From assembly GCF_963506605.1 (NCBI RefSeq), contig NC_083276.1:23436001-23500000 (forward strand): 64,000 bases of DNA, written 5' to 3'. Below are positions 1-64,000 of this stretch, in pieces; position 1 is the stretch's first letter; every line of letters begins with the position of its first letter. The position numbers and the translations under genes are program-made. The stretch is from Zootoca vivipara (lineage: Eukaryota). The notes under the pieces are model-generated. The model ran no database searches. It saw only the letters and a list, made by a program, of their open reading frames with translations, and was not told where the DNA came from.

Positions 1-39
1 TGCCTAGTCTGCTGCACTACACAGATCTAGTGTACCTAA

Positions 40-200
40 AACTTATTATTTATTTATTATTTATTTATTTATTTATACCCCACCCATCTGGCTGGGTTTC
101 CCCCGCCACTCTGGGCGGCTTCCAACAAATACCAAAATACATTAAAATATCACAGATTAAAAACTTCCCTAAACAGGGCTGCCTTTATGTATTTTCTAGT
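40..200 (-). mobile_element. L2 3'-terminal fragment (similar short pieces ~12910, ~47570)
   Basis: (TTTA)n followed by CCCATCTGGCTGGGTTTCCCC. Confidence 0.75.
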
Positions 201-1044
201 TTCATAACCCCAATACATACTTTTTAAAAGTGCTGTTGTAAACTAACATGTAACACAAGAGTAGCATTATTTTTTATGCCAAGATAAGTAGGCGAAAACT
301 GATCCATATTTAGTTTCCCCTGCTGACACCATCAGAAGATTGTTATTTTATTTTATTTTTTAAAGGAATCACTAATGTGTTGAGGTTCTGTGACACCCTG
401 CTTAAAGACTAGCAGTTATAAAACAAACTGCTGTGTTGCTGCCGTTCCACCTATTAAGATAAGGAGGAATTCATTTTTCAGTACCGATTTGCTGATTCAG
501 GGAGTTTTAAGTTCTTAAAAAATAAAATAAAATGCACAGGTAGATAAGAACCCACACAGAAATGACTACTTATTTTAGGCTGATGCAGTAGCAAAGATCA
601 GAATACATTGAAGATAAGAATACATTGGCCTCCCAGTAATGATTTCCTTTTAAAAATCTTTATTTTAAAAATGGTTTGTGGGGGAAATCAACAGACTCAA
701 TAATACAATATATAAATAATCAAGATCCATAAATAAGGTTCCATGCACTCAATTGCTCATACAAATTGCACATTCATTGATGCACCCGTGGCTCAATCTA
801 CATCTGCACACATTCTTCCTCACTTCCAACAACTGCCGTAGTCCAACACCCACCAGTGCATAGCTAGGAAGACCACACTGTAACCCTGCTAGCCTTAAAT
901 GATAAACCTAAAACCAAATTCACTCTTGGGAATCCATGAGCGGCGCATTCAAACAAATCACTTTCTTGTCGCTTTTAAACTCCGTCTCAATTCTTGTTGT
1001 ATTTTCAAGATCCAGACCTTAGTGTATATCAAGGCAACTCTGTG

Positions 1045-1360
1045 GTGTGGTGTAGTGGTTAAGAGAGGTGGACTCATAATCTGGGGAACCGGGTTCGCGT
1101 CTCTGCTCCTCCACATGCAGCTGCTGGGTGACCTTGGGCTAGTCACGCTTCTCTGAAGTCTCTCAGCCCCACTCACCTCACAGAGTGTTTGTTGTAGGGG
1201 AGGAAGGGAAAGGAGAATGTTAGCCGCTAACATTCGGGTAGTGATAAAGCGGGATATCAAATCCAAACTCTTCCCCCTCCTCCTCCTCCTCCTCCTCCTC
1301 CTCCTCCTCCTCCTCCTCCTCCTCCTCCTCCTCCTCCTCCTCCTTCTTCTTCTTCTTCCT
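1045..1360 (+). mobile_element. tRNA-derived SINE (Squam2/AnolisSINE2-like) with (CCT/CTT)n tail
   Basis: A box TGGTGTAGTGG and B-box-like GGTTCGCGTC; near-identical copies elsewhere in the window. Confidence 0.85.
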
Positions 1361-1682
1361 ACCATGTGCTTCCTTGTTTGCAAATGAAATAAAATCATAC
1401 CACTCGTCCTCTGGATTCTTTTAGTTTGTGGGATTTTCCCCCAGAGAAGGACTATTTACCATACCCTTGAGTAACAATACCCAATATGATTCCAAACTAT
1501 GGTTTTCCAAGGTTTTGCTATGGATGCCTGTGCTGCTGTAAGCAAGTGCAGAATAAGCTCTTCATTTTCTAAGACCCGCAACCTCCCCTTCATACAAATT
1601 CAGTAGAGCCAAATAACATTTTATTGTGTGTTTTTTATTATCCGAAAGTCACATACCCATGAGCATAGCCAAAAGGCTAGTA

Positions 1683-1921
1683 CAGTGGTACCTCGGGTTA
1701 CATACACCTCGGGTTACAGTCGCTTCAGGTTACAGACTTCGTTAACCCGGAAGTAGTACCTTGGGTTGAGAACTTTACCTCAGGATGAGAACAGAAATTG
1801 CATGGCGGTGCGGCGGCAGCGGGAGGCCCCATTAGCTAAAGTGGTACCTCAGGTTAAGAACGGTTTCAGGTTAAGAACGGACCTCCGGAACAAATTAAGT
1901 TCTTAACCATTGGTACCACTG
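1683..1921. mobile_element. Tc1/mariner (Tigger-like) MITE
   Basis: TA-CAGTGGTACC...GGTACCACTG-TA; near-identical family to 62791-63016. Confidence 0.85.
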
Positions 1922-2836
1922 TAGGAAACTTTGCAGGGAAGTGTGCTTATTAACATTGTTAATAAACTGCAGGTACTTTATTAGAATTATAGAGTTGGAA
2001 GTGACCACGAGGATCATTTAGCCCAACGCCCTGCAATGCAGGGTTCTAACCCACAACCCTGAGATTTAACAACCTCATTCTCTACTGACTGTATAACTGT
2101 AGAGAGAATCGCGCAAATAACAAATGCACCGTCTTGGCTTTTAAAACCAGTGGAGGACTGCCCTAAATGAAACCAGCATAGCACAAGAGAGAGTTGCAGC
2201 CTTCAGCAATTCGTGATGCTCACAGACAGCAGTTTTTAATTTGGGTAGAGAGGTGTTTCAAGTGTGGCCTTATTTTCATCTGCGAAATGCGGGAGGCAGC
2301 ATCACTCTTGGTTTTAACTTAGTACTTTGGTGTAGCTGCTATATGCCAGAGAAGAAAACCACAAAGATGAGGTGGATGCCTGGCAGGGAAAACGAATAGA
2401 GAGTGCTTTAAGCCTCTGGTCTATTTTCCTTTGCTGCCTCCGTTTACTTGCTATGAATGGTGATCTCGTGTGCTAGAAAAGACTTGCCAAGAACGTTATT
2501 TGCCAGGGAGATCAAACTGATGACTTGAAATAGCTTGTTTATGCAACAACATTCTTTCATTTTTTCCCTTTAGCCTCATCTGGCTCTTTAATAATGACTG
2601 TTCAACGAATTATATTTATTACTTGTTTAATTGCTCTTGTACAATTTAGGCAATGTAAACTATCTTGGCTTTGCACAATTTTATTTTGAGATGAAAAACC
2701 AAAGGGCACCAACCTCTATGCTGTATCTTTTATGAGACTTTTGTGAAATAGTGAACTTCCCTATGCACTTGATGGAGGGTTAGCTTCATCTTTTTGTGAA
2801 TACCTAATTCCTGCCTGTTTTCTTTTAATTCCTCAG

Positions 2837-2904
2837 CTGATTTTGGAGATTATGACCAATATGAATCGCAGGAATTTCTACAGAGATTTGCCTTGTTTCC
2901 TGTG
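2837..2904 (+). CDS. PTPN21: PTPN21 coding exon (probable exon 5, FERM domain)
   Basis: cag|..|gtaaga; encodes (A)DFGDYDQYESQEFLQRFALFPV; 68 bp, phase 1-0. Confidence 0.95.
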
Positions 2905-3954
2905 GTAAGAATAACTGTTGTAGAATTATCAGAAGTGAACACATTCTGCCTGGTGGTTGCTAATATTTTTATTTTGTCTTTTAAACCAACAGATGTGTGT
3001 TAGTCTTTACTTTACTGTAATTCATTTTAGAGGATTGCCTGAGAAGCTTTATAAATAAAAATAGTGGCTTTTTAAATAAAAAAAACCATTCTTCAAAAGT
3101 AGTAGATAGATTTATTGCAGCTTTAAGCTCATATACACATAAAAATAGACACAATGAGACATACTTGCTTTACAATCAGTAAAAATAGATATAGAGCTCA
3201 AAAATAATAATTACAGATAGTATAAAAATTAGTTACCATTCATTACTAAATCCCCCCCCTTCCAAAAGGGTCAGTTAGATATCCTTCCTATTCTGAAAAC
3301 TTGTTTAATGTTAATATCATCATAAAAAAAACTGGGAGAAGTTAAAATATCGCTTCTTTCAAGGCAGTGGACATAACTCCCTCCTGCAGTGATGCAATGA
3401 CCATGCCATCTAGTCAGTTACCTTCTACCTAGTTTTATCAGCCATGGTGGGCAGGCTGGGGTGAAGAAGGCATATTGTTGGTCTCACTGCTGCAAGCAGC
3501 CCACCCACATCAACGGGCTGAAACCACTGACCCACCATGGTGTAAATCTTGGTTGTTCCCAGGACCTCCCAACAGATCTGAACCAACTGTGGTATCAAGT
3601 TCAGTACAGTTCCAAGTGAATTGGCTCTCAAAATGATTCACAAATCTCTGACCTCAGGCTACTGACTGGTTCAGTGTCGGTGATTTAACACTGTTCTGAG
3701 CCAGCTCATTTACCACTCTGTATACAGCCCTACTTGGAGATTCACTGAAGATCCAATAGAGACAGAGAGTGATACTCTCTTCACTTGCCATGTGGTAGGA
3801 ATGCATAGCTGCCAAGTTTTCCCTTTTCTCGCGAGGAAGCCTATTCAGCATAAGGGTATTTCCCTTAAAAAAAGGAGAACTTGGGAATGACTGTGTATTT
3901 GCACCTCTGTTTGGTCAGTTATGTGTCAAATTTAGTGCCACCTATGCTCTAGCC

Positions 3955-4063
3955 ACCAACATGAGTCTGACCAAACTGCGGGAGGCAGTGGAAGACAGGA
4001 GTGCCTGGCATGCTCTGGTCCATGGGGTCACGAAGAGTCGGACACGACTAAACAACAACAACA
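3955..4063 (+). mobile_element. RTE-BovB LINE 3' fragment
   Basis: GTCCATGGGGTCACGAAGAGTCGGACACGACT followed by a (CAA)n tail; TSD ATGCTCTAGCC at 3944-54 / 4064-74. Confidence 0.85.
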
Positions 4064-4074
4064 ATGCTCTAGCC

Positions 4075-4210
4075 CAGGCTTCCTCAACCTCGGCCCTCCA
4101 GATGTTTTTGGCATACAACTCCCATGATCCCTAGCTGGCAGGACCAGTGGTCAGGGATGATGGGAATTGTAGTCTCAAAACATCTGGAGGGCCGAGGTTG
4201 AGGAAGCCAG
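4075..4210. mobile_element. hAT-type MITE
   Basis: Long TIRs GGCTTCCTCAACCTCGGCCCTCCAGATGT; 8-bp TSD CTCTAGCC. Confidence 0.85.
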
Positions 4211-4880
4211 CTCTAGCCACTGACCAACCTCCTTCATAGCCTGAAACTCCTCAGGAAACTTAAGGAGCCTACTGGAACTCTTCATGAGCAGGGAGATTCT
4301 ACCCTCTCTGCCTAAAGGCAGTTGCTCAGTCCCTCAACACTATCCAATTGCCACCCATTAAGCATCTTGCATTTGCACCCATGGATGTTTTCCATGCTTT
4401 CACCAGGTCACCGTTCACTAGCACACCATATCTCACCAAGAGGCTTGGTTAGGGCACCTACCTGGAAACTGGAACCAACCCACCAGCAACCAAACGTTCC
4501 AAGGACTAAACATTCCAAGGACCAAGTGGCTCCCAATGGGGGGAAACCCCTTTGGTGGTAAGCCCTGCTCCCAAGGCAGTGTTTCTTAAGGAGGTACTGA
4601 TAAAGGCAGACACAGGTGCCTGCAATCAAGAACTGCTGAGTCAAGCCTGACTGGGCCCTCTAGGAAGCCAAGCTCTCTTACAGAGCTAAACTGCTCTGCA
4701 AGCCTACCAGAAGTTGAGACAGCAGGCAATAGATGTTAAAGTGCACTAGATGGCCCAGGCTTCTCCCTCTGCCGCTGCCGCTGCTTGGGGTATGTGAATG
4801 TTAGCCAGCCCTTCATTACGTTTGGAGGGTTGTGGATTTACATGGGAGGAAGGCTCATGGTTTCTGTTCTGTTGCTTAAG

Positions 4881-4951
4881 GGTTGGTTGCAAGATGAAAA
4901 GATCCTGGAAGAGGCAACCCAGAAAGTGGCCTTACTCCATCAGAAGTACAG
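4881..4951 (+). CDS. PTPN21: PTPN21 exon 6 (FERM)
   Basis: aag|..|gtaacg; [23 protein letters not shown](R); phase 0-2. Confidence 0.95.
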
Positions 4952-5654
4952 GTAACGGTTCCGAAATTGTGCTGCTGTTTCAGGTCTGAATGTTGCTAGA
5001 TGAGCTTGCTCACATATGGGCTAGTGCAAATGTAGCCCTGGCTCTGTGCTAACTAACACCAATTTAAGCTAAACGTGATTTTCAGTTTTCAGAAGGTTCC
5101 GTCAAAGAGGGTTAATAGAAACCCCGGTTTGCTTTAACCCATGTTGTTGTCAGCATGTTATTAAAGGGAGAGGGAGAAATTTGCTCAGATATTGGGCACA
5201 TATTCCTTGAGTGTGGGTTTGTTGTTGCTAACCACATTTTTCAGAGATCCAGAATTATGTCTGCACTGGCCCCAAGCCAAAAGGTTGCAACAAACCTTTT
5301 GAGTACCAGAAACCTGATCATTGGAGATATATGAAGCAAGGGAAAGTATAAAAGCCTTAGAATTATTTTTTATATCCTGGATATAATTCTTAAATGCACT
5401 GATATTTCATGATAGAGCAGTCAAATACCTCTGTCAATAAATACCTAAAATAAATAATTCCACAGGTGCTTATGGAAGTTAAACAGTGATCATTTTAACC
5501 CTCAGTGTAGTTGCTTTTTGCAATTTTTTCTGCACCAAGTGCAGAAGTGGGGAACATTAAAAAAAGTGGACTCTTGACATGCTAAAAGAAGCAGTCTAAC
5601 CTGCCTCAAGAAGCTACTTAACAAATTGAATTTCTTTTTTTTTTGTTTCTGAAG

Positions 5655-5742
5655 GGGCCTCACTCCGCCTGATGCAGAAATGTTATATATGCAAGAAGTT
5701 GAGAGGATGGAAGGATATGGTGAGGAGAGTTATCCTGCAAAG
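5655..5742 (+). CDS. PTPN21: PTPN21 exon 7 (FERM)
   Basis: [29 protein letters not shown]; aag|..|gtaaag; phase 2-0. Confidence 0.95.
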
Positions 5743-6124
5743 GTAAAGCTAAGTTTCATCTGTGAATTTGTTGACTGTTTGTGCCATGACTTCACAAAGG
5801 CACAACTATAATAAAAAAAGAATCTCTCTCTCTTTGCATTTTATAAAAAAGATATGTTAAGCTAACTCAGGCCTAAGCCACTTTGGCTTGTTACTTACAG
5901 TTCTGAGATATCAGAATATTTTTGCCGAAACGTCAACAGATTGCTCAGGTGTCAAACTGATTGCTCTGGTCTCTGTTCAGCATGCAGAATTTCTGTACTT
6001 AAAACATTCCAGATTTTCAGTTTGGAAACAAATTAGGCAAACAGGAACATTGTTTGATTCTTTTATCATGTATTTTACATTGCATTTTATGTAGAAAGGC
6101 AGGGTTGTTAAAACACACTCAATT

Positions 6125-6782
6125 TTTTTATTGTTTTCACATAAATCCACAAAAAAGGCAACTATCCACATCCATCAGCACAATAAAAAAAAAGTAATAT
6201 ACCAAATACTCAAAGTCAAAATATTTCAAATAAAAACACAAAGCCATAAATTTAAAAATGTCTTCTTGCTTTAGACCAAACTTCCTGTCCACTCCTTACT
6301 TCAGTTACTAATCACCAACTTGCTGCCGAAACATAGCAGATTATTAACAGAATTTAAATAAAATTTTATCTATCTTAGGTTTCACATCATACTTACTTAA
6401 AACTCTTACTTAAAACTACTACTGAAATTACTCAAATGCTGCGACAGAGTTTAAACTGCAACAGTTGTTTTTCAAATATATTTTGAAGACTACCCATTTC
6501 GAATTAAATACTTGTTCTGGTTTGTTCTTTATTCTTTCAGACATATTATCTAGTTCCGCATATTCAGCCAACTTTTGAATCCATTCTAGCCTTGAAAGAA
6601 CTTTATTACTCTTTCAGTTTGTTGCAATAAGAACTCTTGCTGTGACCGAGGCATATAAAAAGATCTCTCTTACATTTTTGGGAATATCTGAGTCGGTAAT
6701 TCCCAGAAGAAAGGCTTCTGTTTTTTTAAAAAAAAAATTAAAGGAGATATTTAGCATTTCAATTTTCAATATATCCAATGAG
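6125..6782 (-). mobile_element. L1/Tx1 LINE 3' fragment
   Basis: ORF2 C-terminus KKTEAFLLGI..FLYASVTARVLIA..EWIQKLAEYAE, then an AT-rich UTR and a T-run. Confidence 0.75.
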
Positions 6783-6925
6783 CTTACTTTGCATTGTTGG
6801 CGCAAATTTAGAGCACAAACATGGGAGGAGGATGTTGTGGGCAGCGTATGACAAATGAAGCTGTTGTCGCAAGGAGAAAGGTGCAAGCGAAATGCAATTT
6901 CTGTACTGTGATTTGTATCTTTCAG

Positions 6926-7014
6926 GACAGCCAAGGAAGTGACATATTCATCGGAGCTTGTCTTGATGGAATCTTTGTGAAACACAAAAATGGTCGGCCT
7001 CCCGTCATCTTTAG
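6926..7014 (+). CDS. PTPN21: PTPN21 exon 8 (FERM C-lobe)
   Basis: [29 protein letters not shown](R); cag|..|gtgagc. Confidence 0.95.
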
Positions 7015-7463
7015 GTGAGCTCGTTTCCTGCGATGGTGATTCTTTCAAGAGTCTTTGTCCCTTAACCTTTAGGTGCCCAATCATGTGGTCAGTTCATACC
7101 TTGTGATTCCCTGTGTTGCAGATGCATGTGTGTATGCAAGCAAGCGTCGAACCAACCAAATCATAAGACCTCCTGAAGCAGAAACTTTCCAGAGTAGCTA
7201 ATACTTTTTTGCAACTATGTGGGAAATAGCATGGCGAATTCGGATCCCCTCTTATATACATGCAGTTAAAGCAGAGTGCTTTGTGAGGCCTTTGTGAATG
7301 CTTTGATGGTGTTTCCTGCTTGGCAGGGGGTTGGACTGGATGGCCCTTGTGTTCTCTTCCAACTCTATGATTCTATGATTCTGTGGAGGTCTCTCTCTCT
7401 CTCTCTCCCCCTCTCTCTCTCCCTGTCTCTCTTACACTCTCTTCTTTCCTTACCCCTGCCTAG

Positions 7464-7551
7464 GTGGCACGACATTGCGAACATGTCCCACAACAAGTCC
7501 TTTTTTGCATTAGAATTGGCAAATAAAGAAGAGACTATCCAGTTCCAAACT
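7464..7551 (+). CDS. PTPN21: PTPN21 exon 9 (FERM C-lobe)
   Basis: [29 protein letters not shown]; tag|..|gtgagt. Confidence 0.95.
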
Positions 7552-7967
7552 GTGAGTGAGATTTTATTTATATGCATTTTAAATAAAATGTATGGCATGA
7601 GAAAGAAGTCATAAATCATCTGTTGGCTTTTAGATATCAGACCTTTGTAGACCCAAACTGTGGTCTTTTAAATGTGTCGGGTGTTGTTGTTGTTATGTTA
7701 TGTATTTTCAGTTTTCCTTTTCTATTTTTATGTTGTAAATAGCCCAGTGATCTTCAGATGAAGGGCTGTATATAAATTTAATTAATAACAACAATGGCTG
7801 AGTAGGTTTCTGTTCCTTTCCACTGTCCTTGATGTTTATGCAGCATGAAGATAGGCCAAAGCAGGCCCTTAATTTGGTCCTAAGAATCCTCTTAGTAGGA
7901 AAGTGATTTAAAAGAGATGCATCTAGCCACTCATTTTGTCTTACATACAATCTCTTTTGTTTAACAG

Positions 7968-8047
7968 GAAGACATGGAAACGGCAAAATATGTGTGGAGG
8001 ATGTGTGTGGCCAGGCACAAATTTTATAGACTAAATAAATGTAGCCT
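7968..8047 (+). CDS. PTPN21: PTPN21 exon 10 (end of FERM)
   Basis: EDMETAKYVWRMCVARHKFYRLNKCS(L); cag|..|gtaagt. Confidence 0.95.
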
Positions 8048-10986
8048 GTAAGTATAATAATCCTTTAGTGAATCTCTCTCCATATTAATTTATATTCTGT
8101 AATTTCCTACTTGAACACCTTAACCAAATAGCTTTGTTTCTGAGTGCAGACTCCTGAGACCATAGCTGCCAATTCTCCCGTATTCCCTGGGAAGCCCCCG
8201 TTTTTCCAGCCGTTCCCAGTTTACTTACCGGCCGGGGGAGGCTCCTTCTGCGCATGTCTGGGGTCTCTGGACATGCACAGAAGCTATTTCTGGAGCGACG
8301 GCCATTTTGGAACTGGGCGGAGCATGCTCAGAAGCCGATCCCTTATTTCAAGAAATTACTTTTAATTTTCATTATCATTTTACCAGAACACTTTTATGGG
8401 AATTTTTTTTGAAGGGTGATCTAAAAATATAATAATAAATAGTTTATTTTATTACTGTGAACACGATCTGTTTATTATTGCTTTGCAATATTATGGTGTA
8501 ATAAATATCGGGTGTCGACAACACTAGCTCAAGTGCCTTAAAAAACCACACACAGCCAAATAAATCTATCTCCTCCCTTCTGTTGGGTTTCAAATACAAT
8601 GAGATTTGAGGTGGGGAAACTGTGATGCAGTTGAGCATCGTTTTGTCTGTCCATGTTTCTTTAAGATACACAACTAGCATTTTTTCTTCTAGCCGTGTGG
8701 ACTAGGAACTTACTTGCTGTAAAACAGGAACAGAGACTCTTTGACTCCTAACTCATGCCTGCTGTCCAAAAAAACATGACCTCAGAAACCACATGTTTTC
8801 CATCCCTGTCATAGACTAATCAAATCATTTTCCTATAGACTTTGCTTTATCTTTTTAATTTGTGATTATAGGAGGGACTTGGGTGATCATGACCCTAGAA
8901 GCCCCCTTGAGGAGCCCACTTGACAGTCTCTTGAAATGTCTCCTCCATTGATAACAAGCATCCTTTTTGTTAGAAATGTGTTGTTTCATTGTCTACATTT
9001 TGTCTGCATGTGCCTTGTCTTTAGAGACTCCCCAGATTCTCCGCCTGAGGAAGGCTCTCAGAAATCTTTCCTCATTCTTTCCTTTCCACGCTTTCCAATC
9101 CTTTCTCGTCCTTCTCTGCTCAAAGGGTGAGCCAGTAAACATTCTTTCTTTCCTTTTGTGTTCTTTGCATGCAACGTATTTGTACTGCTCCCCTGTTAGT
9201 TCCCATGATACCAACACAATGCAGTCGTGCATTGCTCAACTCTTGGAGGCAGCGTATCTCTGAATATCTTTGCTGGGCATCAGATGTTGCGAGGAAGCAC
9301 TTGAGTTCTGCTTTTGGGCTTCCCATAGGCATGTGATTGGCTGCTGCGGGAACTGGATGGGCCATAAGCCTGGTCCAGCAGGGTCTTCTTATTGTTATAT
9401 GGGGGGCAAAATGCCCCTCCCTCTGCCTCCCTCCATATGGCATTAAACACATGAGCAGGCTATGAGGGTGGGGTGAAAGAATTGCTTTGGATTCAGGCCA
9501 AGCATATCTAAGGTTGGCATGGGCATGGCTTTTTTTCAGCTGATACTCAGTTTCTGCACCTCTCAAGTGCAGGGAGGCGTTCATGTTGAGTTCCAGCACC
9601 TCTTTTTCTAGGAAAATAGCACTGGGCATGGGCTTGTGCTGTTACAAACTGAACATGCCGGATGGGACAGAAAGATGAATGAAGTGGCATGATCCCCAAA
9701 TTCAGCATAAGTTAGTGAAGTGATAATGTGCACCATAGGACCAATTTATGCAAGAAGTGGGGTATGCCTTGTGGAAGGTTCTGCACAGGTCACAACCTGA
9801 TTTATTCCCATTGTCACAGGAGTGATTAGACCAGGAGTCTCTGCATTGCAGCCTCCAAAATACCCATTATGTGTTCTTTTTGGCCAGTAGCTCCGTCTGG
9901 CAAGGAGCACAGCTGGAACTTTCTGCAACAACTGAAGCAGGAAGTGCCCCGAGACCTGATGGATCAGTTAATGCTGGTGTGTCATGAATGAGCTACAGGA
10001 AGCGCCCATGTCTTACTTTTCGACGTGGTGGTGCTCTTCCCTGTGGTTCTCTTCCCTGTCGCTTGCTGCAGCAGATGGGCCCAGAGCAGATGGGGGAAAC
10101 AAATTAGATTGGGAGGATCTGGAGGGGGTACAGAAGGAAAGAACTGAAATGGATTGAAAAGGGCAGGCAGGTGTGCTTAAGCCAGCAGTAGATAACTTAC
10201 GGTCCTTGATATGTTGCTACAAGCCCCATCTCTGTTGACTGCTGGCCTTGCTGTTTGCAAGAGGTGAGGCTACAAAATTCCTGGTTAAGATCTCTGCCAT
10301 ATTGCAGGAGTGCGGCAGGAGTGTGTCCTACAAGCCAGGCAGGGCTTATTATTGGGCATGGGTGTGCCTCTTCAAACAAGGACAGCTCTCAAACAACTCC
10401 ACTGTTACCAGCATGCTTGAGCCACTCAGAGATAAACTGAGCTAAAGTAGTAAATTGAGCAGCCTGATCTATCTAATAAAGACAAAGAACCAGGTGTGTT
10501 TAAGGTTTACTTGGGGATTCACTAACTCTGAACAAATACATCCTTGCGGCAAAACCTAGCCATGCAATTATGAATACAGCTACAGTATGGGCAGGACTGC
10601 TTGAGGAATACTGTACTAGATTGCCAAGCAAAATGCTACTGTCTCCTTCCAGCAGATTTTTTGGAAATCTGAGTTGTCCTCCCTTTGAATTCCTGGCGTT
10701 AATGCAATACATGAGCTTTAATGCCACCATTTCCTGATGGAGAAAGGATGTTAAAGTCATAACATCTTATTCCATTTGCCTTTCTTGGCGGCCTCTTTTA
10801 CAATGGAGTAACAAGCACTTCACACTTTTTGTCCCCAAGACTACAAGCCTAAACACACTTGACTGGGGGGAAGTCCTTGTCCTTTAGAACACAGTGAGAC
10901 TTACTTTTGAGTATGCATACATAGGACCGCACTGTCAATGACATTACTTAAACATCTGTTTTTAAGTGTGTAACTTTGCTTTGTAG

Positions 10987-11047
10987 ACAAGCTCAGGCGG
11001 TGACCGTGAATCCGGTTAGAAGGAGGTCTTCCTCCAGGATGTCTCTG
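10987..11047 (+). CDS. PTPN21: PTPN21 exon 11
   Basis: QAQAVTVNPVRRRSSSRMSL; tag|..|gtaagg; phase 2-0. Confidence 0.93.
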
Positions 11048-12489
11048 GTAAGGTCTTTAGCTCCAAGCTCTTTTTTATTCTTTGAGGTTTCATTTAAAAG
11101 GTTATTAATTAAGGGGGGAAAGTTTGTCATTGGTTGAAGGGCTGTCAATAGGAGAAACTAGAAAAAAGCTAGAAAGGACCAATTTCCTTTGTGGTGGATG
11201 GGCTGCTGACTCCTATGTGATAGAAGGCCTATGGATTTGAAATACGCTCTTAATAGAAATATGGTATAGTCATGAATATTTGAATAGCCCATCAAAGTCA
11301 ATTAGAAATAAAAAAAATCTGAGCACTTTACCTTCTACCATTAAATCTCATACCATATCATTATTTAATCTCATACCATATCATTAAATCCTACAAAGTA
11401 TTTAATGGCATTGCAAAGCCATAAAAGAGGCCCCATTACCACCACCTGCTGGCTTTAGCAGTTTCTGCACCTCAGTTAAACTCGCTTGTATCTGTCAAAA
11501 ACTTCCACAAAGTCTTTAACCTCAGACCTCAAAGACGATTTTTGTTCTAAAGCACAGCCCCGAAAGACAAAATTGCAGTGCCCAATTCATTATGTTTATG
11601 GACAGGGTCAAACAATCCCATATTCCATGACCAGCTGTTTCCTCTGCCTCACGAAACTTTGCACAGATCAGTGTTAATCCTCCTGAATTTGAAGAGATTA
11701 CTCTGAACAGCACATCCTGCAGAAGCCTAAACAGACTGGCTTGTTTCATCTACATTTGCAGCTTGAAATACCTGAAAATAGTCTAGTCAGGGTCTGCCTC
11801 TGCCATCCACTTGTCAGTTTCCACTTAACCCATCTTTTTTGCTTCCGGGGAGGACAGTGGCAATAAAGCGCCAATGTCTTTAGGTCTCAGGGCTTCCTTA
11901 GAATCCAACAGACACTCCCCATTACTGCTATAATGAATTCAAGAGCCATATTTCATTCACCAAATTGCATTTGCATCCCATGCCTCTATCTGATTCTGAA
12001 TGACCAATGACTCTGACAACGAATCAGTTTGGATTATTCTGTGAATATTCCTGCTTTTAAGCTAATCCCTTTAATTAAAATAAAATATAAGCTTCTAGAT
12101 GTTTTTTTGTTGGGAGGAAGCTGTCCACACTCATGTCCTCATATCACACTGTGACTCAGCAGCCAGCGTAGTAGGTTCTTCTTTGTTAAGGTACAAAGGC
12201 TAGTTTTGCTATACTGCACCGACTCTATTGGATAATCCAGGTTTTGCACAACTGGAGTGAGTAATTTCTTCATAATAGCCTTGAGTTGGTTTAACATAGA
12301 TACTGCTAATTGGATGATTGACAGGTGCTCTTGGCTGTGCCCTGTCAACTTCAAGAGATGCGTTTTAGCTACCTAAGGTTGTGTTTGCCTGATTCAGCAG
12401 TTTTCTTGCAGACATGGGGATTCCAATAGGTGTAGGCTTCCCCCCACCCCATCCTGCAGCTGTGGGCATCCTATTAACTTCTAGTAAGT

Positions 12490-12785
12490 TAGGGTTGTCA
12501 TACGTCCGAAATTTCCCAGACATAGCTGGGATTCAGCTGTTGGAAACAGTGTCTGGGCAGAAATTGCTTTAATGTCTGGGGAAATCCTGATGTATGGCAA
12601 CCCATGTCAGAAGTGTAAATTTGGGCAAATTTCCTTTAATAAAGCGCAAATACTTCATTTTCTTTAAAAAAAAAAAAAAGATTCAGCAAAAAACGAAACA
12701 AAAATGAAACCTCAACGACTTTGGCCAAAAACTTGATATTTTTTTTTCAGATTTTGCTGTCACTTTTTGAAATATGGCAACCCTA
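12490..12785. mobile_element. Non-autonomous hAT transposon
   Basis: TIR TAGGGTTG(T/C)CATA; degenerate 8-bp TSD agtaagtt / aataagtt. Confidence 0.7.
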
Positions 12786-12981
12786 AATAAGTTAGCCAGT
12801 TAGAATGAACCTTCCTTTTTATGTACAGCTCTCTTCCGCCAGCGAGATGTGTGAGGCAGCAAGTGCTTGCAAATAGCACTTCATGCATACTGGAGTGCTT
12901 TTAAGTTATAATAAAAATAATTTTAATAATAATTTTATTATTTGTACCCCGCCCATCTGACTGGGCAGCTTCCAAAAGGTG

Positions 12982-12987
<6 letters not shown>

Positions 12988-13032
<45 letters not shown>
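12988..13032. repeat. (TA)n microsatellite
   Basis: Read directly from the sequence. Confidence 0.95.
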
Positions 13033-13038
<6 letters not shown>

Positions 13039-13090
13039 ATAATTTTGTGTAGATCTCCACTTAGTTCTATAACATCTTTCTTTTCAGCAG

Positions 13091-13181
13091 CCCAAACCGC
13101 CGCAGCCTTATATGATGGCTCCGCCACCACCTCAGTTGCACTACAACGGACCCTACGCAGACCAGTATACATCTTCCCAAG
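13091..13181 (+). CDS. PTPN21: PTPN21 exon 12 (CAGCAG acceptor; alternative start 13088)
   Basis: PKPPQPYMMAPPPPQLHYNGPYADQYTSSQ(D); donor gtaaag; phase 0-1. Confidence 0.92.
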
Positions 13182-14340
13182 GTAAAGGTTTAAGGTGCTT
13201 GAGAAACTTCAATATTTTACTCTGCCAATAAAGGGGTTTGAGGAAAATTACATTATTGAATTGGAAGTGGTAGAGAAGAGACTGGGAGGTCATTATACTG
13301 TTATTAATGTTATTAAGAATTAATATACTGTTATTAATGTTATCAATGCAGTCAGTGCCTGGATGGGAGAATGTGACCTGATTTGCATGTAACACCAAGC
13401 CGAGGTTTATTAACAATGGATTATTGAACCGTGATTTGTTTGATTGTTTGATTTGTTTGATTGAACCATGCCCAATGGTTTAACTGTGGTTTGTTAATTG
13501 CTAGCACACCACAAACTGCAGTCATGGTTTTTTTTAATACTTATAAGCCTTGGTTTGTTTTATCTATGCTTTGACATTGCACATGGACCTGTCATGTATC
13601 TGTTGTCTTATGCTAGGTCAGCCTACTTGTTCATTTAGACCAGAGTTTCCCCAACTTGGGTCTTTCAGCTGCTGTTGGACTACAACTCCCATCATTCCTA
13701 GCCAGCAGGACCAGTGATCAGGTATGATGGGATTTGTAGCTGGAGATCCAAGTTTGAGAAACACTGATCTAGATTAACACTGCCTATTTTGATCGGCAGT
13801 AGGATCTCAGGCTAAGGTATGACCCACCATTTGCTACCTACTCCTTAAAACTGGAGGTACTGGAAATTGAAGCTGGGTAATATTGCAAGGTTGGGGACTT
13901 ATTGGGCTCTTCCATTAGCTACGTTCCCTCCCCACAGTTGGAAGCAGTAATGCTTCTGAATACCAGTTGCCAGAAACCACAGGACAGGAGAGTGCTCTTG
14001 TGCTCTGGTCCTGCTTGTAGGCTTCTCCTGTTACACCTAGTGTGAGAAAAGGATACTGGATTTATATAGGCCACTGCCTGATCCATCAGGCCATTCTTAT
14101 GTTTAGGCTGTTCTGTGCAGTGGATTGAAATTAGATATTCAGCCCATTTTAGTTGTTGACCATGAAATTGTCAGATTAATTTGCTGATATGGAGAGAGGC
14201 ACGATTCTGTTACCGATCTAAAAGCACACAATGCACATGGAGGAGGGGGAAGGTTGACACTTTGTTAACAACTATTACGTGCCTTTTTTTTTGAAGCTTC
14301 TGCGGGTGGCTATAAATGGACCCTAATTTGTGCTTTTCAG

Positions 14341-15806
14341 ATAACCTCTATGGGAATAACCAGAACGGCTATTACTGCCACTCTCAGACCAGCCTGGACA
14401 GGGCGCCGCATGACTACAATGGCAGAATCCGCAACGGCAGCGTCTACAGCGCTCACAGCACAAACTCGTTGAATAACCCACAACACTACATGCAGCCGTC
14501 GCCCATGTCCTCCAACCCGAGCATCACCGGCAGCGACGTCCTCCGGTCTGATTACGTCCCGTCACACCGGCACAGTGCCCTTATACCGCCTTCGTATCGG
14601 CCTACCCCGGATTATGAGACGGTGATGAAGCAGCTTAACCGGGGAATGATACACTCGGACAAGCAGAGCCACTCGATGAGGAACCTTAACATTGGCAACT
14701 CCTACGCCTACAGTAGACCCGACGCCATGGTTTACAGCCAGCCTGAAATCCGAGAACACGCCAATTTCACCTCCCCTCATTCTGGCCACTACCCGTTCAA
14801 CCTGAATTACAGTTTCCACAGCCAGTCGCCCTACCCCTATCCTGCCGAAAGGCGCCTGGTGGTTGGAGCAGTGAGCGTCCCTGAACTGACGAACGTTCAG
14901 TTACAGGCCCAGGAGTACCCTGCGCCAAACATCATGAAGACTCAAGTGTATCGCCCCCCTCCTCCTTACCCTCACCCGAGACCCGCCAACAGCACACCGG
15001 ACCTTTCTCGGCACCTCTACATCAGCAGCAGCAACCCGGATCTCATTACCCGGCGGGTCCATCACTCGGTCCAGACGTTTCAGGAAGACAGTCTACCCGT
15101 TGCACATTCCCTCCAGGAAGTGAGCGAGCCCTTGACGTCGGCCCGGCACGCTCAGCTGCAGAAGAGGAACAGTATTGAGATAGCTGGCTTGGCCCACAAC
15201 TTTGAGGCCATGAGGATTAAAGAGAGGACCATGTCGGCATCAGCCGCAGATGTGGCCCCTCCAAAGGTTATACTTGCCAGCTCACAGCCCACTGTTTTCT
15301 TGGAGAGGATGAAGCAAGAGGAAAATGAGGAGCAAGAGGAAAATGTGAGCTATGGACACAAGAAATCTCTTTCAGATGCCACTATGCTGATTCACAGCAG
15401 CGAGGAAGAGGAAGAATTTGAAGACGAACACAAGGCCAGTGCAACCCTCTCTCCCTTCGTCAATGGGAAACCCCAACTTCCTTCTGTCATGGGATGCTAT
15501 CCTTCTGAATCCTTACTGAACTACCCCTACAGCTCCGTCACTTCACACCCTGGCCCTTTGCACATACACGAACCCAAGTTGCATATTACTGAGACCGAGA
15601 GAGTAAAAGATGTGAGTCCTTCCCACATCGTGGCTGACACTCAGGTACAGAGAAGAGGCGATGGGCTGCTGACTCCGTCTGTGTCAGAGTCTGACTTAAC
15701 AATGTCTGCAAGGTACAGGGTGCGGAAGGATTCCATAAAGAAGAGGCCTGTGTCTGAATTGCTTTCCGGGAAGAAGAACATAGTGGAAGGGCTTCCTCCT
15801 TTAGGG
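14341..15806 (+). CDS. PTPN21: PTPN21 large exon 13 (disordered linker with PPxY motif and acidic tract)
   Basis: Lies within ORF 14316-16040; cag|..|gtgagt; motifs [51 protein letters not shown]. Confidence 0.96.
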
Positions 15807-16866
15807 GTGAGTTTCTCTAGGATGTTCCTCTTTTGTCTTTCTAGACACATGTTCACACATTACATAGAACACAGGCAAGCAGTCTCTACACATGTACAAA
15901 TGTTTGTGTGGAAGCATGTACACTTGTCGATTTGTGCAGGCCAACTGACTGTATACAAAATATGCGTGCATGTAATGCGAGCTTTACATATGAATATGCC
16001 ATCGAGTGTTAATATGATTAATAGCTCCCAAACAAGCTAGGATATAAGGTCCACTTCAAATAATAACTTTGTGTCTTGATGTGTTTGGAAGCCAATAACC
16101 TCTGCAATTTCTACTTCATATTAAAGATCACCTGCCAACTTACATGCTCAGCTGGCATAATCCTAAGGGGTCTCACCATTTTGCTTGTGTGCTAGACGTT
16201 GAAAGGCTGAATTCTCTGGGTTTGGAAATGTTACTTGCCTGCCAATAAAAAAATGTTCAAATTTCTGGCAGCTAAATGTTGAAAGGTATTTGACAGCTTG
16301 TATTTAGGGCTGTGTGTAGTCTGGGATTCTACAGAAGTGCAGGAAATCTGCAGAATGTGATATTGGCTGAAAGGCAACAATGTTCTGAATACATCTTTGT
16401 CCCAGAAACAGGATCAATTCTGTAAAACAGTAAAAATTCCTGTGTCTACTGTGCAAAATGAGAGTAGGAAATCTGCTGCTTCTGTAGCAGAATGTTTGAT
16501 TGTCCCATGCATACCTTTGTATATGAAGTCAGGGGGCAGTGAAGAGAGTGTTTTTGTAAAGTGCTTTGAAGGGCTATTTAATTTACAATCAAGTGGTATA
16601 TAATTTTTTATGAAATAAGCATACCAGATGTTCCTTCACACTTTCCTCTTAATTTCCATTTGTCTAGTTCAGGAGTGGGGAACCTGAGCCTCTAGAGAGG
16701 GTTTTTGTTGCACTCCAACTCCCATCAGCCGCAGGGATGATTAGAGTTGTAGTTCATCAACATCTGGAGGGCCACAGGTTCCACATTCCTGCTCTGTGCT
16801 AACTGATTCCAGTTGTGCCACATTTAAGCTGTTCAAACCTCACTGTAAGGCAATGTGGTGCAGTAA

Positions 16867-17092
16867 CAGTGGTACCTTGGTTTACAACCATAATCCGTTC
16901 CGGAGGTCCGTTTATAAACCAAAACAGGTTGTAACCCAAAGCACGCTTTTGCCAATGGGGCCTCAAAAAATTTTTGCTTGTAATTTAAAAAAATGGGTTG
17001 TAATAAAAAAAAGGTTGCAAACTTCTGGGTTTGAAATGTTTGTAATCCAAAATGTATGCAAATCAAGACGTATGCAAACCAAGGTACCACTG
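16867..17092. mobile_element. Tc1/mariner (Tigger-like) MITE
   Basis: TIR CAGTGGTACCTTGGTTT; TA at right end. Confidence 0.8.
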
Positions 17093-17638
17093 TAATGTAG
17101 TTAGAATACTGATGTTGGGGAAGGAAGACCTAGGTCCAAAGTTTGGGCCAGTCATACATACTAGCCTCAGCTGTAAAAACCTCACAGGGTTGTTTTTGTG
17201 AGAGTAAATGAAAGCAGGAGGCACACATCTGCTCATCCTGAGCTGCTGGGAAAGAAGGGCAAGAAGAAAATAATAAAAGTCACTGGGACCTATGCAACTT
17301 GGGTGCAAAATTTTGCTGTCCTACACTAATTGTTGGACTGTAGCCTGTGGCTGTTCATGAAAGCCCATTGTCTGCAATGATCCTTTCTCCCTAAGGTCTG
17401 TTTATCCTTCCTATGAAGTTTCGAAAACCTGGGGAATGAAGACAGACCAGGTGGAAAGAATGTTGCTTTGCTACTGCCGTGTTTGTAGGATTCTGTTGAC
17501 CAGAGGAGGCAAGGGCTGGCGGTTCTTCCCTTTTTGGGGTGAGCCCCCTCCCCTCCGTACTCCCCCACCCACCCTAGCAATTTCATTTGAGCCAGGTTTC
17601 TGCTGCAGCACATTGTCAGATTGCCTTGTTTCCAGCAG

Positions 17639-17776
17639 GTCATGAAAAAGAACAGAGCCGAAGCCAAAAAAATGGGACCTTTGAAGTTAGCTGCTCTAAA
17701 TGGACTGACGTTATCTCGGCTGCCGCTGCCAGACGAAGGGAAGGAGGAACCTGCCAGAGCAACAAATGATGAACGG
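17639..17776 (+). CDS. PTPN21: PTPN21 exon 14 (CAGCAG acceptor; alternative start 17636)
   Basis: [46 protein letters not shown]; donor gttggt. Confidence 0.93.
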
Positions 17777-18455
17777 GTTGGTTTGATGTTTTCTTTGAGC
17801 TGTATGTTAAAAAGGTTTCATATTCAGTTCCCATAGTTGCAGAATCTTGGTTGCCGTCAAGCAGAAGTTTTATCCAAGTAAAGGCATCAGGATTTGGTTT
17901 TATTTCTGCACCAAGTTTGGAAGGAAAGTGTCAGGTGCTTTTTATTTTTGCTGGTTTTGTATATCTTCTTGGTCCAGCTCTGTGGTTTTGAGATATTGTA
18001 TTCTGCGGATATGTAGAGAATTGCCAGGGGGGTCCCTATAAAGCAGAAACCTTCAGTTGTGTTTTTGTTTTGGATCTTAATATTAATGAGCTGGACGGCT
18101 GTTTTAAACAGATTTTACGCGTGTATATAGTTTTAAATCTATTAATGTTTATCTGCTTTTTAATATTCTTTTTCTATGTTCTTTGCGGTTCTTGTTTTTA
18201 TCTGTAAGTTGCCTTGAGTCCTGTCAAGAAAAAAGGCGAGATATAAACAACAATAATAGTTTTATTACAACCACCAGCTTTTTAATCAATTTGTGTGTGT
18301 GTGTTTGTGTGGTTCTTAAAAGTCTATAAGCCTAATTGAGAGCACCCGATATAAAGGCAACTTAAAAGTATCGGGGTGTGTGTGTTAAAAAATAGAGCAC
18401 GCACACAGAGGCAGACACCTGTTGAAAAACAATAAAACGTGTTCTTTCTTTCTAG

Positions 18456-18677
18456 TGTAAAGGTCTGGAACAAGGGTTGGAACAAGGGATGGTGTTTACA
18501 GAATACGAGCGGATCCAGAAGAAAAGGCTTCTGGATGGGGACTGCTCAATTGCCCGCCTTCCAGAAAACGCAGAAAGGAACAGGTTTCAGGATGTGCTTC
18601 CTTATGACGACACCAGAGTAGAGCTGGTCCCTACTAAAGAAAACAATACGGGTTATATCAATGCTTCCCACATTAAG
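18456..18677 (+). CDS. PTPN21: PTPN21 exon 15 (start of PTP domain)
   Basis: [18 protein letters not shown]...[34 protein letters not shown]; tag|..|gtgagc. Confidence 0.96.
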
Positions 18678-20119
18678 GTGAGCTCAAGAAGCAATGGGAA
18701 TGTTTTCCTGAATGATTTATTTCACCTATCTATGATCTTTCTTGTGAGACGCTTTTTTAAAAGTCAAAGCATGCCATAGGCTTGTTTAACTGGATGGTGT
18801 TACGGATGGTGCAGAGAAGCAGGAGCCCTGGAGAATGTTGCTTTTCTTAGTGGGCAAAAGGAACTGTTAAAACATCTGCTGTACATCCAACATGCCACTT
18901 GCCATCATTTATTTTCCATAAGGCTAGACGGAAAAGAGAGCCGACATTCTTTGCATTTTCTGATCCTTTTGACTTATCCTACCTCAGAGCGTATCTATCA
19001 GAAAGTAGGTTTTAGCTTAGAGCCTTTTGCTTATTCTCGGTAGGGATTATCTTGGAAGTTGATCTTTTCAGAATCTCTGTCTTTGAACTAACTTAGTGCA
19101 GGCCCATATTATGAATTTATCACAAGCCTGGGCCCTACCGTAAAGCAGACTGAGGCAGCTGCCTCATGAAGCTGATTTGAGGTATCCTGAAAGGGCAACA
19201 ATTTTTAGTTATCTGATTTACTATTTTTCTGTTTTTCACTGGCAGAGAGGGGCAATTGTGGATTTTTTTTGTCTCGGGTGCCAGAAACAAAACCTAGACT
19301 GGCCTTGCATACAATGCTCTTTGACTTGGGGGCACCTTTTGCTGTTTTGCCTCAGGCAGCAAAATGTCTTGGGCTGGCCCTGCTTATCAGTCAACCTTCC
19401 TTCACTCTGAAGTGATCTGAGGCGTATTATGATACTGCCCGAGGGTTATAGCTCTGCCAAGCATATTTTGAGCTTCCTAGTTGCCGTGAAGGTGACAACA
19501 GTCAAGGAAGAGGCCCTTACCCATGTTCTGTTCTCATCATTATGATATGCTGGGTGGTATGAATTGTCTATTTTTGGGATTAAATGTGAAGAGAGGAAAT
19601 CATATGGCAGGAACAAAAGGTATACAGGTTGATCTGTGCTGACTGACTTCCACCTCTCCATTTTTAAATCAGAGGGTGATATCTAATGGTTGCCATGCTC
19701 TGACAAATCCAGTGAAATTAATAGCCCAAGTTACTCATGTCTGTTTATTTCAGTGGTTCTGCTCTGAGTATGGGGAACATTGGGTATTTTCTGGAACTAT
19801 AGAATGTAGAGTTGGAAGAGGTCTCAAGGGTCATCTAGTCCAACCCCTTGCAATGCAGGAATCTCAGCAAAAGCATCCATGACAGATGGCTATCCAACCT
19901 CTGCTTAAAAACCTCCAAGGAAGGAGAGTCCACCACCTCCCGAGGGAGTCCATTCCACTGTCAGAAAGTTCTTCCTAATGTTTAGTCAGAATCTCCTTTC
20001 TTGTAACTTGAAGCTAATGGTTTGAGTTCTACCCTCTGGAGCAGGAGAAAACAAGCTGCTCCATCTTCCATTGTTGTTGTTGTTGTTGTTTATATACTGC
20101 CCTATACCTATACGTCTCA

Positions 20120-20276
20120 GCTCCACCACATGCAGCTGCTGGGTGACCTTGGGCTAGTCACACTTCCCTGAAGTCTCTCAGCCCCACTCACCTCACAGAG
20201 TGTTTGTTGTGGGAGAGGAAGGGAAAGGAGAATGTTAGCTGCTTTGAGCCTCCTTCAGGTAGTGATAAAGCAGGAT
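20120..20276 (+). mobile_element. Same SINE family, 5'-truncated, runs into an N gap
   Basis: Identity to the 1045 copy. Confidence 0.8.
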
Positions 20277-20451
20277 NNNNNNNNNNNNNNNNNNNNNNNN
20301 NNNNNNNNNNNNNNNNNNNNNNNNNNNNNNNNNNNNNNNNNNNNNNNNNNNNNNNNNNNNNNNNNNNNNNNNNNNNNNNNNNNNNNNNNNNNNNNNNNNN
20401 NNNNNNNNNNNNNNNNNNNNNNNNNNNNNNNNNNNNNNNNNNNNNNNNNNN
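20277..20451. other. Assembly gap (other gaps 23858-24057 and 51876-52003)
   Basis: N runs. Confidence 1.
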
Positions 20452-20531
20452 TTTATTGAATTTATATACTGCTCTATACCCTGAGAATATGGCTGTTCCA
20501 TGTGACAGTCTTTAAGATAGTTATCATATCT

Positions 20532-20788
20532 CCAGTGTGGTGTAGTGGTGAAGAGTGGTAGACTCATAATCTGGGGAACCGGGTTCGCGTCTCCGCTCCT
20601 CCACACACAGCTGTTGGGTGACCTTGGGCTAGTCACACTTCTCTGAAGTCTCTCAGCCTCACTCACCTCACAGGGTGTTTGTTGTGGGGGAGGAAGGGAA
20701 AGGAGAATGTTAGCCGCTTTGAGACTCCTTCGGGTAGTGATAAAGCAGGATATCAAATCCAAACTCCTCCTCCTCCTCCTCCTCCTCT
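20532..20788 (+). mobile_element. Same SINE family, full length, (CCT)n tail
   Basis: Identity to the 1045 copy. Confidence 0.85.
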
Positions 20789-20934
20789 CAGTCTCCACGT
20801 TTCCAGGCTAAACATATCCAGCTCCTTCAACCGTTCCTCATAAGGCCTGGTTTCCAGACCTGTTGCTGCTGTTTTCTTTTAAGTCTCACAATCCACTCAT
20901 CCCTTGCATCATTTTTGTCTTTTCTTTTTCTTAG

Positions 20935-21186
<252 letters not shown>

Positions 21187-21310
21187 TGAATGTACTGACC
21201 AAAGGAACATGGGAGGGTAGCTTATACCAAGGTGGACCAATGGTCCATCTTCCTCAGTATTGTCCACACTGACTGACCACATTTCTCCAGAGTTTTCCCC
21301 CAGTTAAGAA

Positions 21311-21817
21311 TAGAGATGTAAAATTTCCGAAAATTTTGAAGCTCAGAAAAAACCCCAGTTTTCTCCCGGTTCCCCCCCCCCCCCTATATTAGCACTTCCT
21401 TTTTCTTTTCCAGATTGAAAGTTATTCTGTTACTTTAGCAACATAAAATATAACTATGGACAATTTTAATGGGCATAAAATAATCACAACTAGCATATTA
21501 AAAATATAGTGTATCCAAACAGGAACTGAAATTTATCTTGTCATTCATCACTGTTTGCTATGCAACATGTTCAGTTTATAACCTAGGACTTGCTTGTCCT
21601 CACAGAAATTAGAATAATCTGATACCATACATTTTTTTTAAAAAAAAGATTTATAAAATATTTGAACCCCTTATCTTAAAACATTTTATTCATCATGTTA
21701 AAATAAAACATTCCATAATCTATTTTTTATTTTTTCAATTTTTCAAACTTTTCGGGAAAAAAACAAAAAAGGCTTCAGGACAGAAAACAGAAAAAAAACC
21801 GGGCCTTCACACCTCTA
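21311..21817. mobile_element. Non-autonomous hAT transposon
   Basis: Imperfect TIR TAGAGATGTAAA / TTCACACCTCTA; perfect 8-bp TSD GTTAAGAA. Confidence 0.8.
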
Positions 21818-22255
21818 GTTAAGAACAAAAGAAGAGCCTGCTGGATCAGGCCAATGGCCCATCTAGTTGAGCATCCTGTTCTCACAGTGGGCTCACAGGT
21901 GCCTGTGGGAAACCTGCAAGAGGGATTTGAGCCTGGGAGCACATTACCCTCTTGTGGTTTCCATAAACTGGTATTCAGAAACATGGAAGAGCACAGCCAT
22001 CATGGCCAATAGCCACTGATAGTCTTAGCTGTACCTGGGGAAGCCAGGGTTTGAAGCTGTGCCCTTCTGCATGCAGAGCAGACCCTCTACCTCTGAGGTG
22101 TGGCCCTTTCCTTCCAGTCTAATTTTGACTGACCAGGTTTGACAGGACAGTGTAGAAGGGCCCATGTAGTTTAGTGGCTAGTGGGCAAATCAAGCTTCAA
22201 ATCTTCACTCCCTGGGCGACTTTGGGACTTGCCCCTCTTTCTTAGCCCCAACATA

Positions 22256-22649
22256 CCATGTTGGCCTGAATATAAGGCACACCCACAAATAAGCTGCACC
22301 TTAAAAATTTAAGGGGGGGAAAGAAAGAAAAAATAATACCCGAATATAAGCCGCTCCCTTAAAATTGGGTCACAGGCTGAAAATCGCTGCGGTTGGTAGA
22401 ATTGTAACTCCAAGCCAATTTAAGCCCTTGATCTTGCGAGCCCGCAATTGCTATTCAATTGCTACAATTCCGCAGGCACTCAAGCTCGCAAATCGGCAAT
22501 AAAACATTTTTTTTTGTTCCGCTTTATATCTGTTTCAGCAGCGATATCGCAAAAGCCAATTTTTGTAAGGTTGCGGATATAAGCCGCACTTTAACCTTTC
22601 ACGGTCAGAATTTGGAAAGAAAGTGTGGCTTATATTCGGGCCAATATGG
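22256..22649. mobile_element. pogo/Tigger-like MITE inserted in an old MIR-like SINE
   Basis: TIR CCATRTTGGCCYGAATATAAG; TA TSD. Confidence 0.75.
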
Positions 22650-22808
22650 TACCTCACAGGATCGTTGTGAGGTTGGAATGAAGGGGCATGGGGGAAGAAG
22701 CGGGATCTAAATTTTGAAAATAATAAACCACAAGTCCTTTTTGAAACAACTATGTTTCTGCGGAAGGTCACATGGGAGCTTTCTGTTGACGAAGCTTAAT
22801 GTTTCCAG

Positions 22809-23043
22809 GAGGGATGCCGAGAGAAAAGCTTCCGATACTGGCCGCGGCTTGGCTCGAGGCACAACACAGTGACGTATGGGAGGTTCAAGATCACCACCCG
22901 ATTCCGAACGGACTCTGGCTGTTACGCAACGACAGGCCTGAAGATCAAGCACCTCCTCACGGGGCAAGAGAGAACGGTTTGGCACCTTCAGTACACAGAC
23001 TGGCCGGAGCATGGCTGCCCAGAGGACATAAAAGGGTTTCTTT
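22809..23043 (+). CDS. PTPN21: PTPN21 exon 17 (PTP, WPE loop)
   Basis: [15 protein letters not shown]...[20 protein letters not shown]; cag|..|gtacgt. Confidence 0.96.
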
Positions 23044-23637
23044 GTACGTGTTTCCGAGGTTTTTTTTTTGTCTTTTGTGGTGGTAAATGAATCCTTTCTC
23101 GGGAACTAGGTGTCAAGAGATGCTATGGAAACGTCTTTTGTGGCTAGAAGTACCCCACTCCCATCTGTGTTGTTTTTACTTTGCCCACTTTTGGTCAAGT
23201 TTTGGTGTGATCTGGGCATGGTCTTGAAAAGCACATAATAAGGCAAGCTTCCTGAAAGGGAGCTGGCTAAATGCTGGCCAGGACACAACCTGGTAATGCT
23301 CCTGTGTTCTGCCATGAGTTCTTTTGGAGAAGGGAGATATAGAAATAATTTTTTTTTGGGGGGGGGGATGCAGAGCAGATGCCACTCCATGGGGAGAACA
23401 AACCAGAGTCATGGCCTCACCATGGAGAAAGCCCTTCTGTGAGCTTCCCGACTACAAATCCTCACGGGGACTGGAAGTAAGGCTCCCCACCCCCTCCTGA
23501 TCTTCAGGATTAATTGACTTGGGTGGTATGGGAGTTGAGGTGCTCCCGCAGATACTTGGGCCTTGAGCCGTTTGGGGCTTTATAATCCATTAGCAGCGTG
23601 TGGAATTGGGTCTGGTAGCTTATAAGCATCTTTATAA

Positions 23638-23857
23638 GCACCAGTGTGGTGTAGTGGTTAAGAGCGGTAGACTCATAATCTGGGGAACCGGGTTCGCGTC
23701 TCCGCTCCTCCACATGCAGCTGCTGGGTGACCTTGGGCTAGTCACACTTCTCTGAAGTCTCTCAGCCCCACTCACCTCACAGAGTGTTTGTTGTGGGGGA
23801 GGAAGGGAAAGGAGAATGTTAGCCGCTTTGAGACTCCTTCGGGTAGTGATAAAGCGG
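23638..23857 (+). mobile_element. Same SINE family, tail in an N gap
   Basis: Identity to the 1045 copy. Confidence 0.85.
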
Positions 23858-24192
23858 NNNNNNNNNNNNNNNNNNNNNNNNNNNNNNNNNNNNNNNNNNN
23901 NNNNNNNNNNNNNNNNNNNNNNNNNNNNNNNNNNNNNNNNNNNNNNNNNNNNNNNNNNNNNNNNNNNNNNNNNNNNNNNNNNNNNNNNNNNNNNNNNNNN
24001 NNNNNNNNNNNNNNNNNNNNNNNNNNNNNNNNNNNNNNNNNNNNNNNNNNNNNNNNNGTTCTGAGTGGACATGTTTCAATTGCGCTCTCTGCCGCCCTGA
24101 CTTACTTGGCTGCCACTTTTTGTACTTGCTTGTGTTATTGCCTGGTTTAAATAATTTCTCTCTTCTTTCCTCTTTTCTGTTGGATCTGACAG

Positions 24193-24353
24193 CATACTTG
24201 GAAGAGATACAGTCAGTCCGGCGCCACACAAACAGTACTGCGGATCCTACAGTCCCCAACCCTCCCCTGCTGGTGCATTGCAGTGCTGGCGTTGGGAGAA
24301 CCGGTGTGGTCATCTTGTCGGAGATCATGATTGCCTGCTTGGAGCACAATGAG
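24193..24353 (+). CDS. PTPN21: PTPN21 exon 18 (PTP catalytic motif)
   Basis: [11 protein letters not shown]...[28 protein letters not shown]; donor gttatt. Confidence 0.96.
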
Positions 24354-25272
24354 GTTATTTCTTGGCCTTCTAAAACTCTGGTGCATGTGTTGGGGAGTTT
24401 GATCAGGGGGGTCCACAGAGCAGGGGTGGGGGTAGTCCATGCCCCTCCCATGCAATGATGTCAAGGAGTAGCACTAGGGGTTGCTGGTGAACCCTTAAAG
24501 CTGCTGTAGTCTTGGTAGGTTCCCCAAGATGTCATATTTATACACACAATTTTTTGCTGTTCATCATCCCTGTCCTGCCGCGGAGTAACAAAGCCTACCA
24601 ATTGCATCACCAAATTTTGCTTTCTTGGGGCTTTAACAGAGCGTGATCTGGCAGGGATCAAAGACAAGGAGCATTAATGAAACTCATCCCAGTTCTAGCA
24701 ATCTGGGAATGACTAACTTTAAGACAAAGGTTTCAAAGCATACTTTTCACCTCCTTCTATTATTTACAGTCTATGTACACAATATGCATAGAGCTGCAAA
24801 ACGAAACTCATTGAAACTGATTTCTTCTGAGAATATTATTATTTAATTAAGTTTGTATACCTCCCTTCATCTGTAGATCTCAGGGCAGTTCATAGCATGG
24901 AAGGACGGTTTCCTGTCCTCTCCTACACTCACCTGTGACACCTCCCCCCCCCCCAAAAAAAACCTGGGTTGAGGGGAATGCTGGTAGGAAGAAGAGATGA
25001 GAAGCTTCTCTTTAACATGTCTTAGGGTACCACTCTTTGGGCAATTCCCTGTCATACCATTCCCCCATTGTTCAGAAAGGTCTCTGGCCCTCCAGAAAGG
25101 CACTTTGGAGCGTACAGCAATGGGAAGAAGGGGACATGAATCTTTCCTTCCATTCACTTCCTTAGGTTCACTGATCCCCAAGCTAAAGTCTGTAAATGTG
25201 CCTGTCTGTCTGGTGCAGAAACCTATAGACTTGCAGGCATGATGGTCTTCCATTCTGATCTTTCTTTTGCAG

Positions 25273-25401
25273 CCACTGGACATCCCAAGAATGCTGGATA
25301 TGTTAAGACAGCAAAGGATGATGATGGTGCAGACCTTGTGCCAATACACGTTTGTCTACGGAGTCCTCATCCAATTCCTTAAGAGTTCGAGGCTTATATA
25401 A
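25273..25401 (+). CDS. PTPN21: PTPN21 last coding exon (19) with stop
   Basis: [42 protein letters not shown]; TAA at 25399-25401. Confidence 0.96.
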
Positions 25402-25596
25402 GCCTTCCTTACTACGCTTCCTAAGTTTCGCTGTTTGCAAGAGTTTACAAAAGCAGTTTTGCCTTCCGCCGGGGCAACGTTTCTGGCTTGGTTTGAAGAT
25501 GCTGAGTGCAAGTCCAGTGGCTTCTTGCTTCTGCAGAGCAAGACTTTGGGGTGGATGGGTTTTCTTCTTCGTGTGCAGTTGGAACAAGAAAGGAAG

Positions 25597-25598
<2 letters not shown>

Positions 25599-25631
<33 letters not shown>
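25599..25631. repeat. (GT)n microsatellite in the PTPN21 3'UTR
   Basis: Read directly from the sequence. Confidence 0.95.
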
Positions 25632-25633
<2 letters not shown>

Positions 25634-27369
25634 GTGTTTAAATAATGTACTGGTATGCAGTGCTTTTTGTGTACTTCTGACACTGTGTGACTGTAGACAA
25701 AATAAGTGTGGATCCTACCAAGACATCACCATTTCGAAAACCAAGGATGGATAATTTTTAATTCTTTTTTTTTTTAAAGCCCACTTTTAGAATGAAGAGA
25801 GGAAAAACCCTGAAACTATATTCATGTACTGTATATGTTTAGATACATCATGTGGGAGATACATGTGCCCTGCAAACTGACAGCAGTAAGCTATGCATAC
25901 TCAGAATAGACCCATTGAAATCAGTCTATTATTTCTGTGAGTTTTCTCTGGTTATGACTTCGTTGGCTACCACCCTGAAGTTACAAACGGCATCACTGTA
26001 CTTTGAATTTTGTATTTAAATCAGTGCTAATTTTTATATATATACACACACTTTAAGACGCTCATGAAATGTACAGATTTCATATTGGAACCAGCATTTG
26101 CAAGAAGATAGCACTTAAAGCAGTTACTTTTTTTGTACTTAACTTTTTCTTTTGTGTTATTCTAAAAACTCCCAATAGCGCAATATTTCAGAGGTATATA
26201 ATATGTAAGGGGGAAAGTAGGGGTTTGATGAGTCTGCTGGTTTATAGTGTGCAGAGGGAAGTGGGAAGAAATGGGAAGTGACAATGACACGTACAGTTTG
26301 AAGTGTCATAAAATGAGCAAGGACAGTGTCTGCTTTGAAAGAATGCTAGGTTTAGAAGAACGAAGAAGTAAGGAGGAATGGTTACAGCTGGCACTTTTTT
26401 TTTTAAGCTAAGAAAAGGAAAATTCTTTTTGCTTACAGTTCTAGGCCAAAAGGGGGAAAAGGCATTTCCTAATATGGTATGTAGATCCCAGAAGCTCCAA
26501 AATTAATGAAGTATATTCTCAGTATTATTCTTTCAAAAATATATGTATTGAAAACTGGTTGCTACTACTGGTTGAAATCAAGGTGGATGCAGGTGAAATT
26601 GAAGCACTTTCTTCCTCTTATTTATCTAGGGAAACATACTAGTATGTTTTAAGTGGTTGACATACCCATTACTAAGTCGTTTTTACTTTTTGTTTTAGAA
26701 AAAGTTTTTTAAGACGGAGTCAGTGAGTGAGAGGAACTTGTATGTGAGAGTGGGTTACTGGTTTACATGCTTCAGCAGGGAGGCTGCACTATCAACCCTT
26801 CTAGTTTTATGTCCCCCTGTCAAGGGAATCAAAAAGTATATTAGGTTCAATCTAATCCCTTCAGTGACGTTGAAAGGAGATAAGAAGGAAGGGGTATGCA
26901 TTTTGATAGGTCTGCAATCACTTGAAGAACCAGAAACGGCAAGTGTTCTAACTGGATGGCTATGGAAGGGATACAAAATTAACAGGTTTCCCATAATTGC
27001 TTAAAATGGAGAGGTGCTCATTCTCTCTACAGGCACTTAGACCATAAACTTATTTTAATAAGTAAATAAGCTGTTTCAAAGCACCTCTGGCTGTGCTTTT
27101 GGGATTGTGGTGAGCTCTTTAGTCAGGAATCAAATTGATCTATGTGTGAGGTACATGCCTCTAGGTATTATTTTTCTTCTCTTGAATTTTGAACACGCCT
27201 GTCCTTGCTGTGTACCACCCCCAATGAGATGAGGTTAAACTACTGTCCAAAGAGGTTTATGGCATACCTTGAAGAATCTCATTAGGTCTCGCGTCATGTT
27301 TTAGAGCTGGCCCAAGAGCACTGGGCCCGGACACTTTGGCTGCTTTCGATATCACTGATGCGAATTTAC

Positions 27370-27469
27370 ACTGTGTAGACTCAGTTATGTTGGTCATTTC
27401 TCTGTTTGAAGTCAGTCTGACTGTGTAGACTCAGTTATGTTGGTCATTTCTCTGTTTGAAGTCAGTCTG
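27370..27469. repeat. Perfect 2 x 50-bp tandem duplication in the PTPN21 3'UTR
   Basis: ACTGTGTAGACTCAGTTATG...GAAGTCAGTCTG occurs twice. Confidence 0.95.
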
Positions 27470-29967
27470 GATGAGCCACTTTTGCTGCCAGCCTTTAGCT
27501 GTTGACCACCACCAGCAGTTTCTGCAAGTTTTGAGTTTGTGGCATTTTGGCTGAATTCCTTGACTCAGCATTTTATTCATAGATTCTGGAAATGCAGCAT
27601 TTTTTCAAGAGAGCTTTCCCTCAAGCCGGGTCCCATATGTCAACATTGAAAGGTGGGATGAGTTTAGGCAGGGAAGGGAGCACAGAGGGATTTGGAAGTG
27701 TCCTGAATGCACAATATGGCAGTCAGAAGGGCTTGTCTTCTTATGTGAAGTCAGAGACCAAAGAGCAGACCGGGTAACTGAGGGCCCTCCAGATGCTGAA
27801 CTATAACTCCTAAAGACTCTGCCTATTGGCCAGAAGGCTTGACCTGTTGGGAACTGTAGTCCAGCGCCATCTGGAGGGCCAACGGTCAATCTCACTATAA
27901 AGAATTGCTTTTAATATTTTGCTTTTAATTTTCTGGTTTGTGTTTCCTCTCTTGGTTGTATCGGACTTTCCCTGGAGATGTAGTTTGGCGCAATAGTTTC
28001 TGTATAATGGGACTGAGACTCTGTTTATCTAGTAGCCTTGCTTGCACAGCACAAGGAGGAAGGGAGAGCACCGCATTGGCTACCTCTGCGTAACTAAGCA
28101 TGCCCTCCGATATGTGCAGTTCAGAAACACCTTGTGGCGCAATATTCCAGTGTCTGCTCTAAGCACAGCACAGAGAGTCACAGAACTCTAGTCTCTTACC
28201 AATGGAGGCTCAAGTCTCTCCCCACAGCAAGCCCGTTGCCCTGCAAACCATTGCTTAGATTGCGTGGCAAGTTGCTTTTTGAAAACAGAGGAAAGTGGTT
28301 TGGGATGGAAAAATAGGAGGTGCGAGGTGGGGGAGGGGGATTTTGAATATGTACAAGACTTTGGGATGGGAAAGGGAGATCTCCAAGTGTGTCTTTTACT
28401 GAAGTTTCCTTGGTTTTCCTCTGTCTCTGTACAGCCAAACATTTTGGGATGGGTAGAAATGCAAGCTGTAATGGTGAATATTTTAGAACTCTGGCAAAAC
28501 TCTGGCAAGAGAAAAGAGCATTCTTGCTGTGAATGGACAAGGGGGTGTGTGTTTCTTCCCCACTTATCCTGAACTGGCCTTTTCGGTGATTCTGATTTCC
28601 TTGAAGCTGCATTTCATATCTCAAAAATGCAAAATCAGTGAACTTAATAGAAGTGGTTTGTTTGTTTGTTTGTTTGTTTTGGTATGTGTAGCCAAAACGT
28701 ACATTGACATGATGCTGTCTTGTGAAGAAAGTGCCACAATTTCCCACCCCCCAAAAGACCTGTGGTGCTAAATGAGGTAGTGTTTGACCCAGTTACTATA
28801 GATTAAGCAAGACATGGAAAACTACTGAGAGAGTTAGAGATCTGCAGCTGTTTTAGTCACGCTAAACTCCCTCTTGAAACAGCTTGAAAATAAAATCTCC
28901 CTAAATGAATAAAGGGAATTTGCATGCCATTTTATTTCACTGGAATGTCCCAATATGCGTCGAGGGTGTTTGAAACAATCTAAACGGAACCTTAAGGAAG
29001 ATTCTGGAAGGAAAATGACCAGTCAGGTGATCTAACCCATTTTCTTACTAAAGGTAAGAGAACTTTTATCAAAACAGGTGTGTGAGGTTCCTTTTCCTGA
29101 ATGGCTCTTGGGCCCAAAACTTAACTTCGCTGCTGGCTTAATCTAGCTAGGATGTGAGTCTGTGTTCATTTGCTCCTACGGTAGTTTGGAATTGCCCCCC
29201 CCCCCAATCCAATTCTCAGCTGCTCCTGTCATGTTTCTGTGTAGGGGCTACATGGGTAAGGCAAATGATGTTGTATTGCTGTGGGAAGGAACCATGTCTT
29301 GCGCATGATCCTTCCATGTTGCTGGACTCCCAACTTTGCATCATTTCCAGCTAGCATGGCCGTTGGTGATGGGAGTTTCAGTCTACCAACATCATTAAGG
29401 GCATTCCTGATCTGCACGATTCCACCGTAGTGTGAAGACATGAGACTGGGCCACAAAGAAGCAGTTCCCATGCCATTCTGGAAATGTGTGAATCTGTCTA
29501 GGGCTGGAAGCTTGTTAGGGAGCAGGGTTGACCTTGCAAGTTTTCCTGAGATTCGGAGACTTCAACATCTCATTGGCCATAATTGGGTGCTCAGATTTAA
29601 TTGTATGTGAGTGAAAGATGCTGGATCTTGGGCTCTATTTCCACTACTTGTTTTTTTTTTTGTGCCAGTATACAGGGATTTATAAATTTCTTTCCTTTAA
29701 CAGTAGCACATGTCTCCTACTCAAGTATTATTTTTCTAGCATCAAGCTAAAGTTTTGTTTTTGTTTTTTAAAAAGTTTGCTCTGCTTTGTGTCTCCTCTC
29801 AATCAGTACTGTAAAAAATGTAAAATTTCTTCAGCTTTAAACCGTGTACAATTGAAATGGGGTTTGTAAAACAATGTACAAATTGTATTTGATAGACAGA
29901 AAGGCTTGTTTTTTTGATATGTAATATATGTGAAATGAATTATATCATAGTCTATTTTTGCCATGGA

Positions 29968-29973
29968 AATAAA
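29968..29973 (+). terminator. Probable PTPN21 polyadenylation signal (3'UTR ~25402-29990)
   Basis: AATAAA preceded by a UGUA-rich AT-rich block and followed by T/GT-rich sequence (gttttgttc). Confidence 0.6.
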
Positions 29974-30419
29974 TATTTGAAGCGCTTACATACTAGTTTT
30001 GTTCTATTGCTGCATGAAATGTTTTAAGAGGAAGAATCTTTGGAGTGCAGTCCAAATGGTTTCGTAACCCGAAAGCTGATGCCAGAAATGGATTGGTGTT
30101 TATTGCACTTGCTTACTGCTATATTATATTTTAGCCAGACAATCCAGTGAAGGGAACAAAGGATCCCAAAGCAAGGCTCTCCTACAGTTGGCAAAGACCG
30201 AAGGAAACTAGTTAATGGGAGATTTGATATGGAGCTTTGGATCACTCTAGCAAGAGTGGGGAAGCTCAGGCTCATGGTCCAAATGTGGCCCTCTAAGCCT
30301 CTCTAGCAGGCCCTCAAGATTCTCCTTAGACATACCACTGAGTTCTTTTTCCTGTCTGGAATGTGTTGTTGAACTCTTAAAATGTATCCCTGGATACATA
30401 GAGGGGTGTGTGTGTGTAA

Positions 30420-30885
30420 TAATAGTAATATTATTATTATCATTATTATTCATACCCTGCCCATCTGGCTGGGTTTCCCCGGCACTCTGGGCATCTCCCA
30501 ACAGAATATTAAAAACACGATGAAACAACACACATTAAAAACTTCCCTAAACAGGGCTGCCTTCACGTCTTCTAAAAGTCAGATAGTTGTTTATTTCCTT
30601 GACATCTGATGGGAGGGCGTTCTACAGAGCAGGCGCCACCACTGAGAAGGCCCTCTGCCTGGTTCCCTGTAACTCTGCTTCTCGCAGTGAGGGAACCGCC
30701 AGAAGGCCCTTGGCGCTGGACCTCAGTGTCTGGGCAGAACGATGGGGGTGGAGACGCTCCTTCAGGTATACTTGGCCGAGGCCGTTTAGGGCTTTAAAGA
30801 TCAGCACCAAACACTTTGAATTGTGCTCGGAAACCTACTGGGAGCCAATGGAGGTATTTCAGCACTGGTGCTACATGGTCTCGGC
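30420..30885 (-). mobile_element. L2 LINE 3' fragment
   Basis: Reverse complement of the 33405 family (FKALNGLGQVYLKERLHP). Confidence 0.88.
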
Positions 30886-31565
30886 TAGCTTACAGTACGA
30901 AGTGAAAATTCACATTCATGCCTTCAACCATTTTTGCCTCTGCCCCCAACTGCTGCTGGCGTGTGGTTTCAGTGGGTGGCCTCTGTTGCCAAACCCTTAC
31001 TTTCATTTCTTAGAGTGTGTCATCTTGTCCAACCCCCTGCAATGCATTTCTTCCTCACTTGAGCAGAACTTCCGCCATATTGTTTCTGATGTCTCTTAAT
31101 AACAAAGAAAACAAAAGTTATTTTCACCGACTGCTGCATGCCTGGTTTGGAGGAGATGGATATTTGCTAGTAACTGAAAACAACAACAACACACTTGTTT
31201 GAACCTGAACTATACAGTTTGGCCCTTAGTAGCACTACTGGAAAAAAGAATCCAAACCCTCTCCACGAATTCAGTTTCTGACTAATTCCATTTCCAGAAT
31301 TATTTGCCTGTGAGTGGCAGCCAAACACCCAAATTTAAACCAAACATCTGTCACCCTAGACATAGCAACTTGGTATTATTAACAGTGCTGCATATTTCCA
31401 GGACTTAAGGTATCTTGTGCTTAATGAACAAAGCATCTGGCAAGAATTTTGGAGGACTCACCGAACAGCTTGCTACTGTCTGACTTTATTTTTGTGTGAC
31501 TCAACAAGATTATTATTAGCAATGGTAAAGTGGGTGCCATGTGCCTTATTTAAATTTAGAGCGCC

Positions 31566-31566
<1 letters not shown>

Positions 31567-31616
<50 letters not shown>
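31567..31616. repeat. (TTTC)n microsatellite
   Basis: Read directly from the sequence. Confidence 0.95.
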
Positions 31617-32063
31617 GAGAATGCTGTTGTGCTCATCTGTCCAGTAAAGGAAAACAAGAGATTTTTCACTGTGATTCAAAGTTCATAAAAGGAAAGCGTT
31701 TGTCAAGTCCAGCTCATGTTGCTAAATGATCTGATGCAGCCCAAAATACCATATTTTAATGATTCTGTTTTGTTTACTTCTATTTAATGGAATCTGTGTC
31801 GACTTCCTTTATTTATTAGTCAGTGTATGACTAAAGGACTAATTTAGAATGGAAGGGAGGGAATCTGCACTCATACTCACATCTCCAGCTATGTAGTCCA
31901 GTCTCCACTGGACGCAGAAGTATTTATGAAGACAAATGACAAAGTGATAAAGGCAAACACAGAAAACAGAACACAGCTGTATGTAAACCAAACCTAAAAA
32001 AATCTAGGGCCAAAGTGGTTTTATTGGGTGTTATATTGGGGTGGATGAAGTGATTATTGCTTA

Positions 32064-32303
32064 CAGTGGTACCTCTACTTACGAATTTAATGCGTTCCGA
32101 ACGCACATTTGTAAGTCGAAAATTGTAAGTCGAATCCCATAGGAATGCATTGGGAGAAAAAATTCGTAAGTCGAAGCAACCCTATCTAAAAATTCGTAAG
32201 TAGAAAAAATCCTATCTAAACCGCATCCAAGATGGCGGACGGAGCTCCATTCGTAAGTAGAAACATTCGTAAGTAGAGGTATTCATAAGTAGAGGTACCA
32301 CTG
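32064..32303. mobile_element. Tc1/mariner (Tigger-like) MITE
   Basis: TIR CAGTGGTACCTCTACTTA; TA TSD; internal TTCGTAAGT repeats. Confidence 0.85.
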
Positions 32304-33404
32304 TATATATATAGCGGACAGATGAAGAATGGGAAGTTCTTTAGTTTCAGAACTATGTACTCATTCTCTTTTAAGTTCTTTTCTGCCTCTCTTTATTTCT
32401 CTATGTTTTTATCTTATTCAGATTAATGTTGAATAAAAGCGATATTTGGTATTAAGTTTTGTATTTCTCTTTACAAACACTGATAAAATTTATTTTTTTA
32501 ATTAAAAAAAAACTGGGACCAATTTTTTTTTGGGAGGGGGCTGTATAAAAAGTGATACTGCCTAAGCAACTAAAACACAGACAACAAACAATTTTTTATC
32601 TTTAAGAATAAGAACGGGAAGGGTACTGTGAGGGATACATAAATGCAAGCTGAACAAAGGCCACCAAACTCTTGCTGACATTCGGAGACTAATGAAATGA
32701 CTAATTTCCCCCTTATCTATATTATGACTTTGCATGCATTGGAAGAAAAAGGAATCAGAATTGCAGGCGGGCACTGAAGATCCCCACCCTCTTGACTTTC
32801 TTTCTCTTCTAAACAGATGGCCTTGATCCAGCTCTAGGTACCCTCAACTAATAGTGCATGCTTATTTGCGGCTCTGGATAGAGATGAGAAGGCCTAGCAA
32901 AATTAGCCCCATTACCCCCTTATCATCTCAATGTTACGAATGCCCCACATGTTCTGTGACTACAAAGCTCTTACTACTAGATGGTGGCAGCCTTATGTCA
33001 GAACTGGAATACTTCGTGATAGGTATGAAAATTTCTGCTGTAGAAAATATTTCTCGGACCCTGGGCTGGTTGGAGCTGGGATCAATCAGGAAGCGTATTG
33101 CACATATCCGCATTAGCGGTATTGTTTATGCCCTTGTCACACATGCAGCAGTGAGCTGTCCTGCTACCGCCTGAAAGGATCAGTCCCACCAGAAGATGGG
33201 AAACACTTGTTATCGTGCCGATCACCTGCTGACAGGTGGAGTGCTGGGACTCAGCCCCTCCAATCAGCTGATCCATGCTTTCAGAGCTGACGGTACCACA
33301 CATCTGTTTGGGCACTGCATTGCAGCCACCGTAATAAACGTGACAACTCTGGTTGAGAAAACTCTGCACTGGAATGCATACAGCCGTAATAAATCCATCT
33401 GGTA

Positions 33405-33960
33405 CGCAGGCGCTCTACATGGGGCTACCTTTGAAGGTGACCTGGAAACTACAATTAATCCAGAATGCGGCAGCTAGACTGGTGACTGGGAGCAGCCGCC
33501 GAGACCACATAACACCGGTCTTGAAAGACCTACATTGGCGCCCAGTACGTTTCCGAGCACAATTCAAAGTGTTGGTGCTGACCTTTAAAGCCCTAAATGG
33601 CTTCGGTCCAGTATACCTGAAGGAGCGTCTCCACCCCCATCATTCTGCCCGGACACTGAGGTCCAGTACTGAGGGCCTTCTGGCGGTTCCCTCGTTGCGA
33701 GAAGCCAAGTTGCAGGGAACCAGGCAGAGGGCCTTCTCGGTGGTGGTGCCCGCCCTGTGGAACACCCTCCTATCAGATGTCAAAGAGAAAAACAGCTACC
33801 AGATTTTTAGAAGACATCTGAAGGCAGCCCTGTTTAGGGAGGCTTTTAATGTTTAATATATTATTTTATTTCATTTTTCTGTTGGAAGCCGCCGAGAGTG
33901 GCTGGGGAAACCCAGCCAGATGGGCGGGGTATAAATAATAAATAATAATAATAATAATTA
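33405..33960 (+). mobile_element. L2 LINE 3' fragment
   Basis: ORF2 C-terminus LQLIQNAAARLVTG..HITPVLKDLHW.PVRFRAQFKVLVLTFKALNG; (TAA)n tail. Confidence 0.9.
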
Positions 33961-34060
33961 TAAATCACTGGGCCAGGGCATGTGTGTTAAAACAAATGGT
34001 TACTTTGCGCAGGCACATCAATTCAAAGACTGTATTTTACCGTTGCAAATGTTATATTCA

Positions 34061-34066
34061 TTTATT
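34061..34066 (-). terminator. Probable SPATA7 polyadenylation signal
   Basis: TTTATT on + (AATAAA on -), about 300 nt past the stop codon. Confidence 0.65.
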
Positions 34067-34361
34067 ATAAATAAATCTTATAAATAAATCACACCTGCCT
34101 TTAAAATATATAGAAAAGTTCTACATTCAGGAGTTTTCAGCACTTAATCTCATTACATGTCAGCTACCCACTACCGTGTATGTGTGAGGACTCAATTCGC
34201 TACAGCCTGATTCGTAAAATACTCGGGCCCCTTTTTTATGAGTGCATCCAAAAGAGAAGGTTTTGAAAGAGGGGGGGGGGTTGTCATTTGCTATCGTTTT
34301 ATTTAGTTTGCAAAGTTCAGATATCTGCACCTCTGGCTGGCCTGGTGCTTTGCTGCTAGTT

Positions 34362-34841
34362 CTACTGCACGTTGTCGGTGGAGATGGGAAGGGATTCTGC
34401 AAAGCTTTCTTTGAGCTCGTCGACTTCCCTCAAAGAATCGCTCGTTTCAAAGTCAGCGTCGCAGGTGGTTGAGCTGAGTGCCGGCGGCAATGTGCACGAG
34501 GTATCCGCAGTTTCATCGGTGACCACAAAGGAGGAAGGATCCAGCCCCACGCTCGCTGGTTCGCTCAGATTTTGGGGAAAGCTACCCTTTCCCTCCACCT
34601 TCTCAGAGTCATCGCTGTGTACAGGAGATACAGCGGGATCGTTTCCATTTAAACCCACCGCTTTTAACAGCCCCTCGCTTTTTGCTGGCTTGTTTTGTCT
34701 TTGAGCTTTGCTGTGATGTTGGCGGTGCTCAGCTGGCTCTGGCCTGTGCAGACCAAACATGTCCAAGCCTCCCGCAGGCTTCTCCTCCTTGCTGCAGCCC
34801 AAGTCTACTTTCAGAATCTCCAGCAGATGGCGCATTTTGGT
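34362..34841 (-). CDS. SPATA7: SPATA7 last coding exon (12) with stop
   Basis: TKMRHLLEILKVDLGC...PISTDNVQ*; ORF 34362-34835. Confidence 0.93.
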   Translation of the reverse strand, partial: TKMRHLLEILKVDLGCSKEEKPAGGLDMFGLHRPEPAEHRQHHSKAQRQNKPAKSEGLLKAVGLNGNDPAVSPVHSDDSEKVEGKGSFPQNLSEPASVGLDPSSFVVTDETADTSCTLPPALSSTTCDADFETSDSLREVDELKESFAESLPISTDNVQ

Positions 34842-35068
34842 CTTAAGATTTCAAGGAGGAAAGAAGAGGAGAGTTCGGAAAAACAATTTTAGATTTATTT
34901 ATTCATTTTCAAAAGATATATTGTGCAAAGATATATTGTCCAAATAGGTCATTTTCAACCCAGGCTTTTCTAGGTAACTGAAACTGAAATATATATTTTA
35001 AAAAACCTGCTTATTCCCTGTCATACTGTAATGCATCCGCTTCAAAGTGCGACCATCATCTTCCAAAG

Positions 35069-35204
35069 CAGGCACCCCCAAACTTTGGCCCTCCAGATGT
35101 TTTGGACTACAATCCCCATCTTCCCCGACCACTGGTCCTGTTAGCTAGGGATCATGGGAGTTGTAGGCCAAAACATCTGGAGGGCCGCAGTTTGGGGGTG
35201 CCTG
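35069..35204. mobile_element. hAT-type MITE (same broad family; decayed copies near 13641, 16670, 27775, 39100, 52340, 55165, 59030)
   Basis: TIR CAGGCACCCCCAAACT; 8-bp TSD TTCCAAAG. Confidence 0.85.
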
Positions 35205-35252
35205 TTCCAAAGCAACTACTTTATTCCGAACTTAAAAATGTAAGCATAATGC

Positions 35253-35594
35253 TGGTGGTCAACAAAAGACTCTCTCAAGGCCAATCTTTTAAAAATGTAG
35301 TATAAACACCAACAACTGGGAAACACTGACCCGTGAGCGCTCCAGTTGGAGAACAGCCTTTACCAAAGGTATCATGGGCTTTGAAGATGCTCAAACTCAG
35401 GACAAATGGAGAAATGTGCTATGGGGAAGGTACGCTTGGCAAACCCTCACTGTGATCAACTCCCGCCTGGAAACCTATGTCCCCGCGGTGGAAGGACGTG
35501 TGGATCCAGAATTGGCCTCCACAGTCACTGTGAAGACCGTGTTCATAGAAGACAATCTTACTCGGCTACGAGCGATCGCCAAAGAAAGTAGAAG
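35253..35594 (+). mobile_element. RTE-clade LINE 3' fragment
   Basis: Degenerate C-terminal zinc finger CPRGGRTCGSRIGLHSH; flanking ATAATGC repeat. Confidence 0.75.
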
Positions 35595-36088
35595 ATAATG
35601 CATCCAAGAATGAGCAGTTCAGTACAAATTCTCAAATGGGTCTATATAACATGTATGTATATGAAATAAGGAACTCTCTACGTACGTGTGTGTGTGTGTG
35701 TGTATTTTCTACTGTAGGGGAGGGGGACAGATTCACAGAGACAAGTGCTTATGTCAGTCAGCAGCTGTCTATGCATTTAATGCGAAGCCAAAAACTATGG
35801 TTTAGTTTAGTTAGTAAGTCATGCTTGTTCATGAATGCTCCATGTGCTTCTGCTTTGCTCAAGTGGGTAAATAAACTACAAACCTAACCTGTTCGTTTTG
35901 ACCTAACAACCCAGAATCGCCATCCAGCCTTAAGCCACGGTTTGTTGCTGACTTTGCAATAATGGTTTGTTAGGACAAAATAAACCACAATCTCAGGCTG
36001 CTCTTTGTGATTTGTTTGCCTGGCCATTCCAAGGGAAGAGCAAAGTGGGTGTAGCCTTATCAAATGGCCTTGTATACACAGGACATAC

Positions 36089-36146
36089 CTCATCCAGGTG
36101 GTTCTTATTTTGTTCTATGTGACGTTCAAATAACCTTTCCAGAGCC
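36089..36146 (-). CDS. SPATA7: SPATA7 exon 11
   Basis: ALERLFERHIEQNKNHLDE; aag|..|gtatgt. Confidence 0.93.
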
Positions 36147-37101
36147 CTTTTTTAAAAAAAGAAGAAACAAATTTTGCAATGAAGGTGCTGATCATTTTTC
36201 AGAAGGGAACAATTTTAAAAATTGCTAAAGGTGTCTAAACACCAACATTTACAAGTGTTTTCTAGAAAAAAAGCAGAAAAGAAGCAGCAGCTAAGATTCT
36301 CTTATTTATTATTTGCCAGGAATATTTCTCTATAAAATAAAACGCCATTAAGCAAAAGTTTAAAAAGTTATTAACAAAGTCAATAATTGACTCAGTCACT
36401 TGCACCTGCAGAACCTGCACTTCTACAAGTGCCCTGCAGTTTCCATATTGCATTCATCAGGAGTCAGGCCTTAGGGTGGCAGGATCTGTCCTTTGGAACT
36501 CCCTGCCTATTGACATTAGGCAAGTGCCATGTATTCTTTCTGATGCCTGCTTAAAATGCCTCTGTTTTGGGTGCTGGTTATTCCGATACACAACTTCGTA
36601 CATGCTTAATTGTCCTTAACTGCTTTTAGACGTTTTTAACACCCTTTGAATGTTTGAATGGGTTTTTATTTTATTTTTTAACTGTATTTTTATTGCAGAT
36701 ATGTTTACTGCCCAGGGCTCCTTTTGAAGGAAGGACATGATATAAATGGCTAAAAAAAGAGAGAGAAAAGGGTCATGTCCAATTATTTCCCTTTGCTAAT
36801 ACAACTCTCTTTGATCCAGTGGAAGCTTAAATGACTGAAAAGCAGGGGGCAAGCACTTATTGGTGATTCCCAGTTCCTTCTGCAGCCTAGAGGGCTACAG
36901 GATCCTTGGGAAGAGCATAGGTAGTTTTGCTGGATCCTTCCTACAGAACTGTTTTTGGTTTCCTCTTGTCTGTTAGACGTCTGCCTGACCAGACCTCTTC
37001 ACTTCTGCTCCCAATCACTTATATAATGCTTTTCACAGCATCGCTGAAAAGCTCTCTCTATATATTTTCAAAAATAAAATAAATCTCAAATATATCCAAA
37101 C

Positions 37102-37179
37102 CTGTTGGAAAACAATCCGAGCTTAAGAATCTCATCTGTTATGTCCTGGATGAAATTTAAATACAGAAGTTCTTCTTCT
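37102..37179 (-). CDS. SPATA7: SPATA7 exon 10
   Basis: EEELLYLNFIQDITDEILKLGLFSN(R); cag|..|gtttgg. Confidence 0.95.
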
Positions 37180-39589
37180 CTGCAGAGGAAAAAAGAAAGC
37201 AGATATCCCTCTCTGAAGTAGTAGATTATAGAGATGTAAATATAGCTATTGGTAAATTTAGGCTGGAGATCATTAGAAGCAAAGGATGCCCAATACATGC
37301 AGGTCCTGCCTGCTCACTTTGTAAAAATTATGCCCAAACCTCTCTATAAACCTTGCAAGGAATTGGATATCCAAACAGCTATATCAGACAAATCAGAGAG
37401 CAAGAGAGATCAGGCAAATCAGTTTTCCCTTTATCTCTTTGCTGGTTGGCTGCAGCCATTTTGGAAAGAAACTGGGGAGGGGAGGGGGGGAAAGAGAGAG
37501 AGTGGAGAAATCACAGATTAGAAATGTTCCCATGGGAATCAATGGGAATTGTGGAATTGTTATGTGAACATTTGCCTAACAAAGGAAACTCACTGTTTTT
37601 GGTCAGCGGGACCTGCATGTATTTTCAAAATGCAGCCATATAAAGCTATCAAGATTGAAATGACTAATTTGAACCTGATAAGCTGCTGGGGTTAGATATT
37701 CAACAAAGTTTTAGGGAATGAAATTAAATGAAGATGACTAAATTGGGCCTGTTAATTTCAATGGGTCTGAATACCACCCTCTGCTTCCATAATGGGCTGC
37801 AATCCTAACCCACTTTACCTGGGAGAAGTTCTCATTTAATTCAACAGGCCTTGTCAGACATGAGTAGAATTGTGCTATAAATGGGTTAGATTAATGAACT
37901 TCTTGAATGACTAAAGATGCACCAATTAATTGGGCAGCAGATTTTTTTTAGAAGTTCTTTAATAAAAGCACTAAACTGTTTTAAAACAAACAAACAAACA
38001 CCACACACACCCTAAAGATGGCAAGCTGTATTGTAAAAGAGGCATTCTGCTTTCTCCCTCAGGCAAGAGGGAACACCTATTCTGAGATGACGCCTATACT
38101 AAGACACACTCTCGTCACCTAAAAACAAGGAAGGTTCTTTTTATTTTATTTGCTTTCCCATTTGAATTATTTTTATGGCTTCAGAACATCCCCCCCCCCA
38201 TACACAAATGTGAATCAATTAATCAACTTGTGTATGATTAATTGGGCCAGATTTCTGTTATCAGGCATCTGCCTTCATTCTTAACCCTGCTTCGTAACAG
38301 ATTAGATCACAACTGGTGCCACTATGCTAAACCTTCTGCACTAGGAGTTAACAGATTAACCTACTGGCAAATGGGAATGCTTTAACTTCTTCACTTCTCC
38401 ACCAATTAGAAGCAGGTAACCTCAAGGCTGTTCCCTCCCCTGTTCCCACTCAGTCTCAGGTTGCCCACACATTGTTGCATGTGATTATATCTGGGGCCTT
38501 AATGCTTAAACAATCTTCTTTTATAAAGTCATTGGATCTCTCCCCCCCCACCCTTTAATAAACATGTTTAATAAAACAAGGCAAAACATTTCAAGTCACA
38601 GGAATGTAATTTAATTGCTCAGATGTCTAAACAGTAAGCAAACAGATGCAAACTAACGTCGGGAGACGCAGACACTTAATAGAAGTAATCAGCCATCAGT
38701 ATGCAAATCTGTTGATAGGTGCTGCTAAATTTCCTTCCATAAACAGAAATGGCATCTCTGAAGGAGTTGTTGCCTGATTGAAGGGTGCCGAGCATCGTGA
38801 ACACCTTGAATAGCTCTGGCACAGGCTCCTTTGCACCCACCGTAAATCATATAGAGGTTGGAAAGTTTCCAGCTACTTGGCATTCTGATCAGACCCCATG
38901 TTGATGCTTATAATACTACATTCCTGCAGTGCCTTCCAAAGAATACTAGAACGCCTTTCAGTATTGTGTCTTGCAGCTCATATGTATTCGGGAATGGCTT
39001 TGAAAGACAGAAAGGGAATGCAAACGGCCTCCCCGAAATCAGTGGCAAAGCTGGGATAGGGGAGACTTCTTAACACCATTTCCCTGGCAGGGGAAATAAT
39101 CAGTTAGTTTTTTCCATCTTGGGTTCCCAGATTCAGCTGGACTACAAACCCCATCATCCCTAGCCCAATGAGCATGGGATGATGGGAGTTGTAGTCCAAC
39201 GTCTGGGAACCCTAGGTTGGAGAAAGCTGCTTTATCCTGTGGTGGCATGCCTTTCTTTACGGTGAAGGAGTGGACACACCATCACATCTCCACCATGAAG
39301 CAGATGAAGCTGTTTGAGCTGGGTGATCCACACCAATGCCTAATTATGCTGTGATGCTCGTCATTCTCATTCCTCAAAGAAAGGGAGGTTTGTGAGCCTG
39401 TGTTAAAAGTACACAATTCTCGCATGCAACAAAGGGCTGCATGTTTACTCCCACTCCTTTCCCCTCACGTGTGCAGAGCTAAGATTCAAGTGTCTGAGTA
39501 TTCCCCCACCATCTCCCACGGCATCTTATAGGTGTTTTTCTCACTGTGTGTGATGCATCTTTGCTCCTAAAAAGCACGGGAGTGTTTTG

Positions 39590-39743
39590 CTACTTGCACT
39601 TTTACGTGCTTTCAAACTGCTAGGTTGGCAGGAGCAGGGACTGAGCAACGAGAGCTCACCCCATCGCGGGGATTCGAACCGCCGACCTTCTGATCGGCAA
39701 GCCCTAGGCTCTGTGGTTTAACCCACAGCTCCACCCGTGTCCC
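39590..39743 (-). mobile_element. Sauria SINE, 5' half
   Basis: Matches the head region of the 49875 copy. Confidence 0.8.
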
Positions 39744-40102
39744 ATAGCAGTGATAGACACTGTTTAAACCAATCAACCAGATAAAGAAGCCATGGCTTGC
39801 AGCATCATATGCTGATCTGGTTACAATTGGTTCTCTCCTGTCACTATGTGCCTCATTCAGGCATCAAAGGTGGAGGGCAGAAGAGGAGAAAAAGGAAAGA
39901 AGGAGCCCCTGGAACAAAGGAATAATTGCCCATGAGAGGCTTTTGCCGCTATTGGGCTGATGGGATTTGGAGTCCAACTGCAGCTGGCAGGCCACAGGCT
40001 CTTCTTCCCTGGCGTAAAGGGATCAGCTCAGAATGCGATCCCTCATTATTGATTCAGCTTTACCATTTACAATTCTGAACGTTCAGAATTTTTGCCATGC
40101 TG

Positions 40103-41334
40103 GGTTCCGGTTTCCGCCTGCAGGAATGGCGGACCTGTTTTCCATCTCTCTGACCTTCGTAAGGAATTTGGCGGTTGCTAGGGGAGTAAATGGCAACCCC
40201 CTACCCTCTCCGGGGGTTACGGAGAGGGGCCGCTGGCCCGCGATGCCCCCAGACCCACTCCGACTGTTTTTGGAGTGGGGGGAGCTTGGGCTGAGCACTT
40301 ACGAGGGCCAGGACTCCCGGACGCTAATCTGCATGGCGGGGATTTCCATGGTTAAAGAAGATAATTAGGCTTAAATCTATGGACATACTTCAGAAGGAGG
40401 GGAAGAAGCGCTGTTTACTGCTGAGAAATTTATGCTGCTGAGGGAGAGGAGTCAAAGATTGTACTGCATCTGGAAGAAGGATTGATGGGGACGGAGCGAT
40501 AAGGGAAGTGAGTTTTTATTTTTTCTTCATATATGTTGCCTCGTACCTTCCCGGACGCGATGTCCTGGCTTGTTTGGAGTGAAAGAGAAGCAAAAGACTG
40601 TGTGAGTTGAACTTTATAACTGTTGTTACTGAGCATATTTTTTAAAGATGTGGAGTTGCCGATGAGAAAAGCCCCCCCCTAGTCGGACGGAAGGAGTTCT
40701 GGACGCGTTCGGAGGATTTATGAGCTGTGACGCACTTTAAATTGAAGCAGCGACCTGAAGCTAAGTTCAGCTATAGGGCAAGGAGATCCATTAATTTACC
40801 AAGAGTTTATGGTTTGATGTTTGGGTCTCCTGCCTGGAAAAGCTGTAAATTCTATAAAGATCGTAAATCTTCATGGCTATGAGAGAAAACGAAAGTGATT
40901 TGAGCTTTTTAAGATGGCGCTGCTTCGAGCTGCTTCGACGCAACAGGGAGCTCCATTAAGAAGATTTATGGGGAGGCTGGACTGATTAACTCACACAGGA
41001 GAAAGAACATCTGTGAAACTTTGTTTGATATTTATCTCAGCAGCTGGGAAACAATCGGATGAAAGTGGAAAACATCTATGTGACTGTAAGGGGAAGATCT
41101 GGATTATTATGAACTTGGAGGACGATTTGAACTTTAGAAAAAAGACGGCAGTGGACGGTTGCGAGGAATTCCCAATTTCTTGAAGCATGGGAACCCAAAT
41201 AAAAAATTCTTTAGATGATTTGGCATAACATTCGGTTTGATTGATATATATATGTGTATAATTTGAAATATTGAATGTGATATAATTGGTTTTAATTGGA
41301 AAATTAATAAAAATATTTTTTTTAAAAAAAAAAA
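40103..41334 (+). mobile_element. Short non-autonomous L1/Tx1-like retroelement with intact ends
   Basis: 19-bp TSD CAGAATTTTTGCCATGCTG (40084-40102, 41335-41353); CpG-rich 5' end GGTTCCGG..AATGGCGG; AATAAA at 41306 and poly(A) tail. Confidence 0.85.
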
Positions 41335-41372
41335 CAGAATTTTTGCCATGCTGAAATGAAAACGGCACTTAC

Positions 41373-41426
41373 TCTGCTTGGATTCTTTTCATCGTTGGGG
41401 ACTGCACAGAAGACGGTGACGTCACC
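41373..41426 (-). CDS. SPATA7: SPATA7 exon 9
   Basis: cag|..|gtaagt; VTSPSSVQSPTMKRIQA(E); 54 bp, phase 2-2. Confidence 0.85.
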
Positions 41427-43358
41427 CTGAGCCACAAGCGGTGGGAGAGAGGACAGCAGAACTCAGACACTGAAGGCAACACACTAACACAAAGCCGTCA
41501 TGCATTTATGCTCATATATACCTCAATGAATAGACTGAATGTGGAGGGGGAGGCTCCTATTGCCAGAGGGTGGGCTGAATACCATGTGCTTAGTCTACAT
41601 GTGGAGAGGAACACGTGTAAAGGGTTTCTGTCTAGCTGTTACTGCTTCACTAAATAATCTTGGGGAATTTATGGCTTGGGGAGGGTGCAGAGAATTTTGT
41701 TAGTGATTCCCAGCCCTCCTAACGTAACTACATTTCCTAGGATTACTTTTGAAGAAGGGTATCACTATTAACCTGGTTTCAATATGTTAACATACACTAG
41801 TGGGGAAATTAAGGTTAAGCAATATTCTAGAAACTGGCTTCATTCCATTCATCAAATTCTGGCAACTCTTTATGAAATGACCTTCACATAAAACCATCTT
41901 TTAAGGAAGATGCCCAGGGATCTCTTATAAGGCAAGGAATGCCACTTCTGATGGGCCTCAAGTACGTGACCCGCATGCCATTTAGACTGAAATTTTTTTA
42001 GCATGAGGAATTTATCCAATGAATGGCCCTGTTGGTGTGTTCTACATACTAATGCCTTCGTGATCACAACAAAAGGTAGTTTGAAAAATCACTTCTGACA
42101 ATGCTGCTTTTCAGCTCAAGAAAAGTACATTGGCTTTTATGAGCTTCTGAATTTACAATATCTCGTTTCCTAAAGGGAAATGGTCCTTAAGTAGGTCTTT
42201 GATTCAGTGATTTTACAGCATGCCTATCATAGAGCTCTCATGTTGCCGAATATGCCACCCACTAAATCTATTTTATTTCAGTGCTTTTGTCGTCGGTGCA
42301 GACAGAGAGTGCACAGAATGCACAAATATATGCTGCACCTTTTTATTTGGGGGGGGGGCTCTGTGGCTCAGCACAGGTGAGTCATCAAGAATATGAGTAG
42401 GCTTGAGTTTGGCTGTAAACTCAAGAGGTTTATCAGGAAAATCAAAACAAAACACAATTGAGCTGAATCTAACAAAGCCGTCTTCCATTTGTGGAAAAGA
42501 ACTTCCCTTCTCCCCAAAATCAGTCATGGAGGCTCCTCCAACCTTCAGGAGTAGATTTGGGGGAATGTGTGTGTATGTGTGTGTGTGTAGGGGGGGGGGA
42601 ATTATGCTTGCATTAGCAGGGCAGCTTTATTGATTGGGTTGTATTCAACTAACTTATGTCCATCAATTCCAAAGGGTCTACACTTGAGTAGAACTTAGCT
42701 GGATACAGCCCAATGTGTGGTATCCAACTAAACTGTCACATCAGCGCACAAATTTGTCTTTCTCTTCTCCCCTACCACGTGTGCCCTGCACCCTCAACAC
42801 ATCTGCTTTGGAGAATTGGGGGAACCCCTACAAAAGATTTTTTTGGGGGGGGAGCTGCATTGCACAAGTGTGAATCCTTGTGCAGCTCAGTTTTGTGGGG
42901 TGTATGTTTGTGTGTCAGGGGAGGGGCAGGGCAAAAAGGTATCTCAGCTATGGTAAAAGCCAGTGAGAAGAACTGCGACTCTGCGACTTTCTTTGAAGAA
43001 GGAATTTGGAGTTTTTAAAAGGTATATCTGATGTCACAGCCATATTGGTGCTGGAGTATAAGAACAGGACAAAATTTACCTCAAAGCACTCAAGAGGCAG
43101 AGGTGTACATGGGCTGGCTAATCTGGCAGGGCAGATGTTTCCTCACTAGGCCCTTAACATCGACTCTGTCTGGTGATACGAGAATCAGATCCTGAGAGGG
43201 GCTGTTAGTCTAACAGCCACATGACACAGCAACTTCACATGCTCAGTTTTTAATATGACTTAATGAAGATTATTTGACACACAAGTCCCATTTAAATTTC
43301 TTCACATGTATTCATATTCATAGCCCTTCCACTCCTACTCCCTAACCTGGCCTTGTTT

Positions 43359-43567
43359 CAGTAGCACTTTAAAGACCAACTAAGTTTATATTTTGGTATG
43401 AGCTTTCGTGTGCATGCACACTTCTTCAGATACCTGAAGAATCTGAAGAAGTGTGCATGCACACGAAAGCTCATACCAAAATATAAACTTAGTTGGTCTT
43501 TAAGGTGCTACTGAAGGAATTTTTTTATTTTGCTTCGACTCAGACCAACACGGCTACCTACCTGTAA
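43359..43567. mobile_element. Penelope-like element remnant (inverted pseudo-LTR pair)
   Basis: 75-bp inverted arms 43357-43431 / 43441-43515 with 1 mismatch; 12-bp direct repeat CTGGCCTTGTTT at 43347-43358 and 43568-43579; hammerhead motif typical of Penelope pLTRs. Confidence 0.85.
43395..43434 (-). ncRNA. Minimal type I hammerhead ribozyme
   Basis: Minus strand GGUAU-CUGAAGA-A-GUGUG(CAUG)CACAC-GAAA-GCUC/AUACC: stem I GGUAU:AUACC, intact core, palindromic AGCU helix III. Confidence 0.8.
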
Positions 43568-44020
43568 CTGGCCTTGTTTGTTATTATACTTTTTATTAAG
43601 CATGAATGCCTCAAGTATTTTGGCCTCACCCAAATGAACCTGAACCTCTTTTCCGTCTTTTGTTACCAACAACTCGCCCCAAAATATTTCCTGGTGTACC
43701 ACCCTGGGTCAGAGTTACTTCCAGTAACCATTTTGTTTTATCGCATTCTCGCCCTTTATTGGTAGAGGGATGCTCTTGCTGCTAACAAAATTGCCCCCTC
43801 CTTTCAAACACGCTTTCCCTCTTACTAGTTTTGCTGCTGAAATTTTGTTTGAAGGAATATGCAAATATGTCTGCTTAGAAAGCATATATAATAGCCTTAA
43901 TCTCAAAAAAGGCGCCTTTTCTGGATTTCACAGACATGGTAATGAGCCCAGCATCAGCAGAACGGCAAACAAGCCAAGTTGAGTATGAATATTGCCACCA
44001 CCACCCCAAACGCCATGTAC

Positions 44021-44085
44021 CTTGATGAGGAGAACTGGGGGAAAGACTTCATTTCATCAGCCTTATTATCTGCATTGTCTTCCAC
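44021..44085 (-). CDS. SPATA7: SPATA7 exon 8 (short)
   Basis: tag|..|gtacat; VEDNADNKADEMKSFPQFSSS(R); phase 0-2 bridges its neighbours. Confidence 0.75.
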
Positions 44086-44252
44086 CTACAACCCAGAGAA
44101 AGCATCTCTGTTATTGGTGCAAAAGAAATGAAAAGCGAGAGGGAGGAACTGTAGTCTGTTAACATGTGGAACCGAACCTGCCCCCCCTCAACATGCATAT
44201 GCTCTGCCACCATACCAGGAACAACGCAATGCGCCTGGACTTTTCAGGTATG

Positions 44253-44420
44253 GGAAAGGGCCATACCTCAGCGGTAGGACATTTGCAAGCAGAAGCTTCA
44301 GGTTCAATCTCTGGCATTTCCAGGAAGGGCTAGGTAGGGACTCCCGTCTGAAACCACGGAGAGCCGCTGCCAGACAGTGTACACAATAGTGAGCTGAATA
44401 ACCCAGACAGCTTATTATGA
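44253..44420 (+). mobile_element. Squam3-type tRNA SINE (other copies ~61110-61270 +, ~21200-22110 - split, ~63225-63895 - split by LTR)
   Basis: CTCAGCGGTAG..CAGGTTCAATC head; TGAAACC..GAGAGCCGCTGCCAG body. Confidence 0.7.
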
Positions 44421-44425
44421 GAACA

Positions 44426-45630
44426 CTAGTGGAATTCAGCCTGTTAAAAATAAACGGGCGCTAGAACAGATTTTATTGATTTTTAGTGTGCAAAGCAGAG
44501 AGGCTGGGACCCAAGAGCAGCGCATGGGGTGGAGGGAAGGAAGTCAGGTGGGCCGCCGCTGCCGCCGGAGCTTCAGGGTTGCGAGGGGGGGGTAACTTCG
44601 TTGCTCCAGCAGGCGGAGCAGAACCGGCCAAACGGTTAACTAAGGTCTGATGTTGCTGAGTCACAGAGCATAATTCATCAACCCAGATCTCTTTACCTGT
44701 CAAGACTTATCATATAAACATTAATACCTTCCAGAAGATAATCAAAGAACTGCTGAAATTCATCTGAAGCCCCACTGTCATCGAGTAACTGGGTGGGTGG
44801 GACTGATGCTACAGGGGCAAATGCCCCTTTGTCTGGGATCTGAGGGGTAGTTCCCCCACCTGCAGGAATGATGGGAACGGGTGTGCAGCCCCGCCGAAGC
44901 GGCGTCCGTGGGAGGGGCCAGCCGGCCCCCCCACGCGCCGCCGCCACAGAAAGAGGCCGAATTGCGGCCTTCTTCTGGGCGCCCGCTGCCCAGCTGGGCT
45001 CAGCTGAGCGCCCCAACGAAGCAGCAGCTGTGGGAGGGGCCAGCCGCCCCCCCCACGCGCCGCCGCCACAGAAAGAGGCTGAATTGCTGCCTTCTTCTGG
45101 GCGCCCGCTGCCCAGCTGGGCTCAGCGGAGCGCCCCAACGAAGCGGCGGCTGTGGGAGGGGCTAGCGGCCCCCCCACGCGCCGCCGTCACAGAAAGAGGC
45201 CGAATTGCGGCCTTCTTCTGGGCGCCCGCTGCCCAGCTGGGCTCAGCTGAGCGCCCCAACGAAGCAGCGGCTGTGGGAGGGGCTAGCCGCCCCCCGTGCC
45301 GCCGCCACAGAAAGAGGCCGAATTGCAGCCTTCTTCTGGGCGCCCGCTGCCCAGCTGGGCTCAGCTGAGCGCCCCAACGAAACGGCGGCTGTGGGAGGGG
45401 CCAGCCGCCGCCCCCACGCGCCACCACAACAGAAAGAGGTCGAATCACGGCATTTTCTTAGGCGCCCGCTGCCCAGCTGGGCTCAGCGGAGCGCCCCAAC
45501 AAAGCGGAGTAAACGGTAGGCAGAGGTGGGGGGGGGGAGAGAGCGCGCACGTGTGCGTCCTGTCTCTCCGTCCAATCCCTATGTCCCTGGGGTACATGCA
45601 CAGTAACCCAGGGACACACGGGACATACAG
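44426..45630 (-). mobile_element. Non-autonomous Helitron (5' end approximate)
   Basis: On minus: GCCCGTT..AACAGGC hairpin (44439-44459) about 9 nt before terminal CTAG|T (44426-44429); no TSD seen; internal minisatellite. Confidence 0.7.
44888..45510. repeat. GC/CpG-rich minisatellite, ~120-bp unit x ~5
   Basis: ACAGAAAGAGG recurs at about 44946, 45067, 45189, 45307 and 45429; internal palindromes GCCCAGCTGGGC and GCTCAGCTGAGC. Confidence 0.95.
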
Positions 45631-45726
45631 TTGTGCAGCAACCTATTTCTCTTCAACCCCCTAGGACCACAAGCTACTCTCACAAAATATGATGGCCATC
45701 TGCAAATATCTCAAGGGCTGTCACAT

Positions 45727-45728
45727 TA

Positions 45729-45777
<49 letters not shown>

Positions 45778-46140
45778 TTGTTTATTTATGCCCCGCCCAT
45801 CTGGCTAGGTTTCCCCAGCCACTCTGGGTGGCTCCTAGCAGAATATTAAAAACACAATCAAACATTAGAAACTTCCCTAAACTGGGCTGCCTTCAGATGT
45901 CTTCTAAAAGTCAGGTAGTTGTTTATTTCCTTGACATCTGCTGTGAGGGCATTCCACAGGGCAGGCGCCACTACCGAGAAGGCCCTCTGCAATGAGGGAA
46001 CTGCCAGAAGGCCCTCGGCGCTGGACCTCAGTGTCCGGGCTGAATGATGGAGGTGGAGACGCTCCTTCAGGTATACTGGGCCGAGCCTGTTTAGGGCTTT
46101 AAAGGTCAGCACCAACACTTTGAACTGTGCTTGTAAACAG
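45727..46140 (-). mobile_element. L2 LINE 3' fragment inserted in a CR1 fragment (45686-46340, +)
   Basis: ORF 45858-46160; (TAA)n at 45731-45777; CR1 text GGGCTGTCACAT|GGAAGATGGAGCAAGC is split by it. Confidence 0.85.
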
Positions 46141-46454
46141 CTCCATGGAAGATGGAGCAAGCTTGTTTTCTCCTGCTCCAGAGGGTAGGACCTGAACCAA
46201 TAGATTCAAGTTATATGAAAGCAGATTCTGATTAAACATCAGGCAGTAAGAGCTGTTTGGCAGTGGGACAGACTTTCTGAGAAGGTGGTGAGCTCTCTTT
46301 CTCTTTTAAAGCAGAGGCTGGATGGCCACCTGTTATGGATGCTTAACACCAAGGGTCTATATAGTGATCCATTTCAATGTTATTACCGCTTGGAAGGTTA
46401 AGATGTAAAATGGCTTGTTGACTGAAATACATTTAAATATATCACTTGAATTAC

Positions 46455-46521
46455 CTCCTTTATGATCTTCTGAAAGTCAGCCACATTACTTTTTTCTGAC
46501 CCTTCAGACGCCACTTGAAAA
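46455..46521 (-). CDS. SPATA7: SPATA7 exon 7
   Basis: cag|..|gtaatt; (S)FQVASEGSEKSNVADFQKIIKE; 67 bp, phase 2-0. Confidence 0.85.
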
Positions 46522-48387
46522 CTGCAAAATGTAATATGATATATTAGGCAGATCTTGAAGTTACCTCTAAACAGCACACTGTTTTCTTCTTCTTTTGTAT
46601 GTCAGAACATCCAACTTCCAAAAAGCAAACAAACAAATAACCCCTAATGGAAATTGTAATGCTTTTAGATACACCTGGGACAAACTCAGCCATGCTCTTG
46701 CCTGTGTGATGAAGACACTGATGGGTGAAAAGTGCAAATCCATCTGCTTAGTTATCACTGCATTTTAGTATTGAAGGCAATTGCAACATGGATGAGGAAG
46801 CCAGATGATATTAATAGCTACCGTTGCTCAGCTTGGGCACGTCCTCAGTCCTATGAATAACAAGCTACACAATAGATATTCATGGTCCTGACAGCATTCA
46901 GCAACCCCTCAGAATGGGAAGATCTGACAATATTAGATTGGGAGAATGTGTGCTTTGGCAAAGAGGGTGTCCGCCATGTATCACACATATTTCTCAATAA
47001 TTGGATATATTTCCTACGACACTGTTGCTGCTTATCTTCCATTATTTTTTTTTTGGGGGGGGGGAATTAGAATTAAAGAATTAAAATTACATGGAGGATA
47101 TGCAGCAGCAGGGCTTAGTGAATTTATTATTGATTGAAACAACTCCATGAATGTATATAGCACTTCACCGCATAAGAAAACGCATGCACACAAAATAATT
47201 TGATCATTGTCCAATACACTTATCGTGCACACAATGCCAAATGTAAGAAAGGGATTGAGGATCGAAACTTTGTTTTTTTAAAACTTTGCTTATATCAGTG
47301 TAAACCCAAGGAAATTGTTGTGGTTTCAATCAATGACACTAAGATTGTATACCAATGTAAGTCGCGGTGGTTCTCAAGTTAGGATGTTGGCCTTGAATCT
47401 TCAGAGACTTGGGTTCAACTATTAAGTCAAAAAGTGACCTTGGGCAGGTCACAGTATCCTAGTTTTAGTCTAACCAACTTATCTGTTGACATGATCAGAC
47501 ACTGCATATGGCAACCTGTCTTTTCTCATTTTAACTCTGGAACAGAGGTCACCATTTGCTAATGTAACAACAACAACAATTTATACCCAGCCACTCTGAG
47601 CAGCTTCCAACACATATAAAAGCATAATAAAACATCAAACATTAAAAACTTCCCGATACAGGGCTGCCTTCAGATGTCTTCTAAAACTTGTGTAGTTCAT
47701 ATATCACAATGTGAATACATTTCAATATTCAGAGCTTTAGAACATTGTTTATGTAATTACGTATTAATATTGAATTCCATGGCTTAGAGCCAGACTAACT
47801 TCCTGTTTGCTTCTGAGCCCAATTCATAGCTTAACACTGAATCCCTAAATGGGTTGGAACACGAGTATTTGAAGGAGCACCTCTCTTGGCATCAGCTTGC
47901 CTTTTGTTTAAGCATCAGTGGATGAAAAGTGGGCCGAAAATAAATTTCAATAAATACTGTACATTAAATCAGTTAGTTGAATTCAGGACCTCTTGAAATT
48001 AATGGGACAAAATTAGTTATGATTAAGGCCAGTGTCCACTGCACTCATTCTGTTAGTGCAAGGATTCCCACTTGTGCAATGGAAATCCCCCCTCCAGTCT
48101 CTCTGCATGCCCGGCACCCTCCTCAAATCTGCTCTAGAGGGTTGGGGGAACCCTGTAGGGTGTGGAGGTGTTTGCAGACAGAGGAAAGGGAGGGGAAAGT
48201 TTGCATCCGGTACACTGGGTGCAAATATTAAGTCGTGGGTTGCAGGGAAGCATGCAGGTCCACTGCCCCACGACATGTATAGGTTTCCATAGCTGAGATT
48301 AGACATGAATCGGTAGCTAGATGCAGCGTTCATTATAAGAAAGTTTGCAGCATGACTGAGCACAGGCTGCTTATAAAGGTTTTTCAC

Positions 48388-48863
48388 CTGCTTATGTCGG
48401 TCTGTGTTTCTGCTTCCACCTGCTTGGTGAGATTGCTTATTTTCTGTCTTGGTGGCTTATAATATCGGTACTGCGAAAGGAAGGACTTAGCATCCGATTT
48501 CAAAGTGCGTGGAGTGAATGGCTGCCGACCATTGGTGAAATGTTCAGAGTGCTTATCAAGGAGATCCCCGCTGCACACTTTGGGTTCAGGGTTCGGAGCC
48601 TTTTGAGGATGCCTGTTTGCAATGCTGTCTGAAGAAGAGCTGGATGAAATTTTGGAGTGCAACCTCTGGAGACTCGATGCACTGACACATGAGCTTGGGT
48701 CAGAGATGTTGGAGGCTTTCGGAGCATCTTTCCTGGCAGGATTTGCAGCATTCGGAAGGGCTATGTTTTGCCTCTCTGGAGTTGCCTGAGGGCCCAACAC
48801 ACACCTTTGTTCACTAGGTGTACACGAGGGTAGCCCAACGTTGTCTTCTGCTTCCAAGGTATC
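48388..48863 (-). CDS. SPATA7: SPATA7 exon 6
   Basis: ORF 48384-48857; [39 protein letters not shown]; tag|..|gtgaaa. Confidence 0.95.
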
Positions 48864-48960
48864 CTAGCAGGGATTTAAAAATACATACAGAGAGAGTAAG
48901 GCTCCGTCTGCTTTATTTCATTAAAAAGTACAGTCTTTTTTCCCAGCTTTAAAGTGTGCA

Positions 48961-49338
48961 GAGGAGGGCAGTCAAAATAATACAGGGTCTGGAAACCAAG
49001 CCTTATGAGGAACAGTTTGAGGCAGTTGGGTGTGTTTAGCCTGGAAACGAGGAAACTGAAAGCATAGCCATCTTCAAATATCTAAATGGCTGTCATGTGG
49101 AAGATGGAGCAAGCTTGTTTTCTCCAGCTCCGGCGGAGGCTAGGATCTGAACCAATGATTCGAGTTACAAAAAAAGGAGATTCCGACTCAACATCAGGAA
49201 TTACTTTCAGACAGTAGAATGGACTCCCTTGGAAAGTGGTAAATTGTGTCTCCTTCCTTGGACATTTTTAAGCAGAGTTTGACAGCTATCTTTACTTGAG
49301 ATCCCTACATTGTAGGGGGTTGGACTACTTGACCCTGA
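48961..49338 (+). mobile_element. CR1 LINE 3' fragment
   Basis: GGTCTGGAAACCAAGCCTTATGAGGAAC..TTTAGCCTGG..GGGGGTTGGACTA. Confidence 0.8.
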
Positions 49339-49874
49339 TAAAATACCTAAATAAATCACATTGTAGATTTAAGGCATCTGAAAACTGAATGCTTCAAAGA
49401 AAACACCAGGCGTGCTACCTGCTTCCTTTTAACTTTCTTCATAGATTTATCAGGACTCCTATTAGTTGGAAGTCTTGTGTCCTATGTGCCCACTTCTTGT
49501 TAAGGACTCTTAGGTGGAAAGCACACCAGCGTCTCGTGGAGTGCTGCAGCAGGGGGAGAAATGGCCCCAGGTGCAGAATTCTGAGGGGGTGCTACCCAGC
49601 ACATCCACAACAGGCTCTCTCACCAACGCCACATGACTGCCACCTTCTGGAGCCACGGGGAGGCGAGCTGTGCTTGGGGAGCTGTGCTTGGCGAGCTGTG
49701 TCTTTAGGGCTTCGGCGGCACCTCCTTTTCATGGCTGGCAAAAGGAACCATAACAGCACATTCTGGGACGCCCATTCAGAATTTTTTAAAAACTCTGAAG
49801 AAACCTTCTCTTGCAGATTCCCTTACCACAGGAATTAGTATCCCCGCGATGTGTTTCCCATCTTCCGAATGCTT

Positions 49875-50233
49875 AGGTAAAGGTAAAGGGACCCCTGACC
49901 GTTAGGTCCAGTCGCGGATGACTCTGGGGTTGTGGCGCTTATCTCACTCTATAGGTCAAGGGAACTGGCGTTTGTCCGCAGACAGCTTCCAGGTCATGTG
50001 GCCAGCATGACTAAGCTGCTTCTGGCGAACCAGAGCACTGCACGGAAACGCCATTTACCTTCCCGCTGGAGCAGTACCTATTTATCTACTTGCACTTTGA
50101 GGTGCTTTCAAACTGCTAGGTTGGCAGGAGCTGGGACCGAACAATGGGAGCTCACCCCATCGCGGGGATTCGAACTGCCAACCTTCTGATTGGCAAGCCC
50201 TAGACTCAGTGGTTTAGACCACAGTGCCACCCG
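49875..50233 (-). mobile_element. Sauria SINE (Squam1), full length
   Basis: (ACCTTT)n tail on minus; diagnostic GGTCATGTGGCCAGCATGAC and TACCTATTTATCTACT; tRNA-like head. Confidence 0.88.
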
Positions 50234-51156
50234 AACGTTTACCCACTCACAATTAGCATCAATGCTGTTTGCTGGTAGGGAAACCAACTATTATTTATTT
50301 GTTTATGGATTTCGCTTGGCCTTTCTACACATAACTTCTAAGGTTGGAAAAACAAAGTTTGTCATGGTGGCTAAAATATGACAGAGTAAGGACAGGCAAA
50401 TGGTGTCTGAGGAGGGAGGCCACTGCAGATTTGGGGTACCACAGTGGAGGCATCTCTGTTCCTTATTCCCAAGGACTGGGCTTCCAGAGCAGTGCCTCAT
50501 TTGATGACCGCAGTGCATGGGCAGGTTTATAATAACTAGATGAAATGCTGGTGGCAATGGCGATTTGCCATGGTGAGACCAAACCCTAAAGGAAATCTAG
50601 GGAAGTTGTGAGAGCTAACCTAGGACACATCTTTGTCTCATAACCAAAATGGCACTTATTGCTCCCGCTTTTTAAAAGAAACAACAGGTGGATGCTGAAG
50701 ATGGTATTTGGAACTGGATTCCAAATCAGACCACTTCCTATCACTTCATAATAGGGTACCAAGGAATCCCGGCCTCATTACTATGTGTCCTCTTTACTGT
50801 CTTCTTTCAACTCCATTTATTCCTGCTTCTGGTCTTCAGCTGTTTTTTATTTAGTGAGATACAAAGCTAGCCGGAAAGGCACATCATCAAAATGCAGATG
50901 CTGCAGTTTTCTAGTGTACTGGAACTTCTAGCCAGCTTCATCTGAGAAAGCTACTTTGCAGTGCCTTTGAAAGCTCTGGTTTATTTTTCACTGTCTCTTA
51001 AGGGTAGCCTGCTTGGTCTGAATATGATCGCATTTCCCTCTGATGTGACACTTTTTAAAATGGGCTTGAAGAAAGAGGAATGCAGAGAATACATAAAAGT
51101 AGGAGAAGACAAGTAGAATGTGGAAATAATCCATTAATAGATAGCAATAAAAATCT

Positions 51157-51515
51157 AAGGTAAAGGACCCCAGATGCTTAAATCCTGTCAAAGGCGCTCG
51201 TCTTGCTTTCAGGCCGAGGGAGCCAGTGTTTGTCCACAGACAGCTTTCCAGGTCATGTGGCCAGCATGACTAAACCACTTCTGGCGCAACAGAACACCAT
51301 GACGGAAACCAGAGCACACAGAAATGCTGATTACCTTCCCACTGCAGGGGTACCTATTTATCTACTTGCATTGGTGTGCTTTTGAACTGCTAGGTGGGCA
51401 GGAGCTGGGACAGAGCAACGGGAGCTCGCCCCGTCATGGGGATTCAAACCGCCGACCTTCTGATCAGCAAGCTCAAGAGGCTCAGTGGTTTAGACCACAG
51501 TGCCACCTGTCTCCC
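51157..51515 (-). mobile_element. Sauria SINE
   Basis: Same diagnostic blocks as the 49875 copy. Confidence 0.85.
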
Positions 51516-52003
51516 TTTAATACAAATCTATACCTACAGTGGAACTAGACAAAAGGGAAATATGGCTCATCAACTTTTAAAGAAGAATTGGGAGAGGGTT
51601 TATAATCCTTTTCCTGTCCACAAGCTCTCCCCTGAAAATCCCTCCTGCCATTTTTAATGGATTTCCTCTCTACTGCTGTCTCCAAAACCAGAAGAGTGGC
51701 TGAGGGGAAAGCACCCTGGTGGGGAGAAGTATGGAATTTGCTTTAGAGAATTAGAAGACATGGGCTTGTGTACACTTCCTTCATACTTGCCAATTCTCTT
51801 ATGTAAGCATCGCTCCAAATCCCTATTACCACCTATTGCAACAAGTGTTTTGGCAGTTCAACAGGGTAGTATCTCNNNNNNNNNNNNNNNNNNNNNNNNN
51901 NNNNNNNNNNNNNNNNNNNNNNNNNNNNNNNNNNNNNNNNNNNNNNNNNNNNNNNNNNNNNNNNNNNNNNNNNNNNNNNNNNNNNNNNNNNNNNNNNNNN
52001 NNN

Positions 52004-52221
52004 CTGCTTTATCACTACCCGAAGGAGTCTCAAAGCGGCTAACAATCTCCTTTCTCCTCCTCCCCCACAACAGACACCCTGTGAGGTGGGTGGGGCTGAG
52101 AGATTTCAAAGAAGTGTGACTAGCCCAAGGTCACCCAGCAGCTGCATGTGGAGGAGCAGAGACGCGAACCCGGCTTCCCAGATTACGAGTATACCGCTCT
52201 TAACCACTACACCACACTGGC
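52004..52221 (-). mobile_element. Same SINE family, reverse orientation, tail in an N gap
   Basis: Reverse complement of the 1045 copy. Confidence 0.85.
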
Positions 52222-55200
52222 AAGTCCCACTGAAATCAACAGGCCAGGAGTGCAAGATTGATGTATGTTATGAAGCAAACTTACAAAACATCTAAGACAG
52301 AGTTGCTGGTTGGTAAGAAGAATGCAAAAGAATAATACAACGGTAGCCAAAATGGTGCCCTCCTGATGTTGTTGGGATACAACTCCCATCATCCCTGCCA
52401 ACTGGCCATGCTGGCTAGAACTATTGGGAGTTGGAGTCCAACAACATTTTGAGTGCACCGTTTTGGCTATCCCTGGACTATGAGATACATTATTTTGGGG
52501 AGGGGAGAGAGATGCAGACAGTCTTGTAATGCTGGAAACTCTAGATAATGGACCAGACTAAGGAATAATAATGTGAATGATAGCAAAAAAGAAGAACAAT
52601 TGCCTTGAAGTAGGGAATAGAATGAGCCACACATTTGAGGATGCTCAGAGCTAAAGAAAACCTCAGTATAGATAGATGTGCATCTTTAGAAGAGAAGCTT
52701 TTGGCCAGCTGTGGACAGCTGATAAGACCAACAATGGCTCTATTCTTGTTTCTGTCACCTCATGCCTATAATCAGAGCATAAATTACACAACGGAGACTT
52801 AGTGGTTATCATCCCAGTTTTGATTTTATGTGATAACAAGCTATATTCCTCTCCACTATACCCCACACCAAAGGAATTCCTGGGTGTTTGGTTTTGGAAA
52901 TAATTTTGATTAAAGATTTTCTTGAATTACAAAAGAACATGCAACACCTCTCTCTCTTTTAATCATAGAGTCTCTTAGTTACATTCAAACACCAGTGATA
53001 ACCATCCTGCTACTGTTTTATTTCTTCTTATATCTGAGGTCTCAGGATTTCATCACAAAAATCAGATCAATCATCCCCACCCCCCCAAAATCTAACACAC
53101 TCTTGGCTGTCTATTCTGACCAACAACTTTAAAATGAGCCATTCCACAGTATGGCTTGGCCTGTTCAGCATGGTTATCAAAAACAGATTGTTTTTAGAGG
53201 CATAGGAGATCTTGTCTTCTTGTTATGTTATTTTGATGTGCTAAATATTATTAATACAATAAACTATACAACAAAAATTTGGTAAAATCCAAAAGATAAG
53301 GAGTTCCCAAAACTTTGCCCCCATGGAGCACTTGAAAATTGCTGAGGGTCTTAGTAAACCACTTACTGTTTTTATATTCCTCCTGTCAAAGCAAAACATA
53401 ATATGCTGTGCCACCTCCAAGATTTCTCCAATGAAAATAGGGACGTCCTAAAGGAAAGCGGGACATTGTGGGATCAAATCAGAAACCAGGATGGCTTCTG
53501 TAAATCTGGGAGGGTCCCTGGAAAATAGGGACACTTGGAGGGTCTCTGCTAAATGTTGTAGAATTTCTAATTGTATTTTCTTAGCTTTTGATTTTTAATA
53601 TTGCATTTTATTGTACTGCAATTTGAATTCTATAGAATGCAATATAAAACATGATAATAAATAATAAAATGTAGAAATACTAAAGAAGGAATAAAAATAC
53701 AATTTAAAATCAACAAGAACAATCAATGCGCTGTGCCCACCATTCACAGCTGCTTCTCCCATTGTTCTTCATAGACCAGCCACTGAGGACCACCTGAATG
53801 AAGCCCATGGGCCACTGGTGATCCATGGACCACAGTTTGGGAACCCCTGCAATAGATCAGTCACCACTCAAATAACAAAGATATGAGACATCAAAATCGC
53901 AACAATGCGGCAAGAACAAAAGAGAGTGTTCCCAAGAGAAAGAATTATGAAGTGCTCCTTAGAGGCCTTCTGACCTTCAGTGGGTCGATTTCCACAAACA
54001 CACTTGCAGAACAGAGTCCTGTACAATGGGAAGGAATTAGGAAAGTTGGGTTGCAGATAAAACTAGTAAGTCAGCACTCCTGAAGGCTTTGTCTAACTTT
54101 GAAATGCAGAAAGTCATTCAAGATTTACAGAAAACCATGAATCTGAACAGGCGACAGACACATCCTGTTCCTAGGGGAGTCTTCCCATGGCTTCTATTCC
54201 ATACTGAAGCATGAAACCAGAAGAAAGATACTCATGGAACAGCTAACCTTCAGCAAAACATATATATCTTTCACACAGATCCCATTGAGTGGTGGAAGCG
54301 CTATTGAATAACCCTGACAGCACAAAACAAACCACAAAGCTTCCTAGTTTTGCCTCTCTGCCCAGCCACCCAGACCCAGGCTTAAAAAATACTGCGATCT
54401 GCACAAATAGGATATGTTTTATCGAACAGGAGAACTTTGTAACACTTGCTCAACCTGATGAATTGCAACACGTCAAGGACACAGCTGTCGTTTTTTTCAG
54501 TGCACGTAGGTTGCTTTATGAATTTCTGCATTACATGAGAAGAGGTAAAAAGACTGATTTGCGGATAGCTCAAAGTGTATGGTACACACTACTTGCCAGT
54601 TTGTAACATAGTATTTTGACTCAAAACACTGGGCTAAATCAGACTTAATGCTAAACCATACTGTAATGTTCTGAGAATGTGCCACCGCAGCCCCCAAACT
54701 TCTGTGTGCCCTTCCCCTTGGACACAAGGAAATTGGAAGTTTTCACTTCTGTATTCCAAACCATAGTTTGCCTTGCCGCCTTAACCTACAGAAACTGTGG
54801 TTAATCTTAACTTTGGTTAGCAGAAAAACCAACTTCAAACCATAGTTTTGTAATTATAGGTTTTTTTGGTAATGTTATAATTATAGTTTTGTAATTATAG
54901 TTAAGATTAATCACAGTTTTGGGTTCTGATGTCATGTTAAACTATTTTTGCTTCTGTTTTAAAGTAACTGCAGTTTAGCATGTTGTCCGAACCCTAAACT
55001 CTTACTCCACAGTTTAGGGTTGGGAAAACATGCTAACTTGTGCTTAATCAAAAACAGAAGCAAATTCTTCTGACCTCTTCCTTGTAGCTTTGCCCTAGGA
55101 GATAGGAGAAGGAGTGGGGGGGGACACATTTAGTTCTCCAAAGCTGATTCTCATAATGCTAAACCAGGGATAGGGAACCTATCGCTGTCTAGATATTCTT

Positions 55201-56819
55201 CAACACCAACGCTCACCAGTCCCAAACAACAAAGCCAATGGTCAAGGCTGATGGGAAATGTAGTCCAATAATACCTGGAGAATCACAGGTTCCCCATCCC
55301 CGTGGTAAACCATAGTTTAGTGTTACATCAGAACAGAGCAGGTGTATTTTAAATCCCAAATCTGGCATAGATCCAGCATTCTCAGGGGCTTTTCAAGCTC
55401 TAAGGTTTGTTTATTCAATTTTATTGGACAACAAAACTAGTTATAGATGAGGCTTTCCAATTACATGAATAATTTTTCATACAGGCCAGAAAATTCTACT
55501 CTATCATATTAGGATATCTTAAATAACCACCAAGCAATGCGCCTATCCAGTTTATAAGGTGCTTCATTTACTCTTTCACATGGGCAACTATTGCAAAAAG
55601 CAGCTGGTGATCTCTGTGAGTGCAGGGTTTCTGAATGGAAAAACGGGGATCGCATGTAGCCTTATGTCTGCAGCAGGTAGATGCAACTGCAACACTAAAT
55701 ACTAATGCTAAAGCTAATAAATGCAAACCCGCTGATGCATGGAAGATTAGATGCCAGCGCTCATCCCTATTAATGAGAAGAGAATGCAAATGAAAAAGAA
55801 GAAGAATAGAACAGAAAGTCAGGTGAATAATCAATGCTAAGATGGGCTAATTTGTTTGGACATTGATTTTGTTGGTTATCCAGGAAAGTGTATTTATTAT
55901 ACTTAGATGTAAAACCTCAGAAATTTCTATTCATCCATCACTGACTGCCATAATACCACAAAGTGCTTAGACAGTACAGATTCATATAGTGTAATTATTT
56001 AATGACTTTTCATTCTGTTGTCTGAATATTAAGATTCATTATAATTTACTTTCCTGACTCCCAATAGCTGAGAAATTATGAACAGCCTGATTTAGAAGAT
56101 GAATGCCTTCTAATATGTAATCTTAGAGCAATCGAAGCAGATCCGAGTTAAATTAATGGAATTTAAAGATTAAACAGGTGAGCAGAATCTCCACACAACC
56201 TGCTTGATGCTTGGATGTAACACTGAGACAGGTTGCTCTGCTTGCCACACACTGGATGCCTGCTATAAGTAAGACTAGCATAAACCACTCCCTATACTTT
56301 TGCTTCTACAGATATCTTAGATTTTCAGCTTAATCCTAAACATGTCTTCACAGAAGTAAAACAGATGAACAGGGGATCCATCAGTTTGTAGAGCTATTAC
56401 AAAAACATTGCCAATTTATATGCATAGGTGACTCTAGGCATTAAGATGGTGAATGGCTGGGATCACACCGGCACTGTGCTTTGCAGTCTGCCCAGATCTG
56501 GGGCTCATCGCAACAGACCCACAACTTGGGCCCCCACCCCAAAGCTTAGCACCTGTGGTACAAGTGGAGGATCTCATTTCTCAACCTGACTCCCTCTTCC
56601 AAAACACTAACTGCACGGCATGAAAAAGAGGCGGTTCTAGGCTAACCCTTTTTAGACAGATGATATTGCAGTGGCACAGAATAAGCCATTTTGGCATCTA
56701 AGCAATACATAAATGAATGAATGAAACAGCTGCATCTAAGGTAGCCAAACGTGCTTCAGGGTGGAAGCCCCACTTTTCCAGTTGCAAATATGCTGTATTT
56801 GGCAACAGAGGTTGCTTAT

Positions 56820-57260
56820 GATTATTTTATGATTATTATTTATTGAATTTATATACCGCCCTATACCCCGGGGTCTCAGGGCAGTTCACAGATTAAAATC
56901 AAGATATAAAACCACAAAATACATAATAAAAATAAAAACAACAACCCAATAGCCCCCCCCCCAAAAAAAAACATTTTATAAGGGCATAGGATGGAAATCA
57001 GATCAACCAAAGGCCTGGTTAAAAAGGAACGTTTTTGGCTGGCGCCTAAAGGTGTAGAATGAAGGCGCCAGGTGAACTTCCCTGGGGAGAGCATCCCACA
57101 GACGGGGGGGCCACTGCAGAGAAGGCCCGTTCTCGTGCTCCCACCCTCCAGACCTATCAAGAAGAAGGCGCATGAAGAAGGGCCTCAGAAGATGATCTCA
57201 GGGTCCACTTAGGTTCACATTGAGAGGTATTGCAGTCCTGAGCCGTTTAAGGCTTTATCA
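56820..57260 (-). mobile_element. L2-like LINE 3' fragment, second family (related piece ~60175-60400)
   Basis: (TTA)n followed by TATACCGCCCTATACC..GGTCTCAGGGCAGTTCACAG. Confidence 0.7.
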
Positions 57261-58685
57261 GTTGTTATCAGTGTTGACGAATTTTGACCCACACGGTTTC
57301 ATCAACACAAAGTCCTGGGTCAGTTACCACTGTATCACAATGAAATGGCACTAGGGGTGGTCATGTGTTAAGGAAGGAGTGAGATTGTGCCCACCGACAA
57401 GACACCTCCTCTTCCTGCATGTTTGATGTACATGAGGGCCCTAAGTGCACCATCACAAAGCTCTTCCACATGAGGAAGGTGAAGAAACGCACAGCATGTC
57501 GATGTCACGGCATGAGGCCTGTTATTCTGCATGTTAAAGAGAAATGATGAGGAGTGTTGAATATGCAGGAATGCCATTTTCAGTGGTGTTCAGAAGCAGC
57601 CCAGTAACCCACACAATGCGTACTTGACTAAAAGCAATGTGTGCACCAGCAAAGGAAGACCTGTCTGAATTATGGCTGACTCCCAGCTGCTCAGCCCCAC
57701 TCCCCTACCCCAGATGATTTTGGTGGGAGAGCTTCTGCCTTGCATGAAAGCAGAGAAGAACAAAGGATGAGGGCAGGAAACATTGCCTTGATAAATCTAG
57801 TTCTATACAGACACCATGCAATTTCAGTTCCTGTAGTGGACTTGATTGCAATTTTATTTTGAGCATCGTTTTGGGAGGTTCTCGGGCCTATAAAATGAGA
57901 CTGAAGTATTCTAAATAAATGCATTTAAAAAGTCATATTCTACTTCTTCCTATCTCACTGGCAGCAAGAGCACTTATTTTTAAAGTCTCACATATGTCTT
58001 GTAAGACACCTGCGTTATTGCAAACCCCACATAAACACGGTCAAAGCAGTAGTTTGCTAGCAAGTGCTGCAGAGCATCTCAAGGTTATAGAAGCATCTTC
58101 ATCCAAGGGCTAAGAAAGACATAACAACATCCTTGATGCAAGAAAATAATGGTGACTAAAAGATGAAACCTCACATATTTTATCTGACATTCCTCTCTCC
58201 TTCTTCAAAATGGAAAACAGAAGTAACTACCGTGCATATTGCATCTCCAGCACCAACAATATTCCAAAGCACAATTATTTTCCAGAAACCTAATAATGTC
58301 ATCACTCACATTGTCAGATACCAAATAGTCATGCAAGAACCAACCAGCTAATGGCCAGCATTATGCAGCAGCTGGATGCAAAATACACCCCGGTGCATAT
58401 TTTAAACTGAAAATGAATCCTGTCAATTGTTTCTCCTGCTCTCATTGCTATGAAAACGACATTATTCTTCCAAGTGTTTGTCTTACAAAAAGATTCCTCT
58501 CCTGGTTAGCATAATTCTACCCAGTGCTAGTCAACAAGTGTAGCTATGAAACCAAAAGTTTACGAGAACTAGTAATCTGATGTGCTGTTATTCAACACGA
58601 CAATGAAAACAGTTAGAATGAATCCTTCTCTGACAAGAGTGGAATCAAAGGCTAATTTTTAAAAAAATCATTATACAGTACCTAC

Positions 58686-58819
58686 TTTTCTATAGGTGGC
58701 TGACAGTGGTCTTCTACTCTCCCTGGAACTAGATCGGGACCCATTTTTAGATGAAATCATCTCTTTTTCACATTTTTCGACTTCTTTCTTGAGTTTCTCT
58801 CTTCGCTGCTGGTCTGAAA
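58686..58819 (-). CDS. SPATA7: SPATA7 exon 5
   Basis: (L)SDQQRREKLKKEVEKCEKEMISSKNGSRSSSRESRRPLSATYRK; 134 bp; donor gtaggt. Confidence 0.92.
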
Positions 58820-61800
58820 CTTAAGGTAAGGAAAAATGAACCAGAGTTAAAAAACAGGGATTCATATTAAGGCTCTTTTTAGTAATTAAATTACTGAGCT
58901 ATTATGTGTTGTGATGGACTGAGGAAATTGAAAGTTTAGAGATATTGTCCAAAAATGTATAATGCTCAGTTTAATTATGTATCACATAAGTGTTATCATC
59001 ACCCATCTGGGTCTACTACCACACAAATAGTTATGTGTAACAACTACAATTCCCCTCATCCCTGGCCATGATTGCTGAAATTGATGGGAGTTGAAGGCCA
59101 GCAACATCTGGAGGGTGAAAGGTTCCCCAGAACTGGAATAATCAAATACAAATAAACAAATAAAACAGTTGCTTCTTTAAAGTCAATTGGAATTTCATTT
59201 GTACTTCAATGGTACTAAGACGAACTCTTATTTTGTTGTGGTTAACATTAAGTAGACAAATAATATTTACTTGGCAATGTCACATATTTGTCATAAATAT
59301 GCTGAAGATGCCCCTCTGGCCTTTTGATAGCTGAACTTTTAACAATACAACCTACCTGGAAATTATTAATTAATGTATGAGAGTTTTCGGTTGGTGGTTT
59401 TGTTTGCTTTTAAATTGGATTATTCATGTTGTCGTAACCCAAACTGGCAGCTAATGGCAAAGGTTGGGCAAGGAATCAAACCAAATGAATAAGTATCAGT
59501 AGGGCTTCATTAAGAACAAACGTATTAAACACACAGGTTGGCAGCTAAAGTTATATTTCACTCTCATAATCAATTTGAGTCAAATGTAATCCAAGAAGCT
59601 TGGACTTCATTCCCCCCCTAAATTGTTAACTGTTATTTCAACTTTCAGATAACGGGCTACAAGGTGGACAACTTGTGGTTTCTGAAAAATGAGTAGATAT
59701 TCCTTTAAAATAAACGCAGGCTCTGAAACATTCTGTCGAAGTGAGTAATTCAGTGTGGCACCAAGTATACAAAGTCAATGAGGCCATACTTCTGTGAAGT
59801 GATCTGTGAATCATCTTTATAGATGACACAATAGATATCTGTTAATTAAAATGCTAGGAACCGTTCTGGCTTCATTTTTTCTGGCTGCTCATACAATCAG
59901 ACACACTATCTTTTATATGACTGCATATGGAAGAAATCACAGTGAGTGACTGCAGAATTCCACACATCAATTTGTTATAGCTAAAACTTTGGCTCAAATC
60001 CAAAGAAAGTTAGTAACCTGAATGTTCCATTGAACTTAGTAGGATTCAAATAAGTTTCAACAGGTTTGTCATAGTGATCTCTATGTAAATTGAAACATTG
60101 GAAGTTTCCCCTGGGTTTATGTTTCATATTTAAAATGAATATACTTCAAGTGTGCTTTGGATCGCCAATGTGTAGTAGTAGTAGTAGTAGTAGTAGTAGT
60201 TATTATTATTATTAGAATTTATATACCACCCTAAAACTGGAAGTCTCAGGGCAGTTCACAGGACAAAATCAAAATATAAAGCCACAAAAGATATAATCAA
60301 AATAAAAACAATGTCATAAACCTCCCCTGCAACCCCCAACCCACCCACCCCGCATTTTAAAAGGGCTGTCAATCAAATCAACCAAAGGCCTGGTTAAAAA
60401 GTTTTCCTCCATAAATGATTAAAGAGGAAAGTAAGAGGTGAAGCTTTGGAGCCAGTGGATAAAATTTATTTATGCCAGCTTGGCATTTTCTTACAACATA
60501 AAGCTTATCAAATACAAACAAAAACAACCCAATTTCTTCAAACCCATTAGAACAGCAGAAAAGCCTTACTGGATCAAACCAAAGGCCTACCTCTTGCTTG
60601 CACAGTGGCCAACCAGATGATGCAAGGAAGCCCATAACTGTCCACTCCCACTCATGTCTCCAGGAACCAGCATTCAGAGGCATGCTACCTACCTCTGATC
60701 CTCATGGTTACAGATAACCACATGACAAGTAGATGCTGATAGCCTTTTCCATCATGAATTTACCCACACAAACCCTTTTAAGACAATGAGCATAAGCCAC
60801 CACACGTTCTCTAATGCAGACCCTCTAACAATGAACAGCTGTGCAATGCTACAAATTCTTTTGTGCAGGAAGCTTTCCTGTTGAAAGCCTTCCTACCCTA
60901 AAAGATGTAAGATGGGAATACAAAGAAGGAAAAGTATTATTGATTTAACAGGTCGGGTTTATTTAACGTATTAAAGTAAAGCACTAAGTGCTGACTATTG
61001 TATTGAAAAACTCCAGGTACAATTTTCTATATGCAATTTTCAAGCAGAACCAAATGTATGTTCCAAAGATACACTGTTTTCTTTTCAGGAAACCAGCAAA
61101 TTACGACACTGGCCAACAGTCAGAGAGCACGAGCCTTGTATGCAGAAGGTTGCTGGTTCAATCCCTGGCATCTTCAGGTACAGCTAGGACATTGTTGTGG
61201 AGCTGCAGCTAGTCTCTTTAAACAATACTGAACTAGATAGACCAATAGTTTGGCTCAGTAAATTCTATGTTCTGCCCATGGATAAGAAGATGGCTCCAAC
61301 TGTCATGTAGCACTGCAAGATGATGCATGCATACGTCACCTAATGAATGCACAGAAATAGCTAGAAAAATAATGAGCCTGTAGCTTGAGAACAGATACAG
61401 TGGAATTACAGGAGGGATATTTATTTTTAACTTGACAAGCAGATGGGTTCCCCCCCCCAACACCTTTGAGTGATAAGTTTGGTGCCCGGCAAGCTCAAAA
61501 TTTTTCAAATCATTACTCCAAAAGTTGCATATGCTTCAACTGTAAAAGTATATTCCTTTATTGTGTTCGCACAGGAAATGCTGGAGACACGCAGACAGCT
61601 TGTCTAATAATGGTAATTTCAGATCAGCCAACACCTGACATGACATTTTCTGTCACATATTGGCTATAAGTCCAATGAATGAATGAATAAGCAAGCAAAG
61701 CAGGCAGGCTCTGAAGGAAGATGACAGGTTTTCCACCAAAGCCTGGAAGGCAGGTATTAGAGAGAAAGAGTAAAATATTCCTACTCTCTTCTATGTTATT

Positions 61801-62130
61801 ATGGAGTGTTTTAACAGCAATGAAGTCATCCGAGTGGGCTTGGCTCACCCTCAGAGTCCGACCTTATTTGAGATCTGTGGAGAATTCCCGCCCCCCACTC
61901 CCAAAGCTAAATTAGGTAGCAACCTGAAAGGATTGATGGGATATTTTCAATGTTAGTCCTACTCAGAGCAGACCCATTGAAATTAATGGAGATGACTAAC
62001 ATAGAATCATAGAGTTGGAAGGGACCCCAAGGGTCATCTATGAAAGGACAATGTATTAAAAAAAGAAAGAAAACACCATAGTATGCCTTCAGAAAAGTTT
62101 TTAGAAGACGAATGCCTCGGAAATACGTAC

Positions 62131-62178
62131 GTTTTATGCTGTTTAACCTGCTTTTTGGTACTGAGCAGTCTACAGCAG
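62131..62178 (-). CDS. SPATA7: SPATA7 probable exon 4
   Basis: Minus strand ttttcag|..|gtacgt; (A)AVDCSVPKSRLNSIK; 48 bp, phase 1-1. Confidence 0.9.
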
Positions 62179-62790
62179 CTGAAAAACAAACAACAAACCA
62201 TTAAAGTGAGTGAATCAACATTCCCTTTGAAGATTTGCAATAAAGAGACTTTGCTTATTGGTGGGATGTCTTTTCGCCAAAGCGACTAAAAATTGAAGAA
62301 GAAAAAACTTCTATGGCTGAAACATAATGGCCAGTCTACATTTTAAATGTTTTCACTTGTTTAACTAGATTTTTTTGTTTTAATGAATCCACTTAGCTGT
62401 GTTAAAGAATGAAATAGAAAGCTTGTGACCGGCTTTTACGGGCATCATAATGAGGATTCCGTGCTGTACTTCAACATCTATGAACTCTTACTACAGAACG
62501 GTAAGGCCTGTAACTGTAGCTGTGGATACGTACTGTTCCCTGACACAGTATTACTTAATAAAGAATGTTTGTTCCTGTCCAAGGCTTTAATGGTTATGGA
62601 ACCTGAGTATTTGTGCCCATGAAGCGACTGTAGAGAATGTGGTCAGTGGTGCATGGAAAATGAGCAACATCTGACGACATCAGCATATTCTAATGGTATA
62701 TTTATTCAAGGCCGCACTCAGATACATACAGAGCATCTAGTTTCTGATACTGTTAATTCTACGAATCAGCCCCATCTGCAAAAAGAGGTA

Positions 62791-63016
62791 CAGTGGTACC
62801 TCGGGTTACAAACGCTTCAGGTTACAAACTCCGCTAACCCAGAAATAGTACCTCAGGTTAAGAACTTTGCTTCAGGATGAGAACAGAAAACATGCTCTGG
62901 TGGCGCGGCGGCAGCAGGAGGCCCCATTAGCTAAAGTGGTGCTTCAGGTTAAGAACAGTTTCAGGTTAAGAACGGACCTCCGGAACAAATTAAGTTCTTA
63001 ACTTGAGGTACCACTG
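62791..63016. mobile_element. Tc1/mariner (Tigger-like) MITE
   Basis: TIR CAGTGGTACCTC; TA TSD. Confidence 0.85.
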
Positions 63017-63282
63017 TACTTTTACAGCCTATTTATCAAGCAAGATGCTAAAGTATGGATCACAGTATAATTAAATGTTTTGGGCACCCAAAGCAGTGTT
63101 TTAAATGTGCACTCCCAATTAGGAGTTTTTATAGCCACAATTAAGTAAAGAGATGATGCGCTTTTGCCCACTGATTTCAAGACCAAGCCATGGCCTGACT
63201 GGGCACTGAATCACAGGAAATGGTCTTAGTGTAGACCACTGATCCATTTGGTTCTAGATTGTGTGCACTGACTGGTAGTGGC

Positions 63283-63784
63283 TGTGACAGTTACCTATGT
63301 TTAGTGCTGGTGGGGAAATAGTTAACTGGGAGGTCCAATCAGAACCCAAAGGGGTGGAGTCAGAGGGACTATAAAACCCAGCCCTGAGGGGTAGTAAGGG
63401 AGTTGAGTTGAGTTGGGGAGTTGATGGGGTTCTTGTTGAGAGAGGAGAGTGAGGGAGTTAGAGAGTCTGTGGGCAGGCTGAGTTAGTGAGGAGAAATAAG
63501 GGGAGTTTGGAACAGCTAATTGCTAGGAAGGTGTAGGTCGATATAGGAATAGGAAGGTATAGGCCGGTATAGGAAACAATTGTATTTGAAACTGAAGACC
63601 TTTATTGCAACCACAAGCTTGTTAAACTGCAAACTAATAAACAACATTTTGGGTTCCAATTTTAACCCTGACTGGACTCAGTATTGTACCAGTTAGAAAC
63701 TGGTTGGTGGCAGCGGAAGAACTCAGTGGTGGCACAGGGATCAACAGGCGGTGAAACGTCCGGGGACCCTGTGTGATCGCCACA
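63283..63784 (+). mobile_element. Solo LTR (Gypsy/ERV type), 502 bp
   Basis: TGTG...CACA termini; 5-bp TSD GTGGC (63278-82, 63785-89); CCAAT 63335, TATAAAA 63370, AATAAA 63636. Confidence 0.9.
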
Positions 63785-64000
63785 GTGGCTAGCCAGTGTT
63801 TCAAGCAGGGGTCTCTCCCAGTCCTACCGGAAGGTGATGGGGATTGGGATCTTTTGCATGCAAAGCAGATGCTCTAATACAGATGCCCTGGCCCTTCTTA
63901 TCCCTTGCTGAGGCTTAGCAGTGCCTGGATGGGAGACCATGTGACGGAAAAGTTTGTTTACTGAGCAGGTTGAGTCACCTGAGTGTCCCCCCTCCCCAGG

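Follow-up and report, generated by a model that had tools for sequence, protein, structure and literature searches.

Insertions of EN+ Penelope-like elements (PLEs) have been described, in passages of two papers, as carrying an inverted pLTR, a tail of 30–40 bp on one arm, and a target-site duplication (TSD) (PMC3846280; PMC8557442). Pen2a_Av of Adineta vaga, which figures in excerpts of the former, has head-to-head pLTRs, a one-arm tail, a short TSD, and a palindromic junction. The tail has been tied to two nearby reverse-transcription start sites (PMC11167929, in part), and a CX2-5CxxC linker is treated in the relevant portion of PMC8557442 as a mark of Neptune and Nematis that is absent from Penelope/Poseidon.

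Minimal hammerheads (min-HHRs) are characterized in sections of Cervera and de la Pena (2014; PMC4209133) as type I motifs with a short helix I, an extra nucleotide after A9, a G10.1-C11.1 pair, a palindromic 15.2-16.2, and no loop 3; they occur mostly as dispersed single copies, with opposite-strand pairs noted. According to the same sections, a single minimal PLE hammerhead gave no cleavage and dimers gave low cleavage; background on dimer cleavage is found in parts of a review (PMC6765202). For Poseidon PAc of the lizard Anolis carolinensis, a PLE with a tail and a hammerhead near the ORF start, excerpts of Frangieh et al. (2024; PMC11167929) report that the hammerhead cut only with the PLE protein and was not needed for insertion, that uncleaved RNA served as template, and that no RNA-seq reads ended at the hammerhead cut. 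Amniote intronic hammerheads (RECK, CTCL, and DTNB; PMC6155905, in part) are of type I, canonical, located on the intron sense strand, and conserved across amniote groups. A non-LTR retrozyme is built from at least two units in tandem, all of which have a hammerhead (bioRxiv 10.64898/2026.07.22.740005).

Here, we compare these systems with a hammerhead found in a 64,000-nucleotide stretch of the Zootoca vivipara genome (hereafter ‘the window’), for which an original prediction had proposed an intact ribozyme of Penelope origin, transcribed within the gene SPATA7. The motif very probably belongs to a young, lineage-specific, protein-less Penelope insertion of 209 bp and of Neptune/Nematis type, with pLTR ends lying head to head and a sense hammerhead that folding predictions place inside a hairpin, where it is likely inert in SPATA7 pre-mRNA.

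The minus strand at 43434-43395 reads, letter for letter as originally described, as a minimal type I hammerhead in SPATA7 sense orientation. Stem I comprises 5 bp (43434-43430 with 43399-43395), of which base 43434 is supplied by the inversion junction discussed below. It is followed by the CUGAAGA core (43429-43423) and one extra A, by a 5-bp stem II closed by G10.1-C11.1 and capped by a CAUG loop, by GAAA, and by an AGCU palindrome that replaces helix III, leading to the CUC triplet, with the cut predicted at 43400/43399. All core positions (C3-U4-G5-A6-N7-G8-A9, G12-A13-A14-A15.1, and U16.1-H17) are present, as are the extra nucleotide 9/10.1, the G10.1-C11.1 pair, the palindromic 15.2-16.2, and a helix I of 4-5 bp; core, extra nucleotide, and palindromic AGCU without loop 3 together place the motif in the minimal type I class to which it had been assigned. 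The features of min-HHRs listed above (PMC4209133, in part) are shared by the SPATA7 motif, which differs in having a helix II of 5 bp that with its loop forms a perfect 14-nt palindrome (43408-43421, and again at 43451-43464 in the other arm) and in being sequestered, as predicted by folding, by its own antisense copy.

In isolation, the 40-mer is predicted to fold into stems I and II at -10.1 kcal/mol (z -1.75). The hammerhead search that had been suggested, run with a relaxed descriptor over both strands of the window and 20 kb beyond its end, returned the motif at 43434-43395 as its single match, and no second hammerhead was found on either strand of that region. Local shuffles (n=100) gave a mean of 0.03 descriptor matches and none of equal strictness (0/100). 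Among 31 Rfam matches to the insertion at E<=5, no hammerhead family appeared, presumably because helix III is missing. Rfam matches to miRNA precursors were rejected, as they lie below gathering scores and occur on both strands through palindromy.

The hammerhead sits in one of the two arms of a Penelope insertion of 209 bp (43359-43567), in which two pLTR ends lie head to head, flanked by a perfect 12-bp direct repeat that constitutes the TSD (43347-43358 and 43568-43579, plus strand). The inverted, tail-less arm (43359-43433, minus strand, i.e. SPATA7 sense), delimited by the inverted repeat and by homology to the parent pLTR, reads outward and begins at the four native stem I bases. A short repeat of the first core bases (43434-43440, plus strand) separates it from the long arm (43441-43567, plus strand, i.e. 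SPATA7 antisense), which by parent homology comprises the core without stem I and a 3' tail. The tail is confined to one arm: the long arm extends through to the end of the 99-nt part downstream, of which the short arm covers 47 nt, compared with mostly 59-73 in other copies with the same junction type (30 loci sampled). Hammerhead and plus-strand twin lie in the arms of a 75-bp inverted repeat (43357-43431/43441-43515) with one mismatch (43368/43504), an arrangement that, like the TSD around it, the original prediction had overlooked, and 123 of the 127 bases of the long arm are identical to a pLTR copy that precedes an intact 925-aa frame.

This homology to a parent with RVT_1 and GIY-YIG domains, the TSD, and the inverted-pLTR layout together bear out the proposed Penelope origin. 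The layout itself, an inverted 5'-truncated pLTR beside a direct pLTR with a tail, is already published for EN+ PLE insertions, and Pen2a_Av in particular resembles the SPATA7 insertion in every feature given above (PMC3846280, in part). In contrast to those published insertions, the SPATA7 insertion has no ORF at all and both of its arms are cut at the hammerhead 5' edge, so that it carries no protein and forms a 209-bp near-perfect palindrome. The twin had been said to have lost stem I; it does lack a working stem I, with 2 bp left, but the cause is 5' truncation at the time of insertion and not later decay.

SPATA7, a ciliary gene, is located on the minus strand (Pfam HSD3 matches), and the SPATA7 protein of Zootoca vivipara matches the large exon at 99% identity. 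By tblastn, minus-strand exons were placed at 46521-46455, at 44085-44021 (exon 8, upstream of the motif; 22/22 residues, 321-342, AG/GT bounded), and at about 41428-41372 (exon 9, downstream of the motif, ends approximate; 19/19 residues, 342-360). Exons on the same strand therefore flank the motif, and the sense orientation attributed to it stands; the intron is intron 8 provided that residues 1-21 make up one exon, exon 1 having been sought without success over 9 kb upstream of exon 2. The insertion lies ~450 nt from the nearest splice donor and 1.9 kb from the acceptor. Cleavage within an intron need not stop splicing. A literature search for SPATA7 together with hammerheads, of a kind that misses most subscription journals and Repbase, found nothing.

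Several other features of the gene and its surroundings may be recorded. Intron 7 of SPATA7 holds a GC-rich 122-bp tandem repeat (44888-45505; 5.1 copies, 90% matches). Protein tyrosine phosphatase exons (Pfam Y_phosphatase) on the plus strand at ~14316-25600 belong to a gene convergent with SPATA7, which we take to be PTPN21. At C3:94.25-94.29 Mb, three ordered HSD3 (SPATA7-family) matches (best E 1e-12) mark a possible paralogue, and an annotated isoform of Lacerta agilis SPATA7 contains the residues of exons 7-9 in tandem, either through exon-block duplication or as an assembly artefact.

The site was compared with a related species whose flanks are ~5% divergent. A contig from that species joins 43078-43342 to 43568-44400, with 10 letters between the flanks where the window has 225 and a clean empty site would give 4; this empty site rests on one contig of one run, is 6 letters longer than the clean prediction, and could alternatively reflect a deletion in the relative. 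In the same species, contigs enter the insertion from both flanks in three of three runs, one of which matches the window exactly beside the insertion and is perhaps not independent of the assembly. These runs indicate that the insertion may be fixed, with the caveat that contigs drop rare alleles. With the site empty in the relative and both junctions present in same-species runs, the insertion appears to be young and lineage-specific.

This history sets it apart from the hammerheads of RECK, CTCL, and DTNB, with which it has type I architecture and intron sense orientation in common: those motifs are canonical and conserved across amniote groups (PMC6155905, in part), whereas the SPATA7 motif is minimal, is missing from a relative, and has more than 13,000 copies. 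Neither of the marks of RECK-type domestication was found, given the empty site in a relative with ~5% divergent flanks in place of orthologous conservation across amniotes, and the missing loop 3 and the 31 Rfam matches (E<=5) in place of a canonical helix III with an Rfam hammerhead match.

The family to which the insertion belongs is large. By exact matching in the 1.44-Gb genome, with reversed-pattern controls of 0 throughout, the 34-nt hammerhead core occurs 17,230 times and the core together with a 4-bp stem I 13,219 times; a downstream pLTR anchor gave 20,730 matches, and inversion junctions of the SPATA7-copy type numbered 444. Core density is 0.77 per 64 kb, and the copy number gives a 41-kb gene a chance of ~17% of containing an intact sense copy. 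The best 40 of 1,774 genome candidates all match the 209-bp segment at 95-100%. A GIY-YIG frame is found upstream of longer copies, and a protein search returned many open frames of up to about 925-950 aa among the best 150 of 9,353 candidates; many intact frames genome-wide suggest that the family is currently active.

A parent locus at C2:103028000-103037900 contains three 3,030-bp head-to-tail Penelope units, each followed by a hammerhead, and in each unit the hammerhead is located inside the pLTR of an RT + GIY-YIG element. Two of the three units have the whole 925-aa frame inside the stretch examined, and these frames are identical and intact. The frame matches RVT_1 (E 5e-12) and GIY-YIG (E 6e-5) and includes a DKG motif, a C-x4-C-x2-C linker, and two cysteines before YIG. 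Its linker between RT and EN is of the CX2-5CxxC form used to recognize Neptune and Nematis, and the parent is accordingly best placed, as far as motifs can assign a clade, as probably Neptune/Nematis-type. PAc is similar in being a lizard PLE with a tail and a hammerhead near the ORF start (PMC11167929, in part), but the Zootoca parent has the linker that Penelope/Poseidon lack, and the hammerhead precedes the opening of its long frame. A further candidate full-length element, suspected at C1:1.206-1.213 Mb from core spacing, proved to hold a 241-aa fragment only.

Out of 30 junction loci sampled, a partner core lay no more than 1.5 kb away in 23 (two of these rows being one insertion) and was lacking in 7; nearly all of the 23 combine one full and one shorter arm, the difference usually being 30-40 nt, with TSDs mostly of 12-19 bp. 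A literature search for Penelope in Zootoca gave nothing relevant by title in a collection that covers neither Repbase nor the majority of subscription journals; a catalogue entry for the family may already exist, and reptile hammerhead families may be listed in the supplements of PMC4209133.

In the three parent units, stem I consists of 4 bp followed by a U-C mismatch, and among sampled copies with >30 nt of upstream parent sequence, 42 of 44 have T at the position that contributes the fifth-pair G in the SPATA7 copy. This G is part of the core-base repeat at the inversion junction, and the perfect fifth stem I pair is a junction product, not a parental feature. The view of the SPATA7 hammerhead as a specially intact motif finds no support: its core with stem I is one of 13,219 exact copies, and the pair that exceeds the parental 4 bp came from the junction.

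The 13-nt junction of the SPATA7 copy recurs in 15 insertions. Recurrence of this kind might indicate descent of the SPATA7 copy from a palindromic, non-autonomous master re-copied whole, as opposed to a one-off inversion, all the more as a separate set of four insertions with a common 21-nt junction, an arm-specific change, and different TSDs exists. We regard such a descent as unlikely, however. The 15 copies are spread over at least four pLTR subfamilies, from which it follows that the junction arises independently; where both arms can be read, those of one insertion share subfamily marks; and the closest copy with the same junction (L219) differs by a change, present on each of its arms, that is absent from the SPATA7 copy. 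A common master for the 13-nt junction is not supported, given the subfamily spread and this change.

Matters are different for the 21-nt junction, of which there are exactly four copies (L220-L223), at C1:15.32, 15.58, and 17.10 Mb (within 1.8 Mb) and at C19:5.36 Mb. These four insertions agree in a stem II change confined to one and the same arm, a variant present in 5 of 211 fetched cores, the four insertions included. Their 12-15 bp TSDs differ, and the tail is on one arm in three of them and on the other arm in one. Copying of one common palindromic source as a unit likely accounts best for this set, though not for the SPATA7 copy. Palindromic PLE mini-elements were not encountered by title in a literature search that misses most subscription journals and Repbase.

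To locate the 5' ends of family members, we used 100 copies anchored downstream of the hammerhead (C1 0-3.2 Mb, essentially the first 100 of 20,730 anchor matches) and five reference sequences, with C3 numbered +1 and the cut product +31. None of the 100 copies started at the cut site (+31 plus or minus 1), and in 38 the start lay inside the hammerhead or at its edge. Two starts fell at +36 or beyond, 1 at +26 to +35, 7 at +11 to +25, 11 at +2 to +10, 20 at -9 to +1, 8 at -29 to -10, 24 at -99 to -30, and 27 further up. The 5' ends of these copies pile up over the hammerhead, peaking at its 5' edge; the calls are blurred by microhomology, include one internal deletion, and contain some mid-range ends that may reflect subfamily divergence from the five references. 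A core-anchored sample agrees, with 24 of 80 copies starting within 10 nt, after 20 of 100 listed places (about half of them richer in longer copies) had been left out.

These ends lead us to infer stalling or jumping during reverse transcription at the hammerhead, with cleaved RNA rarely used as a template; the lack of cut-site starts among the 100 listed copies agrees with the use of uncleaved PAc RNA as template (PMC11167929, in part). A broader reading, to which we would give a little less than an even chance, is that the hammerhead is the place where reverse transcription stops and folds back and not an RNA cut site, with the resulting pLTR hairpins silencing their own ribozymes and being re-copyable, from either direction, as non-autonomous palindromic mini-elements.

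For the SPATA7 insertion itself, the following course of events seems probable. The GIY-YIG nuclease of the parent would have cut both target strands ~12 bp apart, and reverse transcription would have been primed at two nearby start sites, which defined the tail. Both copies would have stopped at the hammerhead 5' edge and been joined via a short stutter that added, by chance, the fifth stem I pair. Upon transcription of SPATA7, RNA polymerase is predicted to make the antisense arm first, and this arm to capture the hammerhead as it emerges; the intron would then be spliced out and degraded together with its dsRNA stem.

Support for the last part of this scheme comes from equilibrium nearest-neighbour folding, in which Mg2+, tertiary contacts, and proteins are not included. 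In the pre-mRNA, the antisense (long pLTR) arm precedes the hammerhead in order of transcription. For the insertion region, the predicted fold is a single hairpin of -142.5 kcal/mol (z -21; 0/200 shuffles), near-perfect on both strands. Within a 451-nt context, stem I pair probabilities are close to 1e-41, and the penalty for imposing stems I and II is 59.5 kcal/mol. In each of the seven core-containing nascent lengths tested, the core was paired to the upstream arm (P>=0.998); with that arm removed, stem II forms (0.97-0.98) and stem I reaches only about 0.2. On these predictions, the hammerhead is most likely sequestered in a 75-bp hairpin with its own antisense twin and is likely inert in SPATA7 pre-mRNA, although helicases, editing of the stem, or PLE protein could open the hairpin and the core is fully intact.

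Because every core position is intact in sense orientation, because the family retains many intact ORFs, and because a protein-assisted cut has been published for the anole element (PMC11167929, in part), one may ask whether the hammerhead cleaves SPATA7 pre-mRNA at a low level in trans, through AGCU pairing with Penelope transcripts or through Penelope protein, and thereby lowers or alters SPATA7 output. This is very improbable in light of the predicted penalty of 59.5 kcal/mol in context. For the bare 40-mer, moreover, the dimer through the 4-bp helix III (-17.7 kcal/mol) is less stable than two monomers (-20.2) or a duplex of the stem II palindrome (-37.2), and a start at the cut site was seen in none of 100 family copies among the matches listed.

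There is similarly little to recommend the proposal that the insertion acts, if at all, not as a ribozyme but as a 75-bp dsRNA stem, i.e. as a substrate of A-to-I editing or a source of small RNAs. The hairpin is near-perfect on both strands, and a miRNA-precursor model scores 66.6 bits, albeit against a gathering score of 90 and only through palindromy; the nearest donor is ~450 nt and the acceptor 1.9 kb away, and hundreds of similar hairpins exist in the genome. We consider a role as dsRNA scarcely probable and retain the reading of a trapped, likely inert hammerhead.

The original prediction had drawn from the motif that a self-cleaving RNA is transcribed inside a ciliary gene. A self-cleaving motif of importance to that gene is not supported, with a hammerhead predicted to be sealed in a hairpin, no second hammerhead on the same strand, and a site that is empty in a relative; a sense copy is, moreover, expected by chance in ~17% of 41-kb genes. 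For SPATA7, the insertion is most likely of no consequence, in keeping with a chance expectation of about one in six genes of that length. More can be learned from the family than from the locus: the family is young, with many intact ORFs and more than 17,000 identical hammerhead cores, and its insertion junctions are therefore informative on Penelope inverted ends and templates. They amount to a large record of how inverted ends are built and of whether cleaved RNA serves as template, two questions left open in the cited portions of the papers discussed above.

Finally, the locus differs from a non-LTR retrozyme in that it has two cores on opposite strands, and no tandem hammerhead units were found there. 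Elsewhere in the genome, at C1:2777100-2780300, four same-strand hammerhead cores are spaced 598 bp apart in a retrozyme-like tandem of truncated units, which is a better site than the SPATA7 locus to look for dimer cleavage.
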